This document shows, piece after piece, positions 1 through 64,000 of a DNA stretch of 64,000 nt (positions within the stretch are counted from its first letter, which is position 1; each line of letters begins with the position of its first letter). The stretch is from Candidatus Eremiobacteria bacterium. GTDB lineage: Bacteria > Vulcanimicrobiota > Vulcanimicrobiia > Vulcanimicrobiales > Vulcanimicrobiaceae. The notes beneath the pieces were generated by a model. It was not told the DNA's origin. It did no database searches and worked only from the letters and a program-made list of their open reading frames with translations. Where the stretch lies: contig CAVTRC010000001.1 in the NCBI GenBank assembly GCA_963737065.1, positions 1,248,001 through 1,312,000 on the forward strand, in the 5' to 3' direction. The position numbers and the translations under genes are program-made.

Positions 1-18
1 AAGCGGTCGACGATGCGA

Positions 19-1752
19 TTACGCGCTTCCTCGCAGCGGCTCCATGACGCGCTCGTAGCGCTGCCGCATGCGGACCGCGTCGATGTGGTCGTACGCGCGC
101 GCCGCTTCGCGCGCCAGATCTTCCAGCAGGTCGACCTCATCGGGATCGAGCTGCGCGCCGTTCGTATGCGCGCCGTAGAGCGTGAACGAGACTAGTTCGT
201 GACGCACGAGAACCGGAATTGCAAGCACGTAAATCGCGCTGTTCTCTCGCTCGAGATGTGAGCGCAGTTGTTCGAGCCAGACGCTCTCCTCATTGGCTTG
301 CAGCATGCGGACGAGCAAATGATTCGGATCGAAGCCGGGTGGCGCAACGGGCGTGTTCGGTGAGGTGGCGACGCCCTCGAACCGTCCGCCGTCGCTGCGC
401 CGGTAGAGCGCGGCGGCGCTCAGGTTGAGCGCCTCGGCCGGAACGTCAACGAGCGCCTCGGACACCGCCGCTTCTTCCGTTGCGTAGGGAAGCGCAGCGG
501 CCGTGCGTTTCAAGTACCGTTCGGCGAGCCGGCGATGCCGAAAGAAGATGCGCTCCACCGCCGCTTCGATCGCTTTGTTGATCCGGTCGAGCAGTAGCCC
601 GATCGCAATCGTCGCGACAAGTTCAAAGACGACTGCGAGATGGTATTCGGAGAGCACGTGTGAGAACAACCAGTCGAGAAGCGAGACGACGGCGATAACA
701 AAGACCGAGAGGATGCCGTATGCGAGCGCACGATTGAGCACGAAGTTCACATCGAGCACGCGATGACGAAGAACTGCGTACCCGACCGTAATCGGCATTG
801 CGACGACGGCGTATCCGATGATTTGCTTGGCTGCGTCCGGGATGCCGGGAACGAAGTACACGGCGTACGCGATGAACGAAACCACCATTCCGATCACCAG
901 AAATCCGACGCGCTGGCGCACGGCCGGGGTCGCATGTTTGAACTTTCCGATCAAAATGTACGTCGCGAGCGCGAACACTCCGAGCGGCAGCCAGACGTCG
1001 GAAATCGTGACGAACGGACTCGGCATGCCGATCTTCCAAAGTTGAAACCAGTTGTACGTATACGCTGCAAATGCAAACGCGATAACGACCCAAATTGCTC
1101 GATCGAAAACGCGCGAAAAACCGGTTAAGCGATTGTCCGGGAACCGTATGATGAACGGCAGCAGCGGCAAAACGGCGAAATTGCCGAAGATCGTGCTGAG
1201 CAGAAACGTCAGCGGAATGAAGAGAGCGCGCGGCAGCAGCGCGTGAAAGTATTCGAACGTCGGCTGCGTGGAAAAATAGCCGATCGCGACCGCGTAAAAG
1301 CTCCACGTCATCACGCTCGGCCGCACGAACACGAGTCCGAATGCGACGACTAAAAAGACGGTGGCCGGAATGATGGCCAGTAATCCGGTCGTGCGATCCC
1401 AGACGCTGAATCGCGGAACGGGAACCGCATCGAGGGTAACGGTATAGCCGCGCCCGTCGGGATGCACCAAAGTGAAGGTCGCGCGATCCCCGGCGCGCGG
1501 GTATTCGAGATCGAGAATCTGTTCGGAAAACGGCTCGTCACCGGCAATAAGATCGCCGGCACGCACACCCGCGCGATCCGCCGGCGAACCGCCCGCAACG
1601 CGTTCGATTTCCCGGAATCCTCCGCGCGCTCCGGAAACGCCATACGTTCCATCGCCCCAGCGGCCGACGTAGTCCGCATGCCCGAGCGGCGCATAAAAAA
1701 GAACGACGACGACTGCCGTGACGAGGACGAGAACGCTTCGGGCGAGCGCCAT
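19..1752 (-). CDS. PDZ-domain multi-pass membrane protein with C-terminal GAF domain
   Basis: Signal peptide, PDZ-like 'GSPADRAGVRAGDLI', about 8 TM segments, GAF-like 'LAIPVLVRHELVSFTLYG...DEVDLLEDLA'; no output domain. Confidence 0.7.
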   Translation of the reverse strand: MALARSVLVLVTAVVVVLFYAPLGHADYVGRWGDGTYGVSGARGGFREIERVAGGSPADRAGVRAGDLIAGDEPFSEQILDLEYPRAGDRATFTLVHPDGRGYTVTLDAVPVPRFSVWDRTTGLLAIIPATVFLVVAFGLVFVRPSVMTWSFYAVAIGYFSTQPTFEYFHALLPRALFIPLTFLLSTIFGNFAVLPLLPFIIRFPDNRLTGFSRVFDRAIWVVIAFAFAAYTYNWFQLWKIGMPSPFVTISDVWLPLGVFALATYILIGKFKHATPAVRQRVGFLVIGMVVSFIAYAVYFVPGIPDAAKQIIGYAVVAMPITVGYAVLRHRVLDVNFVLNRALAYGILSVFVIAVVSLLDWLFSHVLSEYHLAVVFELVATIAIGLLLDRINKAIEAAVERIFFRHRRLAERYLKRTAAALPYATEEAAVSEALVDVPAEALNLSAAALYRRSDGGRFEGVATSPNTPVAPPGFDPNHLLVRMLQANEESVWLEQLRSHLERENSAIYVLAIPVLVRHELVSFTLYGAHTNGAQLDPDEVDLLEDLAREAARAYDHIDAVRMRQRYERVMEPLRGSA

Positions 1753-1766
1753 AGCGTCGTGCTTTG

Positions 1767-3452
1767 CTAAACCGGGTCGGGACTACTCTGCGGCGCGGGC
1801 GTCGGCAGGCCGAGCGGATCGACGCCGAGCGCGATTCCCGCCTCTTTGTACGCATCGAATACCCGACCGTTGATTTCGCGACGGACGTCGAATTGCCGCA
1901 ACGGCGCCGTGCGAATCGACGCGCGAAGCACGACGCCGTTGTTCTGAAGGCGTTCGACACCGATCCATTCAGCCGGTTCCAGGATCGCATGTTGCCAACG
2001 CCCGTCTGCCTTGAGCTCGTCGACCGTTTTGCGCAGCGTATCGATTGCTTTCGCGAGATCCGCGCCGGGATCGATTGCAATACGGTAGTCGACGCGCGCC
2101 CAATTGCGCGATGCGTTGACGACTTGCGTGACCGCGCTATGCGGAATCGTGATGAGATATCCGCGTAGATCTCGCAGTTGCAACACGCGCAGCGTCAGAT
2201 TCTCGACGACGCCGTTGTAGTCGCCGATCATCACGTAATCGCCGACGACGTATTGATCTTCCATGAGCACCAGCAAGCCGTTGAGTACGTCCTTCACGAG
2301 CGTTTGCGCGGCGAAGCCGACGGCAAGGGCTGCGATCCCGCCGATCGTGACGACGGAGGCGATCGGAATATTAAGTTGCCCAAGCGTTATCAAAATCGCA
2401 ATGAACAGAACGACGAACGTCTTGAATCCGCCGATCGTACGCGAAATCGTCGGCGCGCGAAGCGTGTAACGAGCGCGGTCTTCGCTCGTCGCACCGCGGT
2501 GCGCGTAGAGATCTGCAAACCGCACGATCGCAAGCTCCAGCACGCGATCTACCAAGCCCGCAACGAGCCACACGAAAATGATGCGCCCGGTCGCGCCGAC
2601 GATGAATTGCCCGATCGGCGTCGTCTGTGGAAATAAAAACAGCGCCCAGGTAATGCCGGCGGCCCACAGTACGACTCCCAGCCAAACCACGCCGCTCGCG
2701 TACGCGCGATAGCGGCGCAGACGTTGTTCTGGAGCTGCCGCACGTATTCCGAGCGCGAGCGCGCGCCGACGACGCTTTTGCGCGGAATCGCCGGAGCGCT
2801 CCGCCGTATCGACCGTTTCGCGTTCGAGCGACTCGTGACGCTCCTCTACGCGCTTTCTGAGTTGCGCGATGACGCGCTCGAGGAACGCCCACAAAATGAA
2901 GAGACCGACGGTCAGTACGGCGAGTGCGACGGCAAACCGTATAACGCGAATGATGTTGTGGCGAATCGCTCGTGGCTCGCGTTTTATCAGCGCGGTTTTC
3001 AGCGCGCTCTGAAGTTGCGTTTGCCACTGCGCGGCTAAATCGCTATCGTTCAATCCGAAGGCACTCGTATCGCTGGACGTCACGGTCACGATTGCAAGGC
3101 CCGCGGTGTGGCGTGCATCGTGCGCTTCGAGCGCGTATTGCGATCCTTCTCGCGTAATCGCCACGTTGAACGTGTTCGGTTCGTAGAGTGTCGTGCCGTT
3201 GTCCGGGTCCGCCGCGAGGACTTGGTTGACGGCATTCTCGACGAGGAGCACGCGTGTATCGATCGGCTGGCTCCCGCCGCTGGCTAGAGCGGCGATGCGT
3301 ATGACGGGCTGGCCGTCGACGCTCACGGGCGCGGTGACATACAGCCCCTGCTGCTTCACGCCCGCGATCGGACCCGAGCTTGGGATCGGCATGCTCGGAA
3401 GTATCTGGGCCTGAGCCGGTGCCGCGAGCAAGATGCAAATTGTCGCGCACAT
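1767..3452 (-). CDS. MscS-family mechanosensitive channel with N-terminal periplasmic domain
   Basis: 'GFAAQTLVKDVLNG...QYVVGDYVMIG...GVVENLTLR...IPHS' MscS core; start placed at MCATIC (signal peptide) to avoid overlap with nadA. Confidence 0.85.
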   Translation of the reverse strand: MCATICILLAAPAQAQILPSMPIPSSGPIAGVKQQGLYVTAPVSVDGQPVIRIAALASGGSQPIDTRVLLVENAVNQVLAADPDNGTTLYEPNTFNVAITREGSQYALEAHDARHTAGLAIVTVTSSDTSAFGLNDSDLAAQWQTQLQSALKTALIKREPRAIRHNIIRVIRFAVALAVLTVGLFILWAFLERVIAQLRKRVEERHESLERETVDTAERSGDSAQKRRRRALALGIRAAAPEQRLRRYRAYASGVVWLGVVLWAAGITWALFLFPQTTPIGQFIVGATGRIIFVWLVAGLVDRVLELAIVRFADLYAHRGATSEDRARYTLRAPTISRTIGGFKTFVVLFIAILITLGQLNIPIASVVTIGGIAALAVGFAAQTLVKDVLNGLLVLMEDQYVVGDYVMIGDYNGVVENLTLRVLQLRDLRGYLITIPHSAVTQVVNASRNWARVDYRIAIDPGADLAKAIDTLRKTVDELKADGRWQHAILEPAEWIGVERLQNNGVVLRASIRTAPLRQFDVRREINGRVFDAYKEAGIALGVDPLGLPTPAPQSSPDPV

Positions 3453-3516
3453 TGTGTGTATATAGAAGTAGCGGAAGGTGCGGCAAGCCGCCGACCGCAA
3501 GAGCAATAACAAGCCC

Positions 3517-4530
3517 ATGAGCCTCATCGATCTAGACCTTACCCCGGACGTCGAAGACCAGACGAACGCAATTTTCGAGCGCGTCGAGCATGTGATTCCT
3601 CGCGTCGAGTGGGCTATCCACGCCCCATATGTCGCTGCCATCAATCGCTTGAAACACGAGCGCAATGCGGTCATTTTGGCGCACAACTATCAAGTCCCGG
3701 AAATTTACCATACGGTTGCGGATATCGTCGGCGACTCGCTCGCGCTCGCGATGAAAGCCGCGGAGACCGACGCGGACGTGATCGTGCTTTCGGGCGTGCA
3801 CTTCATGGCTGAGACGGCAAAGCTGGTCAATCCCGAAAAAACCGTGCTGGTTCCCGATCTACGCGCGGGATGTTCGCTTGCGGAGTCGATTACAGCCGCG
3901 GACGTCCGTCTCTTGCGCGAACGCTATCCCGGCGTTCCGGTCGTCAGCTACGTCAATACGTCGGCGGACGTAAAGGCTGAATCGGACGTCTGCGTGACAA
4001 GCGGCAACGCGGTGCGCATCGTGAACGCGCTCAATGCTCCGCGCGTGATCTTCCTGCCAGATGAGTATCTCGCAAAGTACGTCGCGTCCCAGACGAAGAC
4101 GGAGATCATCGCGTGGAAAGGTCACTGCGAAGTACACGAGCGGTTTACCGGGAACGATATTCGCCGCTATCGTCAAGGCGAACCGGCTCTCATAGTCATC
4201 GCGCATCCCGAATGTCCGCCGGACGTGTTAGCGCAAGCGGACTACGTCGGGTCCACGCAAGGCATGTCCGATTACGTCGAGGGAATCTCGACTCTGCGCC
4301 GGCCCCGCGTGCTGCTGATGACGGAATGTTCGATGGCGGATAACGTTTCTGCGAAACATCCCAGTGTCGAATTCGTGCGGCCGTGCAATTTGTGCCCGCA
4401 CATGAAGCGCAACACGCTCGCGAAGATCCTTCATTCGCTCGAGACGATGGAATACGAAGTGACCGTCGATCCCCTGGTTGCGGTCCGCGCCCGCGCCGCG
4501 GTGGAGCGAATGCTCGCGTACAGCCGGTGA
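3517..4530 (+). CDS. nadA: Quinolinate synthase A
   Basis: 'ILAHNYQ', 'GDSL', '[10 protein letters not shown]', 'AGCSLA', 'CEVH', 'AHPEC', 'CPHMK'. Confidence 0.97.
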
Positions 4531-5381
4531 TCCAACCCCATCGCATTGCGATCGAGCACGTCATTCATACGGCGTTGCTCGAAGATCTCGCGCACGGGAA
4601 TGACGTGACGACCGACTCGATCGTTCCGTCCGAAGCCCGTGCCGGTGCGTGCGTCGTTGCGCGCGCGCCCGGCGTCCTGGCCGGCCTCGACGCGGCGTTG
4701 CTGACATTCGAATTGCTCGATCGCGACGGCATACGCGCGTCCCGGGCGCGCAGTGACGGTCAACGGATAGAGCGCGGCGACACCGTCGTGGAGTTGAACG
4801 GCCGAGCGCGCGCGTTGCTCACCGGTGAACGTACGATGCTCAACGTGCTTTGCCGCATGAGTGGAATCGCGACCGCGACGCGCGCGCTCGTCGACGCGGT
4901 CGCCGGCACGCGCGCGCATATCGCGGACACTCGCAAGACGACGCCCGGATTACGCGCGCTGGAAAAATATGCCGTGCGCTGCGGAGGCGGATCGAATCAT
5001 CGCTTCGGACTCGACGACGCTGTCTTGATCAAAGACAACCATCTCGCACTCGCCGGCTCGATTCACGAAGCTGTTGCGCGCGTGCGTGCCGTCGCAGGCC
5101 ACATGCGCAAGATCGAGGTCGAAGTCGATACGCTCGAACAGCTGCGTGAGGCGCTGGACGAACCGATCGACGCCGTGCTGCTCGACAATATGAATCCCGC
5201 GACACTCGCAGAAGCCGTACGCATCGTGGACAAACGCATCATCACCGAGGCGAGCGGAGGCATCCGCCTCGAAACCGTGCGCGCGGTTGCGGAGAGCGGC
5301 GTCGATTTGATTTCCGTCGGCTCGCTGACGCACAGCGCACCGGCCCTCGACTTCGGATTAGACGTCACCCTGTCGCGCTAG
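4527..5381 (+). CDS. nadC: Nicotinate-nucleotide diphosphorylase (quinolinate phosphoribosyltransferase)
   Basis: '[10 protein letters not shown]', '[16 protein letters not shown]', 'EASGGI', 'SVGSLTHSA'; GTGA overlap with nadA stop. Confidence 0.97.
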
Positions 5382-5803
5382 TGGTACGTCGTGAGATAGA
5401 GCGCGACGACGAGGCCAATTGCGGCGACGAGTAGCGTGATGATGTAGCCGCCGGCCCGCGGCAGCGACGTTACGACGCCGGTGTGCAACGCTTTGTCGGC
5501 GGCCGCGTAGCGCCACGCGCCGAGTACGCCGATCGCCACGCCTGCGATCGCCATGATCGCCCCGAACGCCGTCGAGTAATGCGGACCGCTCAAACGCACG
5601 TGCGCAAATTGCGAGAGCTGTTCGACGAACAAAGCGAAGCGCGCGACGACGAATCCGAATGCGATGAACGCAAGCGCCGTGCGCACGTACGCGAGAAACG
5701 TACGTTCGTTTGCGAGAACGTCCGTGGCCTTCACGTCCGTCGTCATCGGGCGCTCGTTCGAGGCCGCGTCGCTATCGCGAACGTCGGCGGTTGTACGCGA
5801 CAT
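5378..5803 (-). CDS. DUF202/YidH-family membrane protein
   Basis: 'DVLANERTFLAYVRTALAFIAFG' signature, 3 TM. Confidence 0.9.
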   Translation of the reverse strand: MSRTTADVRDSDAASNERPMTTDVKATDVLANERTFLAYVRTALAFIAFGFVVARFALFVEQLSQFAHVRLSGPHYSTAFGAIMAIAGVAIGVLGAWRYAAADKALHTGVVTSLPRAGGYIITLLVAAIGLVVALYLTTYH

Positions 5804-5861
5804 GTGCCGGTTCTACCCGCCACATGCCGGGGTTCCCGCCGGGCGTCCCGAAGTCGTCGCC

Positions 5862-7256
5862 ATGCCGTCAAAAGATCTGCACGAACGTCCCGCCGCAAAG
5901 ACCACCAGCTACGATCCCGAGACGCCGCAAGCGCTCATCGAGTTCATGTCGGGCGACTGGGTCGACGCGCCGGTTCGCATTGCTGCGCACGCGCAGCTCA
6001 CGCGGCTGCAAGCACGACGCGATGCGCTCTCTCGCGCGTTTCCCGGGCAATACGTCGTGATTCCCGCCGGGCGGGAGCAAGTGCGCGCGAACGACACGTA
6101 TTTCCGGTTTCGTCCATCGAGCGACTTCGCGTACGTGATGGGTGACGGCGAACCCGGATCGCTGCTCGTGATGGAACCCGACGGCGCCTCGCACCGGACG
6201 CTTCTGTTCGCGCCCGAGCACAATCGCGGCAAAGCAGAGTTTTTTACCGACCGCATCGCCGGTGAATTGTGGGTCGGCCGCCATCGAGGATTGGACGAGA
6301 GCGAGATCTTTTACGGCGTCGACCGTTGCCGCCCGCTGCAACAGATCGACGACTATCTCAAGTCCCTGCAAACGTCGAACGCGCCGCTTGCTGATGAACG
6401 GCAAGTTGCCGTGCATCTCGCGGAGATGCGCTTGATCAAAGACGAATACGAGATCTCCGAGTTGCGCAAAGCGTGCGAAGTCACGAAGCGCGCATTCGAA
6501 GACGTCATTCGCACGTTCCCGTCCGCAACGACCGAACGCCAATTCGAAGCCGCATTTTGGGCACGTGCGCGGATCGAAGCAAACGACGTGGGATATTTGA
6601 CCATTGCGGCCGCCGGCCACCATGCCTGCACCTTGCACTGGAATCGCAACGATGGACGCATCGAACCGGGAACGATGCTCCTGCTGGACGCGGGCGTCGA
6701 GTGCGATTCGCTCTACACCGCGGACGTCACACGCACGTTGCCGGTCGGCGGGAAATACACCGCGGCGCAGCGCGCGATCTACGAGATCGTCTGGGAAGCG
6801 CAACGCGCCGGCATCGATGCCGTTGCGCCCGGCGTTGATTTTCTCGAACCGAATCGTCGCGCGATGCGCGTGCTCGCGCGGGGGCTCGTCGAGCTCGGTA
6901 TCCTGCGCGTCTCACTCGATGAAGCGCTCGATCCGGAGCATCAATTCTATCGCCGCTACACGCTGCACAACGTAAGCCATATGTTGGGGCTTGACGTGCA
7001 CGATTGCGCACACTCCCGTAGCGAAAACTATCGGTACGGAGCGTTACGCGAAGGCATGGTGCTCACCGTCGAACCGGGCTTGTATTTTCAACCCGACGAC
7101 GCAACCGTTCCGAATGAATTCCGCGGCATCGGCGTGCGCATTGAAGACGACATCGCCGTCACGGCCGCCGGATGCGAGAACCTCTCCGCCATTCTGCCGT
7201 CGAAGGTGGAAAAGGTCGAACGCTGGATCGCGGAGCTTACATCGTCGTCGGCATAG
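5862..7256 (+). CDS. pepP: Xaa-Pro aminopeptidase (M24B)
   Basis: 'RANDTYFRFRPSSDF', 'LLDAG...YTADVTRT', 'HMLGLDVHD', 'TVEPGLYF', 'GVRIEDD'. Confidence 0.93.
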   Translation: MPSKDLHERPAAKTTSYDPETPQALIEFMSGDWVDAPVRIAAHAQLTRLQARRDALSRAFPGQYVVIPAGREQVRANDTYFRFRPSSDFAYVMGDGEPGSLLVMEPDGASHRTLLFAPEHNRGKAEFFTDRIAGELWVGRHRGLDESEIFYGVDRCRPLQQIDDYLKSLQTSNAPLADERQVAVHLAEMRLIKDEYEISELRKACEVTKRAFEDVIRTFPSATTERQFEAAFWARARIEANDVGYLTIAAAGHHACTLHWNRNDGRIEPGTMLLLDAGVECDSLYTADVTRTLPVGGKYTAAQRAIYEIVWEAQRAGIDAVAPGVDFLEPNRRAMRVLARGLVELGILRVSLDEALDPEHQFYRRYTLHNVSHMLGLDVHDCAHSRSENYRYGALREGMVLTVEPGLYFQPDDATVPNEFRGIGVRIEDDIAVTAAGCENLSAILPSKVEKVERWIAELTSSSA

Positions 7257-7527
7257 TGCCCGGCACGGCGGGCGCCATGGGACGCTCGTTCGGCCACGTT
7301 GAGAACGCCAGGATGGCGAGACAAACGAGAAAGCCGACCGATGGAATCAAACACAGCAGTCCCAGCGCGCCGGGGAATCCGGCTTTCACGAACACGCGCC
7401 AAAACATCCAGATAAACAGTACGGTGAGCGCGAGCGCGACGATGAGAATGGTTCCCATCATCGCGCTCACGGCGGCAATGGTACGCGCCGTCGCGTCGTC
7501 GGTTGCGGCATCGGCTAAAACGAACAT
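7237..7527 (-). CDS. Small membrane protein (2-3 TM)
   Basis: 'FWRVFVKAGFPGALGLLCLIP' hydrophobic pattern; AAGGAG upstream of ATG. Confidence 0.7.
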   Translation of the reverse strand: MFVLADAATDDATARTIAAVSAMMGTILIVALALTVLFIWMFWRVFVKAGFPGALGLLCLIPSVGFLVCLAILAFSTWPNERPMAPAVPGTMPTTM

Positions 7528-7548
7528 GGTCGAGCTCCTTCAACGCTA

Positions 7549-8958
7549 ATGTACAAAGATCAGGTTCTCGTGATCGAGCCTACCGGTATCGAAGTGGTGC
7601 GTGACGCGCAGCGCCACGGAAAACCGCGCGACCTCTTCGGCGTCTGGTTTTCCGCGAATGCCGAGATCGCGACCTGGATGGTCGGTGTATTTGTTACCGC
7701 GCTCTACGGGACCGACCTGCGCAGCGCAACCGCGGGAATCGTTTTCGGGAATCTGCTCGGTTTCTCGCTGCTCGGGGTGCTTGCAGTCGTCGGGCCGCGC
7801 TACGGCGTCCCGCAGATGGTGGCATCCCGGTTGGCCTTCGGACGCGACGGCAACACGGCGCCGGCCGTGCTCTCGTTTTTAGCGGGCGTGGGATGGTTCG
7901 CGATCAACACGGTGTTTGGGGCGTACGCGCTGCAGACGATCGCGGCACTGAATTACGTTGCAGCACTCGCCATCATGCTCGCGCTGCAAATTGTACTTGC
8001 GGTCTACGGGTACAATTTGATTCACGCGTTCGAACGCGCGAGCGCGTTGCTGCTCGCTGCCGGATTCGTGCTGCTCGGTGCAGCGACGCTTCCGCACGCC
8101 GGTTGGAACGCATCCTTCAACGCGCACGCAGCAATGGCAGCGGGCGGTCCGTTCGCCGGGTTCATTTTTGCTACGGCACTCGCGTTTTCGTATGCGACCG
8201 GCTGGGTTCCGTGCGCATCAGATTACTCGCGCTATCTTCCGCGTGAGAGCAATCCGCGTGCCGTATGGTTTTACTCGTTCGCCGGCTGCGCGTTGCCGTG
8301 CATTGCGCTCGAAATCATGGGAGCGGCAACGGTCAGCGCATCGAGCATCGATCTCGGGTCGGCGATTCCGACGCAAGCGATCGCGCAGCTTTTGGGCTCC
8401 GGCGTCATCGCGACCCTGGTGCTCGCGACCGTCGTGCTCGGCACGTTGACGGCGAACTGCATGAACCTCTACTCCGGAGCGCTTGCGGCGCTCGTCGCGT
8501 TCAACGTCCGCATTCCGCGCGCGAGCGCAGCCTTTGTCGTGGGCATCGTCGGCGCGTCGATCGCACTCGGCGGCGGACACCCGCGCGAGATGGCCGAAAG
8601 TTACACGAATTTTCTTCTCTTGCTCTCGTATTGGGCATCGCCGTGGGCTGCCGTCGTTCTCGTCGACTTTTTACGCGATCGATCCATGCAGCGCGATCCT
8701 GCAAACGCGCCTCGTTGGCGCCTCGGGTTCATCGCATGGTGCGCGGGATTGCTCGCATCGCTTCCGTTCTGGAATCAAGCGTTGTTTCAAGGCCCGGTCG
8801 CGCGCGCGTATCCGCAGATCGGCGATTTGTCGTACTACGTCGGATTTATCGTTGCGCTTTTTGTGATGTATGGTACGCCGTTCGTGCGCGAGCGTCTCGG
8901 CGCCGACGCCGGGCGCGGCGAGTTGCAGCCGGCGGCGCACGACGAGTCGAATCGGTAG
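7549..8958 (+). CDS. Purine-cytosine permease (NCS1 family)
   Basis: 'VWFSAN', 'GVPQMVASRLAFG', 'GWFAIN', 'ASDYSRYLP', 'NLYSG'; about 12 TM. Confidence 0.9.
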   Translation: MYKDQVLVIEPTGIEVVRDAQRHGKPRDLFGVWFSANAEIATWMVGVFVTALYGTDLRSATAGIVFGNLLGFSLLGVLAVVGPRYGVPQMVASRLAFGRDGNTAPAVLSFLAGVGWFAINTVFGAYALQTIAALNYVAALAIMLALQIVLAVYGYNLIHAFERASALLLAAGFVLLGAATLPHAGWNASFNAHAAMAAGGPFAGFIFATALAFSYATGWVPCASDYSRYLPRESNPRAVWFYSFAGCALPCIALEIMGAATVSASSIDLGSAIPTQAIAQLLGSGVIATLVLATVVLGTLTANCMNLYSGALAALVAFNVRIPRASAAFVVGIVGASIALGGGHPREMAESYTNFLLLLSYWASPWAAVVLVDFLRDRSMQRDPANAPRWRLGFIAWCAGLLASLPFWNQALFQGPVARAYPQIGDLSYYVGFIVALFVMYGTPFVRERLGADAGRGELQPAAHDESNR

Positions 8959-9026
8959 CTCTTTGCTTCGCCCCCAGCGCCGATTGCGCCACAATCGTGC
9001 CGTGCGGATCGCTTTGTTCTAAGGCG

Positions 9027-9066
9027 TTGACACAAAACCACGTTTGTATTAGCATCGCGATACAAA
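9027..9066 (+). promoter_or_regulatory. sigma70-type promoter with overlapping inverted-repeat operator
   Basis: TTGACA (9027-9032)-N17-TAGCAT (9050-9055); inverted repeat TTTGTAT (9043-9049)/ATACAAA (9060-9066) straddles the -10. Confidence 0.65.
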
Positions 9067-9082
9067 ACAGAAAGAAGCCAGC

Positions 9083-9994
9083 ATGCTAGACGTCGACCAC
9101 ATTCATAAAGAGTTCGGCACGGTCCGTGCCGTCGGCGATGTTCACTTCCGGATCGACGACGGCGCCACGTTCGGGCTGATCGGTCCCAACGGCGCCGGAA
9201 AGACGACCACGATGCGAATGATCCTCGGCATTTTGACGCCCGACGGCGGCTCGATTCGGTGGAACAACGCGCCGGTTCGATACGACAGCCGCAAGCACTT
9301 CGGTTATCTTCCAGAAGAGCGCGGCATCTACGGCAAGATGAAAGTACGCGAGCAAATGTCCTACTTCGGTAAATTGCACGGTCTGCGTGAGCCCGCTCTT
9401 GCCGGCCGCGTGAACCGGTGGATCGAGCGCCTCGGATTGAACGTGTACGCCGACCGTCCGTGCGCGGAGCTTTCCAAAGGCAACCAGCAGAAGGTTCAAC
9501 TCGCATGCGCGGCCGTGCACGATCCGCAACTGCTCGTGCTCGATGAACCCTTCTCCGGCTTGGATCCGGTGAACGCCGACATGCTGCTCGGCGTGCTCAA
9601 TGAATTGAAAGCGCAAGGAACGACGCTCGTGCTTTCGAGCCATCAAATGTGGCAGCTCGAAGAGCTCTGCACGTCGTTCTGCATCATTGCGGGCGGTGAA
9701 AATCGCGTGCAAGGAACGCTGGAGCAACTGCGCGGTGCCTTTCCGACGCGGTTGGTCCGCGTGTCGCCTTCGACTGATGCGGTTGCCAACGTGCTTGGTG
9801 GAGTATCGGGCGCGCAGCCGGGCGTGCAGCCGGCCGCGCCGATGAACGGCAGCGTCGATTACCGCATGCCGGCCGATACGGATTTCGCATCGCTGCTGCG
9901 TTCGCTTGTCGCGGTTGCGCCGGTGACCCGGTTCGAAGCGGTGGAACCGTCGCTTCACGAGATTTATCTTCGCGCCATTGGAGAGGCCGCATGA
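9083..9994 (+). CDS. ABC-2 exporter ATP-binding subunit (NatA-like)
   Basis: Walker A GPNGAGKT, signature LSKGNQQK, Walker B LVLDEP. Confidence 0.92.
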   Translation: MLDVDHIHKEFGTVRAVGDVHFRIDDGATFGLIGPNGAGKTTTMRMILGILTPDGGSIRWNNAPVRYDSRKHFGYLPEERGIYGKMKVREQMSYFGKLHGLREPALAGRVNRWIERLGLNVYADRPCAELSKGNQQKVQLACAAVHDPQLLVLDEPFSGLDPVNADMLLGVLNELKAQGTTLVLSSHQMWQLEELCTSFCIIAGGENRVQGTLEQLRGAFPTRLVRVSPSTDAVANVLGGVSGAQPGVQPAAPMNGSVDYRMPADTDFASLLRSLVAVAPVTRFEAVEPSLHEIYLRAIGEAA

Positions 9995-11211
9995 TTCACG
10001 ACCTCGGTACCGTCTTCGCCGCCGAATTCATGCGACGGATCAAATCGCGGCCGTACCTCATCGGGCTCATCATCGGCATCGCAGGCATTTTGCTCTTCAC
10101 ACGCTTGCCGGCATTGGTGGGCGGTGCCTTCGGCGGCTCGAGCAGCATCGTTGTCGTCGGCGATTCGTCGCTGACCTCGCGAGCAAATACGCTTTTGAAG
10201 CCGGAATACGATGTTAAAGCGAAACTGCGACCGCAGCCCATTACGGCGCAAACGCTGAAGGCGTATGACGCGGCGGCCGCCTTTGTATTAACGTCCACGA
10301 AGAGCGGATTAGACGTCGCGGTGTACGCGCACGATCCCGGCAGCATGGGTGAACGCCAAGTCCGGCGCGCGCTGATGCCGCTCCAGCTCGCACTTACGAC
10401 CGGCAAATCGGCGGCACAAGTGACGAACATCACGAACTTTCCGGTCGACGTCAAACCGGTCGCATCGAAGTTCACGTCGGCGGATCAGGCCGAACTTGTA
10501 CGCGGGATCGCGTACACGCTGATCTTCTTCCTCTATATCTTGATTCTCGTGAACAGTCAGCTGGTCACGAGTTCCGTTGCGGAAGAAAAGACGAGCAGAA
10601 TCGCCGAACTGCTCGTTGCGTCGGTCGACCCCGTTGCGCTGCTCGGCGGAAAAATTCTCGCGGGTGCGGTGCTCGCGCTCTTGCAGCTGATCGTCTGGAT
10701 TGCGGCCGCCATGATCGGCGGTCAAGGAGCATCCTCGGCGGGAAGTTCTCACGCCGACGATCTTTTCTCGCTCGCAAATCTCTTCGACGTACTCACCCCT
10801 GGTGTCGTCGTTGCGTTTTTCATCTTCTTTCTAATCGGATTCTTGCAAGTGTCGACGATCTTCGCGGCGATGGCATCATTGATCAATCGCACGGAAGACC
10901 TTGGCAGCATCACGGGTCCGCTTGCCATTCCCGTCGTAGCCGCATTGTTCATCGCAATCGGAGCGCTCGGCACCCCCGAGGCGCCGTGGGCCGTTACGAC
11001 GAGCTTCATCCCGATCATCGCACCGTTCATCATGTTTGCGCGGATCGCCGCGAGCAACGTCCCGCTCTGGCAAATCTTCCTCTCTATCGCGGTCAACATC
11101 GCGGCTCTGGCGGCAATTGCCGTGCTCGCCGGCAAGATCTACCGAGTAGGCATGCTCTTGTATGGCCGTGCTCCGAAGATTTCTCAGGTGTGGGCGGTGA
11201 TCCGTTCGTAG
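9991..11211 (+). CDS. ABC-2 exporter permease (NatB-like)
   Basis: 'SVAEEKTSRIAELL...LLGGKI' motif, TM pattern, ATGA overlap with the ATPase. Confidence 0.9.
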   Translation: MIHDLGTVFAAEFMRRIKSRPYLIGLIIGIAGILLFTRLPALVGGAFGGSSSIVVVGDSSLTSRANTLLKPEYDVKAKLRPQPITAQTLKAYDAAAAFVLTSTKSGLDVAVYAHDPGSMGERQVRRALMPLQLALTTGKSAAQVTNITNFPVDVKPVASKFTSADQAELVRGIAYTLIFFLYILILVNSQLVTSSVAEEKTSRIAELLVASVDPVALLGGKILAGAVLALLQLIVWIAAAMIGGQGASSAGSSHADDLFSLANLFDVLTPGVVVAFFIFFLIGFLQVSTIFAAMASLINRTEDLGSITGPLAIPVVAALFIAIGALGTPEAPWAVTTSFIPIIAPFIMFARIAASNVPLWQIFLSIAVNIAALAAIAVLAGKIYRVGMLLYGRAPKISQVWAVIRS

Positions 11212-11311
11212 ATCGTTTCCCTAAAGCGTAATTGCCGCAAGCCGATGGCTATAGTGAAGCCCAGCGGTAGCTTGACTTCTCGCACCTCATCACGGAAGGC
11301 ACCGAATCGCC

Positions 11312-12766
11312 ATGGAGCGTACCGCCGACGCATCAACGGGGGCTAGCTTACGGCTTTGGCGTTTGCCGAAGCTCGCTCCGAATAGCCTCGTGCGCTCGCG
11401 CCTGCTTGGTCGCCTGTCGCAGTATTCCGACGCACCCGCACGAGCGCTCATCGCGCCGGCAGGCTTCGGGAAGAGTACGCTTGTCCGCCAGTACCTTGCC
11501 GAAGCGCCGTCGATGTTCGCCTACGTTGCCTTCGACTCATTAGACCAACCCGCGGAGATTATTTTACGCGCGGCGCACGCCTTCGGCGTGGAGCCGGCGG
11601 CGCTCGATCCGTTCATTGATTCGCTCGCCGGCGTGAGCCCGCGATTCGTGGTCTTCGACGACGTCGACGTCAAGGATCCGTCCTCCGCGGCCTGGCTCCG
11701 CGAAATCATCAAACACGTTCCGGACCATCACCGCATTATCGTTTGTGCGCGCTCGCGCGATGTCGTATCAGGTGCGCGTGCGCTCGTTTCCGGCACGGTC
11801 GCCTACATAACCGCCGATGAGCTTGCATTCACCCCCGCTGAGCTCGCGCAACTCTGCGACCTGCATAACGTCAGCTACAAGGACGACGATATCACGAAGT
11901 TCTGGTCCCAGACCGAAGGCTGGCCGATCGTCGCAAATCTCGCGATCCGCACGGCGGGCGTGCAGCAACGACCGGCCGCTATGCTCTACGCAGCGTGGCG
12001 CGAAACGCATGCGGACTCTTTCCGCTGTTTCGTTCTGGAAGAAGCAGCACGCAGTCCGCACAACGCACTCCTTCGGCGTTTGCTTACGTCGGACGATCTC
12101 GTGTGCACGGCCGAAGAGTGGGACACACTGGAACGCCACGGGCTTTTCGCCTATCGTCGTAACGGCCGCGTGGACGTGTACCGAACCCTGCTGGACATCT
12201 TTTCGCAGACGACCGCCGCGGTTCCAGCCGGTACCAGCGCTGAGAGTGCGCCGATCACCGCAACGGTACTGGGCGAGTTCTCGATCGTCATCTCCGGACG
12301 GCCGGTGCAATGGATACGGCGCAAGGACGCACGCATCTTCAAGTATCTGCTGCTCAAACCCGGCGGCGAAGCGACCCGTCAAGAGCTGCTCGATGTTTTC
12401 TGGCCCGATACCGAACGGCAAACCGCAATCGCGGCGCTGCGCACGACGTGCAGTCAGATCAGACACGCGTTACGTGACGCGGTCGGTTTCACGCGAGCAC
12501 AAACGTACTTCCAAACGGACTTTCATGTACGCGTTCCCGTCGAGCTCGTCGTAAGCGATCTGCAACGTCTACGCGCCCATGCGGCCGCCGCGATCGAGGC
12601 CGAAGAAGAGAACGACCTCAAGCGCGCGCGCACGCACTGGGGAACCGTCGTGACGCTCGATAGCGGAGAGTTCATTGTGGACGTAGCGTGTTCGCTTTAC
12701 CACCAGATCGCGCAGGAAGTGCAAAACGCGTTCCGCCGCGCGCGAACATTGCTCAAGTCGGCGTAA
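11312..12766 (+). CDS. MalT-like NTPase / SARP(BTAD)-like transcriptional regulator
   Basis: 'LVRSRLL', 'APAGFGKSTL', 'TEGWP'; C-terminal winged helix 'VLGEFSI...ATRQELLDVFWPD...LRTTCSQIRHAL'. Confidence 0.75.
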   Translation: MERTADASTGASLRLWRLPKLAPNSLVRSRLLGRLSQYSDAPARALIAPAGFGKSTLVRQYLAEAPSMFAYVAFDSLDQPAEIILRAAHAFGVEPAALDPFIDSLAGVSPRFVVFDDVDVKDPSSAAWLREIIKHVPDHHRIIVCARSRDVVSGARALVSGTVAYITADELAFTPAELAQLCDLHNVSYKDDDITKFWSQTEGWPIVANLAIRTAGVQQRPAAMLYAAWRETHADSFRCFVLEEAARSPHNALLRRLLTSDDLVCTAEEWDTLERHGLFAYRRNGRVDVYRTLLDIFSQTTAAVPAGTSAESAPITATVLGEFSIVISGRPVQWIRRKDARIFKYLLLKPGGEATRQELLDVFWPDTERQTAIAALRTTCSQIRHALRDAVGFTRAQTYFQTDFHVRVPVELVVSDLQRLRAHAAAAIEAEEENDLKRARTHWGTVVTLDSGEFIVDVACSLYHQIAQEVQNAFRRARTLLKSA

Positions 12767-13058
12767 GGAGCGTGCCTTCGAACAATCCTGCGCGCCGCGC
12801 AGCGCCAGCGGCCAGTTCCGCAACGGCGTAAGCACCTGCGTGCCGTAGTACCCGCCGCGCTGACACGGCTTCGTGCAGCGCGAGGACGCGAAAGGAATCG
12901 TCGAGGAACACGACGTCGATCGCCATCGACATGAACCACGTGTGAATTGCGTCGCATCGCTCGAACACGAGCGCACAGTCGAGTGGAAACGAGCGTCTCC
13001 CTAACAGCCCAAACGCGCGCGCCCACGGTGTCCGCGCAAACCGCACCCGTACGTTCAT
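12753..13058 (-). CDS. DUF192-family protein
   Basis: 'ARAFGLLGR', 'AIHTWFMSMAIDVVFLD', 'VAELAAG'. Confidence 0.85.
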   Translation of the reverse strand: MNVRVRFARTPWARAFGLLGRRSFPLDCALVFERCDAIHTWFMSMAIDVVFLDDSFRVLALHEAVSARRVLRHAGAYAVAELAAGAARRAGLFEGTLLTPT

Positions 13059-13663
13059 AAAACGACGACGAGCGCAGCAAACGTCGCGACCACGATGTAC
13101 GGACCAAACGCAACCGGTTGCTTTCCCCGGTCGCGCAGGTACGAAACGACCGTAGCGGCGAGACAGGCCGCCGCGAATGCAGGCAACGCCGCCATCATTC
13201 CAACGAGCGCTGCGCACAGGGTTGCGAGTTTTACGTCGCCCCATCCCATGCCGCGGCCGCGTGAGAGCAGCGCTGCGCCGGCAAACGGAACGAAGATCAC
13301 GACCGCCGATACGACCGAGAACCAGTGCCCGGAATAGACGACGTATGCTGCAACGACCGCCAAGGGTAGCAACGTAAACCAGTCGGAGATCAGGCCGGTC
13401 CGCGAATCGCCGTACCAGCAGGCAACGAGCGGAACGCACGCCAGCGCCACGCATGCCATCTGCAGTGGGTCCGCATGCCGTGCAACGAGCGCCGCGCAGA
13501 GCAACAGTAGCGTAACGAACGGCCATGCCCAGTGTACCGGCCGCACCGGCGGTCCGTCTTCGAACCGGTCCGCCGGACGCGGAACGACTGTGCCAAGGAT
13601 GATTCCGCCGATTGAGGCGCTCGCAAAGAGAGCAAAGGCGGTGAAAATCAACAGCGGCGACAT
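13055..13663 (-). CDS. Prepilin peptidase (A24)
   Basis: 'YGDSRTGLISD', 'GMGWGDVKL', 'PVAFGPYI'. Confidence 0.85.
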   Translation of the reverse strand: MSPLLIFTAFALFASASIGGIILGTVVPRPADRFEDGPPVRPVHWAWPFVTLLLLCAALVARHADPLQMACVALACVPLVACWYGDSRTGLISDWFTLLPLAVVAAYVVYSGHWFSVVSAVVIFVPFAGAALLSRGRGMGWGDVKLATLCAALVGMMAALPAFAAACLAATVVSYLRDRGKQPVAFGPYIVVATFAALVVVL

Positions 13664-14505
13664 CAGCGTTGAGAGAGCAAATGCGCCGCGAGTGCGCCGA
13701 AAATCAAGATGAAAAGCGAAGGCAGCATGAACAGCGCCATCGGGAAAACAAGCTTGTTCGGAAGCGCATTCGCGAGTTCTTCCGCGCGTGCGAGCCGATG
13801 ATCGCGCGCGTCCATCGCCAAGTGATCGAGTACTTCAACGATGTCGGCGCCGAGCTTATCCGCCTGCACGATTGCGGTAACGGTCGCCGAAAAGCTCGGC
13901 TCGCGAACGCGCGATGAAGCCGCCATCAGCGCTTCGCTGCGCGAGCGCCCAAGACGAATATCCTGGAGGACCGATCGGAGCTCTTCCGCCAATGGTCCGT
14001 TCAAACCGTCCGCTGCTACGGCTAAAGCCCCGTTGAGGGCGATGCCGGCTTCCATCGTGGCTGAAACGATGTCCAGAAAATCGGGAAGCGCGCGCGTGAT
14101 CGCCATTTTTCGCGCCTTAATCGCGCGGTCGAGTCGCGCCGTCGGCAAATAAAATGCGCCGAAGCACAGCAAGAATCCCAAAAACAGATCGATGAAGATC
14201 GACCCGTGCAGCAAGAATGACGCAGCGAGTCCAATGATTGCGCCGGCGCACGCGCCGCCGAGGGACGAGGCAAGAAACTTCGCCGGCGTGGCATCGTACC
14301 AGCCCGCTTCGGTGAATCTCGAGAGCAGCAATCGCTCCTGTTGGTCGCTGACGAACCGCGCAAACGCGGCTTTACGTGGCGCGACACCTTTCGACGCATC
14401 GAGCTCCGCGAGGCGGTCGTGAACGGACGGCGCATCCGAACGAAGTACGGCAAGAAGCGCGAGGCCGACGACGACGACGACGATGCCGAGCATGATGAGC
14501 GCCAT
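13663..14505 (-). CDS. tadC: Tad pilus assembly protein TadC
   Basis: T2SSF domain 'LPDFLD...AG...AL', 'IVQADKLG', 'RAEE...KLVFPM'. Confidence 0.9.
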   Translation of the reverse strand: MALIMLGIVVVVVGLALLAVLRSDAPSVHDRLAELDASKGVAPRKAAFARFVSDQQERLLLSRFTEAGWYDATPAKFLASSLGGACAGAIIGLAASFLLHGSIFIDLFLGFLLCFGAFYLPTARLDRAIKARKMAITRALPDFLDIVSATMEAGIALNGALAVAADGLNGPLAEELRSVLQDIRLGRSRSEALMAASSRVREPSFSATVTAIVQADKLGADIVEVLDHLAMDARDHRLARAEELANALPNKLVFPMALFMLPSLFILIFGALAAHLLSQR

Positions 14506-14506
14506 G

Positions 14507-15373
14507 CTAGATGTCCAATGTGCTCAGCTTGCCGAACACGATCCATCCCGCCGTCAACAGCGCAACGGCGAGCACAAGAACGACGTGTCCGATCAATGTG
14601 CCAAGCAACGCGGAACGCATGTCGGGCTCGAACGCGATAATGAACGCACCGACGAAAACCGGCAGCGCCGTAATGACCCATTTGGTCGAACGCGATTCCG
14701 AAGTGAGCGCGCGCATGCGTCGCTCAATACGCCGGCGTTGCTTGATCATCTCCGCAAGATTCAGGAGAATCTTCGTCAGATTGCCGCCCGTCTTGCTTTG
14801 GATGCGAATCGTCTGCGAAAGCATCGTCATCTCGGTGCTCGGCATTCGCGCGGCGAGCTGAGCCAGCGCGTCTTCCATCGTTACGCCGATCGCGGTTTGG
14901 GCGAAAGCGCGTCCGAACTCGACGCTTGCCGGCGCGGGCATTTCATTGATGACCATGCCGATGGACTGCCGTAGTCCTAGCCCGACGCGCAGCGCGCTGA
15001 CGACCAGCCGCAGCACCATTTCGAGCTGATTGCTGAATTCCTGAAGCCGCTTTTGTATCCGTCGCAAAATCCAGAAGCGGATCGCAAGCCATACGACGCC
15101 CGGATACAGTAGCGCGAGGAAGACGCCCGTCATCATCGATGCATGCACGACAATCGCCGTAGCAAGCCACGCAAGAACGACGGCAATCACGGTCGCAATC
15201 GCATTTCTACGAATCTGCGCGGGCGTTACGATGATAGCCGCACGTTCGAGCATGGCGATATACCAACGCAGCCGCCGCTCGAGCACATCGTTCAGGCGCT
15301 CCGCGAAAAGCGCCCAGATAACCGCCGCTCCCGCGAGAAACGAAACGGCAAGCGCGACCGGGGCGAACGCCAT
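14507..15373 (-). CDS. tadB: Tad pilus assembly protein TadB
   Basis: 'SALRVGLGL', 'IQSKTGGNLTKIL', 'RALTSESR'. Confidence 0.9.
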   Translation of the reverse strand: MAFAPVALAVSFLAGAAVIWALFAERLNDVLERRLRWYIAMLERAAIIVTPAQIRRNAIATVIAVVLAWLATAIVVHASMMTGVFLALLYPGVVWLAIRFWILRRIQKRLQEFSNQLEMVLRLVVSALRVGLGLRQSIGMVINEMPAPASVEFGRAFAQTAIGVTMEDALAQLAARMPSTEMTMLSQTIRIQSKTGGNLTKILLNLAEMIKQRRRIERRMRALTSESRSTKWVITALPVFVGAFIIAFEPDMRSALLGTLIGHVVLVLAVALLTAGWIVFGKLSTLDI

Positions 15374-15375
15374 CG

Positions 15376-17487
15376 TCAGCTCGCCACGAGCGTTTCCACG
15401 CCCGGTTCACCCATTCGCGAAAGATCGTACGTTACGCCGTACTCTTCGAACCGGTCGATGAACGTGGGCCGAACTCCGGAGAAGACGAACGAACCGACGA
15501 CGCGATTCTCCTTATCCAAGCCGCGTTGCTGATAGCGCGCGATCTCCTGCATGCTGATAACATCGCCTTGCATCCCGACCACTTCGGAAATGCTCGTCAC
15601 CTTTCGAGAACCGTCGCGCATTCGCGCCGTTTGGACGACGACGTCGACGGCACTCGAAATCTGCTCGCGGATCGCACGCATCGGCACTTCGAACCCGGCC
15701 ATCAACGCCATCGTCTCTAAACGCCGCATGCAATCGCGTGGCGTATTCGCATGCACGGTCGTCAACGAACCGTCGTGTCCGGTGTTCATTGCCTGCAGCA
15801 TATCAAGCGCTTCGCCGCCGCGGCACTCACCGACGATGATCCGGTCCGGGCGCATGCGCAGCGAGTTACGAACGAGGTCGCGAATGCGAATCTCGCCACG
15901 TCCTTCGGTATTCGGCGGCCGCGTCTCTAACCGAACGACATGCTCCTGGCTCAATCGCAATTCAGCCGCATCCTCGATCGTGACGATGCGTTCTCCGGCC
16001 GGCACGAACGTGGAGAGCACGTTGAGCAACGTCGTCTTTCCCGAACCCGTGCCCCCGCTCACGACGATGTTCAAACGGGCCTCCACGGCAGCCCGCAGAA
16101 GATCGCCCATCGCTTCGGTCAGCGAGTCGAACTCGACGAGATCGTCGATGCGATAATGACGATTACCGAACCGCCGGATCGTCAGCGTTGCACCATCGAT
16201 CGATAACGGCTCGATTGTCGCGTTGACACGCGAACCGTCCGCGAGACGCGCATCGACCATCGGAGACGCCTCGTCGATGTGCCGCCCGATCGGCGAGATG
16301 ATTCGTTCGATCACCAGCCGCAGCTGCCGTGCATCCGCGAAGCGCCGGTCCGAGCGAACGATGCGGCCTTCGCGCTCAACGTAGATATGCTCCGCGCCGT
16401 TGACCATGATTTCGGTGACGGCTTCATCGGCGAGAATCGCCTCCAGCGGACCGAGCCCGAGTGCTTCGTCGATGATCTCTTGGCGTAGATGTGCGATCTC
16501 TTCGGCAGAGCCGACACCGTCTTCACCGGCGATCGCCTCGGCCACGATTTGCGCAATCTCGGTACGCAGTTCGTCGATTTTCAGTGCATCGGGCGAAAGC
16601 GCGTCGGTCATCGCCGCAAAGTCGATGCGGCGCGAAAGCTGTTGGTGGATCGAGAATTTCAATCGATCGCGAAGGTCGCCGCGCAGGCGCGACGTTGACA
16701 CGCTACGATTATCGGCGGGCGCGCCGTTCAGCGCGGTTGCGGCTTGGAGCGTTTCCTCGGGAGTCGGCGCGCGTTTTCCCAGTCGCCGCTCGCCGAGCGG
16801 CGTACTCGTCGACGGCTGCAGCGAAAGAAAGCTGTCGAACTGCTTTCCGGCTAATGCGTTGACCATCGATCGAACCGTTTTCTCATATCGGCGATCGTTC
16901 TTCAGCGGGACCTCGCCCAAGATGGGCAGCCGCAATGCACGCTCGATGTCGCCGCGCGACACCTCGCTTTTTCCGCCGCGTGCCGGGCCGATAATCGCCG
17001 AGAGATGCGCCTCGGGGACGCCGAAACTTTGAAGTTCCAGTTGCATCGCACGCGCCCCGGTCAGTCCCAGCACCGACGGCTCCACGACGATCGTGAATTG
17101 CGCCGCCCGCACGGCTAACGGCCGGACGACGGCGGCAAACGGCTGCGCCGAATCGACGATGATGCGTTGAGCGCCCGCGAGATCGGTCGCCATCAGCCGC
17201 TCGACGTGCGCGCTTTTGACGGTGAAGCCGGAATGTACGCTGGCGGCGATTTCGACGAGTTGCAGATTCGTCGCGACGTTGACGGCGGCAAGCTCCTGAT
17301 CTTCAAGCGCTTCGTCGATCAGGCGTATCGCATTGAACAGCACCGCATGACTGCGCCGCCCGCACAGATCGCCGTCAATCAGCACGGTCTTACCGTCGGC
17401 TGCAAACACGTTCGCGATATCGACCGCTAGCGACGTCGTTCCAACGCCTCCCTTCGATCCAACGGCGAACAAGATCGACGCGCTCAC
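15376..17487 (-). CDS. cpaF: Fused MinD/CpaE-like domain + CpaF/TadA pilus ATPase
   Basis: N-terminal 'GSKGGVGTTS'; C-terminal 'GGTGSGKTT', 'TIEDAAEL', 'RMRPDRIIVGECRG', 'MNTGHDGS'. Confidence 0.92.
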   Translation of the reverse strand: MSASILFAVGSKGGVGTTSLAVDIANVFAADGKTVLIDGDLCGRRSHAVLFNAIRLIDEALEDQELAAVNVATNLQLVEIAASVHSGFTVKSAHVERLMATDLAGAQRIIVDSAQPFAAVVRPLAVRAAQFTIVVEPSVLGLTGARAMQLELQSFGVPEAHLSAIIGPARGGKSEVSRGDIERALRLPILGEVPLKNDRRYEKTVRSMVNALAGKQFDSFLSLQPSTSTPLGERRLGKRAPTPEETLQAATALNGAPADNRSVSTSRLRGDLRDRLKFSIHQQLSRRIDFAAMTDALSPDALKIDELRTEIAQIVAEAIAGEDGVGSAEEIAHLRQEIIDEALGLGPLEAILADEAVTEIMVNGAEHIYVEREGRIVRSDRRFADARQLRLVIERIISPIGRHIDEASPMVDARLADGSRVNATIEPLSIDGATLTIRRFGNRHYRIDDLVEFDSLTEAMGDLLRAAVEARLNIVVSGGTGSGKTTLLNVLSTFVPAGERIVTIEDAAELRLSQEHVVRLETRPPNTEGRGEIRIRDLVRNSLRMRPDRIIVGECRGGEALDMLQAMNTGHDGSLTTVHANTPRDCMRRLETMALMAGFEVPMRAIREQISSAVDVVVQTARMRDGSRKVTSISEVVGMQGDVISMQEIARYQQRGLDKENRVVGSFVFSGVRPTFIDRFEEYGVTYDLSRMGEPGVETLVAS

Positions 17488-18299
17488 CGCGATCCCTCGA
17501 GACGATCGCCGTCGATGACGGGAACGGAAAACGGTGCATGCGAAGCGACCGGCGCCACAACGGTTCGCGCGGGAACGGTTACCGCCGGCGGTTGCAGTGA
17601 CGGCCGCATATCGAAAAATACGATGTGCTCGGTGAATCCCGACGTTCCCGGTTCATCGGGCGGCCGCAGCGCCAGTCGAAGCGTTGCATTGAGATCGGCG
17701 AGCGTAATGAGGTCTGCTTGCGACGGCGTCACCTCGAGCGTCACCGTCCGAATGTCGGGCGCCGGTGTAGCGGACGGATCCGTTGCCGCCGTAAACGCCC
17801 CGCCGACCGAAAGCACGCGAACATTTCGCATGATCGTATACGCGCCGGCGTTCGGCCCTTCTTTCGGCGGAGCGGCAATGACGTCGACGCGATCGCCGGG
17901 ATGAAGCAAGCCGGAAACGTCCTTCACGGGGTCGACGGCAATAGAGATCGCGCGCATGCCTCTGCGCAACTGTATGGCGAGCCCGAGCGAAGACGCGGGC
18001 GCGATGTCACCGCTCTCGATTACCGCTTCCTTTGCCATACCGTGCGCAGAGACGGTACCGTTGACTGCGGCAACCGAAGAAATCGCATCGCGAGGAACTT
18101 GATCGGCCGGTTTTTGCACGATGCCGAACATCGAAGCTTGCAGCGGCGCGCGGGCCGGAATTTCTTGCAACGCCACGACCACCGGACGCATCGCCACCGG
18201 ATCGGTGTGTTTGTTGCTAAACGCAAGGGCAAAAAATGAGAGGAGCGCGATAACGGCCACCGCACCTCCGCCGATCATCAGTAGCCGTCGGTTGTTCAT
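17484..18299 (-). CDS. cpaB: Flp pilus assembly protein CpaB
   Basis: SAF domain 'VVVALQEIPA', 'GMRAISIAVD', 'PGDRVDVI', 'VTLEVTP', 'LRLALR'. Confidence 0.92.
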   Translation of the reverse strand: MNNRRLLMIGGGAVAVIALLSFFALAFSNKHTDPVAMRPVVVALQEIPARAPLQASMFGIVQKPADQVPRDAISSVAAVNGTVSAHGMAKEAVIESGDIAPASSLGLAIQLRRGMRAISIAVDPVKDVSGLLHPGDRVDVIAAPPKEGPNAGAYTIMRNVRVLSVGGAFTAATDPSATPAPDIRTVTLEVTPSQADLITLADLNATLRLALRPPDEPGTSGFTEHIVFFDMRPSLQPPAVTVPARTVVAPVASHAPFSVPVIDGDRLEGSR

Positions 18300-18826
18300 C
18301 TCCAGATCCTCAGGGATGGAAAGCCGATGTCGAGAACGATCGCGCACGTAAGACCCGCCGCAAATGCGAGCGCATATGGGATGCGCGCGTCTTGCGGACT
18401 GAGCGCCACCGGCGTAACGGTCGCCGTTTGCGTAAACGCGGCGAGCGCAGCTCCGTGCAGCTGTGCTCGCAGTTGCGACGTCCGGCCTCGTAGGACGGCC
18501 CAAACGACCGCCAGTACTCCGCCGAAGACACCAGATAGTAGAAGGAAGTCAATGCAGCTTGGATAGCCGATCAGCCCCGCGATTCCGACGGCAAGCTTGA
18601 TGTCGCCCCCGCCGAGCCACCCCGTACGATGAATCGCAAGACCGCACGCAAGCACTGCCGCAATGACGAGCACGTCAGTCAACGCAGCCGCAATTCCCCC
18701 GCGCGCGAGCGCGACGAACGGCGAAGCGATGATGAGCGTGAGCGTGATTGCATTTGGAATCCGCCGCGTGCGCAAATCGGTCACGACCGCGACCGCACAA
18801 GCGCAGCAGGCGAGTAACCAAATCAC
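18296..18826 (-). CDS. cpaA: Flp prepilin peptidase CpaA/TadV (A24)
   Basis: 'TDLRTRRIPN', 'LGGGDIKL', 'IPYALA'. Confidence 0.9.
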   Translation of the reverse strand: MIWLLACCACAVAVVTDLRTRRIPNAITLTLIIASPFVALARGGIAAALTDVLVIAAVLACGLAIHRTGWLGGGDIKLAVGIAGLIGYPSCIDFLLLSGVFGGVLAVVWAVLRGRTSQLRAQLHGAALAAFTQTATVTPVALSPQDARIPYALAFAAGLTCAIVLDIGFPSLRIWR

Positions 18827-18841
18827 CCGCGACGAGCCGCT

Positions 18842-19000
18842 TTAGAGATCGCTGTTAATCGTCGTGAATTGCGCGGCGATCGTCTTACCGAGCGTCGCGA
18901 CGATACCGATGCAAACCACCGCGATAAGAGCGACGATGATGCCGTACTCGACGAGCGTCGCGCCGTTGTCGTCCTTAATCAGATCCTTGATAGCGTTCAT
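18842..19000 (-). CDS. flp: Flp major pilin
   Basis: 'DDNG|ATLVEYGIIVALIAVVCI' Flp motif, 52 aa. Confidence 0.95.
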   Translation of the reverse strand: MNAIKDLIKDDNGATLVEYGIIVALIAVVCIGIVATLGKTIAAQFTTINSDL

Positions 19001-19046
19001 GTCGTTTTCAATCCTTTTGAATGGTATGGCGTGCAAGAAAGAGCGG

Positions 19047-19460
19047 TTATAGGCCGTGCCCGTCGTCCCAAACGGGAACGTTGAGATCGGCATTCGGCGC
19101 ACGATATGTCGTGGTCGCAGAGGCCGACGTTCCCGGAAGTTCCGCGCGAACCGTAATGAGCGAGTTGCGAACGTATGCCGGCGCGACCGCAATGTTTTCC
19201 GAGAAAACGCCGGCCGCGTTCGCGATCGCGCGATACCGTCCGATCGATAGCGTCGGCAGATCGAGCGAAATCAACTCGTTCACATCGAGAAGCACCTCTG
19301 CGTGGGCGGGTGCCGTACCCGTTACAGAGATGCCTTCCCAACCGAGGTTGCCGGAGTGCACGCTGACCGTCACGCCGTTAGTTTGGGCGCGGGCAGAACC
19401 TCCCGCACCCAATATGATGAGCGTTGATACCGCAATGGCAATAGCGGAGCGTACAAACAT
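19047..19460 (-). CDS. Secreted hypothetical protein (beta-rich)
   Basis: Signal peptide ending 'ARA', GGAGG RBS, first gene of the leftward Tad operon. Confidence 0.6.
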   Translation of the reverse strand: MFVRSAIAIAVSTLIILGAGGSARAQTNGVTVSVHSGNLGWEGISVTGTAPAHAEVLLDVNELISLDLPTLSIGRYRAIANAAGVFSENIAVAPAYVRNSLITVRAELPGTSASATTTYRAPNADLNVPVWDDGHGL

Positions 19461-19598
19461 GGACAATCCTCCGTGGGAATTGTATCGGCTATAATGCCGC
19501 GGCGGACGTCCGCCTAGCCCATCCGGGCGAAAATTTCACGTTCTGCGAACGCCTTGCTAACGCATTAACGTTCGCAGCGCGTGCCATAATACGCACCA

Positions 19599-21053
19599 AT
19601 GAACCGACTTCCCGTTGCGTGGCGCCGCATAGCGTCACTGCTTTTGCTCTGCGCCGCTTCGGCCGCGCTTCCGCTCGCGCTCTTCACTTCGACAACCGGG
19701 AGGGCGCGCGCCGATCAGACCATTACGCTTCGTACGGGGCAATCTACGGTATTGTCAACGCCGGGGCTCTCGCGCGTAGCGGTTGGAAATAGTGCGATCG
19801 CGGGCGTCGTTCCGGTCGGAACATCCGAAGTCGTGATCAATGCGAAGGACAACGGACAGACGACCGTCGTGGTATGGGAAGGCCGCGTACAGGAAAGCTA
19901 CACGGTCGTCGTCACTGACGGCGGCCTCGACGACATCGCGTCGATGGTGAAGGCGGCCGTGCAAGATCCTGACGTACGGTTCGTCAACTTCGCGCACGCG
20001 CTCATCGTTCGCGGTAAGGTTGACACGCGTGCGCAGTACGTCCAACTGCAGACGGTTCTCACGCGGTTCGAGCCGATGGCGAAAGCGAACCACTTCACGA
20101 TCGTCAACGCGGTCACGCTGCGTCATTCGTATGCCCAGTCCGGACGGGCGCTTTCAGTCGAAGGCGCTCGAGATATCTCGGTGGAGCCCGACGGCCAGGG
20201 AAATCTGATCGTAACCGGTGAGGTCGATTCGCTCGAACACGCCGAGCAGGTTCTCGCGCGCGCGCAATCGCTAGCCGGCGCGGACTTCGGCGCAACAGGA
20301 AAACTGATCGACCGGCTCATCGTCAACGGGATCACGCAGATCGATATCAAGGTCTACGTGCTCGAAGTCGATCAAAACGCCGCATCGCAGCTGGGGCTGC
20401 GCCTGCAGTCTTCCCAGGTCAACGGCTCGGTTTCCGGCGGATTCGTTTACGGACCGCCGAGCTTTCCGGTCACCGAAAACTGCGGCTCGTGCGCGAACGG
20501 CAAAGCGCTCAGCGTCGGACCATGGATTCGGACGACGCTTTTGGCTCCAACGCTCGACCTGCTGATGCAGACGGGCCACGCGCGAATTCTTTCGAGCCCC
20601 GACCTCGTCGCTCAAAGCGGAACCGAAGCGTCGTTCCTCGTCGGCGGCCAAATTCCGTATCTGTTTTCGAGCGGCCTCGGCCAAGTCTCCGTCGTCTTCA
20701 AGCCGTACGGCGTCAACCTCAAAGTCACGCCGAAGCTCCTGCCGAACGGCGACGTACAAGCGCTCGTGAATCCGGACATCTCCGATCTGGACTACCAAAA
20801 CTCGGTCTCGTTCGGCGGCTACACCGTGCCGGCGCTCAAAGAAAGCACGATCTCGACGAGCGTCATCGCCCAAAACGGCCAAAGCATCATCCTGGGCGGC
20901 TTATTGAAGCACCTGGACCAACGGGTCATCCAAAAGATCCCGGTGCTCAGCAGCATTCCGGTGCTCGGCAAACTGTTTCAAAGCACCCAATATCAGATGG
21001 GAGACACGCAAGTGGTGTTCGTCATGACGCCGAGCGTGATTCGCTCGAAATGA
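19599..21053 (+). CDS. cpaC: Tad secretin CpaC/RcpA
   Basis: 'RVAVGNSAIA' N-domain; secretin 'ARILSSPDLVAQSGTEASFLVGGQIP', 'KIPVLSSIPVLGKLF', 'VFVMTP'. Confidence 0.92.
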   Translation: MNRLPVAWRRIASLLLLCAASAALPLALFTSTTGRARADQTITLRTGQSTVLSTPGLSRVAVGNSAIAGVVPVGTSEVVINAKDNGQTTVVVWEGRVQESYTVVVTDGGLDDIASMVKAAVQDPDVRFVNFAHALIVRGKVDTRAQYVQLQTVLTRFEPMAKANHFTIVNAVTLRHSYAQSGRALSVEGARDISVEPDGQGNLIVTGEVDSLEHAEQVLARAQSLAGADFGATGKLIDRLIVNGITQIDIKVYVLEVDQNAASQLGLRLQSSQVNGSVSGGFVYGPPSFPVTENCGSCANGKALSVGPWIRTTLLAPTLDLLMQTGHARILSSPDLVAQSGTEASFLVGGQIPYLFSSGLGQVSVVFKPYGVNLKVTPKLLPNGDVQALVNPDISDLDYQNSVSFGGYTVPALKESTISTSVIAQNGQSIILGGLLKHLDQRVIQKIPVLSSIPVLGKLFQSTQYQMGDTQVVFVMTPSVIRSK

Positions 21054-21244
21054 GCGTTGCGGCGCTGCTTCGCGACGAAGAAGGTGCGACGCTGACGGAA
21101 TACGGCGTGCTGCTCGCGTCTTTCAGCGTTCTCGGAATCGGCGGATTACTTGCCGTCGCTTCGTCGGCGAATTCGCTTCTTCAATCAATCTTCACGAACA
21201 CGACGGCGATGCAACAATGCCCGCCGGGAACGGCGGGATGCTGA
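21050..21244 (+). CDS. Second Flp-type pilin
   Basis: 'RDEEG|ATLTEYGVLL', C-terminal Cys pair. Confidence 0.85.
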   Translation: MSVAALLRDEEGATLTEYGVLLASFSVLGIGGLLAVASSANSLLQSIFTNTTAMQQCPPGTAGC

Positions 21245-22239
21245 CCGGACGTCGACGTGGCGCCGCGATGGCGGAAACCGTTTCGGTGCTGGGCTTTACG
21301 CTGGCGCTGCTGTTCGGCGCCTCACAAATCGTACTCGCCGGATACGACCAGCTGCAGCTCGACGCGGCGACGTTTCTCTATTCTCATGCGTACGCGCTCA
21401 CCGGTTCGGTGCCGACCGCTAAACTTCAGCAAGTGCTGCCCGCTATTCCGCCCGGGAACATCGTAACGAAGCCGTCGGCTCCGCCGAATACGGAAGGAAC
21501 CGACGCCAACGCCGCCTCGGTTCTTGGTGAATATACGACCGGCGGCGTATCGAACGGCCCATCGCAGCCGAACAGCTCGCGATACGGCGGAGCGTCCATT
21601 ATTCTGCCACAGCAGATCGTATCGCAAGGCACGCTTTCGCTGCCGTCGTTCGACCTGTCGCTTTTTTCGAATCCGGTGAAATTCACGTCGGGGAACGTCG
21701 AGGGCCGAGCGATGGTCGTCAATCACGACGACGATGCGACCGGATACTCATACAACTCGACGCAGTCATCCGGCAATCTCGTCGCACCGATGAGCGCGAG
21801 CGGAGACGATCAGAACGTTCCCCCGTACTACTTCGCAATGGCTTCGATGAAACAGTGCAAATCGAGCACGAGCGATTTCCTCGACTGCGGCCTCGGGACC
21901 AGCCTGTACGCGCTCGGCCTCGCAGAGTATCTGAAAGACGTTTCGAACAGCTCGGCGAGCAACGGAAACTATCAGAACGGAACGAACGGCGTTGCGTACG
22001 GTAGCGCGTTCGGCGCAATGACGTGCCATCAACGATTCTATGCGACCGTCGCGGCGGCACTTCAATTGTATTCGGACTACACGACGGTCACAGCGGCTCC
22101 GCAGCCGAACGCGTTCGAGACGGCGGCACTCCAGGCGACGAACTACGACGTCGATGTTTTTGCGATGGGCGGTGTCAGCGGAGACTACGGGACAAAGTTT
22201 CCGCAACATCCGAATTACCTGATCGGTGGAGCGTGCTAA
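21238..22239 (+). CDS. TadE-like pseudopilin with extended C-terminal domain
   Basis: 'RRG|AAMAE' + hydrophobic helix; Ser/Thr/Gly/Asn-rich tail with Cys. Confidence 0.7.
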   Translation: MLTGRRRGAAMAETVSVLGFTLALLFGASQIVLAGYDQLQLDAATFLYSHAYALTGSVPTAKLQQVLPAIPPGNIVTKPSAPPNTEGTDANAASVLGEYTTGGVSNGPSQPNSSRYGGASIILPQQIVSQGTLSLPSFDLSLFSNPVKFTSGNVEGRAMVVNHDDDATGYSYNSTQSSGNLVAPMSASGDDQNVPPYYFAMASMKQCKSSTSDFLDCGLGTSLYALGLAEYLKDVSNSSASNGNYQNGTNGVAYGSAFGAMTCHQRFYATVAAALQLYSDYTTVTAAPQPNAFETAALQATNYDVDVFAMGGVSGDYGTKFPQHPNYLIGGAC

Positions 22240-23309
22240 TGTTTGGGAAGCATGGGCAGCGTGGACAGACGCTTCCGATTTGGACGTTCGGTACGCTGAC
22301 CACGCTCGCGTTGCTTGCATTTTCCGTCAACTACGGAAACTCGCTGTACTGGCAACTCCGCGCACAAAACGCCGCCGACGCCGCAGCGCAAGGCGCGTTA
22401 TCGATTCAGGCAACCCATTGGAACGCGCTCTTGAGCGATCTGCATGCCGCAGCCGTGGAGGAATACCGGCTGCGTTTCCTGTTGCGCGATCTCGCGGTCG
22501 TCTCGTCTTCGAATGCGGCCGCCGACACCGGATGCACCACGGGCAGCGGCCCGACATCGTGTCAGACGATCTACCAGAACCTCAGCCAGCAATTTACGGC
22601 GGCTGCGAACCGCTACACCTCGGACGTTAAGCTCATTGACTCACTCGATACGCCGACGTATGCGAGCGACGTAGCGGCGGTCAAACAAACCGTCGCGAAC
22701 TTCCAGACGAACTGCGCCTCGACGTCGGGCGGCGATTGCGCGTTTTCCTATTCGGTCGTGAACCCGCAGCCGCGCACGCTCGCCTTACATGACGTATTTT
22801 CGGATTGCTGCGGCAGTACGGTTGGAGGCGGTTCGACCTCTCCCGCGGCGCTCAATCAGAATCTCGTTCCGCTGCAGATCGAAGTCATCGCGTGCGCAAC
22901 CGTCAAGCCGCTCTTTCCGACGATTCTGTCGTGGAGCGCTTCACCAAACTTCATTGCGATCGGTCGAGCCGCAGCGACAACGATCATGGCGACGCAAGAG
23001 TTCATGGAGAGCGGCGGCATCGTGAACCCGCTCAGTTCGAAACCGTTCCAGCCGGCGGAATTTCCGGAATCGTCCGGCGACACACCGCTGTTCTCGAACA
23101 ACGATCCGAATTTGCGCATCGATTTCGGTGGAAATATCGACGCCCCGTATGGAAACAACGGCAATCCCCAGACGTCGAGCCCGAACGGGTCGTTTGGCGG
23201 AACGCTCGGGAATCAGGCGATGGATACGTACGTAGGATGGTGGACGACGGTTTCGATACCGCCCTACAGCGGCACGCTTACGGAAGCGCAGTACACGTGC
23301 AAGTCATGA
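22239..23309 (+). CDS. TadG-like protein
   Basis: 'QRG|QTL' + TM + 'AQNAADAAAQGA' Tad N-terminal signature. Confidence 0.8.
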   Translation: MFGKHGQRGQTLPIWTFGTLTTLALLAFSVNYGNSLYWQLRAQNAADAAAQGALSIQATHWNALLSDLHAAAVEEYRLRFLLRDLAVVSSSNAAADTGCTTGSGPTSCQTIYQNLSQQFTAAANRYTSDVKLIDSLDTPTYASDVAAVKQTVANFQTNCASTSGGDCAFSYSVVNPQPRTLALHDVFSDCCGSTVGGGSTSPAALNQNLVPLQIEVIACATVKPLFPTILSWSASPNFIAIGRAAATTIMATQEFMESGGIVNPLSSKPFQPAEFPESSGDTPLFSNNDPNLRIDFGGNIDAPYGNNGNPQTSSPNGSFGGTLGNQAMDTYVGWWTTVSIPPYSGTLTEAQYTCKS

Positions 23310-23971
23310 GGTCGCACGCGTGCCGCGGACAGGCGTTCGTCGAGACGATGATCTTTTTGCCAGTCTTTCTGCTCGTGCTCTTCGGTATTATTTGGATCGT
23401 GCAATCATCGGTCGTGAACGAACGGCTTCAATTCGCCGTGCGGTATAGCGGATTAGTGTCAAGCCAAGTCAGTCCGTACAGCGCCTGGAGCTTGTACTCG
23501 CTCTACGAAAATACGGAGTATCCCGGCTCGGCCACGAATGCGACGCATGCGTGCAGTCCGCCCGCGATCAACATCCTCTCCAACGCCGCACCCTTTCCCG
23601 GTCCGACGAGCCCGCCGTTTTGGGAGCCCGTATCGACCGGCGTTCCGAACTGTACGAATAACAAAGTGACGATGAGCGGCCCTTCGTTCGTACAGCCGGC
23701 GATCTTTTACGAGTCGATCTCGTCGCTTTCGGCCGGCACCGCCGTTCCCGCCTATCTCACATATCAGAATCCGCCGCTTACTTCGCCGCAATTTCTCTCC
23801 GCCACGCAAAAGTTTTTCACGGCGCCCGATATGCAGTTGATGCTGAACTGTTACAGCGACCTCGATCAGGCGGTCCAACAGTCGTTGTCCGGAAGCGGCG
23901 GCAGTAAAGTCTCTCCGCCTACCGCGCTGCCGTTGTATCCCTCGAGCTCGGAGCTCAGTTCCAGTTGTTGA
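23306..23971 (+). CDS. tadE: TadE-family pseudopilin
   Basis: 'RG|QAFVETMIFLPVFLLVLFGII...AVRYS'. Confidence 0.85.
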   Translation: MRSHACRGQAFVETMIFLPVFLLVLFGIIWIVQSSVVNERLQFAVRYSGLVSSQVSPYSAWSLYSLYENTEYPGSATNATHACSPPAINILSNAAPFPGPTSPPFWEPVSTGVPNCTNNKVTMSGPSFVQPAIFYESISSLSAGTAVPAYLTYQNPPLTSPQFLSATQKFFTAPDMQLMLNCYSDLDQAVQQSLSGSGGSKVSPPTALPLYPSSSELSSSC

Positions 23972-25266
23972 GTAACGTGCGCCTTCCGGCGATTTTCAAG
24001 CGACGTGACTACAGCGTCGTCGAGCGGCCGTCGGTCATCGGCACCGTGGACGGCCCGGTCGTCAGCGCGGTGATGTGCATCGCCAACAACTGGCGATCGG
24101 CCGTCTTTGGTGCACGAATCCTCAATAAAAGCCGCGAGACGCTGTACTGCACCGTGTACGGCGAAACGTCGAACGGTCTCGAATCGATTGCGCCCTACGA
24201 GTTCCGCGTGACCTCGCTCGGCATCGAAGATTTCACGATCGTCGTCCCGCGGCGCATTCGCAGAGCGTTCAAGCGCGTGATCGTCTCGATGCGCGGTGCA
24301 ACGCTCGAGTACACGATGGCCGCACTCGTACCACGGTGGGTCCGTCCGATCGTTGCCTTGCCGGTCTGCGCGAGCCTGGTCGCGGCGGCGACCTTCGTGT
24401 TCGCGGGAGTCAATACACTTCAAATCGGCCCGGCCCCCGAACGCGTCCGAACGCAAAGCTTCGTCCAAATCCCGTACGCGGCATTCGGCGTCGGATCGCT
24501 TCGGTACGATGTCATTGAAGGCTCACACGTCATACGCACCGGCGCGCTGCCGCTGGGCCGGGGAGCGGTCTCGTTCGTCGCAGGCGCGCCCGGGACGGAA
24601 ACCGTCCGCCTGACATGGCGCGGGTTGCGCGGCCTGGCACACCGGTCTACGACGGTGCCCGTGAAGCGCGGTCCCACGGTGGAACTTCCACCGGAAATTC
24701 GGTCGTTCGCGATGCAGCGCTCGCGCGTAACATCGGGCGAAGCGATCGGCGTGCAGTATGCCGTATCCAGCGCGACCGCGCGCGCCGTGCTCGTCGATGC
24801 AAGCGGGAAAACGGTCTACTACACTCCGCTCCAAAGCTCGGGGTCCGCCGAACTGCCCGCACCTGCGGTGCAGCGTCCAACGCAATACGCCATTCGCATC
24901 GAAGCGCTCCGCGGCGGGCGGATCGCTTCGACTTCCGCGGCCGTTACGGTATTGCCCGTCGCACCGGCGGTGCTCGATGCGTCGCAGCCGCTGCGCGCGC
25001 AAGACCTCGTGCAGTTACTAACCCCGTACGCGATCGCCGGCAAGCCGCTTGCCGTCTCCATCATCGACCACCGCATTCCGCTGCGCTTGGGATTGCAGAC
25101 GGCCTCGGGCGTCGAAATCGCGCATGTAGATGCGCCGGCGGGCGTTACCGCCGCGATGCTCGATATTCCGAACGCTGCGCGCGGAACGTATTCACTCGTC
25201 GTTACGGTAAAAGACGGCGCGTCGGAACAAGCGGTCGTTCTACCCGTGCCCGTTCGCGCAAAGTGA
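23965..25266 (+). CDS. Single-TM hypothetical protein with beta-rich extracytoplasmic domains
   Basis: Long ORF coupled to both neighbours; central TM 'PIVALPVCASLVAAATFVFAG'. Confidence 0.6.
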   Translation: MLSNVRLPAIFKRRDYSVVERPSVIGTVDGPVVSAVMCIANNWRSAVFGARILNKSRETLYCTVYGETSNGLESIAPYEFRVTSLGIEDFTIVVPRRIRRAFKRVIVSMRGATLEYTMAALVPRWVRPIVALPVCASLVAAATFVFAGVNTLQIGPAPERVRTQSFVQIPYAAFGVGSLRYDVIEGSHVIRTGALPLGRGAVSFVAGAPGTETVRLTWRGLRGLAHRSTTVPVKRGPTVELPPEIRSFAMQRSRVTSGEAIGVQYAVSSATARAVLVDASGKTVYYTPLQSSGSAELPAPAVQRPTQYAIRIEALRGGRIASTSAAVTVLPVAPAVLDASQPLRAQDLVQLLTPYAIAGKPLAVSIIDHRIPLRLGLQTASGVEIAHVDAPAGVTAAMLDIPNAARGTYSLVVTVKDGASEQAVVLPVPVRAK

Positions 25267-26627
25267 CCGCTCGCAGCTTCGCCGCGGTTGCGTTCTTCGC
25301 GGCAATCACCCTTGCGGTCTCTCACGAAGCGATCGCGCACTCCGCGTTCGCGGGAGATTTTCGGGCTTTTTATTGCGCCGGGGAACTCGCACGCCACGCA
25401 GTGTTTTCATATTCGGAACCTGCGATCGCCGCGTGCGAGCAGCGTGCGGCGGGACCCTGGTTTTTCACCGCATCGGCGAGTTTGGTCTACCCGGCACCGC
25501 TGCCGGGGTACGCGGTCGCGCTCTTTGTCCCCCTATCGCTGCTTTCGTTCGGTGCGGCATCGTTACTGTGGTCCGGGCTCGCATTCTTTAGCGCAATCGG
25601 TATTGCGGCGCTTTTAACCTCGCTCCGGATCGTCTCGTTCGATGCCGCAATCCTCGCACTTTCGGTTCCAATGGCAACGATCATCATTCCGACCGGCGAA
25701 CTTCCGTGGATCGCGCTCGCCGGCATCGCGATACTTGCAACGGGAATTTCGCGCGAGCGAAGATCGTTACGAATTGCGGGGCTTGCGTGCATCTGTACGG
25801 AACCGCAATTGGCGATCGGCACGTTGGTGATGCTTTGCGCGCTGCACCGCCGCTACGTCGCCGACGCTGCGGTCGTCGCGATTGCGCTCATCGTGCTCTC
25901 CGCTACGACGATCGGCGTCCAAAACAATGTTTTTTACGTCACGCAGTTCTTGCCGTCGCACGTCGCGGCTGAAACGATACGAGCACAGCAATACGGCGTG
26001 CCGTGGATCGTGGCGCAACTCGGCGCGTCCGTTCAGGCGGCGCAATGGACCGGCCGTGTCGTCTTTGCGCTGGCCCTCGTCCTGACGGTCGTCGTAACGC
26101 GGCGGCTTGCACGGACGGGAGACGCGATCGGCGCGTGCGTGGTCGCGCCCGCCTTCGCGCTGCTCGGCGGCCCGTTCGTACACGAGGATCACTTGCTGTG
26201 CGCTATACCGGCCGCAGTATGGTTAGCATCGTGGCGGCCGGCGCTCGGCATCCCGGCAACGATCGTTCTCGCGCTTCCCATCGAACCGATTTTCGCGCAG
26301 CCGCTGTTGCTTCTGACCGTTCCGATCGTCACGGTGTGGTTTACTGCGGCATCGGGAGCGGGTGCGCGCACCGCGCTGTACGCAGCGCTCGGCGCGATAT
26401 CGTGCGCAGCAATCTTAGCGTTTGCGGCAGCGCATTTCGGGCTCGATTTTGAACGCGGTTCACCGAGTTCGCACGGCGTCTGGGCAAGCTACGTCGCTCA
26501 ACATGACGTGGTACGCGGGTGGGTTATCTGGCTCATCAAGTCGCCGGTGTGGATAACGCTTGTTGCGCTCGGAATTGCAGCGAGCGCGCCGAAAGGGTTT
26601 CGTCAAAATGCGCCGGCAGCCGCGTGA
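25263..26627 (+). CDS. GT-C fold membrane glycosyltransferase (GT87/DUF2029-like)
   Basis: 'GDFRAFYCAG', 'YPAPLPGY...LFVPLSLL', about 11 TM; GTGA overlap with upstream stop. Confidence 0.7.
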   Translation: MTARSFAAVAFFAAITLAVSHEAIAHSAFAGDFRAFYCAGELARHAVFSYSEPAIAACEQRAAGPWFFTASASLVYPAPLPGYAVALFVPLSLLSFGAASLLWSGLAFFSAIGIAALLTSLRIVSFDAAILALSVPMATIIIPTGELPWIALAGIAILATGISRERRSLRIAGLACICTEPQLAIGTLVMLCALHRRYVADAAVVAIALIVLSATTIGVQNNVFYVTQFLPSHVAAETIRAQQYGVPWIVAQLGASVQAAQWTGRVVFALALVLTVVVTRRLARTGDAIGACVVAPAFALLGGPFVHEDHLLCAIPAAVWLASWRPALGIPATIVLALPIEPIFAQPLLLLTVPIVTVWFTAASGAGARTALYAALGAISCAAILAFAAAHFGLDFERGSPSSHGVWASYVAQHDVVRGWVIWLIKSPVWITLVALGIAASAPKGFRQNAPAAA

Positions 26628-26804
26628 GCAGTACACGGTGCCGCTCGACTGAGCGGGCTCAATGGACGTTCAATCTCCCGGTGGAGGCCCCGCGGTCCGG
26701 CGTATGTCCGGCGTCGATGTCAGCCACAATCTCGCGGCGAAGTTCGCGTGCGGATTGCGATCGCGTTCACGGTTTCCGGGTTCGCCATCGCGAAGCGTCA
26801 ATAC

Positions 26805-27670
<866 letters not shown>

Positions 27671-27674
<4 letters not shown>

Positions 27675-29191
27675 AAGCGTTCTACGTCACCACCCCGATC
27701 TATTATATCTCGGGGAATCCGCACATCGGGCACGCGTACACAACGATCGTCGCCGACGTTCTCGCGCGCACGGCGCGAACGGCGGGTCCCGCGTTCTTTC
27801 TGACCGGCACGGACGAACACGGACAGAAAGTCGCAAATGCCGCAGCCGAGCACGGAAAAAGTCCGCAGCAATGGTGTGACGAGCTCATTCCGCGTTGGAA
27901 ATCGCTGTTCGCCGCGTTTCACGTCGAGTACGACGACTTCATTCGAACCACGCAAGCGCGCCACGAAGCGAAAGTGCAGCGCGTGTTCGAACGGCTGCGC
28001 GAACGAGGCGACATCTATCTCGGCACCTACGAGGGTTGGTATTGCGTCGCGGACGAAACGTTCTGGCTCGAGTCGAAACTCGTGAACGGACGCTGTCCGA
28101 CGTGCGGCCGTGAGGTGGAGTGGATCAGCGAACAAGACTGGTTCTTCCGGCTGTCGTCGTATCGCGATCGGTTGATCGAGTACTTCCGTTCGCATCCGGA
28201 CTTCTTGCGCCCGCGCAGCGTCTACAACGAAATGATGGCGATCCTCGACGAGGGACTCGAAGACCTTTCGATTTCGCGCACCAACCTCACGTGGGGCATT
28301 CCGATTCCCGACGAGAGCGGCGTCATCTATGTCTGGTTCGATGCGCTGCTCAACTACATCACGGCGATCGGATGGTCCGAAGACGAGGCACGTTTCCATC
28401 GCTGTTGGCCGGCCGACGTCCAGCTGATCGGCAAAGAAATTGCGCGCTTTCACACGATCATTTGGCCGGCGATTCTTTGGGCGCTCGGCGAAGAGCCGCC
28501 GAAAATGGTCTTTGCGCATGGCTGGATCACGGTCGACGGTCAAAAGATGGGCAAGAGCGTCGGCAACGCGACGGATCCCTTTTCACTCGTCGAGCGCTTC
28601 GGCGCGGATTCGCTTCGGTATTTCTTGCTGCGCGAAGCGCCGTTCGGCAGCGACTTCTCGTATTCGGAAGAGAAGATCGTGCAGCGGCACAATAGCGATC
28701 TCGGGAACGATTTGGGCAATCTGCTCAATCGCATCCTTGCGATGCTGCGCAAATACCGCAACGGCGTCGTTCCGAACCGTCCGGCATCGAGCTCGCTGAT
28801 CGCGCAGTTCGCCGATCTGCCCCAGCGCGCGCGAGAAGCGACGCTTGCGCTGGATTTCCGTGGATCGCTCGAAATGATTTGGGAACTCGTCACGGCGCTC
28901 AATCGCGCAATCGACGAACGCAAACCGTGGTCGCTCGCGAAAGACGGCCGAAACGACGAGCTCGATGCCTTGCTGTACGATCTGTGCGAAGGGCTACGTT
29001 GGCTCGCAATGCTGCTCGCGCCCGTCATGCCGGAACGCATGGGCGAGATGTGGCGTCAGCTCGGCATCGATACGCCGATCGACGCGGATTGGCTGCAAGC
29101 GCTGCGCTATGGCGGCATCGCGCCCGGAACGCAAACCGCTGCGGGCGAACCGCTTTTTCCGCGCATCGAACTTGCCGGAGTATCGCCATAG
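27671..29191 (+). CDS. metG: Methionine--tRNA ligase (short form)
   Basis: 'TTPIYY...PHIGHAY', 'GTDEHGQK', 'YVWFDAL', 'KMGKS'. Confidence 0.97.
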
Positions 29192-29193
29192 AA

Positions 29194-30876
29194 ATGAGCC
29201 GGCGCGGCGGTCCAAGCCGAGGCGTTGTAATCGGCGGCGGCGTCATAGCCGTCGGTGGTCTTGCATTTGCGCTCAGCGTAAGCGCGCGCGACTTTGAACT
29301 CGCCGACTGGATCGTCACTGCGTCCGCTTGCGCGGCGATGTGCTTCTGCGCGCTCTACGGCCTTCCGATTCGTGGATTGCGGATGCGCCGAACCGGAATC
29401 AACGCGGAGGCCGTGTTTCTGTGGCTGACGATTGCGGCACCCCTCTTCGCGCTTGACGGATACACCGGGCCGACGGCTGCCGCGATCGCGACCCTCACCG
29501 GATTTTCAGCCGCCGCCGTTATCCGGCAAACCAATCCCGAGACCGATCTGGCGCGCCACGGCGTCCTGCGAACGCTCGCCGTGCTCGCACTCGTTCCGCT
29601 TGCGCCGCAATTTACGGCGTTGCGCGCGCTGCCGGTCGCGGAAGGCTCGTTGATCTTCGCCGCATTTCTTGCGGTCTACTCGGCGCTGTTCGAAATGCTG
29701 ATCTCCGCGCCGGTAGCCGCATACACCCATCACATTTCCGTTGGACGCGTCCTCGATTGTGTTGCTCGCGATCCGCGAACGTGGATTGCGGGCGCGGGAA
29801 ACGTCGTGTGGGCGACCGTCGTTCGCGATTGCCTCATTAGCGGCCATCCGTATTTTGCGGTCGCAATGTGGATGCCGGTGATCGTTACCGCGCTGCTGTT
29901 GCGGACGATCGATCGACAACACGCCGAGTTGCATCGCTTGCGTCTGGTGCGCGATGCCGTGCAGGCAATGCTCGGCGAACGAGACCCCTTGCCGCAGATC
30001 AACGCGATTCTCGCGACGTTACGAGTCCCTTCATTCGATGAAACCGTCACCGTGCTTGCCGCAACGGGCGCGCGAACGGACACCTGGCGAACGGTTACGA
30101 CGCTCGGACCGCAGCTCAGTTCCGCGGGCGATGAATTGCGCCGCCGCATTCTGCCGCGCTTGAAGTTCAGTGGTTCACCCGAGACGATGCTGCGCGACGA
30201 CTACTATGTGGCATACGCCTTCGGCGCGCGGCTTAGTGACGGCGAACTGCACGGCGCGATGGTCGTCCATCGGCGCTACGATCGCCCGCTTTCCGCAGAG
30301 CAAGTCAATCAATTCACCAACGCCGCGTTTGAACTCGCGCCGCTGCTGCGCGACATGCGCACGATTGCGGCAACCCGGAACGCGGCGACGATGGACGCGC
30401 TCACGGGCGTCTTCAACCGGTCCGCGACGCTCGACCGGCTCCAGCAAATGCTCGACGACATGCCGCTCACGGCGCATGGCGCCGTGCTGCTGCTCGACGT
30501 CGATCATTTCAAGACGATCAACGATCAACTGGGGCACGGAGCCGGCGACGAATGCTTGCGAAAGATTGGCGCGATCATCAAATATGCCGTGCGCGGCGGC
30601 GACACCGCGGGACGTATCGGCGGAGAAGAGTTCCTCATCGTGATGCCGGGTGCGACGCGCGATGTGGCGTTGAGCGTTGCGGAGCGGCTGCGTCTCGCGG
30701 TTGCCCTCGGCGGAATGAAATACGCGAACGCTCAGCCCGTGACGGCAAGCATCGGCGCAGCCGGCGCGATCATCGGCGACACCGTCGAGACACTGCTTGC
30801 GCGCGCGGACCGCGGCCTCTACGAAGCCAAACGGCAAGGACGCAATCGGATCATCGAAAACGAGGAAACGGCGTGA
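29194..30876 (+). CDS. Membrane diguanylate cyclase (TM + GAF-like + GGDEF)
   Basis: 'DALTGVFNR', 'DVDHFKTINDQLGHGAGD', I-site RGGD, active site GGEEF. Confidence 0.92.
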   Translation: MSRRGGPSRGVVIGGGVIAVGGLAFALSVSARDFELADWIVTASACAAMCFCALYGLPIRGLRMRRTGINAEAVFLWLTIAAPLFALDGYTGPTAAAIATLTGFSAAAVIRQTNPETDLARHGVLRTLAVLALVPLAPQFTALRALPVAEGSLIFAAFLAVYSALFEMLISAPVAAYTHHISVGRVLDCVARDPRTWIAGAGNVVWATVVRDCLISGHPYFAVAMWMPVIVTALLLRTIDRQHAELHRLRLVRDAVQAMLGERDPLPQINAILATLRVPSFDETVTVLAATGARTDTWRTVTTLGPQLSSAGDELRRRILPRLKFSGSPETMLRDDYYVAYAFGARLSDGELHGAMVVHRRYDRPLSAEQVNQFTNAAFELAPLLRDMRTIAATRNAATMDALTGVFNRSATLDRLQQMLDDMPLTAHGAVLLLDVDHFKTINDQLGHGAGDECLRKIGAIIKYAVRGGDTAGRIGGEEFLIVMPGATRDVALSVAERLRLAVALGGMKYANAQPVTASIGAAGAIIGDTVETLLARADRGLYEAKRQGRNRIIENEETA

Positions 30877-30940
30877 AAAGCCGGGACCCCGTGATGCCGG
30901 TTACAATCCGCGATCGTACGATGCAGCGACGCCCACTCGT

Positions 30941-31705
30941 ATGATCGACAGCCACGCGCACATTCATGGTGACTCGTTTGCTGACGATCGTGCGGCGGTC
31001 GTTTCGCGCGCCAAAGAGGCGGGCGTTTCGCAGATCGTTACGGTGGGGTGCGATGTAGCTGACTCGCATCTCGCGCTCGATGTCGCGCGCGAGTTTGCGG
31101 TGTTTGCGTCGGCCGGTATTCATCCGCATGAGGCGAAAGATGCGCCGCCGGACATCGCCGCGGCGTTCCATCCGTTGCTCGCGGACCGCCGGGTGGTCGC
31201 CGTTGGCGAAACGGGGCTTGATTACTACTACGATCACAGTCCGCGCGACCGGCAGCAGCAGGTCTTACGCGAACAGATTCGCGTTGCCCGCGACGCCGGG
31301 CTTCCCGTTATCTTTCACCACCGCGACGCGTACGACGACTTCGTTTCGATACTGCGCGAAGAATGGACGACCGGCATGCGCGGCGTGGTTCATTGCTTCA
31401 CCGGCGACGTGCAACAGGCGCAGACCTATGTGAATGAATTTGGACTATCGCTCGGTATCGGCGGTGTGCTGACGTTCAATTCCGCGCACGCGGTGCGCGA
31501 AGCGGTACGAAGCGTCGGAATTGCGCCGCTGGTTTTGGAAACCGACTGTCCGTATCTCACGCCGGTACCGCATCGCGGCAAAAGAAACGAACCGATGTTC
31601 ATCCCCCTGGTCGCTCAGAAAATCGCGGAGATCCTCGACATGGACGTCGGCGCCGTTTCCCGGCTTACAGACGAAACGGCGCGCACATTGTTCAACCTCG
31701 CATAG
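30941..31705 (+). CDS. tatD: TatD-family DNase
   Basis: 'IDSHAH', 'GIHPH', 'VGETGLDY', 'HCFTG', 'ETDCPYL'. Confidence 0.95.
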   Translation: MIDSHAHIHGDSFADDRAAVVSRAKEAGVSQIVTVGCDVADSHLALDVAREFAVFASAGIHPHEAKDAPPDIAAAFHPLLADRRVVAVGETGLDYYYDHSPRDRQQQVLREQIRVARDAGLPVIFHHRDAYDDFVSILREEWTTGMRGVVHCFTGDVQQAQTYVNEFGLSLGIGGVLTFNSAHAVREAVRSVGIAPLVLETDCPYLTPVPHRGKRNEPMFIPLVAQKIAEILDMDVGAVSRLTDETARTLFNLA

Positions 31706-32570
31706 CGGGAACCGACGCGGACCAACGCGAGTCGAAGGCGTCGCGTAGATGCGCGAGTATCGCCGTGTCGTCGGTGCGCATGCCCCAATCGAGCTGATCG
31801 GGATGGTCGAACGCGGCGGTCGCGTTGGTCGAACCCAGCCATCCGCGCGCTTCGCCGACGACGGCGAGCTTTTCGTCGGCTTCGCAAACGGCCACTTGTG
31901 CTCCGTCGTGGACGAGACGATCGATTGCGCTTTTTTCGTTTGCATTTCCGTCCAATTCGCGATCTGCTACGAGGACACTCACGTGCGCTCCACGTTTCGC
32001 CGCTGCATCGAGAGCCGTGTAGACGCGGTTGGCTCCACCGAACGATTCGCTCTCGACAATAACGTCGTCACCGCGTTGCGCCTCATTGATGAGCCGAGCT
32101 TCGGACGAGAGAGCATCGCGCTTGCGGACCGAAAAGAACGGCGTCGCGCGCTCTTCGATGCCCGATACCGCATCACGGACCATTTGAGCATCGCGTTGGA
32201 AATCGTCGCGTACGATTGTGTCGCCGCCGTCGTCGGGCCAATTGCGATCGTCGAGGAAGAGCGCATCGTCGACGACCGCGCCTTTGAGATGAAGCATCGG
32301 ATCGGATGCGTTGGCCGAACGATGAACGAATCGCGCGTCAGCGCCCGCGTTGCGTAATCGGGCTAGCGCGTCGGCGTTCGCTTTTCCGACGTTGCCGTCA
32401 TCCTTATAAATGTAGCCTTCGAGGCGAACGCGCACGCGGGCGCCGTGCTTTGCAGCATCGGTCAGCGCATCGAGCACGGAGCCGCGCGGCAATGTATAGG
32501 CGGTAAGCGAGACATCATGCGCGCGCTGCAGCGCCGCAACAAGTTCACCCGTTGAACTAAGTGCAATCAT
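31692..32570 (-). CDS. Phospholipase D-superfamily protein
   Basis: HKD motif 'HLKGAVVDD'; second, degenerate repeat 'EKLAVVG...GSTN'. Confidence 0.75.
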   Translation of the reverse strand: MIALSSTGELVAALQRAHDVSLTAYTLPRGSVLDALTDAAKHGARVRVRLEGYIYKDDGNVGKANADALARLRNAGADARFVHRSANASDPMLHLKGAVVDDALFLDDRNWPDDGGDTIVRDDFQRDAQMVRDAVSGIEERATPFFSVRKRDALSSEARLINEAQRGDDVIVESESFGGANRVYTALDAAAKRGAHVSVLVADRELDGNANEKSAIDRLVHDGAQVAVCEADEKLAVVGEARGWLGSTNATAAFDHPDQLDWGMRTDDTAILAHLRDAFDSRWSASVPAMRG

Positions 32571-32630
32571 CGCGCGTACTATCCCGACAAAGGGCGGGCA
32601 CAGCAAGGGCGTGAAAGAGCGAAAATTCCT

Positions 32631-33356
32631 ATGGCAATGAAGCCCGTCTCGTCCCCGGCCGGTGACAAAGGCGCGTTCGTGCGCGAAATGTTTGCGCGCA
32701 TTGCGCCGCGCTACGACGCCGCGAATCGTGTTCTGACCGGCGGTATGGACGAGCGCTGGCGCAAGCGCGCGATTGCTTTACTCGCCGCGCCTCGCGCCGG
32801 CCGCGTGGTCGATCTATGCTGCGGCACCGGGGACGTCGTCTTTCATCTGCTGCGTACGGATCCGACGTTGCGCGTCGACGCCGTGGATTTTTGCGCGCCG
32901 ATGCTGCAATGCGCGCGCGAGCGCGCCGTGAAGGAAGCTCGCGGCAACGCACGCTTTGTCGAAGGCGACGTGATGTCGCTTCCGTTTGATGACGACACCT
33001 TCGACGGGGCGACGATGGGCTTTAGCATGCGCAATGTCGTCAGTATCGATGACGTTCTTCGCGAAACGCTGCGCGTGTTGCGTCCCGGCGCGCGCTTCGT
33101 CAACCTGGATGTCAGCAAAGCCTCGAACCGATTTTGGAAGCGCGCGTTCGATGTCTATTTTTACGGCATCGTCCCGCTCATCGGCGGCATCGTCGGCGGA
33201 TCGAAACAGGCGTATTCATATCTTCCCAACTCGCTCACGCATCATCCGGACGCGGAACATTTGCGCGAGCGTTTCACGCGCGCCGGCTTTGCGAATGCGG
33301 GATTCGTTCGGCTAATGGGTGGTTCGATTGCGATACACTACGGAACGAAGCGCTAA
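32631..33356 (+). CDS. menG: Demethylmenaquinone methyltransferase
   Basis: 'MFARIAPRYD', 'DLCCGTGD', 'FSMRNV', 'RVLRPG', 'YSYLPNS'. Confidence 0.93.
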   Translation: MAMKPVSSPAGDKGAFVREMFARIAPRYDAANRVLTGGMDERWRKRAIALLAAPRAGRVVDLCCGTGDVVFHLLRTDPTLRVDAVDFCAPMLQCARERAVKEARGNARFVEGDVMSLPFDDDTFDGATMGFSMRNVVSIDDVLRETLRVLRPGARFVNLDVSKASNRFWKRAFDVYFYGIVPLIGGIVGGSKQAYSYLPNSLTHHPDAEHLRERFTRAGFANAGFVRLMGGSIAIHYGTKR

Positions 33357-33357
33357 C

Positions 33358-34312
33358 GTGCAGGCGTCAGAGGACCGCGAACCCGCGATGTACCATCTCG
33401 TGGAGTCGTTTTTCCGCTCCACGTTCTCGACCGACAATCCGCTCATCACCGAGGCGGTAAAGCGCATGCTGGCAGCGGGCGGCAAACGATTGCGCCCGCG
33501 CGTCACGCTGCTCGCGGCGTCCGCGTGCGGCGGTGATCCGCTCGAGCACTTGCATCTGGCGGCCTATATGGAACTCATTCACGTCGCCACGCTGATTCAC
33601 GACGATGTGGTCGATAACGCGCAGACACGTCGCGGCGTCAATGCGACGGCGATCGATTATGGTAACCGCGTGAGCGTTCTCGCGGGCGACTACCTCTTTG
33701 CATGGATCTTCAAGAACGTGACCGCCGGCTATCGCCATCCGATTCCGAACATTCTTGTCTGCAACGCTCGCCGACATTTGCGACGGCGAGGTACTGCAAT
33801 TGCGCGGTCTCGGCGACCTGGATCTCCCGCTCGGCGCGTACATCGATATAGCGCGTAAGAAAACCGCATCGCTCTTTGCGGCGTCGGCGCAATGCGGCGC
33901 GATCATGGGTGGCGGCTCCGAGCACGAGATCGCGGCGCTCCTCGAATTCGGTGAAGCGTATGGCATCGCGTTCCAGATGAATGACGATCTGCTCGATATG
34001 ACGGCCGACGAACGCTCGCTCGGGAAGCCGGTCGGAAACGATCTGACCGAACGGAAAATGACAATTCCGTTAGTTCTCGCGTTGCAGAACGGGAATGACC
34101 GCTTTCGCGACCGCGTCGCGCGTTTATATTCAGGAAGCAGCCACGACGGAATCCCCGGCGTTATTGCGGGCATCGCGGCCGAAGGCGGCCTCGAGCGAAC
34201 GCGCAAGGAAATCGCGTCGTTCGTTGCGCGGGCAAAGTCCTCGCTGGAGCCTTTGCCTTCCGGTCCGGCGAAGGAAGAATTGACGAAGCTAGCCGACGCG
34301 CTCGCCGGTTAG
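33358..34312 (+). CDS. Polyprenyl (heptaprenyl-like) diphosphate synthase, split by a +1 frameshift near 33755
   Basis: 'GGKRLRP', 'LIHDDVVD..RRG' in the first frame; 'KTASLF', 'FQMNDDLLD', 'GKPVGNDL' in the second frame. Confidence 0.9.
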
Positions 34313-34328
34313 CGTAAAGGAGAATACG

Positions 34329-34628
34329 ATGATTTACCCCGTGCTGGCGTTCATCGACGCGCCGATCATCATCGGCATCGTCGCCGTGGCCGCTCTGCTC
34401 TTCGGTGCGGACAAGCTGCCCAAGCTCGCACGCAGCGCAGGACAAGCGAAAAAAGAATTCATGATGGGTCAAATCGAGGCGGACGAGGCCACGAATCGAG
34501 CCCGCGAAGAGATGCGCTCGCGTACAGCGACAGAGAAATCGGATGTGATGAACAACGTCGAAATCGGCAACGCCGCGGGCGAACCCATTCCTCCGCCCAG
34601 CCCCGGCCACGGGACGCAAAGCTCCTAG
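34329..34628 (+). CDS. tatA: Twin-arginine translocase TatA
   Basis: 'LLFGADKLPKLARSAGQAKKEF'. Confidence 0.93.
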   Translation: MIYPVLAFIDAPIIIGIVAVAALLFGADKLPKLARSAGQAKKEFMMGQIEADEATNRAREEMRSRTATEKSDVMNNVEIGNAAGEPIPPPSPGHGTQSS

Positions 34629-34642
34629 GATAACATTCGCGC

Positions 34643-35431
34643 GTGGCACTACGGCTCGATCCGCGCAGCGGGACCAACGTTGGAGATTCATCGCAAAGCG
34701 ATGAACCGGCGTGGGATCAGAAGGAGATGCCGTTCACGGAGCACCTGCGGGAGCTCCGTACGCGTTTATTGGTTTCGCTCGGAACCGTCGGCGCAATCGC
34801 CGTCTTGCTCTTCTGGCCGTCGAAGTTTGCGATCCAATGGATGCAAGCGCAGTATCTGCACGGCACGCCGCTCAACGCGTTCGGCCTGGCCGACGTCTTG
34901 TTCACCGAGTTCAAGTTCTCCGTAATCGGCGGCGTCGTGATCGGTTTGCCGATGCTCTTCTACCAGGCGTGGATGTTCGTCGTACCGGCGATTCATCCGC
35001 GGACGCGGCGGATGGTCTACTCCTTCATCGTGCCGTCGATGCTCCTCGCGTTTGGAGGCCTTGCGTTTGCGCACTTCATCGTGATCCCGCGCGTGGTCAA
35101 TGCACTGATCAACATGACGAAAGAGATCGCGACGCCGACGTTCGGCGTCGGTCAAACGCTCGGATTTATTCTGATTCTTTTCGGCCTTTTCGCACTGATC
35201 TTCCAACTGCCCATCGTGCTGGTCGGACTTGCCCGTTTAGGAATCGTTAATGGACGTTGGCTATCGAAGTACCGTCGCCATGCGCTCTTCGCGATGGTTG
35301 TAGCAGGCGGTATCGCCGCGCCGGACGGCAATCCGATCACGATGGCGCTGCTCGCGCTTCCGATGTACGTGCTTTACGAAATCTCTATCTGGATCATTCT
35401 CTTCTTTGAACGCTCGTGGCAACAAAAGTAA
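34643..35431 (+). CDS. tatC: Twin-arginine translocase TatC
   Basis: 'MPFTEHLRELRTRL', 'YQAWMFVVP', 'FQLP', 'APDG...PMYVLYEISI'. Confidence 0.95.
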   Translation: MALRLDPRSGTNVGDSSQSDEPAWDQKEMPFTEHLRELRTRLLVSLGTVGAIAVLLFWPSKFAIQWMQAQYLHGTPLNAFGLADVLFTEFKFSVIGGVVIGLPMLFYQAWMFVVPAIHPRTRRMVYSFIVPSMLLAFGGLAFAHFIVIPRVVNALINMTKEIATPTFGVGQTLGFILILFGLFALIFQLPIVLVGLARLGIVNGRWLSKYRRHALFAMVVAGGIAAPDGNPITMALLALPMYVLYEISIWIILFFERSWQQK

Positions 35432-36802
35432 TCGCGCTCTACGATGACTTCACCCGCACGTTCGGCAACGTGCTCTTTGCCGTATTGCTGTTCGTCGTTT
35501 GGGGCATTCTCACGTTGATCGGTGTGATCGTCGATCAAGGCAAAGATCCGACCACGTACTTCAATACGTATCCGGCGGCACTCGCTCGCGCGATTTTACG
35601 CCTCGGTTTTGATAACATCTACCACTCGCCATGGTACGTGGGGATCGTCGGACTCATCCTGATTTCGCTCGCCGTCTGCACGTTCAAACGCGTCATTCCC
35701 GCGCGGTTGCCGCCGTTGCGCCCCGTGAAGATCGACAAGATTCCGCTCAACGGATCAATCGTGGTTCGTGGCGACGAGACGAACGTACGCGCCCGCGTCG
35801 AGTCGTTCTTTCGTTCGCGCGGCTGGAACGTACGCAAGCGCGAATTCGGCGGAACGGAGTGGAGTTTTGCCGACAAGCACAACTGGGCACGGCGCGGAGT
35901 TTTGATTGCGCACCTCGGATTCACGATTATCGCGGCCGGCACGACGGTCTACTGGGCGCGCGGATTCTCCGGCGAAGCCGCCGTCGTTACCGGCGAAACC
36001 GTGCGCATTGCGAAGACGAATGCGATTCTCACCCTTAACTCGTTCCGCTATAAGATCACGCCGATTCTCACAAAGAGCGGCATGGTCTATCAGCCGACCG
36101 ACTACGTTTCGAACGTCACGGTCACGGGACGTGACGGCGTGCCGAAGCACATGGTAGTGCGCGTCAATCACCCGATCGACGTCGACGGCACGTTGTACTA
36201 TCAGGCGAGTTACGGCTTTGCGATGACGATGCGCTTCACGCACGAGGGCGTCAACGTTCCGTCGCTCTCGGACCACGTGTTCAAAGAAGGCGACGCATTC
36301 AACATTCCGGGCACGCGCAACACGTTGCTCTACGACCGCTTCGTGCCAACGGTCGACAAGCAGAGCGGCATGCCTGCCGCCGATCCGCGCGTGAACGATC
36401 CCGCGGTTATTCTGAGCGTCCAGCAGAGCGGCGAAACGGCCGGCTCGGCGCTCGTCCCCCTGCACACCTCGATCGATCTGGGCAACGGCTGGCGCGTCAC
36501 GCCGGAGCGCTACATCTTGTATAGCGGGTTTCAGTACCGGTACGACCCCGGTATCCCGCTTGGTCGGAATCGGTGCGCTCGTCTTGCTCGCCGGACTTAT
36601 TACGTCGTTCTACTTCCTGCCCGCGCGTCTCTACGTCCGCGTCGACCCCTCGGGAGCCGGTTGTACCGTTGGCGTAGCTGCGACGACCGTGAAGGGGTAC
36701 GATATTTTCGCAGGACAGTTCCAAGCGCTTCTGCACGACTTGCAGAATACGATGGAGCCGCCCGGGACCAATCCTCACTTGCAAGCAGCGGAGGCCTACT
36801 GA
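35416..36802 (+). CDS. resB: Cytochrome c biogenesis protein ResB/Ccs1, +1 frameshift near 36560
   Basis: 'IYHSPWY', 'IAHLG', 'VNHPIDVDG..YYQASY', 'RYDPG' followed by TM 'VGIGALVLLAGLITSFY' in the next frame. Confidence 0.88.
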
Positions 36803-36806
36803 CGAA

Positions 36807-37814
36807 GTGACCGGACATTTGCAAGCCGACGAACTGCTCATGATCGTCGCGATCGCAAGTTACGTGGTAGGCGGTATCGCGCTGCTTATCTATTTCTTCT
36901 CGCGCGAAGCGTGGTTACGTAATCTCGGCGCGCCGCTCGCGATCGTCGGATGCGTCGCGCAATTTGCGCAGCTGGTCGTGCGCTTCGAACTCACCGGCAT
37001 TTGGCCGCTGCTCAATCTCTACGGGTCGCTTTCGCTCTTCGCGGCGATGTCGGTCGCGATCTTCATCGGTTTTGCCATCCGCTACAAGCTGTGGTTCGCC
37101 GGCGGATTCGTGCTTGCAATCGCGGCGATCTTTCTTGCGTACGGGGTGACGTGGAATGAAGGCACGATGCCGCCCGTTCCGTCACTGCAGTCGTACTGGG
37201 CGAAAATTCACGTGCCGATCGTCGTGTCGTCGTACGCGGCGTTTCTCGTCGCCTTCGTCTTCTCGTGCATATATTTGATCAAGTACTACGCCGAACAGAA
37301 GATCGGTGAGAAGAGCGTTATCGCCTCCGCAGTATCCGATATCGGAAATATTGCGGTACGCACGACGTTCCAGTATCAGGCAGCCGCTGCTGCCGTTCGG
37401 GATGCCGGACTCGCGCGTGCCACCGCGCTATCGGGCGCCACGCCGCAAGTCGCCGCTGCGGCCGCCGCCGGAAACCCGCTCGCGCAATGGCTCGAAACAT
37501 TGCCGTCGCTCGCGCAACTCGACGTCATTGTGTATCGCGCGGTCGCAATCGGTCTGCCCTTGATCTCGCTCGGGATCATCACCGGCGCGGCGTGGGCAAA
37601 AGAAGCGTGGGGCGCGTATTGGCAGTGGGATCCAAAAGAAACCGCCGCTCTCTGTACGTGGATCATCTATCTCGCGTACATGCATCTGCACACGCGCAAC
37701 GCATGGCGCGGATTACGCACGAATTGGGTGAGCGTCGGCGGATTCGTGCTCGTGATCTTCACCTACCTCGGCGTCAACATCTGGATAAGCGGTTTGCACA
37801 GTTACAAAATGTAG
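36807..37814 (+). CDS. ccsA: Cytochrome c biogenesis heme lyase CcsA/ResC
   Basis: 'LQSYWAKIHV', WWD domain 'WAKEAWGAYWQWDPKET', 'GLHSY'. Confidence 0.95.
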   Translation: MTGHLQADELLMIVAIASYVVGGIALLIYFFSREAWLRNLGAPLAIVGCVAQFAQLVVRFELTGIWPLLNLYGSLSLFAAMSVAIFIGFAIRYKLWFAGGFVLAIAAIFLAYGVTWNEGTMPPVPSLQSYWAKIHVPIVVSSYAAFLVAFVFSCIYLIKYYAEQKIGEKSVIASAVSDIGNIAVRTTFQYQAAAAAVRDAGLARATALSGATPQVAAAAAAGNPLAQWLETLPSLAQLDVIVYRAVAIGLPLISLGIITGAAWAKEAWGAYWQWDPKETAALCTWIIYLAYMHLHTRNAWRGLRTNWVSVGGFVLVIFTYLGVNIWISGLHSYKM

Positions 37815-38235
37815 CGCCCGGCTGCGTCTCGGTGCTGGATGACAACGGCTGGGGCTTTGGCTGACGCACCACGTTACGTTCCTCGGTGACGGCGGCGGCA
37901 AGATCGGGGCGTCAACGCCGCCAGTTGATAAGTTGCAACGCCGCGCTGATGAAATGCGTCTGCCGTTATGAGCCTGAGGCCGCGTGGCAGAATCAGCGTT
38001 GGGCCTTTCGTTGTGAGCGGCGCATTGACGGGACACGCGGTGTGCAAGCGCGAGGAGAGCCACGCACGATGAGGATGCTGATGCGGTCGGGACCGTTCGA
38101 ACACGAAAACGCTCGAGATTCCCAATGTATATTTCATAGTCTCAGGTCGCCAAATGTAGACACTTCTTTTAAGGTGCCTACTGGAGTTGACCCGCTTCCG
38201 TGGAGACTTTCAATCTTACAGAGAAAGGTCTCCAT

Positions 38236-38547
38236 ATGGCAAAGCGCCCCACCTATCCGCCGGAATTCCGGCATAGGATCCTCGAGCTGGTCGGTTCCGG
38301 CCGCAGCGTGAACTCCGTCGCGGTCGAATTTCAAGTTGCTCGACAATCGATCGTGAACTGGCTGAAGCAAGACGACGTTGATACGGGCCGCCGCGACGGC
38401 GGTTTAACAACGGACGAACGCAAAGAACTTGCGGCACTGCGCCGTGAAAATAAGCGCTTAAAACTCGAAGCGGAAATCCTGTCAAAAGCCGCGGCCTGGT
38501 TCGCTCGGGAAACGCACGCGGTTCCGAGCAAATCTTCGGATTCATAA
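38236..38547 (+). CDS. IS3 transposase OrfA (HTH + leucine zipper)
   Basis: 'YPPEFR...SVAVEFQV...NWLKQ...LRRENKRLKLEAEILSKAAAWFA'. Confidence 0.93.
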   Translation: MAKRPTYPPEFRHRILELVGSGRSVNSVAVEFQVARQSIVNWLKQDDVDTGRRDGGLTTDERKELAALRRENKRLKLEAEILSKAAAWFARETHAVPSKSSDS

Positions 38548-38934
38548 AGGCGTACCAGGCCAACTATACGATTACGATGCTGTGTCATGTGCTCGACGTT
38601 TCCCCGAGCGGATACTACGCGTGGTGCAACCGATCGCCGTCGAAGCGCCGCCAAGACGACATCGTTCTCGGCGATCAGATCGATGCGTTCTATCGGAAGT
38701 CGTATGGTATTTACGGCCGTCCGCGCTTGCATGCGGATCTTCGCGAAGCCGGCATTCGGATCTCCGGAAAGCGCCTTGCGCGGTTGATGCGCGAACGCGG
38801 AATTGTCGGCGTTTCTCGGAGGAAATCCACAGTCACGACCATACGCGATCGGGATTCGCGTCCGGCGCCTGATCTCGTTGAGCGCAATTTCCAAGCCGAT
38901 GGGCCTGACCAGCTTTGGGTCGCTGACATTACGT
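38544..38934 (+). pseudogene. IS3 OrfB, 5' part (ends ...QLWVADIT)
   Basis: 'LCHVLDVSPSGYYAW', 'YGRPRLHADL', 'APDLVERNF...PDQLWVADIT'; start uncertain (ATA overlapping the orfA stop, or frameshift fusion). Confidence 0.9.
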
Positions 38935-38948
38935 TGTATCTTGGACCG

Positions 38949-39130
38949 ACGCGGCGAACAACCGTCGCGAGGTGGGGATAGCACGGATATTACGTGAGGC
39001 AGCAACAGCCTGAGATGTAGATGTCGCACCCCACTGCATTTTCAGCGCCGCAGGAGATCGGACGATAGCAAAGACGTTGCTCATCGAGCGAAGAGTCTGG
39101 ATTTACAAGGCTGATCCGCGGGTGGCGCGA
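38949..39130 (+). ncRNA. Predicted IS110 bridge RNA (5' hairpin + target-binding loop + donor-binding loop)
   Basis: Manual pairing gives three stem-loop modules; guides GATATTACGT and GATGTAG match the target, GACGATAGC and TACAAG match the circle junction; ends approximate. Confidence 0.85.
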
Positions 39131-39155
39131 TTTCGATTTGAAATGTGGAGGCGCT

Positions 39156-40139
39156 GTGAAATTCATCGGGATTGATGTCTCTCGTGATAAGCTCGACTGC
39201 GCGGTAGTCGACGACTGTGGAACCGTTATTCAACGATCGCGAGCATTTAAGAATAGCGCTGATGGCGTCGATGCGCTCCTGAAGTGGGTCGGAAAAATCG
39301 CCAGTAAGGGGCACGCGCGGTTTGTCATCGAGGCAACGGCAGCCTATCACGAGATGGCCTCACTGCGCCTTGCGAAGACCGGTGAATTCGTCGCAATCGT
39401 GAACCCATTTCACGTGCGTTCTTTAGCGCGCGGGCTAGCCATGCTCAGTAAGAGTGACGCGATTGATGCGCTCGTCCTTGCGCAATATGGGCGTCTTGCA
39501 AAGCTGCGCCGATGGGTACCGCCAGCTGCGCAGCTTGTTGATATTCAGGCTCTTTTGCTGCGGCTCGATGCGATTGAATCAGACCTCTTGCGTGAGCAGA
39601 ATCGTCGCGAGCAGGCTGCAGCCAGAGAATCCGCGACGCTTGTGATTGGCTCGATTGACGCGAGTATCAAATTCCTAAAGCGTCAGCGGAAAAGCATCGA
39701 ATTCGCGATCAGCAAATCGATTGAAACCGCTCCGGGTATCGCGGATGACGTCGAGCGCTTACGCTCGATCCCCGGCGTGGGCGAAAAGACAGCAAACCGC
39801 ATGGCGACCATGCTGCGTATGCACGACTTTAAGTCGGCGCGTGAAGTGGCCGCCTTCTGCGGCCTCGTTCCGGTCGAGCATAAATCCGGAACGAGCGTCT
39901 ATCGCAAGCCGCGACTCTCGAAGGCCGGCAACCCAAGAATGCGGGCGGCTCTATACATGGTTGCAGTCGTCGCCATGCGGTTGAACCCCGACGTCAAGGC
40001 GCTTTACGATCGACTCGTAGGACGCGGTAAAGCAAAAATGGCGGCTCTCGGTGCGTGCATGCGTAAGATCGTTCAGATATGTTTCGGCGTACTGAAGTCG
40101 GGAAAAACGTACGCCCCGCAGGCTGTTGTTAGAGCTTGA
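39156..40139 (+). CDS. IS110-family DEDD recombinase/transposase (327 aa, intact)
   Basis: RuvC-like DEDD 'IGIDVS', 'VIEAT', 'KSDAIDA'; 'SIPGVG'; 'GLVPVEHKSGTS' serine loop; 'SKAGNPRMRAALY'; GGAGG RBS before GTG. Confidence 0.96.
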   Translation: MKFIGIDVSRDKLDCAVVDDCGTVIQRSRAFKNSADGVDALLKWVGKIASKGHARFVIEATAAYHEMASLRLAKTGEFVAIVNPFHVRSLARGLAMLSKSDAIDALVLAQYGRLAKLRRWVPPAAQLVDIQALLLRLDAIESDLLREQNRREQAAARESATLVIGSIDASIKFLKRQRKSIEFAISKSIETAPGIADDVERLRSIPGVGEKTANRMATMLRMHDFKSAREVAAFCGLVPVEHKSGTSVYRKPRLSKAGNPRMRAALYMVAVVAMRLNPDVKALYDRLVGRGKAKMAALGACMRKIVQICFGVLKSGKTYAPQAVVRA

Positions 40140-40156
40140 CTTCCCAGACGATATCT

Positions 40157-40614
40157 ATATCCCGACCTGGGGTGGATTCGTATACCTCGCAATTGTGCTC
40201 GATGCTTACAGTCGTCGAGTCGTCGGCTGGGCACCTGCTAATCACTTACGCACCGAACTTGTTCTGCAAGCGCTCAACTCAGCAATCTATCGGCGACGGC
40301 CGGAAAACGTTATCCATCACTCGGATCAAGGCTGCCAATACACCTCAATCGCCTTCGGCCTGCGGTGTCGCGAAGCCAAGGTACGCCCGTCGATGGGTTC
40401 AGTCGGTGATGCATACGATAACGCGATGTGCGAGAGTTTCAACGCAACGCTCGAATGCGAACTACTTGCGCGAAGTTCGTTCAAAAGCCAGCGTGAAGCT
40501 GAACAAGCGATCTTCGCGTATATCGAGGGTTTCTACAACCCGCATCGCCGGCATTCCGCAATCGGGTATCTCTCACCGAACAACTTCGAGCGCCGCATGA
40601 GTCATGCCGCTTGA
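40157..40614 (+). pseudogene. IS3 OrfB, 3' part (YIPTW...)
   Basis: 'YLAIVLDAYSRRVVGW', 'HHSDQGCQYTS', 'DNAMCESFNATLECE', 'FYNPHRRHSAIGYLSP'. Confidence 0.93.
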
Positions 40615-40720
40615 TGTCCAAGTCGCATTTCTCCGCGAAAGCGGGTCAACTCCAGTGGGCATCGGGCGGCGTTGTTGGTCAGCAAACCAATTACACCAAC
40701 GAAGGGGCGCTAGTTAAGGG

Positions 40721-41299
40721 ATGTTAGTTCTCGTTTTTCCGTTTATTCTCGCAACGCAACTACTTGCGCAAGCTACTCCAGAACCGTGGGCACATTACGA
40801 ATTGGCAGGAAGCTCCCTTAGGCAATTCGCTGCCAGCTATGACGCAGAAGTGCGCGGCAAGGAATCGCAATTTGCTGGTACAATCGTCCGCATCTCTAAA
40901 CTTGTTGACGGCGGAAGTCAGGTGACATTCGAGCGAAAAACCGGACAGCCAATGGGCTTTCGAGTTACGCCGGATAATAAGGTCGTTGCTGCATCTGCGT
41001 TGCAAGAATCAAATACAGAAGGCGTCCCGTTTGCGGACGCCCGCGCTATGGCGATCACCTACGACGCCTGGAAGGCGGGTCAAGTTAAAATTCCAGAGTC
41101 GGCCGCTGCGTTCAACGCAGATCGGTTCAGCGTCAGCGAACGCGGAATATTCAATTATCCCACGGGCTTGCCCGGATACTACGTAACATTCCAGCCCATC
41201 GGCAACGTCCCAAAAGTGGGGCGGGGGTGTCCTCCAACCCGAAACTATCGAGTCGATCCGAACACGTGGCAGGTGACCGAAGAACCAATTATTTGCTAA
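40721..41299 (+). CDS. Secreted hypothetical protein
   Basis: Signal-peptide-like N-terminus, 192 aa, visibly more AT-rich than core genes, two C-terminal Cys. Confidence 0.7.
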   Translation: MLVLVFPFILATQLLAQATPEPWAHYELAGSSLRQFAASYDAEVRGKESQFAGTIVRISKLVDGGSQVTFERKTGQPMGFRVTPDNKVVAASALQESNTEGVPFADARAMAITYDAWKAGQVKIPESAAAFNADRFSVSERGIFNYPTGLPGYYVTFQPIGNVPKVGRGCPPTRNYRVDPNTWQVTEEPIIC

Positions 41300-42083
41300 G
41301 CATCCGTGCCGCGCCAAGAACGCTGCTCGCGGATTCGCTTCGCGCTCGCACTATTTTATCGGCGCATCCGCCCGCAAAAACGCTGCGCAAGATATTGGCG
41401 AACAGCAAGCGATGTCGCCGTCTACGGAAGAACGCGGCGAATCCGGTTTCGCTTTTTCATTGATCTGCGTATGAGAGGGACGGCGTCAACGTCTGGAAGC
41501 GATTCGCACACGATGCGGAACGCGCGTCGGCGAAACCACATTTCGGTGTTGAAGCCTACGTGATCGAGAAGCAGAAACCGCCCAAATTCGACGTCGCGCT
41601 CAGGGCAGACTCCGTGTAGGCCGGTATCGCACGTGGATGCCGTCCAACCGCGAAAACACGTCAGCGCGGACCCTTGCCAACGGAAGAAGCACGGTAGAGG
41701 CGAACGGAAAGCTGTGCCGCCGAAAACGTCGTAGCGTAGTGGTTTTGCATAATGAACGGCTTCGCCTCGCCCTGCGCAAGGACGTCGACGCCGAACGCGG
41801 GCGAACGACCGAGTCCCGGGCAGTCGATCGGTCGTGGGCGCGGTCGTGCTGAACATGATCAACGACTGCGCGGAACGCGCTTTACCGACGAGAGGCCGAC
41901 AGACAGTGCCCCCGACACTCACGCGCTTGGTCGCGCGACCTACGTGACGCGCAATCCGGACAACCCCCGGCTGCAAAGTCGGCACTCGCCGCGTGCGCGT
42001 GACTTTCTTTGTAGCGCCCAGCAGACGGCGACCGTACAATGCGTGGTAAAAGGTCGAAGTTCACCCATCGGAGAGTGCGAGTT

Positions 42084-42761
42084 TTGTCGAAAGAGGCTGC
42101 CGCGGGCCCACCAGGCGCCCAGCGTAAGATTTACAGTGCGTACGACGAGCCCGGAACAGCGCGAGAAATTAGCCGCCGTCAGTTCATGGCGAATGCGACG
42201 CTGGCCGTGGGCGGCCTCGTCGGCCTTGGTCTAGCGATTCCCATCATCGGATCGCTTATCCCGAAAGGAGGCAGCGGCACGGGAAATTGGGCGCCGCTCA
42301 ATCCCGATGAAGTCAAACAGTTGCAAGATGCGACGTCGAAACCGCTCAAGCTGACGTTCGCGCTGAAATCGAAAGATTCGTATCTGCCGGAGCAGTCCAC
42401 CGAAGAGTACGTGTGGGGCATCAAAGTCACCGATCCGGACAAGTTCAAATCAGCTCGCCCCGACCTCTTCAAGCACGGCGACAATACATTGCCGTACGAC
42501 GTCATCACGATGAGCTTTGTGATCTTCAGCCCGATCTGCCCGCACCTCGGATGCCGCCCGGTGTGGAATGGTGACGCTTCGCGATTCCAATGCCCGTGCC
42601 ACGGTTCGCAGTTCAACTTCGACGGCGAACATCTCGCCGGACCGGCGCCGCGCGGCATGGATCCCCTTCCGTTCAAGGAGCAAAGCGGCACGGCGGACGT
42701 GATGTGGATACGGTATCAATCCGGCGTTCCGGACCGCATCGTCATCTCGTATCAGTCGTAA
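42084..42761 (+). CDS. qcrA: Rieske iron-sulfur subunit of a quinol:cytochrome c reductase
   Basis: Tat motif 'ISRRQF', 'CPHLGC', 'CPCHGSQF', 'GPAPR'; start uncertain (42039 or 42084). Confidence 0.92.
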   Translation: MSKEAAAGPPGAQRKIYSAYDEPGTAREISRRQFMANATLAVGGLVGLGLAIPIIGSLIPKGGSGTGNWAPLNPDEVKQLQDATSKPLKLTFALKSKDSYLPEQSTEEYVWGIKVTDPDKFKSARPDLFKHGDNTLPYDVITMSFVIFSPICPHLGCRPVWNGDASRFQCPCHGSQFNFDGEHLAGPAPRGMDPLPFKEQSGTADVMWIRYQSGVPDRIVISYQS

Positions 42762-42778
42762 GGAAGGATCGCTCTCGA

Positions 42779-44311
42779 ATGCTCAATTGGATTGAAGCGC
42801 GTACCGGCTTCGTCTCGATGACGAAGGAGTTCCTTACGGAAGACGTTCCCGGCGGCGCGAGTTATTGGTATGTGTTCGGCAGCGCGACGCTCTTCGCGAT
42901 GATCGTGCAGATCGCGACCGGGATTTTTCTTACGTTCTTCTACGCACCATCGGCTGCGACCGCGTGGGAGTCGACGCGCGCGATCTATCTAAATCCGTAC
43001 ACGCACTTCTTGCTTTCGGTGCACTATTGGGGTGCATCGGCAATGATCGCACTCGTCTTCTTGCATCTGCTGCAAGTGTTGGTTTGGGGTGCGTACAAAT
43101 CGCCGCGCGAACTGCAGTGGATCGTCGGCGTCATACTGCTGGTCGTAACGCTCGTGCTCGGTTTGACCGGCTACTTGCTGCCGTGGGATATGGACGCGTA
43201 CTTCGCGTCGCAGGTTTCACTCAATATCGCCGGCCTTCCGCCCGGCGGCGGGATCTTGCAAAGCATCGCGCAGGGCGGCGGCACGATGGGCACCGATACG
43301 ATCAATCGTTTCTTCGGTCTACACGTATGGCTGATGCCGGCCGTGCTCGTTTTACTCGTCGGCGCCCATCTGGCGATTTTCCGCCACAACGGCTCGGCGG
43401 GACCGGTTGTCGACGATCCGCGCAAACTGCGTCCTGGGCGTTTCTGGCCGGATCAGATGTTCATGGACGCCGTCGCATCCTTCGTCGTCTTTTTGATCAT
43501 CATCGCGCTCTCGTTCGCTGCACCGCCCTTCCTCGACGCGAAAGCGGACCCGACGAACGCGGCGTTCGTGCCCTACCCGGCGTGGTATTTCTTGTTCCTC
43601 TTCGGACTGTTGAACTTCGTGCCGGTGTTGCTGCAGGGCAGCCACATTCCGTTCCTCGTTTCGCAAGCGAACGCGCCGTGGGTGGAACTCTTCGCCGCAA
43701 TCGTTGTGCCGACCATCGGCGGACTCGTCGTCCTGTTGCTCCCGTGGCTCGACCGCAGCACGGTGCGCTCGTTCCGCGCGCGCCCGGCCATCCTATGGAC
43801 GACGTTGGTCGTGATCGTCTGCATCGTCGCGCTTTCGTTCTACGCGCAAGCGACGATACAAGCGCACATTGCCGCATCCGGCATCACGCCGCAGACGGAA
43901 GCGCAAGTCCTCGCCGCGCCGGCTTCAAATGAAGGCGGCACGTCAAACGGCACCGGCGCAACGGTCGGCGCACCGGGCGGTTCGAGCGCTGCGAGCCCGC
44001 AGGTCGCTGCGGGACAACAAGTATTCTCGCAAAACTGCTCGACGTGTCACGGCGCAAACGGTCAAGGCCAACCCGGCGTCGCACCGCCGCTTTCCAAGAA
44101 TCCGTTCGTGACCGGTGATCCCAACGCCATCATCAACGTCGTGAAAAACGGACTGCACGGACAAACGGTGATGGGTCAAACGTATGGTGCACCGATGCCC
44201 GCGTGGAAGTCGTCGCTCTCGAAAAAGGACATCGCCAACGTCATCACGTTCATTCGCGGCGGCCTACCGGGCAACAGCGCAAGCGCGGTCAAGGAATCGG
44301 ACGTCAAATAA
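42779..44311 (+). CDS. qcrB: Cytochrome b (unsplit) fused to a C-terminal monoheme cytochrome c
   Basis: 'VHYWGAS...LHLL', 'TGYLLPWD', 'RFFGLHVW...AHL', 'PAWYF', C-terminal 'CSTCH...MPAW'. Confidence 0.92.
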   Translation: MLNWIEARTGFVSMTKEFLTEDVPGGASYWYVFGSATLFAMIVQIATGIFLTFFYAPSAATAWESTRAIYLNPYTHFLLSVHYWGASAMIALVFLHLLQVLVWGAYKSPRELQWIVGVILLVVTLVLGLTGYLLPWDMDAYFASQVSLNIAGLPPGGGILQSIAQGGGTMGTDTINRFFGLHVWLMPAVLVLLVGAHLAIFRHNGSAGPVVDDPRKLRPGRFWPDQMFMDAVASFVVFLIIIALSFAAPPFLDAKADPTNAAFVPYPAWYFLFLFGLLNFVPVLLQGSHIPFLVSQANAPWVELFAAIVVPTIGGLVVLLLPWLDRSTVRSFRARPAILWTTLVVIVCIVALSFYAQATIQAHIAASGITPQTEAQVLAAPASNEGGTSNGTGATVGAPGGSSAASPQVAAGQQVFSQNCSTCHGANGQGQPGVAPPLSKNPFVTGDPNAIINVVKNGLHGQTVMGQTYGAPMPAWKSSLSKKDIANVITFIRGGLPGNSASAVKESDVK

Positions 44312-44367
44312 CAACGGAATATCAAACCGTCGACGGTCGAATGCGCGCATGTCGCAACTGCGCGCGT

Positions 44368-47300
44368 TTATTGTGAGGCGCTTTTCGTGGGCGCGCCGTT
44401 GGTCGCGATCGCCGTACCGCTCGAGCTAATGTTGCCGCATCGTCGTAAAGCGCCAGGACGCGGCTCGTGCATCGAGACGAAGACAATCGGAACGACGAAA
44501 AGCGTAAGGAGCAATGAACTGGTTAGGCCGCCGATTACAACGGTTCCGAGCGCTTGACGATACTCCGCGCCGGCAGTGTGACCGAGCGCAAGCGGCAGCA
44601 TTCCGCCGACCATCGCCGTCGTCGTCATAACGATCGGGCGGAAACGACGTCGCGCCGCTGTTTGAATCGCTTCGAGCGGAGGCATTCCCGAGCGCACCGC
44701 ACGCTCCGCAAACTCGACGAGTAAGATGCCGTTCTTCGCGACGAGCCCGACGAGCATGACTACGCCGAGCATCGAGTAGAGATTCAGCGGCTGACCGACA
44801 ACCCATAACGCGCCGAACGCACCGATGATAGCGAGCGGGACCGTCGCCATGACGACGAGCGGTACCGTGTAGCTGCGATACAATACGGCTAGTACCGCGT
44901 ACGAGAGCAACACCGAGAGGCCGAAGGCGCGGCCCATGGCTGAAACTGCATCGATGAACTGCTCGATGTCGCCGCGCGGCTGCAGAAAAGCGCCCGGCGG
45001 CAGTGCGGCGGGCAACCTCGTCGCAAGATCGCGAACGACGCTTCCGACCGGCGCTCCGTCACGCGCGTTTGCCGTAACCGTGACGATGCGCGCGCGATTC
45101 TCACGATGGATGACGAGCGGTTCCGAGTGCACCACCTCGGTCAGCACATCCGCAAGCGGAACCAAAATTCCGCTTTGGCTACGCACGAACGTCGACGAGA
45201 ACGCCGGCGTGCGGTTTCGCACGTCGACGTCGATCAAGCCGTCATCGGTGCGCACCCGCGTCGCCAAGGCGCCTGCAGTTGCGATGCGCGCCGTTTGCGC
45301 CGCGTCATCCCCGTTGACGTTCAGCACGTCGGCGCGACCCTCGTCGACGCGCCAATCGACGTTCTCAACGCTGCCGACGTCGCTCCGGCGCACGTCGTCG
45401 GCGCGGGGGTTCTCGCGCAGCAACTGCGCGACGTTCCCCGCCGCAACCGACAGCGCAGGTTCACTGCCGGCGATTTGGAACGCGATGGGCGCGGTTCCGC
45501 CCATGCCGCGTCCGCTCTGGAGAATCGTTGCGCCCGGGACCGCGGCCCCCAAGGATTTCGCAAACCGGGCAATCGCGATGCCATCCGACGTCTGATCGCG
45601 CAGTTCGATACCGATTTCTGCAACATTGCTTGCGAGCACGTCGGTCGTTCCATCAAAGGCGCGTCCCGCGGTCGTTACAACGTCGGCGACGGCGCCATTC
45701 TGTAATGTCTGCGACGCAAACACCCGTGCGCCGTCTTGCGTGCGCTGCAACGCCGTGCCCGCGGGGTACGTCAGATCGATCGTCACCTCGCCGCGTCCGG
45801 CAGGCGGCGAAAATTCCGTCGCAACGCTTCCATTGGCAACCGGTACGCACGAGACGAATGTCGCGAGGATCGAACCCGCGATTACCAGCCTCCGATGCCG
45901 CCACGAGGCGGGCAACCACACGTCGGCATAGCGGTGTGCTATCGCCGTTTCGGTGCGTGCGAACGACGACAGTGCGTGCGATACGGCGTTGCGCGCGGCA
46001 TACAATGGTCCAACGCGCATTGTCCACGGTAGGCGTTTCGGTACGCGAATACTGCACGCCCAGCGCGCACAGAGCAGCGGCGCAAGCGTAAACGAGACGA
46101 GCAGCGAGAACGCGGTTGCGATGACGATCACCGCCGCGAACTCACGCATGAATTCGCCCACGATTCCGCCCATAGCGGCAATCGGAGCAAACACCGCGAC
46201 GTCGACGAGCGTGATCGCAATCGTCGCCCCGCCGAGTTCCGCCCGCCCGGCGAGCGCCGCATCCTCTCCGCTCGCGCCGCGTTCCATTGCCCGGGTAATC
46301 GCTTCGATGATCACGATTGAGTCGTCGACCAGGATGCCTACGATCATCGCCAAGCCCATGAGCGAAAGGACGTTCACCGAAAATCCGAACGCGCGCATCA
46401 TCACGAATGTGGCCAGTATCGAGGATGGAATCGCAAGCGCGGCCACGACCGCAGTTCGCCACGCGTGCAAAAACACGAGCATCGTGAGGAGCGTCAACCC
46501 GATGCCCTCGAGGAGCGTCTGCTGGACGCCGGCAACCGCCGCATCCGTGAACGGCTGATCGCTGTGATATTCTTCGATGCGAACGAGCGGAATCGTTTCC
46601 CGCAGTTGCGCGACGGTTCGGCGTACGGAGCCGATTGTGGCTCCGGCTTGCGCTCCGTCTGCGCTCGTGACATAGAGCAATACGGCATCATCGCCGTCGA
46701 ACGTCGAACGCGTCACCGGATCGGCGAAGCCATCGATGACGTCGGCAATTTCGCGAAGCCGTAACGCAGAGGCTGGAAGCTCAACCGTGCGCGCGCCGAC
46801 ATCCGAAGCGGTGCGCGAATCGTCACGCACGTTGACGAGACTCTGCGATGCGCCCGTAACAACCGTTCCTCCCGGATAAAGCGTCGCGGCACCCTGCGTT
46901 GCGCGCAAGACGTCCAACGGCGTTCCGCCGAGAGCTTGCAACGCTTGCGCTCGCGGCATGACGGTAAACGTTCGTTGCGGCTCGCCGTCGACGCGCACGG
47001 TACCGACTCCGGACGTTGTTCGAAGCGCAGGGAGAATCGTCCGATCCAACTGTATCGTCAGCGACCGGAGATCGAGCGCTGCGGACGAGACCGCGAGTTC
47101 GATGACCGGGCGCTGCGATGCATCATCCCGCGTTACGAGCGGCGGCAAAAGATCCGCCGGCAGCTTCACGCGCGCCGCATCCACCGCTTCCTGCACATCG
47201 GACTGCGCGCTTTGCAGCGAAACACCGAAGTGGAAGCGTACCGTCACTTCCGCGAACCCGCTTTGCGTCGATGCCGTGACTCGATCGACGCCGGAGAGTC

Positions 47301-47517
47301 CGTCGAGCGCGTCTTCGAGCGGCTCGATGACGAGGCGTTCCATCTCAGCGGGACTCGCCCCGGGATAGGCTGACGAAACGACGATGCTCGGAAAAGCGAC
47401 GTCGGGCAAAACGCTTCGTCCGAGCAGCGCAAACGAGATCGCGCCCAGGATAGCAACCGCGAGATAAAACAGCGTCACGGCAACCGGATGTTCGAGCGAC
47501 GCGCGCGTGAGCCACAT
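44368..47517 (-). CDS. RND efflux permease (AcrB/AcrD/AcrF family)
   Basis: 1049 aa; 'YPGASPAEME', 'GILVDDSIV', 'VAKNGILLVEF', 'RFRPIVMTT'. Confidence 0.92.
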   Translation of the reverse strand: MWLTRASLEHPVAVTLFYLAVAILGAISFALLGRSVLPDVAFPSIVVSSAYPGASPAEMERLVIEPLEDALDGLSGVDRVTASTQSGFAEVTVRFHFGVSLQSAQSDVQEAVDAARVKLPADLLPPLVTRDDASQRPVIELAVSSAALDLRSLTIQLDRTILPALRTTSGVGTVRVDGEPQRTFTVMPRAQALQALGGTPLDVLRATQGAATLYPGGTVVTGASQSLVNVRDDSRTASDVGARTVELPASALRLREIADVIDGFADPVTRSTFDGDDAVLLYVTSADGAQAGATIGSVRRTVAQLRETIPLVRIEEYHSDQPFTDAAVAGVQQTLLEGIGLTLLTMLVFLHAWRTAVVAALAIPSSILATFVMMRAFGFSVNVLSLMGLAMIVGILVDDSIVIIEAITRAMERGASGEDAALAGRAELGGATIAITLVDVAVFAPIAAMGGIVGEFMREFAAVIVIATAFSLLVSFTLAPLLCARWACSIRVPKRLPWTMRVGPLYAARNAVSHALSSFARTETAIAHRYADVWLPASWRHRRLVIAGSILATFVSCVPVANGSVATEFSPPAGRGEVTIDLTYPAGTALQRTQDGARVFASQTLQNGAVADVVTTAGRAFDGTTDVLASNVAEIGIELRDQTSDGIAIARFAKSLGAAVPGATILQSGRGMGGTAPIAFQIAGSEPALSVAAGNVAQLLRENPRADDVRRSDVGSVENVDWRVDEGRADVLNVNGDDAAQTARIATAGALATRVRTDDGLIDVDVRNRTPAFSSTFVRSQSGILVPLADVLTEVVHSEPLVIHRENRARIVTVTANARDGAPVGSVVRDLATRLPAALPPGAFLQPRGDIEQFIDAVSAMGRAFGLSVLLSYAVLAVLYRSYTVPLVVMATVPLAIIGAFGALWVVGQPLNLYSMLGVVMLVGLVAKNGILLVEFAERAVRSGMPPLEAIQTAARRRFRPIVMTTTAMVGGMLPLALGHTAGAEYRQALGTVVIGGLTSSLLLTLFVVPIVFVSMHEPRPGALRRCGNISSSGTAIATNGAPTKSASQ

Positions 47518-47640
47518 GATCGGTGAATACGCGCCCCCGTGCAGCGCGCTTTGTGGTTTGCACGGTCATTTACTTCGCATCGAACTATTATCGCGTTTAC
47601 GCATGCGCGGCGCGGCGGGTCTGTGCGCTACCGTTGCATC

Positions 47641-48006
47641 ATGAATACACTCCTTGTTGCAGCGGCGCTTGTCGCCCAAATGAATATGAGCGGCCCACCG
47701 GCCATGTCCGCCGCGGAGCTCGCGAAGACCTCAACGGGCGCGCAGTTGCACTTTGTGTTGCGCATCGACCGGATGCAGCGCACTACCGTCGTCGGACATG
47801 TGCTCGACCCGATCGGCGGCAATGACTACCACGTGAGCGCATCTGTAATTTCCGTCCACGTCGCGAACGATCTGCCGGTCGTGATGGGTTCGCATGACGA
47901 GCTCAGACCGGGCGCGGTCCTCTACGTCTACGGCGTCGCGACAAAACCGAGAGCCGCCGATGCAACCAAGCTCGTAATCATTACGCCGTACGTCAAGACG
48001 CAATAG
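47641..48006 (+). CDS. Secreted hypothetical protein
   Basis: Short signal-like N-terminus, beta-rich, several Met/His. Confidence 0.6.
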   Translation: MNTLLVAAALVAQMNMSGPPAMSAAELAKTSTGAQLHFVLRIDRMQRTTVVGHVLDPIGGNDYHVSASVISVHVANDLPVVMGSHDELRPGAVLYVYGVATKPRAADATKLVIITPYVKTQ

Positions 48007-48008
48007 CG

Positions 48009-48404
48009 ATGCTCGTTAGCGACGTAAGCGCGATAAGCGGATGGGCATCGATCGCAGCAATCGTCGCGGCGCTTGGCGCCGGCGTCGGTCTTCGCCGCGT
48101 GAAACGCGCACCTTCGCTCGTGCGCCGCATGCGTCCGCACTACGTCCTCGGCTACGCTGCGGTCGTCTTCGCGTCGATTCATACCATCCTGGCAACCTCG
48201 CTCGTGCGCGAAACGCCGAGTACCGGGATACGGTTCGCAACCGTCGCCTTTATCGCGCTCGGTGCGCAAACGTTCGTGGGAGCAAGTTTACAAGAGCCGG
48301 GCGCTTATCGGCGCGTGCTGCGCGCGTGGCATCTTTCGACGATCGCCGTACTCGCGCTTACGCTCGCCGTTCACGTTATGGTAAACGGCGCGTTTGCGAT
48401 GTAG
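48009..48404 (+). CDS. Small 4-TM protein with membrane His residues (cytochrome b-like)
   Basis: 'PHYVLG...SIH', 'WHL...AVH' spacing resembles bis-His heme ligation. Confidence 0.55.
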   Translation: MLVSDVSAISGWASIAAIVAALGAGVGLRRVKRAPSLVRRMRPHYVLGYAAVVFASIHTILATSLVRETPSTGIRFATVAFIALGAQTFVGASLQEPGAYRRVLRAWHLSTIAVLALTLAVHVMVNGAFAM

Positions 48405-48972
48405 CCTCGTCATCCGTCGTCCATCCCGGCTTCCATTTCGAGTTCTGCAGGTTCGCAATCGCGGTCTTTGTCCACGCGATATCCGCCTGCACACGGTTTG
48501 TTGCATGCGTCATCGCGAGCAGGGCGGCTGCTCCACGATCCTCCGGTTTCCCATATAAGCGCAAGAGCCGCTTTTCGTGTGCCGTGAGCGCGGCGAGGCG
48601 TTGCGTCAAGAACGCGCGAGCATCTTCGCGTGGAAACTGTCCGAGCAGCACGCAGGCCACTTCGAACGTGGCGTCCGGAATTTGGGGATCGTTAAAGACG
48701 GCTGCCATTACGCTATCGAAGCGCCTGCGGCCGTTCGGCGCTACCTGGTAGACCGTTTTTGTTTTTCGGGGTCCGCGCGCTGCGGCTTCCGAGCGGGCGA
48801 CGATCATCCCGTTCGCCTCGAGCTGCGCGAGCTGTTCGTAGATATTTCCGCGTGCAAGCGCGCGATAAAGCGGCCCATGCATCTTCACCGCGCGCGTGAG
48901 GTCGTATGCGGAGAGCGGCCCGCGTCGCAGAATACCGAGAACGAGCAGTTCCCGTCCAGCATCAAGTGCCAT
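48376..48972 (-). CDS. PadR-family transcriptional regulator
   Basis: 'VLGILRRGPLSAYDL', 'IYEQLAQLEANGMI', 'KTVYQVAPNGR'. Confidence 0.88.
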   Translation of the reverse strand: MALDAGRELLVLGILRRGPLSAYDLTRAVKMHGPLYRALARGNIYEQLAQLEANGMIVARSEAAARGPRKTKTVYQVAPNGRRRFDSVMAAVFNDPQIPDATFEVACVLLGQFPREDARAFLTQRLAALTAHEKRLLRLYGKPEDRGAAALLAMTHATNRVQADIAWTKTAIANLQNSKWKPGWTTDDEATSQTRRLP

Positions 48973-50614
48973 TGCACGGAGGTCCGTCGACCAAATACAG
49001 CGCGCCGCTGCCGTTCGTATGGACGAGCGTTCGCGTGCGGCCATAGAGCGGATCGACCGTGGGCCGTTTCTTCTGTGTGACAAGCCAGACGCGCGGGTGC
49101 GCGCAGATGACGTTGCGCGCCGGCTGTCCTTCGTCGCTGGTCATAGCGCCGGGCGGCGCCAGCGCGTAGACCGGCGGCATCGTGTAAAACAAGAGTGCGT
49201 TCGCACCGCGAAAGTCTTGAATCGCCACGGCGTCGCCCGCTCTGCGGCGCTGATCGATGATGCGTGCGAAGTCCGGAACGGGCTTGAACTGTTCGGCGTG
49301 CGGCAACGCGACGATCGCAAGAATGTCGACCGCAACCAGCGTCGCCGCGCTGAGCGCATACGGAGCCCATTCGATCGTGGACCGGCGGAGCAGCAGAAGC
49401 GTCGTGATCAGGGATCCGATGAAGATCGCGAGCCCGAATTCGATCAAGTCCGGCGCGACGCTCAGCGCGGACGCCGTCAATTTGTTATCGCGGACGAAGA
49501 CGGTGACCGCAATCGCGCAGAGGCCGATGAAGATCGGAACGCTCGCTGCGGACATCACGATCGAACGGCTCGTACCCTTGCGAAGAACCGCATCGAAGTA
49601 CAAGGCGACGATTAATGCGAGCGCGGGGCATTCGAGCGCGATGTAGTTGGGAAGCTTCGTTGCGGCCAAACTGAAGAACACGAACGGCACGACGATCCAT
49701 GTGAATGCGAGCCGCCACAGTCGCGCGATGTTATTCGGCGTCGCGGGCGAGCGAAGAGCACGCACACCGTAGACAATTGCCATCGGAAGGAATGCAATCC
49801 ACGGGAAAAAGCCCAGTATGACGACCGGAATGTAGTACCATACAGGCCCCGCTTGATTTTCGATAACGCCGGTGTAGCGTCCGATCGTGTAATGCCCGAT
49901 GAGTTGAACGAGCGCGCGTGTTCCCGAGTGAACGGCGATTGCAATGAGCCACGGCGCGACGATTGCCACGTAAGCGAGCAGTCCGCCGATCCAGCCGCGC
50001 GCGGTCGGTAGATGCGTCGGCTCTTCTCGGTGGTTCCAGAATGCAAAGGGTACGATCACGAGCAACGCGACGACGGGTGCAACCGGTCCCTTCGCAAGGA
50101 AACCGAATGCTACCGCAATCCATCCGTAAATGAAATACCGGTTGCGCCCGGTTTCGAGCGAGCGAAACCACCAGAAGATTGCGAGCGCGACGGCGAGATC
50201 GAGCAGTGCGTCCATGATCGCGAGCCGCCCGATAACGGCTTGGAACAAGCAGCTGGAAAGGACGATGCTCGCGCACACGCCGATCCGCGTTCCCGCTTGG
50301 CGCGAAACGGCATAGCCCGTCATCGCACCCATGACGATCGTCGCAAGTGCCGAGGGCAGCCGCAATGCAAACGCCGAGAGGCCGAACGCCTTGACGAACA
50401 GCGCGGCAATCCAAAAATAAAGCGGCGGCTGAACGAACCATGGGGCGCCGTTGAGATGCATCACGACCCAATCGTGCGTGAGAAGCACCTCGCGAGCGAC
50501 CTCCCCGTAGGCGGTTTCACTGTTGTCCCACAGCGTTCCGACGCCGAGGCCGGGGAGCGTGATAAGCGCCGCGATAACAGCACCGACAAAAGCCGCACGC
50601 GCGGGTCTCTCCAT
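48962..50614 (-). CDS. ArnT/PMT-family (GT-C) glycosyltransferase
   Basis: 'DNSETAYGEVARE', 'QPPLYFW', 'LRLPSAL', 'LAKGPVA', 'TKLPNYI'. Confidence 0.88.
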   Translation of the reverse strand: MERPARAAFVGAVIAALITLPGLGVGTLWDNSETAYGEVAREVLLTHDWVVMHLNGAPWFVQPPLYFWIAALFVKAFGLSAFALRLPSALATIVMGAMTGYAVSRQAGTRIGVCASIVLSSCLFQAVIGRLAIMDALLDLAVALAIFWWFRSLETGRNRYFIYGWIAVAFGFLAKGPVAPVVALLVIVPFAFWNHREEPTHLPTARGWIGGLLAYVAIVAPWLIAIAVHSGTRALVQLIGHYTIGRYTGVIENQAGPVWYYIPVVILGFFPWIAFLPMAIVYGVRALRSPATPNNIARLWRLAFTWIVVPFVFFSLAATKLPNYIALECPALALIVALYFDAVLRKGTSRSIVMSAASVPIFIGLCAIAVTVFVRDNKLTASALSVAPDLIEFGLAIFIGSLITTLLLLRRSTIEWAPYALSAATLVAVDILAIVALPHAEQFKPVPDFARIIDQRRRAGDAVAIQDFRGANALLFYTMPPVYALAPPGAMTSDEGQPARNVICAHPRVWLVTQKKRPTVDPLYGRTRTLVHTNGSGALYLVDGPPCNGT

Positions 50615-50663
50615 ATTGGCGGACGGTTTTTGGCGCGGGGATGAGGAACTCATCCGAAAGTCC

Positions 50664-52553
50664 ATGCTTCCGATTGCCTTGCGCTGTAATGGCCGCCGCG
50701 CGCTTCTCGTTGGTGGTGGAGACGTTGCCCTGCGCAAAGCGGAAACGCTTCTAGAAGCCGGCTTGATCCTTTACGTCGTCGCTCCGGACATCGACGTGCG
50801 CTTGCGCGCGCTCGTTGACGCGCGCAGCGGCCGGTGCATCGAGCGCCGCTATGCCGCCGGCGATATCGAAGGAGCCGATCTCGTAATCGCGGCGACGGAT
50901 GACGATGCGGTCAACGCGGCAGTGATCGACGATGCACGTGCAGCACGCGTCTTAGCATGCGACGCAAGCGATGCACGTCGCGGCGACTTCACGATGCAAG
51001 CGACGGTTCGCGTCGGCGATTTGACCTTCAGCATCGATTCAGGCGGCAGCACGCCGGCATTTGCAATGCGTCTGGCGCATGAAGTGAGCGAGCGTTTTGG
51101 AGCGCAGTACGGCGGTGCCGCACGAACGCTCGCGCGCATGCGCGTGTATGCCCGCACGGTCTTGAATCGCGACGAACGGGCCGCCGTTATGCGCCGGATG
51201 GCGGAACGCCCGATCGACGAACTCGCGAAGATGAATCCGGCCGAGGCGGAGCACGAGGTCGAAGAAATGGTTGCGCGCATTCGCACCATCGGTGGGCGCA
51301 GCGAAACGCAAGCGTTCGTGTGTGCGACCCGCGGCAGCGCGCTCGCGATCACGCAAAGCCGTTACGTCGCCGCACGTCTCGCCGAACACGGTGTTGCTTC
51401 CACGATGCTCAACGTGACGACGACGGGCGATCGCGTCCAAGACCGTCCGGTCGCCGCGATCGGCAGCGTGAACGTTTGGGTGAAGGAACTCGAACTTGCA
51501 TTGCGTGACGGACGCGCACACTACGCGGTTCATTCATGCAAAGACCTTCCCGCCGTGTTGCCGCCCGATATGGCGCTTGCCGCGATCTCACGACGCGAAG
51601 ATGCGCGCGATGCCTTTTGCAGCGAACGATTCGAGCGCTTCGAAGAGTTGCCCAGTGGAGCTGTCGTTGGAACGTCGAGCCTGCGCCGCCGCGCGTTTCT
51701 GCAAGCGCAACGTCCCGATCTTCGGTACGAGGACGTGCGAGGTAACGTCGACACCCGCTTGCGAAAGCTGCGCGAAGGAAAGTACGACGCAATCGTCTTG
51801 GCGATGGCCGGTCTGAACCGGCTCGACGCGCGCGCAACGCATACGGTACCATTCGAGCCGGATTCGATCGTGCCGGCCGTCGGACAAGGTGCGCTTGCCG
51901 TTGAAACGCTCGCGGAGAAGGGCGATGTGGCGGCCAGTCTTCACGAGGCGATCAATGATGAGCGGACGGAGATTTGCGTGACGGCCGAACGCGCCGCGTT
52001 ACGGGAATTGCGCGCGGGGTGCAATGCACCGCTCGGCATTCACGCTCGTGTCGTGGACGAGCGTTTGACGGTGAACAGCGCATACGCGGTGATGGGACGC
52101 AACGTTGTTCTTCGCGAAAGCGTCGCTACGGACGTCAATCTGCGAGCTGCGCGCGACGCGGGCATCGAGCTCGCGAAGAAGTTGACCGCCGCACTCGAGC
52201 GGGAGCGTCCAAAGCTCGTCGTACTGCCGCGCACGCAACACCATCCAAGCCGCATCGCCGCCGAGTTACGCGCTCGCGGCATGGAAGTCGTTGAACTGCG
52301 CGACGGCGAGCCGGGTCCCGACCCGGACGATCGCGTTCCCGACCTGCTCATCTTTCCGTCGAGCGGTTCCGTCGACGCAGCCCGCACGTACCTGCAAGCC
52401 TTGCGCCGCTACGAGCGACGGCCGCGCGTTGCGGCAATGGGCCCGCAATCCGGCGCGGCTGCGCGTGACGCGGGCTTCGAACCGGACATCATCTCGGGCG
52501 AAGCGTCGATCGACGCATTCGTCGCCATGATCGCGGAGCAACTGGATCGATGA
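50664..52553 (+). CDS. hemC: Fusion: precorrin-2 dehydrogenase/ferrochelatase (CysG-B/SirC-like) + hydroxymethylbilane synthase + short HemD-like domain
   Basis: '[12 protein letters not shown]', 'IAATDD', 'GGSTP'; 'ATRGSALA', 'VHSCKDLP', 'GTSSLRR', 'RGNVDTRL', 'AGCNAP'; 'FPSSGSV...AAMGPQS'. Confidence 0.9.
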
Positions 52554-53521
52554 ATATCCGCCCGCGCCGTTTGCGGCGCACGTCCGTCGTCCGCTCGCTC
52601 GTGCGCGAACATCACGTGCGCGTCGATCGTCTCGTGCAGCCGCTCTTCGTCGTTGCGCGGGCGTCCGACGCCGGCGCAATTTCTTCGATGCCCGGGGTAT
52701 CGCGTCTAACGGTGGATCAAGCCGTCGACGAAGCGCGCGAACTGTTCGCTCTCGGCGTCCGCAGCGTGCTGCTTTTCGGCATTCCGGAGTTCAAAGACGC
52801 GCTCGCGTCGAGCAATTACGATCCCAACGGCGTCGTGCAACAGGCGATTCGGGCGCTCAAAACAGCGCTGCCCGAGATATACGTGATTGCCGATCTCTGC
52901 AACTGCGAGTATACGGATCACGGGCATTGCGGCATCGTTGACGAGCGGGGCGGCATCGACAATGATGCGACCGTTGCATTGCTCGTGCGAACCGCGCTCA
53001 CATATGCGGAAGCCGGCGTCGACGTCGTCGCCCCCTCGGACATGATGGACGGCCGCGTCGAAGCGGTCCGCAGCGCGCTCGACGCGCGATCGTTCGAAGA
53101 CGTGTCGATCATGGCGTACAGCGCAAAATACGCATCCGCATTCTACGGTCCGTTTCGTGAAGCGGCTGACTCGGCGCCGCAGTTCGGCGACCGCCGCACG
53201 TATCAAATGGATCCACCGAACGCGCGCGAAGCGCTGCGCGAAATGGCGCTGGATATCGAAGAAGGCGCCGATTTTATCATGGTCAAGCCCGGCCTCGCGT
53301 ATCTCGACATCGTGCGCGCCGCGCGGGACAATTTCGACGTGCCGATCGCCGTTTATAACGTAAGCGGCGAATATGCGATGGTGCAGGCGGCGATCGCGAA
53401 CGGTTGGCTCGAAGGCGATCGCACCGTCGATGAACTTCTCGTTTCGTTCGTGCGAGCGGGTGCGGACGTCATCATCACATACTTTGCAAAGGAGTATGCG
53501 CGACGTCATGCGGGCGGCTGA
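52550..53521 (+). CDS. hemB: Porphobilinogen synthase
   Basis: 'RPRRLR', '[11 protein letters not shown]', 'APSDMMDGR', 'FYGPFREA', 'MVKP', 'YNVSGEY'. Confidence 0.97.
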
Positions 53522-54071
53522 TGTAACGACGGTTATCCTTGCCGGTGGCCGCGCGACGCGCCTCCCCGGGAAGCTCGAACGTCTGATCGCGGGCGAACCG
53601 CTGCTTGCGCGTGTATATCGCAACGTGCGCGACGCGGCGCCCGTCGTCATCGCGGGTGCGGGAACGTTTGCGCCGCAGCTCGATGCCGTGCTCGACTGCC
53701 CGCTCATCATCGATCGTTGGCCCGGACGCGGACCGCTCGGGGGATTGGTTTCGACGTGCGGCGAGATTCCGACGCCGTGGATTTTTGCGCTCGCGGGTGA
53801 CGCGCCTAATGTCACGCCGCGCGTGTTGGAAGCGCTGCTCGCCGCCCGCCGAGAGAACGACGAAGCGGTCGTGAGCGAGCACGACGGACGCGCAGAGCCT
53901 CTTGCATCGCTCTACCGCCGCGACGCGCTCAAGCGCGAAGGTCGCGCAGTGTTGCACGAGGACAAACCCTCGATGCACGCGCTACTCCGTCGCCTCCACG
54001 TACGGCGCGTACCATTGCCGGCCAGTCTCTTTCTCAATATCAATACCCCCGTCGATTTAGGGAGACTCTGA
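53508..54071 (+). CDS. mobA: Molybdenum cofactor guanylyltransferase-like protein
   Basis: '[12 protein letters not shown]', 'GPLGG', 'GDAP', 'EPLASLY', 'NINTPVD'. Confidence 0.85.
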
Positions 54072-54101
54072 AGACGTGGCACGTCGCCTCGAAGGTACGT
54101 C

Positions 54102-55409
54102 GTGAAGTTCGAACGTTCGATTTCCGCTTTTGCTCGCGCGAAAAACGTCATTCCAGGCGGCGTGAACTCGTCCGTGCGCGCGTTCAAAGCGGTCGGCGGT
54201 TCGCCTGTCTTCATGAAGGGCGGAGCCGGTGCCATGATGACGGACATCGATGATAACGAATTCATCGATTACGTGCTCTCGTGGGGGCCGCTCATTCTCG
54301 GACACACGCATCCGGCCGTCGTTAAAGCGATTCAAAGCGCCGCTGCGCGCGGCAGTTCGTTCGGTACACCGACGGAAGCCGAGAGCGAACTTGCCGAGCT
54401 GATCGTCGCGATGGTTCCGAGCATCGAGCGCGTTCGCTTCACATCAAGCGGAACCGAAGCAACGATGAATGCCGTTCGCCTCGCGCGCGGCTTTACGCGC
54501 CGCGAACGGATCGTCAAATTCGCGGGTTGTTATCACGGTGCCGCCGACGCATTTCTCATTGCTGCCGGATCCAGTGCCTTGACGCTCGGCGTTCCGAATT
54601 CGCCCGGCATTCCGAAGAGCACCGCATCGGAGACGATCGTCGTTCCCTACAACGACCCCGAAGCGCTCGCTGCCGCCTTCGAACGATACGGCAGCGAAAT
54701 TGCGGGAGTCATCATCGAGCCGTACGTCGGTAATATGGGCCTCGTTTTACCGGACGACGGCTACTTGCAGCGCGTCCGCGATCTCTGCACGCAATACCAC
54801 GCCGTGTTGATTTTCGATGAAGTGATGACCGGATTTCGCGTCGCGCGCGGCGGCGCGCAAGAACGCAGCGGCATCATGCCCGACCTCACGACGCTCGGCA
54901 AAGTCATCGGCGGCGGTCTGCCGGTCGGTGCGTTCGGCGGACCCGCAGAGATCATGAACTATCTCACCCCGGACGGTCCGGTCTTTCACGCAGGAACGCT
55001 TTCCGGAAATCCGCTTGCGATGGCGGCTGGAGTCGCGACGCTGAAGTTCGTCCGCGACGACACTACGCTCTACGAACGGCTGCAGGTTCTGACGCGGCTG
55101 CTGGCCGACGGCCTGCACGAGATTTTCTCCAAGCACGCCGTCCCACACACCACGGCGTACGCGGGTTCGATGTTCGGCTTTTTCTTCACGGACGGCCCCG
55201 TTCGTGATATGGAGAGCGCCATGAAGTCAGATACGGCACTCTACGCGAAGTACTTCCATGCAATGCTGGAACGCGGCGTGTATCTCGCTCCCTCGCAGTT
55301 CGAAGCCGGCTTCATCTCGAGCGCCCATACGACGCGCGACATCGAGCGTACGCTTGCTGCCGCCGACTCGAGCCTCTCCGAGATTCGCGCACGCGTGGGC
55401 TCGGCGTAG
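54102..55409 (+). CDS. hemL: Glutamate-1-semialdehyde 2,1-aminomutase
   Basis: 'PGGVNSSVRAF', 'SGTEATM', 'FDEVMTGFR', 'GKVIGGGLPVG', 'PSQFEAGF'. Confidence 0.97.
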   Translation: MKFERSISAFARAKNVIPGGVNSSVRAFKAVGGSPVFMKGGAGAMMTDIDDNEFIDYVLSWGPLILGHTHPAVVKAIQSAAARGSSFGTPTEAESELAELIVAMVPSIERVRFTSSGTEATMNAVRLARGFTRRERIVKFAGCYHGAADAFLIAAGSSALTLGVPNSPGIPKSTASETIVVPYNDPEALAAAFERYGSEIAGVIIEPYVGNMGLVLPDDGYLQRVRDLCTQYHAVLIFDEVMTGFRVARGGAQERSGIMPDLTTLGKVIGGGLPVGAFGGPAEIMNYLTPDGPVFHAGTLSGNPLAMAAGVATLKFVRDDTTLYERLQVLTRLLADGLHEIFSKHAVPHTTAYAGSMFGFFFTDGPVRDMESAMKSDTALYAKYFHAMLERGVYLAPSQFEAGFISSAHTTRDIERTLAAADSSLSEIRARVGSA

Positions 55410-55424
55410 GGTCCAGGCGCCCTT

Positions 55425-56066
55425 ATGATCGATCCGGCGATCCCGCGCCTCTACGCATACCGTCGCGCGCTCTGCGAAGCGCAAGCGGTGGGCAAGACCA
55501 CGATCACCTCACACGGGCTCGCCGCAACGCTGGGTCACGCCATTTCCAGCACGCAGATACGCAAGGACCTCTCGACGCTCGGCGCGCTCGGCCGTCGCGG
55601 CCAAGGATATGCGATCGACCCGCTCGTCGAGCAGCTCGCGTGGGTTCTCGGATTGGAACAGGATTGGCGTGTCGCGATCGTCGGGTTCGGCTACTTAGGT
55701 CATGCGCTTGCAACGTTCATCACGTCGCGAGAATCCCGGTTCAAGATCGCGGCGATCTTCGACCGCGCGACGGACGTCATCGGAACGGCGTGGCAGGGTA
55801 TCGTGGTCTCAGACATTACGCACATGGAACGGATCGTGCAGGACGCCGGCTGCAACATCGGCGTGATCGCTGTCCCCGCTGCCGCCGCGCAAGCGAGCGG
55901 GCAGCGTTTGGCATCCGCCGGCGTGCGCGCGATTTTGAACTTCGCGCCCGCGTCGCTCCATTTGCGCGCGCCGGTCATCGTCCGCAATATCGATCTCGCC
56001 GGTGAAATGTCGATCCTCACGCATTGGTTGACCGCGATCGATGCCGTCGACGAGGCGCAAGCGTAA
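55425..56066 (+). CDS. rex: Redox-sensing repressor Rex
   Basis: 'QIRKDLSTLGALGRRGQGY', 'VGFGYLG', 'AILNFAP'. Confidence 0.92.
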   Translation: MIDPAIPRLYAYRRALCEAQAVGKTTITSHGLAATLGHAISSTQIRKDLSTLGALGRRGQGYAIDPLVEQLAWVLGLEQDWRVAIVGFGYLGHALATFITSRESRFKIAAIFDRATDVIGTAWQGIVVSDITHMERIVQDAGCNIGVIAVPAAAAQASGQRLASAGVRAILNFAPASLHLRAPVIVRNIDLAGEMSILTHWLTAIDAVDEAQA

Positions 56067-57406
56067 TGCCGTTAGTGTGCATGGGACTCTCGCACCACAC
56101 GGCGCCCATCGAAGTGCGCGAGCATCACGCGTTTCCTGCGTCGCGCGTGGTCGAAGCGTTGACGGCGCTGCTCGATTACGAAGCGGTGAAAGAAGCGGTG
56201 ATGCTTCAAACGTGCGGGCGCCTTGAAATTTATGCCGAGATCGACGACTATGAGCCCGGCGTCGCGCAACTGCGCAGCTTTTTGAGCAACTTCGGTCACG
56301 GCTCCGCGCGCGAGCGCTACGACCTGGATTCGTATCTCTACACGCTCCTCGGACGCCAGGCGGTCGAACATCTCTTCCGCGTCGCAACCGGCCTCGATTC
56401 GATGCTGATCGGTGAAGCGGAGATCCTCGGGCAAGTCAAAGACGCATACATCGACGCGCAGAAAGCAAAGTCGCTCCGCCGCACGTTACATCGCCTGTTC
56501 CGCGAAGCGCTCAACGCGGGCAAACATGCCCGCACGCAAACCTCCATCGGCGAGGAATCAAGTTCGATCGCGACCGCGGCAATTGAGGCGGCGAAAGCGC
56601 GACTCGGCGTGCTGGACGGAAAATCGGTCGTCGTAATCGGCGCCGGAAAGATGGGGCGCACGGCGGTGCGGCGCTTGCGTCAAGAAGGCGCCGATCACCT
56701 GATCGTCACGAACCGCAGCATATCGCGCGCGCAAGAACTCATTGCCGAAGTCGGCTTCGGTGAAGCGGTTGAGATGCCGGGCCTCGTCGATGCGCTCGCT
56801 GCGGCCGATATCGTCGTCACGTCGACCGGCGCGTCGCATTTCGTCGTGACGCACGACCATGTCGTGCGCGCCATGGAGCGCCGTCCCGATCGCCCGCTCT
56901 TTATCATCGACATCGCGGTACCGCGTGACGCAGATCCCGACCTCGCAACCATCGCGAACGTCGCGCTCATCGACATCGACGGGTTGAAAACCGTCGTCGA
57001 CGAGAAGATGGACGTGCGACGCGAAGCCATTCCGGCCGTTGAAGAGATCATCGCCGAGTTCATCGATCGTTTCAGCGCGTGGTACGGGTCGCGACTCGCC
57101 GTGCCGGTCATTGCATCGCTGACGCAAAAAGCCGAGGCGATTCGCCTCAGGGAGCTCGAACGCGTCTTCTCGCGCTGTCCCGACTTGAGCGAGCGTGAAA
57201 AGATGCTCGTCACCGGCATGTCGATGACGATCGTTTCGAGACTCTTGCATTCCGTCGTCACGAAGATCCGCGAGAAGGCCACGAGTAATCACGCCGAAGC
57301 GCTGATGCATGCGCGCATGCTCGACGAACTCTTCGAGCTCGACCTCGCCGAACGTATTTCCGAACTGATGCCGCATCCGCGACTCGCGGACGCCGGCGAT
57401 GAATAG
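56066..57406 (+). CDS. hemA: Glutamyl-tRNA reductase
   Basis: 'HHTAPIEVRE', 'TCGRLEIY', 'GLDSMLIGEAEILGQVK', 'IGAGKM', 'DIAVPRD'. Confidence 0.96.
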   Translation: MPLVCMGLSHHTAPIEVREHHAFPASRVVEALTALLDYEAVKEAVMLQTCGRLEIYAEIDDYEPGVAQLRSFLSNFGHGSARERYDLDSYLYTLLGRQAVEHLFRVATGLDSMLIGEAEILGQVKDAYIDAQKAKSLRRTLHRLFREALNAGKHARTQTSIGEESSSIATAAIEAAKARLGVLDGKSVVVIGAGKMGRTAVRRLRQEGADHLIVTNRSISRAQELIAEVGFGEAVEMPGLVDALAAADIVVTSTGASHFVVTHDHVVRAMERRPDRPLFIIDIAVPRDADPDLATIANVALIDIDGLKTVVDEKMDVRREAIPAVEEIIAEFIDRFSAWYGSRLAVPVIASLTQKAEAIRLRELERVFSRCPDLSEREKMLVTGMSMTIVSRLLHSVVTKIREKATSNHAEALMHARMLDELFELDLAERISELMPHPRLADAGDE

Positions 57407-58917
57407 CGGAACCGTCTCGCTCGTCGGCGCGGGACCCGGTGATCCCGGCCTTTTGACTCTCCGAGCCGCGGCTGCGTTGCAGCGCGCGGACGTGCTTCTC
57501 TACGATGCGCTCGCAAGCGACGCAGTCGTCGCGATGGTGCCTGCGTCGTGCGAATGCATCTTTGTCGGCAAACGCGGAGCGAATCACGCGATGCCGCAGA
57601 GCGAGATCGAAGCGCTGATGATGCGAAAAGCGCGCCAAGGAAAGACCGTCGTGCGACTCAAGGGCGGCGACCCGTTCGTGTTCGGTCGCGGCGGTGAAGA
57701 GGCGCAGACGCTGCGCGAAGCGGGCATTCCGTTTGAGATCGTGCCGGGCATCACGTCGGCGATTGCCGCGCCCGCGTATGCCGGTATTCCGGTGACGCAC
57801 CGCGAGTTCAACACCGCGTTCACGGTGCTCACCGGACATGAAGATCCGGCCAAATCCTCATCGACGATCGACTGGGCGAAACTCGCCGATCCGCATCGCA
57901 CGCTCGTACTTCTGATGGCGATGGGAAATCTCGACACGATCGCCCACACATTAGTGGATCACGGGCTGAGTACGGAAACGCCGGTCGCCGTCATCCAAGA
58001 CGGCACACGACCGACGCAACGAACCGCGGTCGGGACGCTGTCCACGATCGCAGACGTCGCGCGTACCGGCGGACTGGAAGCGCCGGCAATCGTCGTCGTC
58101 GGCGACGTCGTAACGTTGCGCGACGAACTTCGGTGGTTCGATCGGACGCCGCTCTTCGGCAAGCGGGTGTTGGTCACGCGTCCCGCGCATCAGGCAGAAC
58201 AATTCGCGAACGCACTCTATGCACGCGGCGTAGAGCCGATTCTCGCGTCGACGATTGCGATCGTCCCGCCCGACGACATTCATGCCGCGCATCGCGAGAT
58301 CGACCGGCTGGCGGAATACGCATGGCTCGTCTTCACTTCACAGAACGGCGTCGATGCATTTTTCGACCGTCTGAATTCGCTTGATGCCGACGCGCGCTAC
58401 ATCGGAAAAACGAGAGTCGCTGCGATCGGGGAAAAGACCGCCGAGCGGCTGCGCGAGAACGGTGTTCGCGCCGACATCATCCCGGCTGCGTATATCAGCG
58501 AAGAGGTCGCGCGAACGTTGATCGAGGCGACGAACGACGGCGATCGGATTTTGATCTACCGCGCGCAAGAAGCGCGCGACGTTCTTCCCGAGATGCTCGA
58601 AGACGCCGGCCGCGTGCCAACCGTCGTCGCAACGTATAAAACCGTGTTCGACGCGGATCCGCAGTTTGCCGAGAAAGTCGCGCGCGCCGATATTTTGACA
58701 TTTACGAGCGCGAGCACGGTTCGAGGGTTCGTCGAACTGCTCGGCAGCGAAGTGGCCGCCATCGCGGCCGCGCACAGGCAAGCTCATCGCGTGTATCGGA
58801 CCAATCACGGCCGAGGCAGCAGAGAGCGCGGGGCTGCATGTCGACGTGGTCGCCGACGTTTATACGACCGAAGGACTGCTCGACGCACTCGAAGCGCACC
58901 TTACGCTCTTTGCATGA
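57399..58917 (+). CDS. cobA: Uroporphyrinogen-III methyltransferase/synthase fusion (CobA-HemD), +1 frameshift near 58776
   Basis: 'VGAGPGDPGLLT', 'RLKGGDPFVFGRGGEE'; HemD 'FTSQNGV', 'FTSASTV'; tail 'GKLIACIGPITAEAA...GLLDAL' in the shifted frame ending TGA 58915-58917. Confidence 0.92.
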
Positions 58918-58945
58918 GCGCGTCTCGGACACGCACCGGCATCAC

Positions 58946-59713
58946 GTGCAAGCGCTGATCGGGATTGCACTCGCCGCCGTCGTCGCATACGCGGCTCATC
59001 GGGCGCGTGCGCTTACGTTCAGCGGCGCGATTGCAGCGCTCGTCATCGGTGCAATCACGTTCGGCATCGGAGGATGGCAAGCCGCAGTTACCGTTTTCTC
59101 GTTCTTCATTCCATCCACGATCTTGTCGCGCGTCGGAAAGCGCCGCAAACGTGAATTCGTCGACGTCGGCAAACAAGGCGCACGTGACGCTTGGCAAGTC
59201 GCGGCAAACGGCGGGATAGCCGCGCTCGCGATGCTCTTTGCGCCGCGCTTCGGCGGTATCATGCTCGCAGCGTTCGCCGGTGCATTCGCCGCCGCATCAG
59301 CCGATACGTGGGGCACGGAAATCGGCACTCTGGCACGCGCAACGCCACGTTCGATACGTACGCTCAAACCCGTACCAACGGGCCTGTCGGGGGGCATAAC
59401 TGCGCAGGGAACGATTGCGGAATGTGCGGGCGCGCTTTTCGTCGGCGGCGTGGCTGCAGCGCTGCACGTCGCGCCGCTTCTCCCGGTCGCGGTTGGCGGC
59501 ATCGCGGGCGCCTTTCTCGATTCCGTACTCGGCGCAACGGCACAGTCGTTGCGGTACTGTGGGCGATGTGGGCGCGAATGCGAGACGAATCCCCACGCGT
59601 GTGGAACGCCGACGGCGCTGCGCCGCGGGTTCGAGTGGTTCGAAAACGACGCCGTCAATTTCGCCGCGACGCTGTGCGGCGCCGTCGTCGCAATCGTGCT
59701 GACGCGAGCGTGA
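58946..59713 (+). CDS. DUF92 (TMEM19-like) membrane protein
   Basis: 'RDAWQVAANGG', 'ADTWGTEIG', 'GLSGGIT', 'DSVLGATAQ', 'NDAVN'. Confidence 0.92.
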   Translation: MQALIGIALAAVVAYAAHRARALTFSGAIAALVIGAITFGIGGWQAAVTVFSFFIPSTILSRVGKRRKREFVDVGKQGARDAWQVAANGGIAALAMLFAPRFGGIMLAAFAGAFAAASADTWGTEIGTLARATPRSIRTLKPVPTGLSGGITAQGTIAECAGALFVGGVAAALHVAPLLPVAVGGIAGAFLDSVLGATAQSLRYCGRCGRECETNPHACGTPTALRRGFEWFENDAVNFAATLCGAVVAIVLTRA

Positions 59714-59718
59714 AATCC

Positions 59719-60293
59719 TTACCGGCGAACCGATTCGACGATCAAAAACCACGGCCGCGTTGCGAGCCGCTGCTCGTGCGCCGACGCACCGTGCGCCGCG
59801 GGTAATTGCGGTTCGATGAGCCGCCGCAGCGAAAAGTTTGCCGCAACGAGTTCGTTGATTATCGCGTCCAGCACGTGCTGTGTTTTGAAGTAAACCTCCA
59901 CGAGCGGGCCGGTCATTGCGGGGTGATGTACTGACATGACGAAGCGCCCACCGGGAACGTGAGCGAACACACAATGAGATCGACGCTCGCGTCGTCCATC
60001 CATCATAGCGGCTCGGCCAAGTCATGGCGCCGGGCGTAGACGTTGCGTAGTTGCTTCGCATCGACGATCGCGATCATCTGCGCGCTTGCGTCCAGGGCGG
60101 TGACCGCTGCAGCGGTTGCGAAAGCAGCGGCGTAATAGCCCGCAGCGCATCCCGCGTCGATGATCCGCAGGCCGGCGACGTCGCCGATCGCGTGTAGCAT
60201 CGCCGGCCGTTCGTACCCGGCATTGTACAAACTCGCATCAGCGTGACGCGCGTACGTGCGAGCGTCCGCCTCATAGAGCGGATTACGTGCCGT
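59719..60293 (-). pseudogene. Class I SAM-dependent methyltransferase, decayed
   Basis: 'YERPAM', 'IDAGCAAG'; in-frame TGA at 60003-60005, frame change between 'DLIVCSL' and 'PGGRFVMSVHHP', no ATG start. Confidence 0.8.
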
Positions 60294-60531
60294 ACTTCTT
60301 CTCCAAGTAATCGATGATCGCGTCATCGTCGTCGGCAATTTTTACCTCGCCGTCCGTCATCGACGGAATGCCCGTTACACCGAAAATGTCGTTGACAACG
60401 GTTCGCTTCGAGTGCTCGTGCGGCACGTTGACGACTTTATAGTCGAGCAGCAAATCGGTCATCGCGCTGCGCACGCGCGCGCAGTAGGGGCACCATTCGG
60501 CTTGGTAGAGGACGATGTTGGTGTCGATCAT
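60283..60531 (-). CDS. Glutaredoxin / GST-N-like protein
   Basis: 'LYQAEWCPYC', 'GIPSM.DG', AGGAG RBS. Confidence 0.88.
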   Translation of the reverse strand: MIDTNIVLYQAEWCPYCARVRSAMTDLLLDYKVVNVPHEHSKRTVVNDIFGVTGIPSMTDGEVKIADDDDAIIDYLEKKYGT

Positions 60532-60579
60532 GACTCTCCTGGTCACCCGAAGGCCGGGTAAGGCGTTTAGCAAATTACG

Positions 60580-61281
60580 ATGGATATGGGCGCCACGTGG
60601 GGGCCGGACCGGTTGCTCTATCGGGCGATAGTGCTCTCGCTCGCGCTGCATCTGCTCGTTGCGCTGTTCATTCCCGCGCTCGCGACGTTTCAAGGAAACG
60701 GCCCATCGATCGAAACGATTTCGTTCGTGCGGGTTATCCATATAAGCGTCCTGCCGCAGCGTCCGGTTGCGCACGAAAGGCCCGCTGCGGCACCCGTTAA
60801 AGCGCCCGCACCGCAAATTCAACCACAACATCGCGCGACGGCCCGACCCGCGGAACGCGCGCCTGCGCCCGCACCCATAAGCCGTGCGCCGGTCAGCGCG
60901 GTGGAACCGCGCAAGGGAAGTGCGGTCGCGCAGGTCCAGTCGACTGCGCCACCCGCCGCGGTTACGGCAACGCCGCAGGCAGCAAACGTTGCAAGCAATG
61001 AAACGGAAGAACACACCGGCGGCTACATGCCGCTCGGGGCCGAAGAGCCGGCTCCCGTGCTCGATCCGGCGATCCGAAAATCACTCGCAGCGCTGGGCAT
61101 TCACACGACGCTCACGATCGACGTCGACGCGAACGGAAAGACGACAAACGTGACGTTCTCGCCGCCGGTCGACACGAACATCGAGAATCAAATTCGAACG
61201 ATGCTCGCAAGCGCGCATTGGGATCCGGCAATCTGCGGCGCCGGCGTCGCGTGCGAAGCGCAAACGACGATCAAGCTGTAG
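60580..61281 (+). CDS. TonB-like Pro-rich membrane-anchored protein
   Basis: TM 'SLALHLL', Pro/Ala linker, C-terminal 'IDVDANG...WDPA'. Confidence 0.7.
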   Translation: MDMGATWGPDRLLYRAIVLSLALHLLVALFIPALATFQGNGPSIETISFVRVIHISVLPQRPVAHERPAAAPVKAPAPQIQPQHRATARPAERAPAPAPISRAPVSAVEPRKGSAVAQVQSTAPPAAVTATPQAANVASNETEEHTGGYMPLGAEEPAPVLDPAIRKSLAALGIHTTLTIDVDANGKTTNVTFSPPVDTNIENQIRTMLASAHWDPAICGAGVACEAQTTIKL

Positions 61282-61295
61282 CGCAGCCTCGCGCA

Positions 61296-61844
61296 TCACG
61301 CCCTCGCGTAGATTTGACAAGCCGCCGACCCGCCCAAACGGAAAAATCCCAAGTCGCCGAATCCGATGCGCTGCCCTTCGTCGTGCCCCGCAACGAAAAG
61401 GAGCACGCGTCCTTCAATCGCGCGCAATTCGCGGCGCATGAAGCGCAATTCGCGGATGCGGGAACGGTCCTTTGCCAGTTGCGCCGCAACGAGTGTGAGC
61501 GGCTTGCGGCCGTAATCTCCCGCGACTTCAAGCAAGCCACGACGGTCGAACGGGCGCAGCGGCGCAAGCGGAAGATAACGGTCGTGTACGTCGTGTGGCG
61601 TAAAGCGATCGCGCCAGAACAACGCTTGTCCACCGCGATATGCCCATCCGCAGTCGAAGCGCGTTGCGACCGCGAGCGCATCTCCGGCGTCGATGCCGTG
61701 TATTGCGAAAAATGACGGCCGTGCGCCGGCGATGCGCTCGGCGAAGCGCCGAGTAGTGCCCACGCGGCGCGATTCATTCGCGAGGGAGAGGCAGAGCGGC
61801 CAGTCGATGAACTTTACAGAATCGATTTCCCTAAGCCCGAACAA
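61296..61844 (-). CDS. Hypothetical protein (possibly a degenerate EEP-like fold)
   Basis: ORF fills the gap after arginase; start uncertain. Confidence 0.4.
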   Translation of the reverse strand: MFGLREIDSVKFIDWPLCLSLANESRRVGTTRRFAERIAGARPSFFAIHGIDAGDALAVATRFDCGWAYRGGQALFWRDRFTPHDVHDRYLPLAPLRPFDRRGLLEVAGDYGRKPLTLVAAQLAKDRSRIRELRFMRRELRAIEGRVLLFVAGHDEGQRIGFGDLGFFRLGGSAACQIYARA

Positions 61845-62704
61845 ATCAATTCGACGGCGAGCGCCGCAGTTTGATTTCGCGTGTCCAGAATCGGATTGAT
61901 CTCGACCATTTCCATCGATCCCAGCATTCCCGTTTCATGACACATCTCCATGATGAGATGCGCTTCGCGGTAACTCAAACCGCCTTTGACGGGTGTTCCG
62001 GTTCCCGGCGCTTCACTTGGATCGATGCCGTCCATATCAAATGACACATGAATGCGGCTCGTGCCGCGTCCGGCGATCGCAAGCGCCTCGTCCATAACGC
62101 GCGTCATGCCGAGTTTATCGACATCGCTCATCGAAAATGCGCGAACGCCGGATTCGCGCAAAAGCGACTTCTCGAGCTCGTCGACGTCGCGTAAACCGAT
62201 TTGCACGCTGGTCGCACGCTCGGCGTAGCCGTTCTTGAGCACGAACCACAACGGCATGCCGTGCACGTTTCCCGTCCGCGAACTTTCGGGAGTGTTGATA
62301 TCGGAATGCGCGTCGATCCAAATCAGCCCGGGCGCTGCATCGTATCCGCGGGTCAAGCCGGCCAGAGTTCCCATTGCGATAGAATGATCGCCGCCCAATA
62401 CGATCGGCAGCCCGTCATCCCGAACGCTGCGCTCGACGGTGTGGGCAAGCTCGTTGCAAACGCTTTGGATAACGTTCAAATACTTTGCCGACGGATCGTC
62501 CGACTCGAGCGCTTCACGATCGGGAACATGCAGGTTGCCGTGATCGATGATCTCCGCAATGTGCAGGCCTCGCAGCTTGTCGTGCAGCTTTGCATATCGG
62601 ATCGCGGAGGGACCCATGTCGACCCCGCGCCGGCTCGCGCCGAGATCCATGGGCACGCCGATGATGTCGACGCGCGTCGGGCGTTGCACGGACGTAGTCG
62701 TCAC
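61814..62704 (-). CDS. rocF: Arginase
   Basis: 'GVDMGP', 'GGDHS', 'WIDAHSDIN', 'GNVHGMP', 'SFDMDGIDP', 'VEINP'. Confidence 0.96.
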   Translation of the reverse strand: MTTTSVQRPTRVDIIGVPMDLGASRRGVDMGPSAIRYAKLHDKLRGLHIAEIIDHGNLHVPDREALESDDPSAKYLNVIQSVCNELAHTVERSVRDDGLPIVLGGDHSIAMGTLAGLTRGYDAAPGLIWIDAHSDINTPESSRTGNVHGMPLWFVLKNGYAERATSVQIGLRDVDELEKSLLRESGVRAFSMSDVDKLGMTRVMDEALAIAGRGTSRIHVSFDMDGIDPSEAPGTGTPVKGGLSYREAHLIMEMCHETGMLGSMEMVEINPILDTRNQTAALAVELICSGLGKSIL

Positions 62705-63786
62705 GCGGCCTCCTGGTTCGTAAGGTGCAGCAGAATCACCCGTAGCGCTCCGGCAATCGGTACGGCGATCAGCATGCCGAAGATGCCGCCCAGTTCGGCG
62801 CCCGCCAGAACCGCCAAGAGCACGATCAGCGGACTGAGTTTCACTTGCCTGCTTACGATCACCGGAGAGATGAAGTGCCCTTCCAGTTGATAGATACCGA
62901 TGAACACCGCGGCGACCACCAATGCATTTCCCCACCCGTTGTTTACGAATGCGATGCCGACTGCCGGAATGAAGGTCAGCACCGCTCCCACATACGGAAC
63001 CAGATCGCCGATCGCCGCCAGCACCCCGAGCAAAAACGCGTACGGAACGTGCAGAAACAGCAGCGCGATCGTGAGCAGAATTCCCACCGTCGCGGCGACG
63101 AGCAACTGTCCGCGCACGAACCCACCGATGACTCTATCGATATCGCCGATCAGCGAACTTGCCGCAGCCCAGCGTTCCCGCGGAACGATGCGGTAGAATC
63201 CGGCGAGCAGACGGTCGAGGTCGGCAAGCAAATAAATCGAGAGCAGCGGGATGATCACGAACGTTGCAATGATACTGAAGGCACCGAGGAGGATCGTGAA
63301 GAGATGACTCGTCGCTTCCAATCCGTGCGTACGGAGCCAGTCGACCGCGAACTGCGGAAACTTCAACATCTCTTCGCGGATCGAATCAGGAAGACGTGAA
63401 AGGATCGGGTCGCGCGGATTGAGGAGATACGACCGGTATGCGTCCGCGAATTGCGGACCGTGCTGCGCGATCGCCTTCATATCATCCGCGATCCGCGGAA
63501 CGAAGAAATAGAGCCCGACCGCGACGAGAACGACTAACGAAAGATACACGACCGCAAGCGCCAATCCGAGCGGCATGCGAGCGCGAAGCCGGTGCACGGC
63601 CGGATACACGAGATACGCGAGGAAGATAGCGCCGACGACGATGTAGAGCAAGCCGCCCACGTGATCGATGAACAGCAGTGCAATGTTGCCGAGATAGAGC
63701 AACAGCGCAATTACGACGAGCAGCTTGAGCGCATACGTCAACCGTGCCTCCGTGAGCCAGCCCCACGGATTGCGTCGTTGCTGCAT
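62701..63786 (-). CDS. AI-2E family transporter
   Basis: 'LAYLVYP', 'FVRGQL', 'VPYVG', 'QLEGHFISP', 'GMLIAVP'. Confidence 0.92.
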   Translation of the reverse strand: MQQRRNPWGWLTEARLTYALKLLVVIALLLYLGNIALLFIDHVGGLLYIVVGAIFLAYLVYPAVHRLRARMPLGLALAVVYLSLVVLVAVGLYFFVPRIADDMKAIAQHGPQFADAYRSYLLNPRDPILSRLPDSIREEMLKFPQFAVDWLRTHGLEATSHLFTILLGAFSIIATFVIIPLLSIYLLADLDRLLAGFYRIVPRERWAAASSLIGDIDRVIGGFVRGQLLVAATVGILLTIALLFLHVPYAFLLGVLAAIGDLVPYVGAVLTFIPAVGIAFVNNGWGNALVVAAVFIGIYQLEGHFISPVIVSRQVKLSPLIVLLAVLAGAELGGIFGMLIAVPIAGALRVILLHLTNQEAA

Positions 63787-63892
63787 TACGCTGCGCGTTC
63801 TATCGCGCGCAAAGGCCACACGCGTTTCATTACCCAGGTCATCCCGTTCGGTACGGAGGCTTCGCCCTCCCGGAGTCGTAGTTTTCGCGCTT

Positions 63893-64000
63893 ATGTATCG
63901 GAGGGCGCTTGCCGCGTTTCTGGCGTGTGTCGCTTCGGCGTGCGTGCTCGCTGCCTGCGCGCGCCATCGCGGCGCCGCGCCCGGACAACTCACGCTCGGC
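63893..64000 (+). CDS. 5' end of a lipoprotein (truncated by the window edge)
   Basis: MYRRALAAFLACVASACVLAAC, lipobox LAA|C. Confidence 0.6.
   Translation, partial: MYRRALAAFLACVASACVLAACARHRGAAPGQLTLG

Follow-up and report, generated by a model that had tools for sequence, protein, structure and literature searches.

A clade of IS110-family elements probably guided by a bridge RNA to the D-x-T-Y codons of DDE transposase genes

The stretch of DNA analysed here, which we call the window, comprises 64,000 nucleotides of contig CAVTRC010000001.1 from a Candidatus Eremiobacteria bacterium (assembly GCA_963737065.1) and contains one insertion sequence nested within another. The outer element belongs to the IS3 family, and its orfB is interrupted by an element of the IS110 family. 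The anatomy of this nested locus is observed directly, and its features, numbered from the first letter of the window, are as follows.

38182..40654, + strand: IS3-family host element, interrupted by the IS110 element (limits placed where the two genomic copies diverge)
38236..38547, + strand: IS3 orfA, with the Pfam domain HTH_Tnp_1
38577..38934, + strand: 5′ part of IS3 orfB, with HTH_21, ending in ..L-W-V-A-D-I-T and the first base of the Tyr codon
38925..38934, + strand: left half of the target, GACATTAC plus the core GT (codons D-I-T and the T of Tyr)
38935..40156, + strand: IS110-family element of 1222 bp (limits from end motifs conserved in relatives)
39156..40139, + strand: IS110-family recombinase gene, GTG start, 327 aa (Pfam and NCBIfam)
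40135..40140, + strand: TTGACT, a candidate -35 box in the right end (conserved TTGAC)
40157..40614, + strand: right half of the target (ATATCC..) and 3′ part of orfB with the catalytic core (rve, rve_3, rve_2)

The IS3 host is bounded by the terminal inverted repeats TGGAGTTGACCCGC.. and ..GCGGGTCAACTCCA, and Pfam recognizes HTH_Tnp_1, HTH_21 and rve within it, together with rve_3 and rve_2 in the 3′ part of orfB. This 3′ part matches the NCBIfam profile transpos_IS3 with 185.5 bits, starting at position 226 of the 369 positions of the profile. At the left junction, the host sequence GCT GAC ATT ACG T (to 38934) is followed by TGTATCTTGG (from 38935), and the interrupted orfB frame enters the left end of the IS110 element and reaches a stop at 38981. 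At the right junction, ..GACGATATCT (to 40156) is followed by ATATCCCGACCTGG, which resumes the host codons AT ATC CCG ACC TGG. When the two IS3 halves are joined, they form the uninterrupted frame A-D-I-T-Y-I-P-T-W with zero duplicated bases. The split site is GACATTACGT/ATATC, between D-I-T and Y-I of orfB (here and below, a slash within a motif marks the point of insertion).

The initial annotation had described the Asp of W-x-A-D-I-T-Y-I as the first catalytic residue of the IS3-family DDE triad, and our analysis agrees. An intact IS3 relative from another genome of the same class (L089) has the contiguous sequence GAC ATC ACC TAC GTG, and its orfB contains D144, D203 (in H-H-S-D-Q-G) and E239, which gives D-D-35-E spacing, with the rve domain starting at residue 135. 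A phmmer search of the intact orfB against PDB pairs D203 with the second Asp of HIV-1 integrase and E239 with its Glu, but leaves the first D unpaired. The Asp at the position of D144 is what we take to be the first catalytic D from textbook knowledge of the IS3 family. On the basis of the rve start, the D-D-35-E spacing and this knowledge, the IS110 element splits orfB two codons past the first catalytic Asp.

The IS110 element starts with TGTATCTTGG and finishes with ..AGACGATATCT, with neither terminal inverted repeats nor a target duplication. Its recombinase gene is preceded by a ribosome-binding site, GGAGG, at 39148-39152. The encoded protein contains the N-terminal, RuvC-like domain DEDD_Tnp_IS110 (PF01548, 80.7 bits) and the C-terminal Tnp domain Transposase_20 (PF02371, 89.5 bits), and it scores 199 bits against NCBIfam NF033542, "IS110 family RNA-guided transposase" (cut-off 140). 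A 327-aa record of the recombinase is present in the protein collection. Numbered from G-I-D-V-S, the residues D3, E55, D97, D100 and S240 are invariant in a 10-protein alignment of the clade described below; in a 7-protein alignment with two N-terminally truncated rows, only D97, D100 and S240 are invariant. The spacing of these five residues matches that of D11, E60, D102, D105 and S241 in the published description of IS621 (PMC11208160; PMC11208158), and, judged by spacing, they are probably equivalent.

Nearly all relatives have TGTATCTTG as their left end and AGACGGTATCT as their right end. Of 51 distinct right ends, 41 have TTGAC at offset -21 from the right end and 3 more have it at -22; among the aligned left ends, TGTATCTT is close to invariant. 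If the right end of the window element is abutted to its left end, the order is TTGACT, 17 nt, and TATCTT (38937-38942, in the left end). By analogy with IS621, this arrangement is a candidate sigma-70 promoter that would be formed at a circle junction.

The non-coding left end comprises 221 nt upstream of the recombinase start codon, and a small RNA with the layout of a bridge RNA is predicted there; its expression is assumed by analogy with IS621. The predicted parts are as follows.

38951..38967, + strand: 5′ stem-loop of the bridge RNA (RNAalifold consensus with compensatory changes, and single-sequence fold)
38969..39037, + strand: target-binding loop, with the outer stem GAGGTGGGG and CCCCAC.. 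and an inner hairpin at 38997-39011
38986-38995, + strand: left target guide GATATTACGT, within the target-binding loop
39014-39020, + strand: right target guide GATGTAG, whose final AG faces the core, within the target-binding loop
39039..39127, + strand: donor-binding loop, with an outer stem and an inner hairpin at 39072-39098
39061-39069, + strand: left donor guide GACGATAGC, matching the right end ..GACGATATCT
39105-39109, + strand: right donor guide ACAAG, complementary to the core CT and the left-end TGT

The RNAalifold consensus of 38 distinct left ends contains 47 pairs, 33 of which have compensatory changes, and it folds into a 5′ stem-loop and, after it, a pair of long stems, each with an internal loop around a small hairpin. 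The RNA of the window element alone folds with z = -2.4. An Rfam search of positions 38000-40800 gave zero matches at E <= 1.

The left flank of the insertion is repeated in the first loop by the 9-10 bases that precede the hairpin, and the bases after the hairpin are the reverse complement of the core and the right flank. For the 34 members with both flanks, the mean number of matches over the 11 non-core positions is 9.3 when guides are compared with the flanks of their own element and 4.7 when the pairs are crossed; 0 of 10000 permutations gave a total as high as the observed one. For the window element, the ideal 15-mer composed from the guides differs from the real site at two positions, GAT in place of GAC and TAC in place of TAT, both of which are third positions of codons and both of which would be wobble pairs (rU:dG with the left guide, rG:dT with the right guide). 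The statement of the initial annotation that the guides spell D-I-T-Y-I, with two third-position differences from the site that was hit, is therefore an accurate description of the sequence, and the permutations place the match beyond chance. In the second loop, the donor guide GACG(G/A)TAGC faces the right end GACG(G/A)TAT-CT, and the same G-to-A change is found on both sides when the window element is compared with its sister L026; this donor-loop complementarity was read off the alignment by eye.

The genome from which the window was taken, assembled in 2 contigs, carries a second copy of the IS110 element (G000:C1:66597-67816), which is 100% identical over 1220 bp. Both copies lie in copies of the same IS3 at the same D-I-T/Y-I site, with unique DNA beyond the IS3 ends. 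Between the two IS3 hosts there are 14 substitutions within a 52-bp patch and 3 further single substitutions, whereas the IS110 parts have 0 differences. These 4 difference events in the IS3 against 0 in the IS110 are only suggestive of two separate insertions, and the two copies could in principle descend from one insertion that was followed by duplication of the composite. Neither an uninterrupted copy nor any other full-length copy of this IS3 was found in this genome.

We searched the same genome for an intact site matching either the ideal or the wobble-degenerate 15-mer and found none. Within two mismatches of the ideal 15-mer there are only 2 other sites, both unoccupied and neither in a transposase gene. 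One lies in a protease-like ORF (D-I-A-Y-I) and the other is antisense to a transketolase-like ORF; both include a non-wobble mismatch to the left guide. The initial annotation had named an unrelated genomic repeat with a better match to the guides as an observation that would speak against its reading; such a repeat was looked for as the true target, and none exists in this genome. The other rve-type genes of the genome, which were considered as missed targets, are IS21-like and IS481-like and lack the 15-mer.

Relatives of the IS110 element were collected from species-representative genomes (12 loci) and metagenome contigs (50 loci). A maximum-likelihood tree was built from 49 recombinases, with L008-L012, L027, L028, L068 and L072-L075 left out as fragments or duplicates. 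Eleven of the 49 form one clade with a support of 100/100 and a stem branch of 0.65, in which the window element (WIN) is sister to L026 with 69% identity. Outside the own genome, the clade loci are metagenome contigs or MAGs with a single copy each, and within-genome statistics therefore have n = 2. The insertion sites of the clade are as follows.

WIN: D-I-T/Y-I, IS3 family (here and below by Pfam or NCBIfam)
L026 (also L027 and L028): D-I-T/Y-I, IS3 family
L003: D-I-T/Y-I, IS3 family
L030: right flank only, Y-I-A-T-D-E, IS3 family
L004: D-F-T/Y-V, IS3 family
L005: D-M-T/, left flank only is IS3 family; right flank is a histidine-kinase fragment
L029: D-I-T/Y-I, IS3 family
L031: D-I-T/Y-I, IS3 family
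L032: D-I-T/Y-I, IS3 family
L007: right flank only, Y-M-K-I-S-G-Q-W-K-stop-L-Y-R-A-V-D.., IS6 family (PF13610, NF033587)
L034: look-alike D-Y-T/Y-V in an unrelated non-IS ORF

Recurrent insertion at this motif, which the initial annotation had expected of copies and homologs, is what the table of flanks contains: both copies of the own genome are at D-I-T/Y-I, and all 11 clade rows are at GAx xxx ACx T/Ax xTx. Ten of the 11 members are at D-x-T/Y of a DDE transposase gene, 8 of them in IS3 elements recognized on the right or on both sides, 1 in an IS3 recognized on the left only, and 1 in an IS6 element. All 6 IS3 right flanks that were scanned with NCBIfam begin at position 226 of 369 of the profile. 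The IS6 insertion of L007 is at what should be the homologous D-E-T/Y position, its left flank being missing, and the discordant flanks of L005 could result from a rearrangement or a chimeric assembly. Neither Pfam nor NCBIfam finds a family in the flanks of L034, and the site of this member shows that the element recognizes a sequence and not "IS3" as such. The proposal of the initial annotation that the guide is tuned to a coding motif of IS3 elements thus holds for the 10 of 11 members in DDE transposase genes, but not as a restriction to IS3, given one IS6 element and one unrelated ORF.

Mis-assembly of repeats is common in MAGs and may have affected L005; one could therefore suspect that the nested structure is an artefact of mis-joined repeats or of annotation. 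However, the own genome is in only 2 contigs, both composites have unique flanks outside the IS3 ends, and independent contigs of different collections contain the same junction. We consider the probability of an artefact to be very low.

Another explanation is that a single ancient insertion took place and that the composite of IS3 and IS110 was subsequently copied and diverged as a unit, in which case the recurrence would be no proof of targeting. Both copies of the own genome are indeed the same composite, and two pairs of sister recombinases, WIN with L026 and L003 with L030, have IS3 hosts that are alike; WIN and L026, whose IS3 elements are visibly similar, could descend from a single insertion. 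However, a composite with a split orfB is unable to move by itself, and in the own genome identical IS110 copies lie in hosts that have 17 differences between them. For L003, L004 and L005, the identity of the host to the IS3 of the window is 35-48%, compared with 55-60% for the recombinases. Furthermore, very close recombinases occur in unrelated hosts: those of L029 and L034 are an IS3 and a non-IS ORF, respectively, and those of L004 and L007 are an IS3 and an IS6. Such pairs point to separate insertion events, and one ancient insertion inherited with its host therefore fails to explain the pattern. The site is, moreover, independently predicted by the complementarity of guide and target. 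We judge a single insertion to be highly improbable as the source of the recurrence.

The guides of the clade change together with their targets. The second codon of the guide tracks that of the host, ATT with ATT, ATC with ATC, TTC with TTC (D-F-T) and ATG with ATG (D-M-T). The other 38 of the 49 relatives use sites that end in CCT and continue with AC.. or CC.., many of which are palindromic and REP-like.

These observations bear on a further alternative, according to which the element is an ordinary IS110 whose inherited guide matches a frequent 15-mer by coincidence, and the IS3 hits reflect the frequency of this 15-mer with no selection for transposase genes. In its favor, recognition is purely by sequence, L034 is in a non-IS ORF with a look-alike site, and the near-matches of the own genome are in a protease-like ORF and a transketolase-like region. 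Against it, the guides covary with local host codons (TTC for D-F-T and ATG for D-M-T), and the target has been kept across recombinases that have diverged to 55-70% identity, whereas the other 38 relatives use quite different sites. Persistence at that depth with tracking changes is what selection for the landing site predicts, and we find the ordinary-element explanation improbable. Mechanistically, it differs from the explanation that we prefer only in the word "selected".

The junctions also contain information on the exchange itself. The core is CT in all non-clade members with guides in register, with the exception of L011, whose left-end call is off. In the clade, the third base of the Thr codon is core position 1, and the targets are CT (ACC-T), GT (ACG-T) or AT (ACA-T), while the donor is always CT. 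In all 4 of the 4 cases with a non-CT target (WIN, L003, L004 and L034), the base of the target (G or A) is retained at the left junction and the C of the donor at the right junction. This pattern fits cleavage and exchange of the top strand just 3′ of the core, as solved for IS621 according to its published description (PMC11208160; PMC11208158). At core position 1, the left guide of the clade has G or U and the right guide has G. The base of the left guide that faces the core fits neither the donor core C nor many of the targets, and the data described for IS621 suggest that such a mismatch lowers efficiency (PMC11208160; PMC11208158).

We consider the most probable explanation, with a probability of roughly 85%, to be a bridge-RNA-guided IS110 lineage aimed at the D-x-T-Y codons of DDE transposases. 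According to this explanation, the IS110 element would have been inserted precisely into IS3 orfB, with xT as the core, at the point of W-V-A-D-I-T-Y-I where the Thr codon meets the Tyr codon. The left target guide would pair with the bottom strand of GACATTAC-GT and the right guide with the top strand of (x)T-ATATC, and the donor loop would pair with the element's own junction of right end and left end (..GACGATAT-CT-TGT..). The target loop of the clade would have been retargeted from CCT-ended, often palindromic sites to 15 nt encoding D-x-T-Y followed by I, V or M in DDE transposases. By analogy with IS621, excision to a circle would rebuild a sigma-70 promoter driving the bridge RNA and the recombinase, and the complex of RNA and protein would recombine the circle into any DNA bearing a matching 15-mer. 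Because catalysis fixes the protein sequence that the 15-mer encodes, the 15-mer would recur in many mobile elements. Insertion at the 15-mer would be of no cost to the host, and the resident transposase would be truncated before its catalytic core. The initial annotation had spoken of a host-harmless landing site and of disabling the IS3, and, with orfB cut before the whole catalytic core, both are reasonable inferences.

A more far-reaching version of this explanation is that the IS110 lineage is hyperparasitic and that its bridge RNA has become, in the course of evolution, a "degenerate probe" aimed at a protein motif and not at one DNA sequence. Wherever a third codon position is two-fold degenerate, the guides of the window element have an RNA base opposite it that is able to pair with both alternatives. 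In the left guide this base is U (GAU-AUU, for GAY and ATY through rU:dG), and in the right guide it is G (GAU-GUA, for TAY and ATY through rG:dT). The four-fold-degenerate third position of the Thr codon coincides with core position 1, where each guide reads it with a G; under the degenerate-probe reading, ACG and ACA would be accepted by the left guide (bottom strand) and ACC and ACT by the right guide (top strand). For IS621, Durrant et al. (2024, PMC11208160) report that a single natural mismatch, in which an rG:dT pair is formed, is tolerated. We regard the evolution of such a probe as a tentative and rather doubtful idea. If it is true, the element would be able to follow the motif of the first catalytic Asp across diverged IS3 elements, and even into IS6, and these would be unable to mutate away from it.

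The preferred reading, a guided lineage aimed at D-x-T-Y codons, would have several consequences. An RNA-guided mobile element could live off other mobile elements through codons that those elements cannot change, and targeting of this type may help to explain genomes that hold only dead IS3 copies. In addition, the sites would provide natural data on accepted mismatches, namely wobbles of the G:U type and a non-CT first base of the core, which would be of use for the off-target rules of genome editing with bridge RNAs.

The clade is rare. The protein collection contains about 45 clusters at an identity of at least 53%, all of which are generically named; Paraburkholderia tropica and Comamonas sp. 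4034 are among the sources of its records. In the plasmid collection, a threshold of E <= 1e-40 retrieved 1228 records, the closest of which has only 43% identity, and therefore none of them belongs to the clade; a scan of the viral_contigs collection with the clade alignment found no relative. No further clade members were found among 400 genomes of the order of L004 or among 400 genomes of the phylum of the window, with up to 5 candidates scored per genome. Among 60 relatives of the own genome, the IS110 copy is absent from all, and 2 of the 60 hold relatives of the IS3. The openly accessible literature that we searched contained no report of an IS110 aimed at the first-D motif. Supplementary Fig. 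11 and the target tables of PMC11187229, which cover >300 IS, may be a source of related cases.

Among characterized systems, IS621 provides the closest model for the mechanism, and the likenesses given here follow its published description (PMC11208160; PMC11208158). Both elements encode DEDD RuvC-like and Tnp domains, and in both the RNA of the left end combines a 5′ stem-loop with two internal loops. The arrangement of the guides is likewise similar, with a left guide of 9 bases (7 plus the 2-base core) directed to the bottom strand and a short right guide, starting from the core, directed to the top strand. The CT core, the mismatch at position 7 of the donor guide and the -35 box in the right end are also shared. 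IS621 targets REP-like sites. Unlike IS621, the clade has G or U and not C as the core-facing base of the left guide, and its target cores are CT, GT and AT with a CT donor (PMC11208160; PMC11208158).

Elements of the IS1111 group also encode DEDD transposases and land in other mobile DNA. According to the cases cited in PMC11187229 and in the IS621 papers, IS4321 and IS5075 target the inverted repeats of the Tn21 family, and ISKpn4 and ISPst6 target attC. They differ from the window element in belonging to another subgroup, in which the non-coding region is downstream of the gene and the inverted repeats are subterminal. Moreover, their targets are non-coding ends or recombination sites, in contrast to the coding catalytic motif described here.

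The nearest precedent for the target is ISEc21, an IS110-family element of E. coli, which the initial annotation had named as a reported case of IS3 targeting. This precedent is confirmed by the account of its targets in Siddiquee et al. (2024, Nat Commun, PMC11187229), in which ISEc21 targets the second-D motif of IS3, and by NZ_LT903847.1, where ISEc21 lies between ..F-H-S-D and Q-G-S-Q-Y-T.. of an IS3-family gene. According to that account, ISEc21 resembles the window element in being of IS110 type, with an upstream non-coding RNA (seekRNA or bridge RNA), a fixed orientation and no duplication, and in having as its natural target conserved codons at a catalytic Asp of IS3-family transposase genes (PMC11187229). 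The two differ in that the ISEc21 site is H-S-D/Q-G-S-Q-Y, at the second D, and the site described here is D-I-T/Y-I, at the first D. The ISEc21 transposase (358 aa) shares only 23% identity with the recombinase of the window (38.5 bits, E = 1e-7 in a pairwise comparison), and the two therefore represent separate, independent lineages. Unlike for ISEc21, the habit is documented here for a clade of 11 loci, with covariation of guide and codon and one hit in the IS6 family. The concept is already known from ISEc21; what is new is an independent lineage, the first-D motif, conservation across a clade with covariation, and the IS6-family hit. With a second, independently evolved case at a different catalytic motif, the targeting of one IS by another looks recurrent among bridge-RNA elements.

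An open reading frame without a Pfam match holds the clade member at locus L034 (L034:979-2827), one of the 11 related IS110 recombinase loci, and reads F-G-K-P-D-Y-T/Y-V-P-A-L-K across the junction (slash). The left target guide of this element, the part of its bridge RNA that pairs with one side of the target, matches its own site at 9/10 positions, and the right guide matches at 7/8, the sole mismatch falling at core position 1. L034 is thus a natural off-family target and demonstrates that the site is recognized by sequence alone.

The window element's target is a partial palindrome around ACGT, and in the minimum-free-energy fold of its own RNA (window 38986-39027) the left and right target guides base-pair with each other. 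The free bridge RNA may, according to this fold, mask its own guides until the recombinase binds.

Two other clade members have unusual hosts. The right flank at L005 (L005:2558-3207) is a C-terminal fragment of a histidine kinase (HATPase_c) and not the remainder of the IS3; this switch could stem from recombination between two copies, from a deletion next to the element, or from a MAG contig that is chimeric. The IS6-family gene struck by the L007 element (L007:771-1214) carries an in-frame TAG nine codons past the junction (Y-M-K-I-S-G-Q-W-K-stop-L-Y-R-A-V-D), and this host gene is therefore doubly defective, given that the stop is present in addition to the insertion.

The two IS3 copies of the window's own genome differ by 14 substitutions within a 52-bp mosaic patch in orfA (window 38292-38343) and elsewhere by only three single differences, a distribution resembling the outcome of gene conversion, with a third IS3 variant as the donor. 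The window copy has no evident target-site duplication (flanks CTAC.. and GTG..), and the other copy has AAG at both flanks. By ORF translation only, the window composite is flanked on one side by cytochrome c biogenesis-like genes (membrane proteins resembling ResB/CcsA; 35416-37814) and on the other by a Rieske, cytochrome b and c-type cytochrome cluster (42039-44311). The second IS3::IS110 composite resides in an IS-dense stretch (G000:C1:65848-72000), in which an IS481-like gene starts approximately 850 nt downstream of the composite (C1:69178) and an IS21-like gene is found at C1:71376. A distant third IS110-family gene (34% identity) occurs in the same genome at G000:C1:2419550-2421650 (L020:379-2472). 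It contains two TGA stops within the genome-search match and three across the whole frame, and it follows an intact transposase gene of the IS481-like type, starting approximately 70 nt after that gene's stop; by its position, it may be another IS110 that landed at or beside another IS.

In the relative at locus L008 (L008:1-260), the IS110 left end has lost its 5′ part as far as the left target guide, and in its place stand the 3′ end of an IS3-family orfB and the terminal sequence of that IS3. Here, the bridge-RNA region of an IS110 appears to have received an IS3 insertion, which is the reverse of the window arrangement.

Follow-up and report, generated by a model that had tools for sequence, protein, structure and literature searches.

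Unequal core dinucleotides, GT and CT, flank an IS621-like bridge-RNA element inserted in an IS3-family transposase gene

The interrupted IS3-family element

The window, a stretch of 64,000 nucleotides from a Candidatus Eremiobacteria bacterium in which all features described here lie on the + strand, contains an IS3-family element whose orfB is interrupted by an IS110-family element. The left arm of the host IS3 (38182..38934, delimited by Pfam matches and copy boundaries) comprises an inverted repeat beginning TGGAGTTGACCCGCTT, orfA (ORF 38200-38547; Pfam HTH_Tnp_1) and the N-terminal part of orfB (Pfam HTH_21), which ends ...W V A D I T followed by a single T; the right arm (40157..40654) comprises the right target ATATC (40157-61), the remaining, integrase core portion of orfB (Pfam rve, rve_3 and rve_2) and the right inverted repeat. 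Assignment to the IS3 family is based on the HTH domain of orfA, the rve integrase core of orfB and the TG...CA inverted repeats, which are 16 nt long at the termini (TGGAG...CTCCA).

The insertion lies between a Thr codon and a Tyr codon of orfB (...GAC ATT ACG T | element | (C)T AT ATC CCG), in a conserved block ...ADIT|Y whose D we take to be the first D of DDE. The reading frames on either side match, 38934 and 40156 each being a first codon position, and on reading the sequence the orfB frame is regained once the insert is removed. Because the Thr codon directly adjoins a Tyr or Phe codon in 55 of the 57 IS3-family relatives examined, the insert measures 1222 nt and only T is common to both junctions. 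The Thr codon at this site among 57 IS3 relatives (at most 83% amino-acid identity) is ACC in 33 and ACG in 15.

The IS110-family element and its second copy

The inserted IS110-family (IS621-like) element (38935..40154) is 1220 bp long, both flanking dinucleotides excluded. Its recombinase gene, identified by Pfam domains (39156..40139; GTG start, 327 aa, TGA stop at 40137-40139), encodes the arrangement that characterizes the IS110 family: an N-terminal DEDD RuvC-like domain (DEDD_Tnp_IS110, PF01548, 1.3e-22, residues 10-156) and a C-terminal Tnp domain with a catalytic Ser (Transposase_20, PF02371, 1.8e-25, residues 206-290). Residues D7, E59, D101, D104 and S244/S247 are invariant across five relatives and probably correspond, matched by position only, to D11, E60, D102, D105 and S241 of IS621. 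Sequence reading also identifies a putative -35 box, TTGACT (40136..40141), where relatives have TTGACA at equal distance from their own right ends, and a putative -10 box, TATCTT (38937..38942), with a spacing of 17 nt when the right end is joined through CT to the left end, as in the circle; by analogy with IS621 and ISPpu10, these would form a promoter split across the circle junction and complete only there. Judged from its sequence, the element is an intact IS621-like bridge-RNA transposon, and the window copy may be active at present.

The whole composite of IS3 and IS110 elements is also found at C1:65848-68320 in the same genome, identical over window positions 38344-40233 including both dinucleotides, which makes a single-read or local assembly error unlikely. 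The two IS110 copies are 100% identical, and the composites differ only at 38292-38343 (15 differences in 52 nt) and at 40234, 40282 and 40437; copy B is flanked by a 3-bp AAG duplication and copy A has none. Both IS110 copies occupy the same site in the genome's only two copies of the host IS3, and no further sites within one substitution of the 14-nt target were found in the same genome. With such identity around the insert and differences only farther out, the two composites may represent a single insertion event that was duplicated later, and for this reason they are counted as one observation.

The bridge RNA and its guides

The non-coding left end carrying the bridge RNA (38935..39134) matches covariance model R1 with 146 bits (E 4.7e-37), the model having been built from seven sequences with the window sequence among them. 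The consensus structure contains 46 pairs, 16 of them with compensatory changes, and the model gave 72 matches in 84 sources, every match lying upstream of a recombinase gene. The single-sequence fold of the window RNA is no better than shuffles (z -0.93), so that the structure rests on covariation; a comparison of 38000-41000 with Rfam 15 yielded no family at E<=1. The element thus has the two-loop bridge RNA, encoded in a long non-coding left end, that is expected of the IS110 family, and its guides fall in the guide columns of related elements in the covariance-model alignment.

The left target guide (LTG; AUAUUACGU, 38987..38995) agrees with the left flank ACATTACGT at eight of nine positions, the remaining one being a U.G wobble; the wobble falls within left target (LT) positions 1-7 (ACATTAC, 38926..38932), six of which match guide positions 38987-38993, and G38994 reads target position 8. 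The right target guide (RTG; GAGAUGUAG, 39012..39020) pairs with right-flank positions 9-14 with one G.T wobble, its last two bases, A39019 and G39020, being the core-binding pair complementary to CT. It is followed by the target-loop handshake guide AU (39021..39022), complementary to donor positions 7-6 (T, A); the concept of a handshake guide comes from the structural work on IS621, as presented in the available text of PMC11208158. The left donor guide (LDG; ACGAUAGC, 39062..39069) matches the element right end at six of seven positions plus C at position 8 (39069), the left donor (LD) positions 1-7 at that end being ACGATAT (40148..40154; ACGGTAT in relatives). The right donor guide (RDG; UUUACAAG), which together with the handshake guide GC spans 39102..39111, matches CT plus the left end over 6 nt, its AG (39108-09) being complementary to CT. 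A sequence-only reading of this DNA had proposed that the left target guide encodes a GT core and that the right target and right donor guides both end in AG, the complement of CT; both proposals are borne out, by G38994 in a guide that spells the left flank including G8, and by the dinucleotides at 39019-20 and 39108-09.

Unequal dinucleotides at the two boundaries

Direct reading gives GT as the left "core" (38933..38934), G being the wobble base of the Thr codon ACG and T the first base of the Tyr codon, and CT as the right "core" (40155..40156), immediately 3' of the element right end. The left end of the element begins TGTATCTT at 38935, directly after G38933 and T38934; the right end reads ...ACGATAT with its last base at 40154, and C40155 and T40156 come next. 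Thus, instead of the identical CT core found at both boundaries of IS621-type elements, the left boundary has GT and the right one CT, with only T9 in common. The sequence-only reading was correct in describing this asymmetry as a duplication of T alone, and also in placing the variable base at the Thr wobble position, such that a Thr codon is kept whichever way excision goes. CT stands 3' of the right end in all 31 relatives in which that end was located. We infer that the left GT derives from the target and the right CT from the donor.

An uninterrupted copy of the window's IS3 was found neither in its own genome, which has the two interrupted copies only, nor among 60 relatives, where the best match was 70% identical. 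An exact 22-mer had no matches in genome contigs, and an exact 20-mer matched 11 loci in metagenome contigs, all of them other IS3-family members sharing at most 45 nt and none an uninterrupted copy of the window's IS3. Since nothing that was searched holds an empty copy of this IS3, we infer, rather than observe, G8 in the window's own target.

A relative with empty target sites

The relative L007, with a 59% identical recombinase, sits in another IS3, at the same codon site, and in a different host (genome G061). Its LTG ACUUCACGU matches its left flank ACTTCACGT at nine of nine positions and is of the same ..ACGU type as that of the window; its RTG ends in AG, and its right junction is GGTAT CT ACGTC. 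Genome G061 contains only one IS110 copy and five uninterrupted copies of L007's host IS3 (98-99% identity), all of which read CAC GT ACGTC, and in the occupied copy the left junction is ...CAC GT|TGTATC and the right junction ...GGTAT CT|ACGTC. These GT/CT boundaries, taken with the five GT empty sites, assign the left dinucleotide to the target and the right one to the donor. At the level of sequence comparison, the empty sites of L007 show that the window's lineage inserts a CT-bearing element into a GT-bearing target. The earlier suggestion of recombination between a GT-core target and a CT-core donor is thereby supported through this relative, which has the same guide layout, by five GT empty sites and a CT right boundary. 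The genomes of two further relatives, L006 and L008, yielded no additional copies of their host IS3 elements.

Position 8 among related bridge RNAs

In the covariance-model alignment, the guide matches its own left flank at 7 or more of nine positions in 51 of 58 distinct rows. The AG of the RTG is kept in all 55 distinct related RNAs that cover the column, the AG of the RDG in all 56, and C at position 8 of the LDG in 55 of 56. Position 8 of the LTG is C in 45 of the 51 rows with a flank-matching guide, G in the window element, L007 and L120, and U in L121 and L253; among the relatives surveyed, G or U occurs here only in this five-member IS3-targeting clade, each member of which is inserted in an IS3-family orfB at a D-x-T|Y site. 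Core heterology is accordingly rare in nature, given that the left guide has C and CT stands on both sides in 45 of the 51 natural relatives.

The other four members of the clade, L007, L120 (the same as L006), L121 (the same as L008) and L253, are all in Burkholderiales MAGs and share with the window element the scaffold, the D-x-T|Y site of IS3 orfB and recombinases that are 54-59% identical where the full gene is present. L007 has GT/CT boundaries like those of the window. L121 and L253 differ from it in that U8 faces a CT target (a wobble), hence both cores are CT; L120 differs in that G8 of its ..ACGU guide faces what looks like an AT target, and its left junction has an additional, unexplained T. 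A search of 400 genomes of G061's order for closer recombinase relatives found none above 46% identity, and a degenerate guide-scaffold motif found 41 loci in genome contigs, of which, besides three already known, only L253 proved to be a real bridge RNA.

Proposed mechanism and alternative explanations

The best explanation, to which we assign a probability of about 0.8, is that an IS621-like element inserted at the Thr|Tyr junction of ...ADIT|Y... by recombination of a G8-T9 target with a C8-T9 circular donor. According to the available text of the IS621 structural study (PMC11208158), the bottom strand is bound by the LTG and the top strand by the RTG, C8 is without protein contact and the guide G is contacted, and the top strand is cut after T9. 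In the published geometry the bottom strand is cut between 9* and 10*; the relation i* = 15-i, which we derived from the tT11*:G53 pair and the statement on the position-4 rG:dT pair, puts the bottom cut between top positions 5 and 6. Adopting these cleavage positions by analogy, the target would offer the Thr wobble base and the first base of Tyr as G8-T9, and the invariant G of the RTG and RDG would stay matched to donor C8, since in IS621 the protein backbone holds that G. The top strands would be cut after T9 and exchanged, so that the left junction would retain target positions 6-9 (..AC GT) and the right junction donor positions 6-9 (..AT CT); a left GT and a right CT are the outcome that the published IS621 geometry predicts. 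The rG.dG mismatch that the right guides form at target position 8 would have to be tolerated, as it probably is, and excision under the same rule would leave the IS3 gene reading ACG-TAT and the circle carrying CT.

A role for the G8/C8 heterology as an extra handshake base that strengthens the drive to insert was considered and rejected, as the net pairing gain is unchanged. Counted by hand, the Watson-Crick pairs of positions 6-9 with the right guides number four plus one wobble before exchange and six after it for the G8 target, and five plus one wobble before and seven after for a hypothetical C8 target; the gain is equal, and only its split between the two loops differs.

The GT/CT junctions could also be an accident of decay, in which a canonical CT x CT insertion was followed by a C-to-G point mutation at 38933 that turned an original ACC codon into ACG. 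ACC is indeed the commonest Thr codon at the site (33 of 57 IS3 relatives), the substitution is synonymous and, the gene being broken already, unconstrained, and the window's two copies are possibly one event. Nevertheless, guide and flank would both have to change, because the LTG itself has G8 where 45 of 51 related guides have C; the same change would be needed again in the unrelated insertion of L007, in a different IS3 and host and with a 59% identical recombinase, whose five empty sites carry GT already; and L120 is a third element with the ..ACGU guide. We regard such a mutation as highly unlikely. An assembly or consensus error at one junction base is barely credible: repeated mobile DNA is error-prone in assemblies, but here the copies at distant loci agree base for base across 1.9 kb, the junction base agrees with the guide RNA, and the pattern recurs in an independent assembly of another organism.

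To speak of a relaxed core rule is to compare with IS621, which itself made some off-target insertions without a CT core (15 of 117, according to the available text of PMC11208160). Those insertions, together with the lack of protein contact to C8 in IS621, favour the view that the lineage is not special, identity at position 8 never having been required of IS110 recombinases, so that IS621 too would accept a GT target for a CT donor if given a matching left guide. On this view the core rule is a product of how cores are defined and experiments designed: pipelines that locate boundaries take cores to be repeated sequence and give CT priority, which would hide asymmetric cases, and a mixed design, with the LTG matched to G8 and the G of the RTG kept, is absent from the published tests as the available texts describe them. 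Against it, IS621 strongly prefers that the guides pair with the CT core on both strands (PMC11208160, available text), CT and GT cores were orthogonal in IS621 to the point of eliminating cross-reaction between co-expressed bridge RNAs (bioRxiv 2026.04.29.721476), and heterology is rare among the natural relatives, as the retention of left-guide C and CT on both sides in 45 of 51 attests. We consider it unlikely that IS110 recombinases in general would behave in this way. For the insertion of a C8-T9 donor into a G8-T9 target, which we prefer, the same preference and orthogonality imply that the core mismatch should cost efficiency.

Relation to known bridge-RNA systems

IS621 is the bridge recombinase and bridge RNA system of E. 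coli (Durrant 2024, PMC11208160; Hiraizumi 2024, PMC11208158; Hiraizumi 2026, PMC13626964). As far as the available texts of these papers describe it, the window element resembles IS621 in its DEDD RuvC-like and Tnp domains; in a left-end bridge RNA that has a target-binding and a donor-binding loop besides a 5' stem-loop; in an LTG that repeats the top strand of LT and core, with the RTG and RDG ending in AG followed by handshake dinucleotides; in a donor with right arm TGTAT and core CT; and, if the putative -35 and -10 boxes of the window are real, in a promoter split across the junction. The two differ in target position 8 (G in the window, C in IS621) and in their flanks (GT/CT and CT/CT); in the window the left guide has G8 whereas the right guide complements C8, so that the two target guides disagree on the core; and the window element targets a protein-coding motif of another IS where IS621 targets a REP element. 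A distant blastn search of the element against E. coli genomes found no match, DNA similarity to E. coli not being detectable.

Like the window element, ISEc21 (IS110 family; Siddiquee 2024) uses a guide RNA that targets a conserved catalytic-motif codon block of IS3-family transposase genes, but the site of the window's clade, unlike that of ISEc21, is the ...ADIT|Y block, which lies about 14 residues inside the rve domain, and the available text on ISEc21 reports no unequal flanking dinucleotides (PMC11187229). The natural guides of ISPpu10 (IS110; bioRxiv 2026.03.19.712850) likewise tolerate non-canonical pairs, LT having a U.G wobble and RD a G.G mismatch; in the portion of that preprint available, however, the CT dinucleotide is treated as a 2-bp duplication and the mismatch lies outside the core, both cores being CT, whereas the G.G mismatch of the window falls on target core position 8. 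The element probably represents a known bridge-RNA system with a new trait, its unequal natural cores; a literature search, covering main texts only, found no report of such cores, although cases could be present in Durrant 2024's tables of targets and donors.

Implications for target choice by IS110 elements

Published methods for selecting bridge-recombinase sites specify that target and donor share the core dinucleotide (bioRxiv 2025.05.14.653916, available text), and CT and GT cores have been used as orthogonal (bioRxiv 2026.04.29.721476). A natural lineage with a guide-encoded target that differs from the donor at position 8 suggests that only T9 may need to be shared, that target position 8 may be settable through the left guide alone and that the invariant G of the right guide can face a mismatch. 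With identical flanking dinucleotides, whether they originate from the target or from the element has been called undeterminable (ISPpu9 paper, PMC12288879); unequal cores provide a natural marker, in which the left dinucleotide is that of the target and the right one that of the element. The ...ADIT|Y block also brings to two the catalytic-motif sites in IS3 transposase genes that IS110 elements parasitise.

Tentatively, core position 8 may have become, in this IS3-hunting clade, an ordinary programmable target position read by the left guide alone, where G or U is kept as a wobble-capable base and the guide mirrors codon degeneracy. If this is true, one guide could accept as synonymous Thr codons both those ending in a purine (ACG and ACA) or both those ending in a pyrimidine (ACC and ACT). 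Relaxation of position 8 would enlarge the set of addressable sites and, if it is general, any N-T site could be reached with an unchanged CT donor through the change of one guide base.

Unequal cores at the insertion site

The IS3-family insertion sequence at 38182-40654 is bounded by 16-nt terminal inverted repeats (TGGAG...CTCCA) and encodes the Pfam domains HTH_Tnp_1 in orfA and HTH_21 with rve/rve_3/rve_2 in orfB. A 1222-nt insert interrupts orfB some 14 residues after the rve domain begins. On its left the reading stops at ...L W V A D I T, the final codon being ACG (38931-38933) and the next base T38934; on its right orfB restarts at T40156-A-T (Tyr) and continues I P T W. The D of the motif at the insertion site is presumably the first D of the triad. 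The junctions read G38933 T38934, element (38935-40154), C40155 T40156, with T alone common to both; the GT left and CT right cores described in the sequence-only reading are thus read directly, as is the placing of the variable base, G38933, at the Thr wobble position. Among IS3 relatives (57 of 80 returned; one row per distinct genome, with the match beginning at query residue 1, leaving out further copies within a genome and any match that began at residue 2), a Thr codon adjoins a Tyr or Phe codon in 55/57 (ACC 33, ACG 15, ACT 4, ACA 3); one of the other two has AGC and one, L082, has foreign DNA upstream. The split reading of orfB and this codon adjacency place the element boundaries where the sequence-only reading had put them. 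At L082 (positions 1-1500, a proteobacterial MAG), non-IS3 sequence lies directly 5' of the same Y-I-P-T codons in another IS3-family orfB, and the upstream ORF resembles, on visual inspection, a group II intron reverse transcriptase/maturase; this orfB boundary may also be used by a mobile element of another kind.

A second whole composite in the same genome (C1:65848-68320) is identical over window positions 38344-40233, including GT and CT. Between the two copies there are 15 substitutions in a cluster at 38292-38343 and three more in the right arm. They occupy separate IS3 loci, because their flanks differ and the second copy has an AAG target duplication; nevertheless they are counted as one observation, since separate IS110 entries are indistinguishable from copying of the whole composite. 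The AAG is a 3-bp direct duplication (C1:65845-65847 and 68321-68323), whereas the ends of the window copy (38179-38181 and 40655-40657) read tac and gtg with no duplication, which points to recombination of IS3 copies with each other or to rearranged flanks at the window locus. The 15 substitutions lie within 52 nt of orfA (C1:65958-66009 in the second copy) in IS3 copies that are otherwise almost identical, and the patch looks like a mosaic or a gene conversion from a third IS3 variant now absent from the genome. Each of the two copies of this IS3 carries the IS110 element and no intact copy is left; the IS110 element may have inactivated the entire IS3 population of this genome. The genome has no further 14-nt target site with at most one substitution, and no uninterrupted copy of the window's IS3 was found in it, in 60 related genomes (best match 70% identity), in genome_contigs (exact 22-mer) or in metagenome_contigs (exact 20-mer; the 11 loci matched belong to other members of the IS3 family).

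Recombinase, bridge RNA and guides

The recombinase of the insert (39156-40139; 327 aa; PF01548 and PF02371), when aligned with four relatives, shows conservation of the acidic residues and serines that an IS110 enzyme should have. Upstream of it, the 200-nt bridge-RNA region (38935-39134) aligns with the left ends of relatives, and the consensus fold, of 46 pairs with compensatory changes in 16, is tripartite: one stem-loop at the 5' end and two large domains of the internal-loop type. The window left end alone folds no better than shuffles (z -0.93), and the structure therefore rests on comparison. A covariance model made from 7 left-end sequences gave 72 matches in 84 sources, every one upstream of a recombinase gene; Rfam holds no model matching the insert region.

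The left target guide AUAUUACGU (38987-38995) is identical to the left flank ACATTACGT at 8/9 positions, the ninth being a U.G wobble, and so encodes the G at core position 8, as had been claimed. The right target guide GAGAUGUAG (39012-39020) pairs with right-flank positions 9-14 with one G.T wobble; the partner of its final G would be a C at position 8, and directly after it the handshake dinucleotide AU is complementary to donor positions 7-6. The donor loop is described as analogous to the target loop in the IS621 papers. Here the left donor guide ACGAUAGC (39062-39069) is set against the right end ACGATAT-C, and the right donor guide ..UACAAG (to 39109, with GC next) against CT+TGTA. Both right guides end in AG, in agreement with the sequence-only reading. 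At position 8, therefore, the left target guide specifies G, whereas the other three guides specify C.

A relative with empty GT sites

Protein-guided searches yielded about 80 related loci, and a guide-scaffold motif search one more (L253). The nearest group consists of L007, L120, L121 and L253 (54-59% identity where the full gene is available), and the window element and these four (5/5) share the same D-x-T|Y codon junction of IS3-family orfB genes. In L007, the left target guide ACUUCACGU matches the left flank at 9/9 positions, the left side is GT, the right target guide ends in AG, and the right junction reads GGTAT-CT-ACGTC. In the genome that carries L007 this IS110 is present once and the host IS3 six times (98-100% identity); in five of the six the site is uninterrupted, and every one of these reads ...GACTTCAC GT ACGTCTCG. 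Because all five empty sites read GT, the L007 target core was GT before insertion, and the CT at its right junction cannot derive from the target. This insertion is independent of that in the window (different IS3, different host phylum, diverged recombinase) and has the same asymmetry. The unequal cores are real, and the proposal that a GT-core target recombines with a CT-core donor is supported, its anatomy by direct sequence and its principle by the relative's empty sites.

Other loci depart from the usual junctions. The left junction of L120 (L006:130-150) reads ...CACATT|TGTATC, whereas an ACA-TAT target joined to the standard left end should have one T fewer; the extra base could stem from a genuine insertion of 1 nt, from misassembly or from cleavage at another position. 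In L187 (positions 450-475), a 68%-identical relative, the left flank agrees with its own left target guide at 3/9 positions and begins with A rather than T, while the right flank agrees with its own right guide; rearrangement of the left side seems to have followed the insertion.

Guide and core bases across the family

Among distinct related bridge RNAs, the right target guide ends in AG in 55/55 covering the column and the right donor guide in 56/56, and position 8 of the left donor guide is C in 55/56. CT follows the right boundary in 31/31 relatives whose right end was located by rule; the rule gave a false site for the window element, whose end was taken directly from the sequence. The invariant right-guide G fits the IS621 structure, where the protein backbone is described as contacting the right-guide G and not the DNA C8 (PMC11208158). 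In the same alignment, left donor guide position 9 is C 44, A 6, G 5 and U 1 of 56, though the donor has T9, and position 7 is G in 13/56, opposite donor T; to judge from these bases, pairing of the left donor guide in this group seems to extend no further than position 8.

The left target guide matches the left flank at a minimum of 7/9 positions in 51/58 distinct flank and guide combinations. Its position 8 is C with a CT flank core in 45/51, G with a GT flank in the window element and L007, and U in L121 (CT flank) and L182 (TT flank). L120 and L176 were out of register in the automated scoring; when read from the structure, in which U9 is separated from the inner stem by one nucleotide, the L120 guide ends ..ACGU. 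L253 has ..ACUU with a CT flank. In the window clade, target position 8 is the third base of the Thr codon and varies among IS3 genes, and the left guide has G or U there in 5/5 members, both wobble-capable: guide and top-strand bases are G/G (window, L007), G/apparent A (L120) and U/C (L121, L253). These combinations agree with a left guide that can pair by wobble at the variable third base, a pattern that five related elements do not suffice to prove.

Proposed exchange and cost of the mismatch

In IS621, top strands are reported to be cut after T9 and then exchanged, and bottom strands to be cut between 9* and 10* (starred numbers are bottom-strand positions; PMC11208158). That paper has tT11* paired with G53, an rG:dT pair which its companion assigns to target position 4; the numbering derived from this makes a starred number 15 minus the top-strand number, and would put the bottom cut between positions 5 and 6 of the top strand. 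With these cleavage positions, the staggered region in the window element would be positions 6-9. Natural elements would keep its top-strand version, so that the left junction has these four bases from the target and the right junction has them from the donor. If target and donor differ at position 8, that difference would pass through the reaction just as the usual ones at 6-7 do. Insertion would then produce a left GT and a right CT, and excision would give an IS3 gene with ACG-TAT again and a circle with CT.

A G8 target would place an rG.dG mismatch between the right target guide and the target before exchange, and another between the right donor guide and the incoming target strand after it. 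Counted by hand over positions 6-9, Watson-Crick pairs number 4 plus a wobble before exchange and 6 after for the G8 target, against 5 plus a wobble and 7 for a hypothetical C8 target. The heterology is a loss of one pair of stability on each side of the reaction with no added drive, and for that reason the idea that it serves as an extra handshake base was dropped. The enzyme of the window lineage may be more tolerant of mismatch, or the core-matching rule may be softer than assumed. IS621 is reported to prefer strongly pairing to both core strands (PMC11208160), and the use of CT versus GT cores is described as abolishing cross-reaction in it (bioRxiv 2026.04.29.721476); on the other side, 15/117 of its off-target insertions lacked a CT core (PMC11208160). 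G.G and wobble pairs are reported to be tolerated outside the core in ISPpu10 (bioRxiv 2026.03.19.712850).

Comparison with known systems

The window element probably works like IS621: it has the recombinase domains, left-end bridge RNA and guide complementarities of the family, but not an identical CT core. Another IS110-family element, ISEc21, is already described as targeting IS3 transposase genes at a conserved block of catalytic-motif codons (PMC11187229). Within the literature covered, no report of natural elements with differing target and donor cores was found. The unequal-core case is open to a clear and cheap experimental test. Published boundary pipelines are described as defining the core as repeated sequence and prioritising CT (PMC11208160), and such repeat-based, CT-first pipelines would hide unequal-core elements.

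Follow-up and report, generated by a model that had tools for sequence, protein, structure and literature searches.

An IS110-family element with an IS621-type candidate bridge RNA, inserted at the first catalytic aspartate codons of an IS3-family transposase gene

The stretch of DNA analysed here (the window, 64,000 nucleotides) contains one insertion sequence lodged inside another, and the locus raises the question of whether the inner element carries an RNA that guides it to the site in which it lies. The initial annotation had read it as an IS110 bridge-RNA recombination system with four legible guides, and every string and coordinate that it quoted proved exact when checked against the sequence. 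The IS110-family (IS110/IS621-type) insertion sequence spans positions 38935-40156 (1,222 bp), with ends TGTAT... and ...GACGATATCT, and both ends are kept in homologues. Its left end extends 221 nt upstream of the gene (38935-39155), and its right end runs 17 nt past the stop codon. Among the 18 inverted-repeat pairs found, none links the two termini. All 59 loci have CT at the right junction. The features of the locus are collected in Table 1.

Table 1. Features of the IS110-family element and of the IS3-family element that it interrupts
Feature	Position	Strand	Sequence or remark
Left part of host IS3-family element	38182-38934	+	Left inverted repeat TGGAGTTGACCCGCTT, orfA, 5' orfB to codons W-V-A-D-I-T
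Left junction	38925-38940		GACATTAC-GT-TGTATC
Left target (LT) and first junction dinucleotide GT	38925-38934	+	Codons GAC ATT ACG (D-I-T) and the T that opens the Tyr codon
Predicted -10 hexamer TATCTT	38937-38942	+	Promoter only after the right end joins the left end
Bridge RNA 5' stem-loop	38950-38969	+	Helix 1; compensatory changes in 6/8 pairs
Target-binding loop module	38969-39037	+	Helices 2-4; compensatory changes in 15/18 pairs
Left target guide (LTG)	38987-38995	+	ATATTACGT; 8/9 identical to left target top strand
Right target guide (RTG)	39014-39020	+	GATGTAG; complementary to CT-ATATC at the right junction, one G-T
Donor-binding loop module	39045-39128	+	Possible outer stem 39045-51/39122-28, stem 39056-59/39113-16, inner stem-loop 39072-39098
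Left donor guide (LDG)	39061-39069	+	GACGATAGC; 8/9 identical to right-end terminus GACGATATC
Right donor guide (RDG)	39104-39110	+	TACAAGG; complementary to circle-junction top strand (T)CT-TGTA
Bridge recombinase gene, 327 aa	39156-40139	+	Start GTG, GGAGG upstream
Predicted -35 hexamer TTGACT	40136-40141	+	Overlaps the stop codon; in the circle, 17 nt separate it from TATCTT
Right junction	40147-40161		GACGATAT-CT-ATATC
Left donor (LD) and core CT, right end of element	40147-40156	+	GACGATAT
Right part of host IS3	40157-40654	+	Right target ATATC (40157-61), rest of orfB, right inverted repeat

The gene product contains two Pfam domains, PF01548 (DEDD_Tnp_IS110; residues 10-156, E 1.3e-22) and PF02371 (Transposase_20; residues 206-290, E 1.8e-25), each of which clears its curated cut-off. 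It aligns over its full length with the IS621 recombinase (PDB 8wt6; phmmer E 7.4e-48). The best relative of solved structure by sequence is the ISCro4 transposase (PDB 9t56, depositors' molecule name; E 5.1e-51, residues 2-319), a likeness of protein sequence alone. The catalytic positions of IS621 are D11, E60, D102, D105 and S241-G242 (PMC11208158); in the alignment, for which the PDB chain numbering is shifted by +2, they are matched by D7, E59, D101, D104 and S244-G245 of the window protein. The DEDD residues and the serine loop are thus intact, as had been proposed; the reading frame is open, and the catalytic residues are invariant across 36 aligned homologues. The closest relatives of the recombinase are 70% identical and metagenome-derived. 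A single-protein search of the genome contigs for related loci returned only 3 loci. The genomes of 201 relatives (G000 itself aside) contained only matches of ~31-37% identity and one partial match at 65%, which were left out of the guide analysis. A protein search of the plasmid collection found only relatives of at most 43% identity, annotated 'IS110 family transposase'.

An RNAalifold consensus of 34 homologous left ends contains 38 base pairs, 30 of them with compensatory changes. Homologues with too short an upstream sequence (L042, L045, L046, L055, L057 and L064) were left out of the upstream analysis. Pairing was found in 95.1% of the consensus cells against 77.5% in column shuffles (none of 500 reached the observed value), and it fell to 36-45% when the partners were slid by 1-3 columns. 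The consensus consists of a 5' hairpin and two loop modules, the arrangement that the initial annotation had folded by eye. The 5' hairpin GCGGCG/CGTCGC is real, and the fold lengthens its stem to 7 bp (38950-56/38963-69, one G-U). In the target module, the outer stem GTGGGG/CCCCAC (38972-77/39029-34) and the stem AGGC/GCCT (38997-39000/39008-11) of the inner hairpin (38997-39011) were already recognized, and both lie in the covariation-supported consensus. A second helix, GCACG 38981-85 with 39022-27, is an addition to that earlier fold.

The donor module agrees with the fold made by eye in part. Of the proposed stem GATCGG/CTGATC, 4 bp (GATC/GATC, 39056-59/39113-16) are supported by covariation, but the last two pairs overlap the left donor guide. 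The outer stem GCGCC/GGCGC recurs in homologues with the compensatory variants CACACC/GGTGTG and GCACCAC/GTGGTGC, and it can be extended to GCGCCGC/GTGGCGC; per sequence, however, it is not significant against shuffles (72 of 200 were as good for the window). All four guides sit in internal loops of the consensus structure and not in its helices. Folded on its own, the single sequence reaches a minimum free energy that is not exceptional (z = -0.93), and such folding was uninformative. An Rfam search of positions 38000-41000 in evalue mode gave one chance match (E 5.6); it matched no bridge-RNA family, probably because Rfam has none.

The guide strings GATGTAG (39014-20), GACGATAGC (39061-69) and TACAAG (39104-09) were found as quoted in the initial annotation. 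Its left target guide, GATATTACGT at 38986-95, had to be shortened: a covarying guide is present, but it comprises only 9 nt (38987-95), and G38986 matches the flank in 33% of homologues. At its one mismatched position the guide has T and the top strand of the target has C, which would give an rU-dG wobble with the bottom strand. When the left target guides were compared with the left flanks of 39 non-redundant loci (the very divergent L097 excluded), 6.87 of 9 positions matched, against 3.90 after permutation. The corresponding values for the right target guide were 4.94 and 3.71 of 7 positions (n=32), and in neither comparison did any of 10,000 permutations reach the observed value. Right-flank positions 3-7 agree with the reverse-complemented guide in 69-100% of homologues. 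Target guides and flanks therefore covary across ~40 related elements in the permutation test. Clear retargeted examples are L062, L079, L080 and L085, with exact 9-mers of the left target guide, and L071 and L076, with right target guides of 8-9 nt. Several homologues (L083, L084, L089 and L054) match the left or right target poorly. At the left junction, the first base of the core is C in 28 loci, G in 6, T in 3 and A in 2 (39 loci). This variation, with an invariant CT at the right junction, is what purely top-strand-defined junctions would produce, and it implies that donor and target cores need not match at this base.

On the donor side, the right donor guide of the window pairs at 7 of 7 positions, with one G-T, and its ACAAG is invariant in 34 aligned homologues. 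The left donor guide has a single G-versus-T mismatch to the right end. Most family members share it (GACGGTAGC versus GACGGTATC), and it is thus a family trait and not a sign of decay. The window, L039 and L040 combine the right end GACGATAT-CT with the guide GACGATAGC, whereas most other homologues have GACGG in both; the change is G to A at position 5 of both the guide and the right end. L046 has the same right-end change as the window, with its guide off the contig. A second matched change, GTGATATC in guide and right end, is found in L099. Donor-side covariation amounts to only these two independent matched changes (the window clade and L099) because the element ends are nearly invariant in the family. 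Uncompensated differences occur in L054 and L074 and in the GACGGCAT ends of L049, L051, L056 and L066-68. The right-end analysis was made without L044, L045 and L097, in which the right end was not located, and without L059, L080 and L101, in which the contig ended.

Joining of the right end to the left end (RE-LE) gives TTGACT-17 nt-TATCTT, a predicted promoter that is rebuilt across the junction; the integrated copy contains no promoter-like sites. Of 59 right ends, 55 have the TTGAC at the same distance from the terminus. The IS621-type layout, as described by Durrant et al. 2024 (PMC11208160), consists of a bridge RNA with target and donor loops, guides that include the core, and an RE-LE promoter. 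All of these have their counterparts here, in left and right target guides that include the core, an analogous donor loop and the junction promoter, and the layout claimed for the locus stands.

By analogy with IS621, excision would join the right end to the left end and so create a sigma-70-type promoter, with its -35 hexamer TTGACT from the right end and its -10 hexamer TATCTT from the left end. This promoter would transcribe the bridge RNA and, probably, the recombinase. The donor-binding loop would then pair with the circle junction through the left (39061-69) and right (39104-10) donor guides, and a recombinase tetramer would exchange strands beside the core. The natural target is coding DNA for D-I-T/Y-I (the slash marks the insertion point), and insertion splits and inactivates an IS3 transposase gene. 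Transcription of the RNA, its binding by the recombinase, the exchange of strands and present-day activity would all follow the IS621 model. The element combines the anatomy and the catalytic residues of such a system with covariation of its structure, covariation of guides and flanks, and site-specific occupancy. It is very probably a complete IS621-type IS110 element, with a DEDD/Ser recombinase and a bridge RNA of ~180 nt in a left end of ~200 nt, that cycles in an RNA-guided manner into IS3 D-I-T/Y-I. The bridge-RNA system is genuine and probably active.

The interrupted host is an IS3-family element by its domains, inverted repeats and length. Members of the IS3 family have a two-frame transposase, are ~1.2-1.5 kb long and have inverted repeats beginning with TG. 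The left part of the host contains HTH_21 (E 7e-16), and the right part contains rve (E 4.5e-19, from profile position 15) as well as rve_3 and rve_2. The inverted repeat TGGAGTTGACCCGCTT is perfect over 16 bp, and the host measures 1,251 bp without the insert. The IS110 target consists of the D-I-T/Y codons at the first catalytic aspartate of the IS3-family transposase; in uninterrupted related IS3 copies, D-I-T-Y-[IV]-P is contiguous. The same target site is occupied in 12 of the 34 homologue right flanks scanned, all in IS3-family genes, and repeated independent targeting is therefore normal behavior for the family. Related elements occupy the equivalent position in IS3, IS6 and IS1595 transposases, and guides of the IS6 type occur in L056 and L061.

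The genome contains two copies of the IS110 element, 100% identical over the query span 38900-40200, element included. Each occupies an IS3 copy, at exactly the same position in both cases; the two IS3 copies are found at separate loci and have 18 differences between them. The homology block shared by the two genome copies begins at 38182. The two copies might not be independent insertions. A single IS110 insertion into an IS3 could have been followed by copying of the composite IS3::IS110 as a unit, with an IS3 transposase acting in trans, a history that we regard as possible if rather doubtful. It fits the complete identity of the IS110 element and of 35 bp or more of flank at either side. 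Each copy is enclosed by IS3 inverted repeats in surroundings of its own, so IS3-type movement did occur; copy 2 also has the 3-bp duplication (AAG) typical of IS3. The interrupted orfB, however, cannot supply a transposase, no uninterrupted copy of the host IS3 was found in the genome (95% complete), and the same site is taken in 12 of 34 homologue right flanks. The IS3 parts also differ at 18 positions and the 1,222-bp IS110 at none, but this is weak evidence because a single 52-bp patch holds 15 of the 18, which may reflect one conversion event.

An immobile relic, intact in appearance and unable to excise or insert, is improbable. A relic would accommodate the presence of only two copies at one kind of site, the one mismatch of the left donor guide to the right end, and the single wobble of each target guide. 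Against this, the reading frame is open with every catalytic residue kept, the two genome copies are identical, the G/T mismatch belongs to the family at large, and the hexamers of the junction promoter are intact. When the 195-nt left end was shuffled 20,000 times by mononucleotide, 87 shuffles contained a match of the left target guide type, 966 one of the right target guide type, 388 one of the left donor guide type and 806 one of the right donor guide type; all four guides are present in the window, and no shuffle contained them together. The reading of the guides as chance similarities in what would merely be a 5' UTR or promoter region, which could appeal to the shortness of each match and to the 4-5% of shuffles with right target or right donor guide types, is effectively refuted by this control, by the covariation of guide positions with flanks across the family and by the placement of the guides in internal loops of a covariation-supported structure.

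With an RNA-guided element as the preferred reading, the hosts of its relatives suggest a wider pattern, which we consider somewhat more probable than its negation. A clade of IS621-like elements may parasitise other insertion sequences, with target loops that home on the DNA in which RNase-H-fold DDE transposases encode D-[I/E]-T-Y, the motif of their first catalytic aspartate. Small changes of the guides (GACATYAC..ACATC to GACGAGAC..ACGTC), tracking the homologous protein motif, would have let the clade pass between IS3, IS6 and IS1595 hosts. Its junctions are markedly asymmetric, the first left core base following the target. A literature search for IS110 insertion at the first-aspartate codons of IS3 or IS6 transposases found only the case of ISEc21; the supplementary tables of Durrant and Siddiquee may list such targets.

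The closest parallels are with IS621 of E. coli. The two recombinases belong to one length class (327 versus 326 aa) and can be aligned end to end, with the same DEDD and Ser-Gly catalytic residues (PMC11208158). As in IS621 (PMC11208160), the left end encodes the bridge RNA ahead of the gene, and the RNA has a 5' hairpin, a target loop and a donor loop; the 9-nt left target guide and the short right target guide both include the core, the donor core is CT, and a promoter is rebuilt at the RE-LE junction. The right target guide of the window clade covaries over 5 positions past the core, whereas the methods of that report mention a four-base guide. The window protein is only a distant homologue of IS621 by phmmer, which implies no related DNA. 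The natural targets of IS621 are REP-like, and that of the window element is IS3 transposase coding DNA. The first core base of the window is G in the target and C in the donor; in the clade, the left target guide has G, C, A or T there and the donor is always CT.

According to the preprint of Siddiquee et al. 2024 on ISEc21 (10.1101/2024.04.26.591405), this IS110-family element has a conserved IS3 DDE-domain coding sequence as its natural target, an upstream non-coding region and a circle with a junction promoter. The window element likewise targets conserved DDE catalytic-domain codons of an IS3-family transposase, but it inserts two codons past the first aspartate (D-I-T/Y), whereas ISEc21 is reported to insert at the codons around the second. 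The comparison with ISEc21 is one of description; the same source gives 345-385 aa for the ISEc21 cluster and 315-330 aa for the IS621/IS492 branch, and the window protein has 327 aa. IS1111-type elements with a seekRNA share the DEDD transposase and RNA-guided target choice. According to Siddiquee et al. 2024 (PMC11187229), however, their long non-coding region follows the gene and they have sub-terminal inverted repeats, whereas in the window the long non-coding region is upstream (221 versus 17 nt) and no inverted repeat joins the ends.

The neighboring CcsB protein has its best named relatives, at 76-84% identity, in metagenome-assembled genomes of Candidatus Eremiobacterota, and the origin in a little-sampled lineage that had been supposed is plausible on this sequence evidence. 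A compact orthologue (327 aa and an RNA of ~180 nt), distantly related to IS621 and from an Eremiobacterota-like genome, is a tool candidate; the sequence discloses its natural target and donor, all four guides and the promoter at the junction, and the orthologue is therefore ready for screening. The kind of system is well described, and the known mechanism is unchanged by any of these findings. The natural insertions form a data set on mismatch tolerance at the first core position. Time and again, the window element and its relatives disable other insertion sequences at their catalytic-aspartate codons; to the one published case found (ISEc21, second aspartate of IS3), this adds a different catalytic motif and widens the range to three IS families.

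The IS110 insert (38935-40156, 1,222 bp) splits an IS3-family element at 38182-40654, which measures 1,251 bp without the insert and ends in perfect 16-bp terminal inverted repeats. The IS3 left flank, with an HTH_21 domain (Pfam), codes for ...W-V-A-D-I-T, and the right flank resumes with Y-I-P-T-W-G..., where rve domains (Pfam) begin at profile position 15. All strings and coordinates of the initial annotation were exact on checking, and its reconstructed target was confirmed by nine uninterrupted related IS3 elements from relatives' genomes (70-76% DNA identity to the window IS3). D-I-T-Y-[IV]-P is contiguous in seven of these nine; a stop occupies the Tyr codon position in L119, and the upstream part of L123 is not in frame. 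Thr is encoded by ACC or ACG at the uninterrupted sites. The insert contains a single gene, with 221 nt of non-coding DNA upstream compared with 17 nt downstream. An inverted-repeat search of the element found none joining its termini. A perfect 10-nt inverted repeat between the loop of the target-module inner hairpin (39003-39012) and the 3' end of the recombinase gene (40119-40128) is probably due to chance.

The recombinase carries both IS110-transposase Pfam domains (PF01548 and PF02371), and its residues 2-319 align to the transposase of the solved IS621 structure (8wt6, E 7.4e-48) as well as to ISCro4 (9t56, E 5.1e-51). When a two-residue offset in the PDB chain numbering is allowed for, D7, E59, D101, D104, and S244-G245 align with IS621 D11, E60, D102, D105, and S241-G242, which build the composite active site according to Hiraizumi et al. 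(PMC11208158). These residues are invariant in a 36-homologue alignment. The DEDD motif and serine loop are intact, as had been proposed.

Homologous loci were gathered from species genomes (3) and metagenomes (76). The closest, L039, L040, and L046, share 70% protein identity with the window recombinase, and the next, from Burkholderiales MAGs, about 59%. Left ends were taken from the 48 loci whose upstream sequence reached 150 nt or more, and an alignment was built from the 34 distinct sequences. All 34 share the left end TGTAT, and the right end ...GACGGTATCT varies hardly at all among homologues, which fixes both junctions in every locus. At its left junction, L007, from a Polaromonas MAG, carries one T more (..CACAT-TTGTAT), owing to an indel or to a shift of the crossover.

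The column block of the left target guide (LTG; window 38986-95) matches the left flank at 6.87 of 9 positions across 39 non-redundant loci, against a permuted mean of 3.90. For the right target guide (RTG; 39012-20), the reverse complement matches the right flank past the core at 4.94 of 7 positions in 32 non-redundant loci (permuted mean 3.71). None of 10,000 permutations reached the observed value for either guide, so both guides covary with their flanks in homologues. Viewed per position, the LTG spans 9 nt with the core counted in, and the RTG spans the core and the 5 nt after it; this gives a 14-nt target, the same length as described for IS621 (PMC11208160). Exact LTG 9-mers occur in the retargeted loci L062, L079, L080, and L085, and RTG matches of 8-9 nt in the retargeted loci L071 and L076; matches are poor in L083, L084, L089, and L054. 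The window LTG ATATTACGT equals the left target ACATTACGT except at one position, which would pair as an rU-dG wobble, and RTG pairing with CT-ATATC includes a single G-T.

Position 5 is A in both the right end (GACGATAT-CT) and the left donor guide (LDG; GACGATAGC) in the window, L039, and L040, and G in both in most other loci. L046 has the same right end as the window, and its LDG lies off the contig. A second matched change is seen in L099, and a few other loci differ without compensation. The right donor guide TACAAGG is complementary to the circle junction (T)CT-TGTA, and its core ACAAG, like the left end, is invariant in the 34 aligned homologues. In 20,000 shuffles of the window left end, each guide match arose singly in 0.4-4.8%, and all four together in none.

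The RNAalifold consensus of the 34 left ends consists of a 5' hairpin, a target module, and a donor module, with compensatory changes in 30 of its 38 pairs. In the alignment, 95.1% of cells are paired, compared with 77.5% in column shuffles (0 of 500 as high) and 36-45% when the partner is slid by 1-3 columns. All four proposed guides are housed in internal loops and not in paired regions. Compensatory variants of the proposed outer stem GCGCC/GGCGC recur in homologues; tested sequence by sequence, the stem is not significant. The single-sequence fold of the left end is unremarkable (z = -0.93), and an Rfam search returned no matching family for the left-end RNA.

Predicted bridge-RNA helices and other features of the IS110 element (window positions)
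Feature	Position	Remark
Bridge-RNA helix	38950-56 / 38963-69	
Bridge-RNA helix	38972-77 / 39029-34	weakly extendable to 38969 / 39037
Bridge-RNA helix	38981-85 / 39022-27	
Bridge-RNA helix	38997-39000 / 39008-11	
Bridge-RNA helix	39056-59 / 39113-16	
Bridge-RNA helix	39072-75 / 39095-98	
Bridge-RNA small hairpin	39077-79 / 39089-91	
Recombinase gene	GTG start 39156	327 aa; start chosen by homology and GGAGG ribosome-binding site
Predicted -35 TTGACT	40136-41	overlaps stop codon; 15 nt from right end

The core dinucleotide behaves differently at the two junctions. It is CT at the right junction in 59 of 59 loci, and the first base at the left junction varies (C 28, G 6, T 3, and A 2 in 39 non-redundant loci), with G, C, A, or T in the LTG at the first core position. 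The window has GT at the left, in agreement with a Thr codon ACG and with the guide, and CT at the right. Hiraizumi et al. (PMC11208158) report that the top strand is cut directly 3' of the core and that exchange follows. If the top strand sets the junctions, the target's core should remain at the left and the donor's at the right, and the observed pattern, read from natural insertions at loci that are not all independent, fits this. If a 2-nt heteroduplex were instead resolved at random, non-C bases should appear at the right junction too, and none was seen.

Among the 34 loci with scanned right flanks, an IS3-type rve domain follows the insertion in 12 (from profile position 14-15 in 11 and position 19 in L053; the L055 match is below the curated cut-off), an IS6-type DDE_Tnp_IS240 domain in 15 (from profile position 10), an IS1595-type domain in one, and no transposase domain in six. 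Every transposase gene is split within D-[I/E]-T|Y, which would correspond to the first catalytic aspartate of the transposase; this assignment is made by analogy to the W-x-x-D-x-T motif of retroviral-type integrases. In a maximum-likelihood tree of 45 distinct recombinases, the window element pairs with L039 (100/99 support) within a group that mainly targets IS3 (9 of 12 rows), and IS6-targeting elements lie in other groups. Target labels, some assigned by reading and not by Pfam scan (L060 as IS6 from a 25-aa flank; duplicates inherited labels), cluster on the tree, with 9 changes compared with 16.9 for shuffled labels (none of 200 shuffles was as low). A 16-row sister clade has no transposase-gene targets, and its flanks appear by eye to be hairpin or REP-like sites. 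Left flanks there (L054, L062, L071, L079-L092) contain short palindromes, such as GTTGGG...CCCAAC right before the core, which suggests REP-like or terminator hairpins as targets rather than transposase genes. Of the near-identical elements L048 and L049, one lies in an IS3 rve gene. The other interrupts a non-transposase ORF, whose weak protein-kinase match falls below the cut-off, and its look-alike site ends ...CT-ACATCAC; this is a natural off-target-like insertion. According to a preprint by Siddiquee et al. (10.1101/2024.04.26.591405), ISEc21 targets certain IS3 members at the codons surrounding the second D of DDE. A literature search confined to the main text of papers turned up no account of targeting at the first D or of IS6 or IS1595 elements.

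The genome (3.08 Mb, two contigs) holds two IS110 copies whose 100% identity extends into the flanks for 35 bp or more on each side and which occupy the same position within IS3 copies at different loci. The two IS3 copies differ at 18 positions, 15 of them within a 52-bp patch in orfA (38292-38343) that resembles a tract introduced by gene conversion or recombination from a third, diverged copy. No uninterrupted copy of the window's IS3 was found in its own genome. A 3-bp direct repeat, AAG, borders the second IS3 copy (L002, G000:C1:65066-69366). At the ends of the window copy (38182-38185 and 40651-40657), TAC stands on the left and GTG on the right, so this copy lacks a target-site duplication, which hints that IS3 copies have rearranged with one another or that a deletion occurred next to the element. 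The same genome contains a 112-bp remnant 88% identical to the IS3 left end (L005, G000:C1:322005-322117) and a third, unrelated IS110-family gene (L036, G000:C1:2420663-2421601; 34% identical to the window protein), probably a pseudogene because it has two in-frame TGA codons.

The best named relatives of the neighboring CcsB-like protein (36807-37811) are from Candidatus Eremiobacterota MAGs (73-84% identity), including Baltobacteraceae and Vulcanimicrobiaceae, so the host probably belongs to this poorly cultured phylum. In 200 relatives' genomes (E <= 1e-40), the recombinase has only matches of about 31-37% identity and one partial match at 65%; the best in a plasmid collection is 43% identical. 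Metagenomes and Burkholderiales MAGs supply the closest full-length relatives, a distribution that suggests horizontal spread.

TATCTT starts 2 nt inside the left end, so the circular form carries TTGACT-17 nt-TATCTT, which would act as a promoter. TTGAC lies at exactly the same distance from the end in 55 of 59 right ends, and by a similar rule no promoter-like site was found in the integrated copy.

The initial annotation is confirmed and its IS621-type interpretation is supported. The element is a complete, probably active bridge-RNA system of that type, with target, donor, guides, and promoter all readable from the sequence; transcription, RNA binding, and recombination are inferred. This kind of system is already known, and the element adds another member. 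The most interesting addition is that the element and much of its clade appear to home on catalytic-motif codons in the transposases of other insertion sequences.
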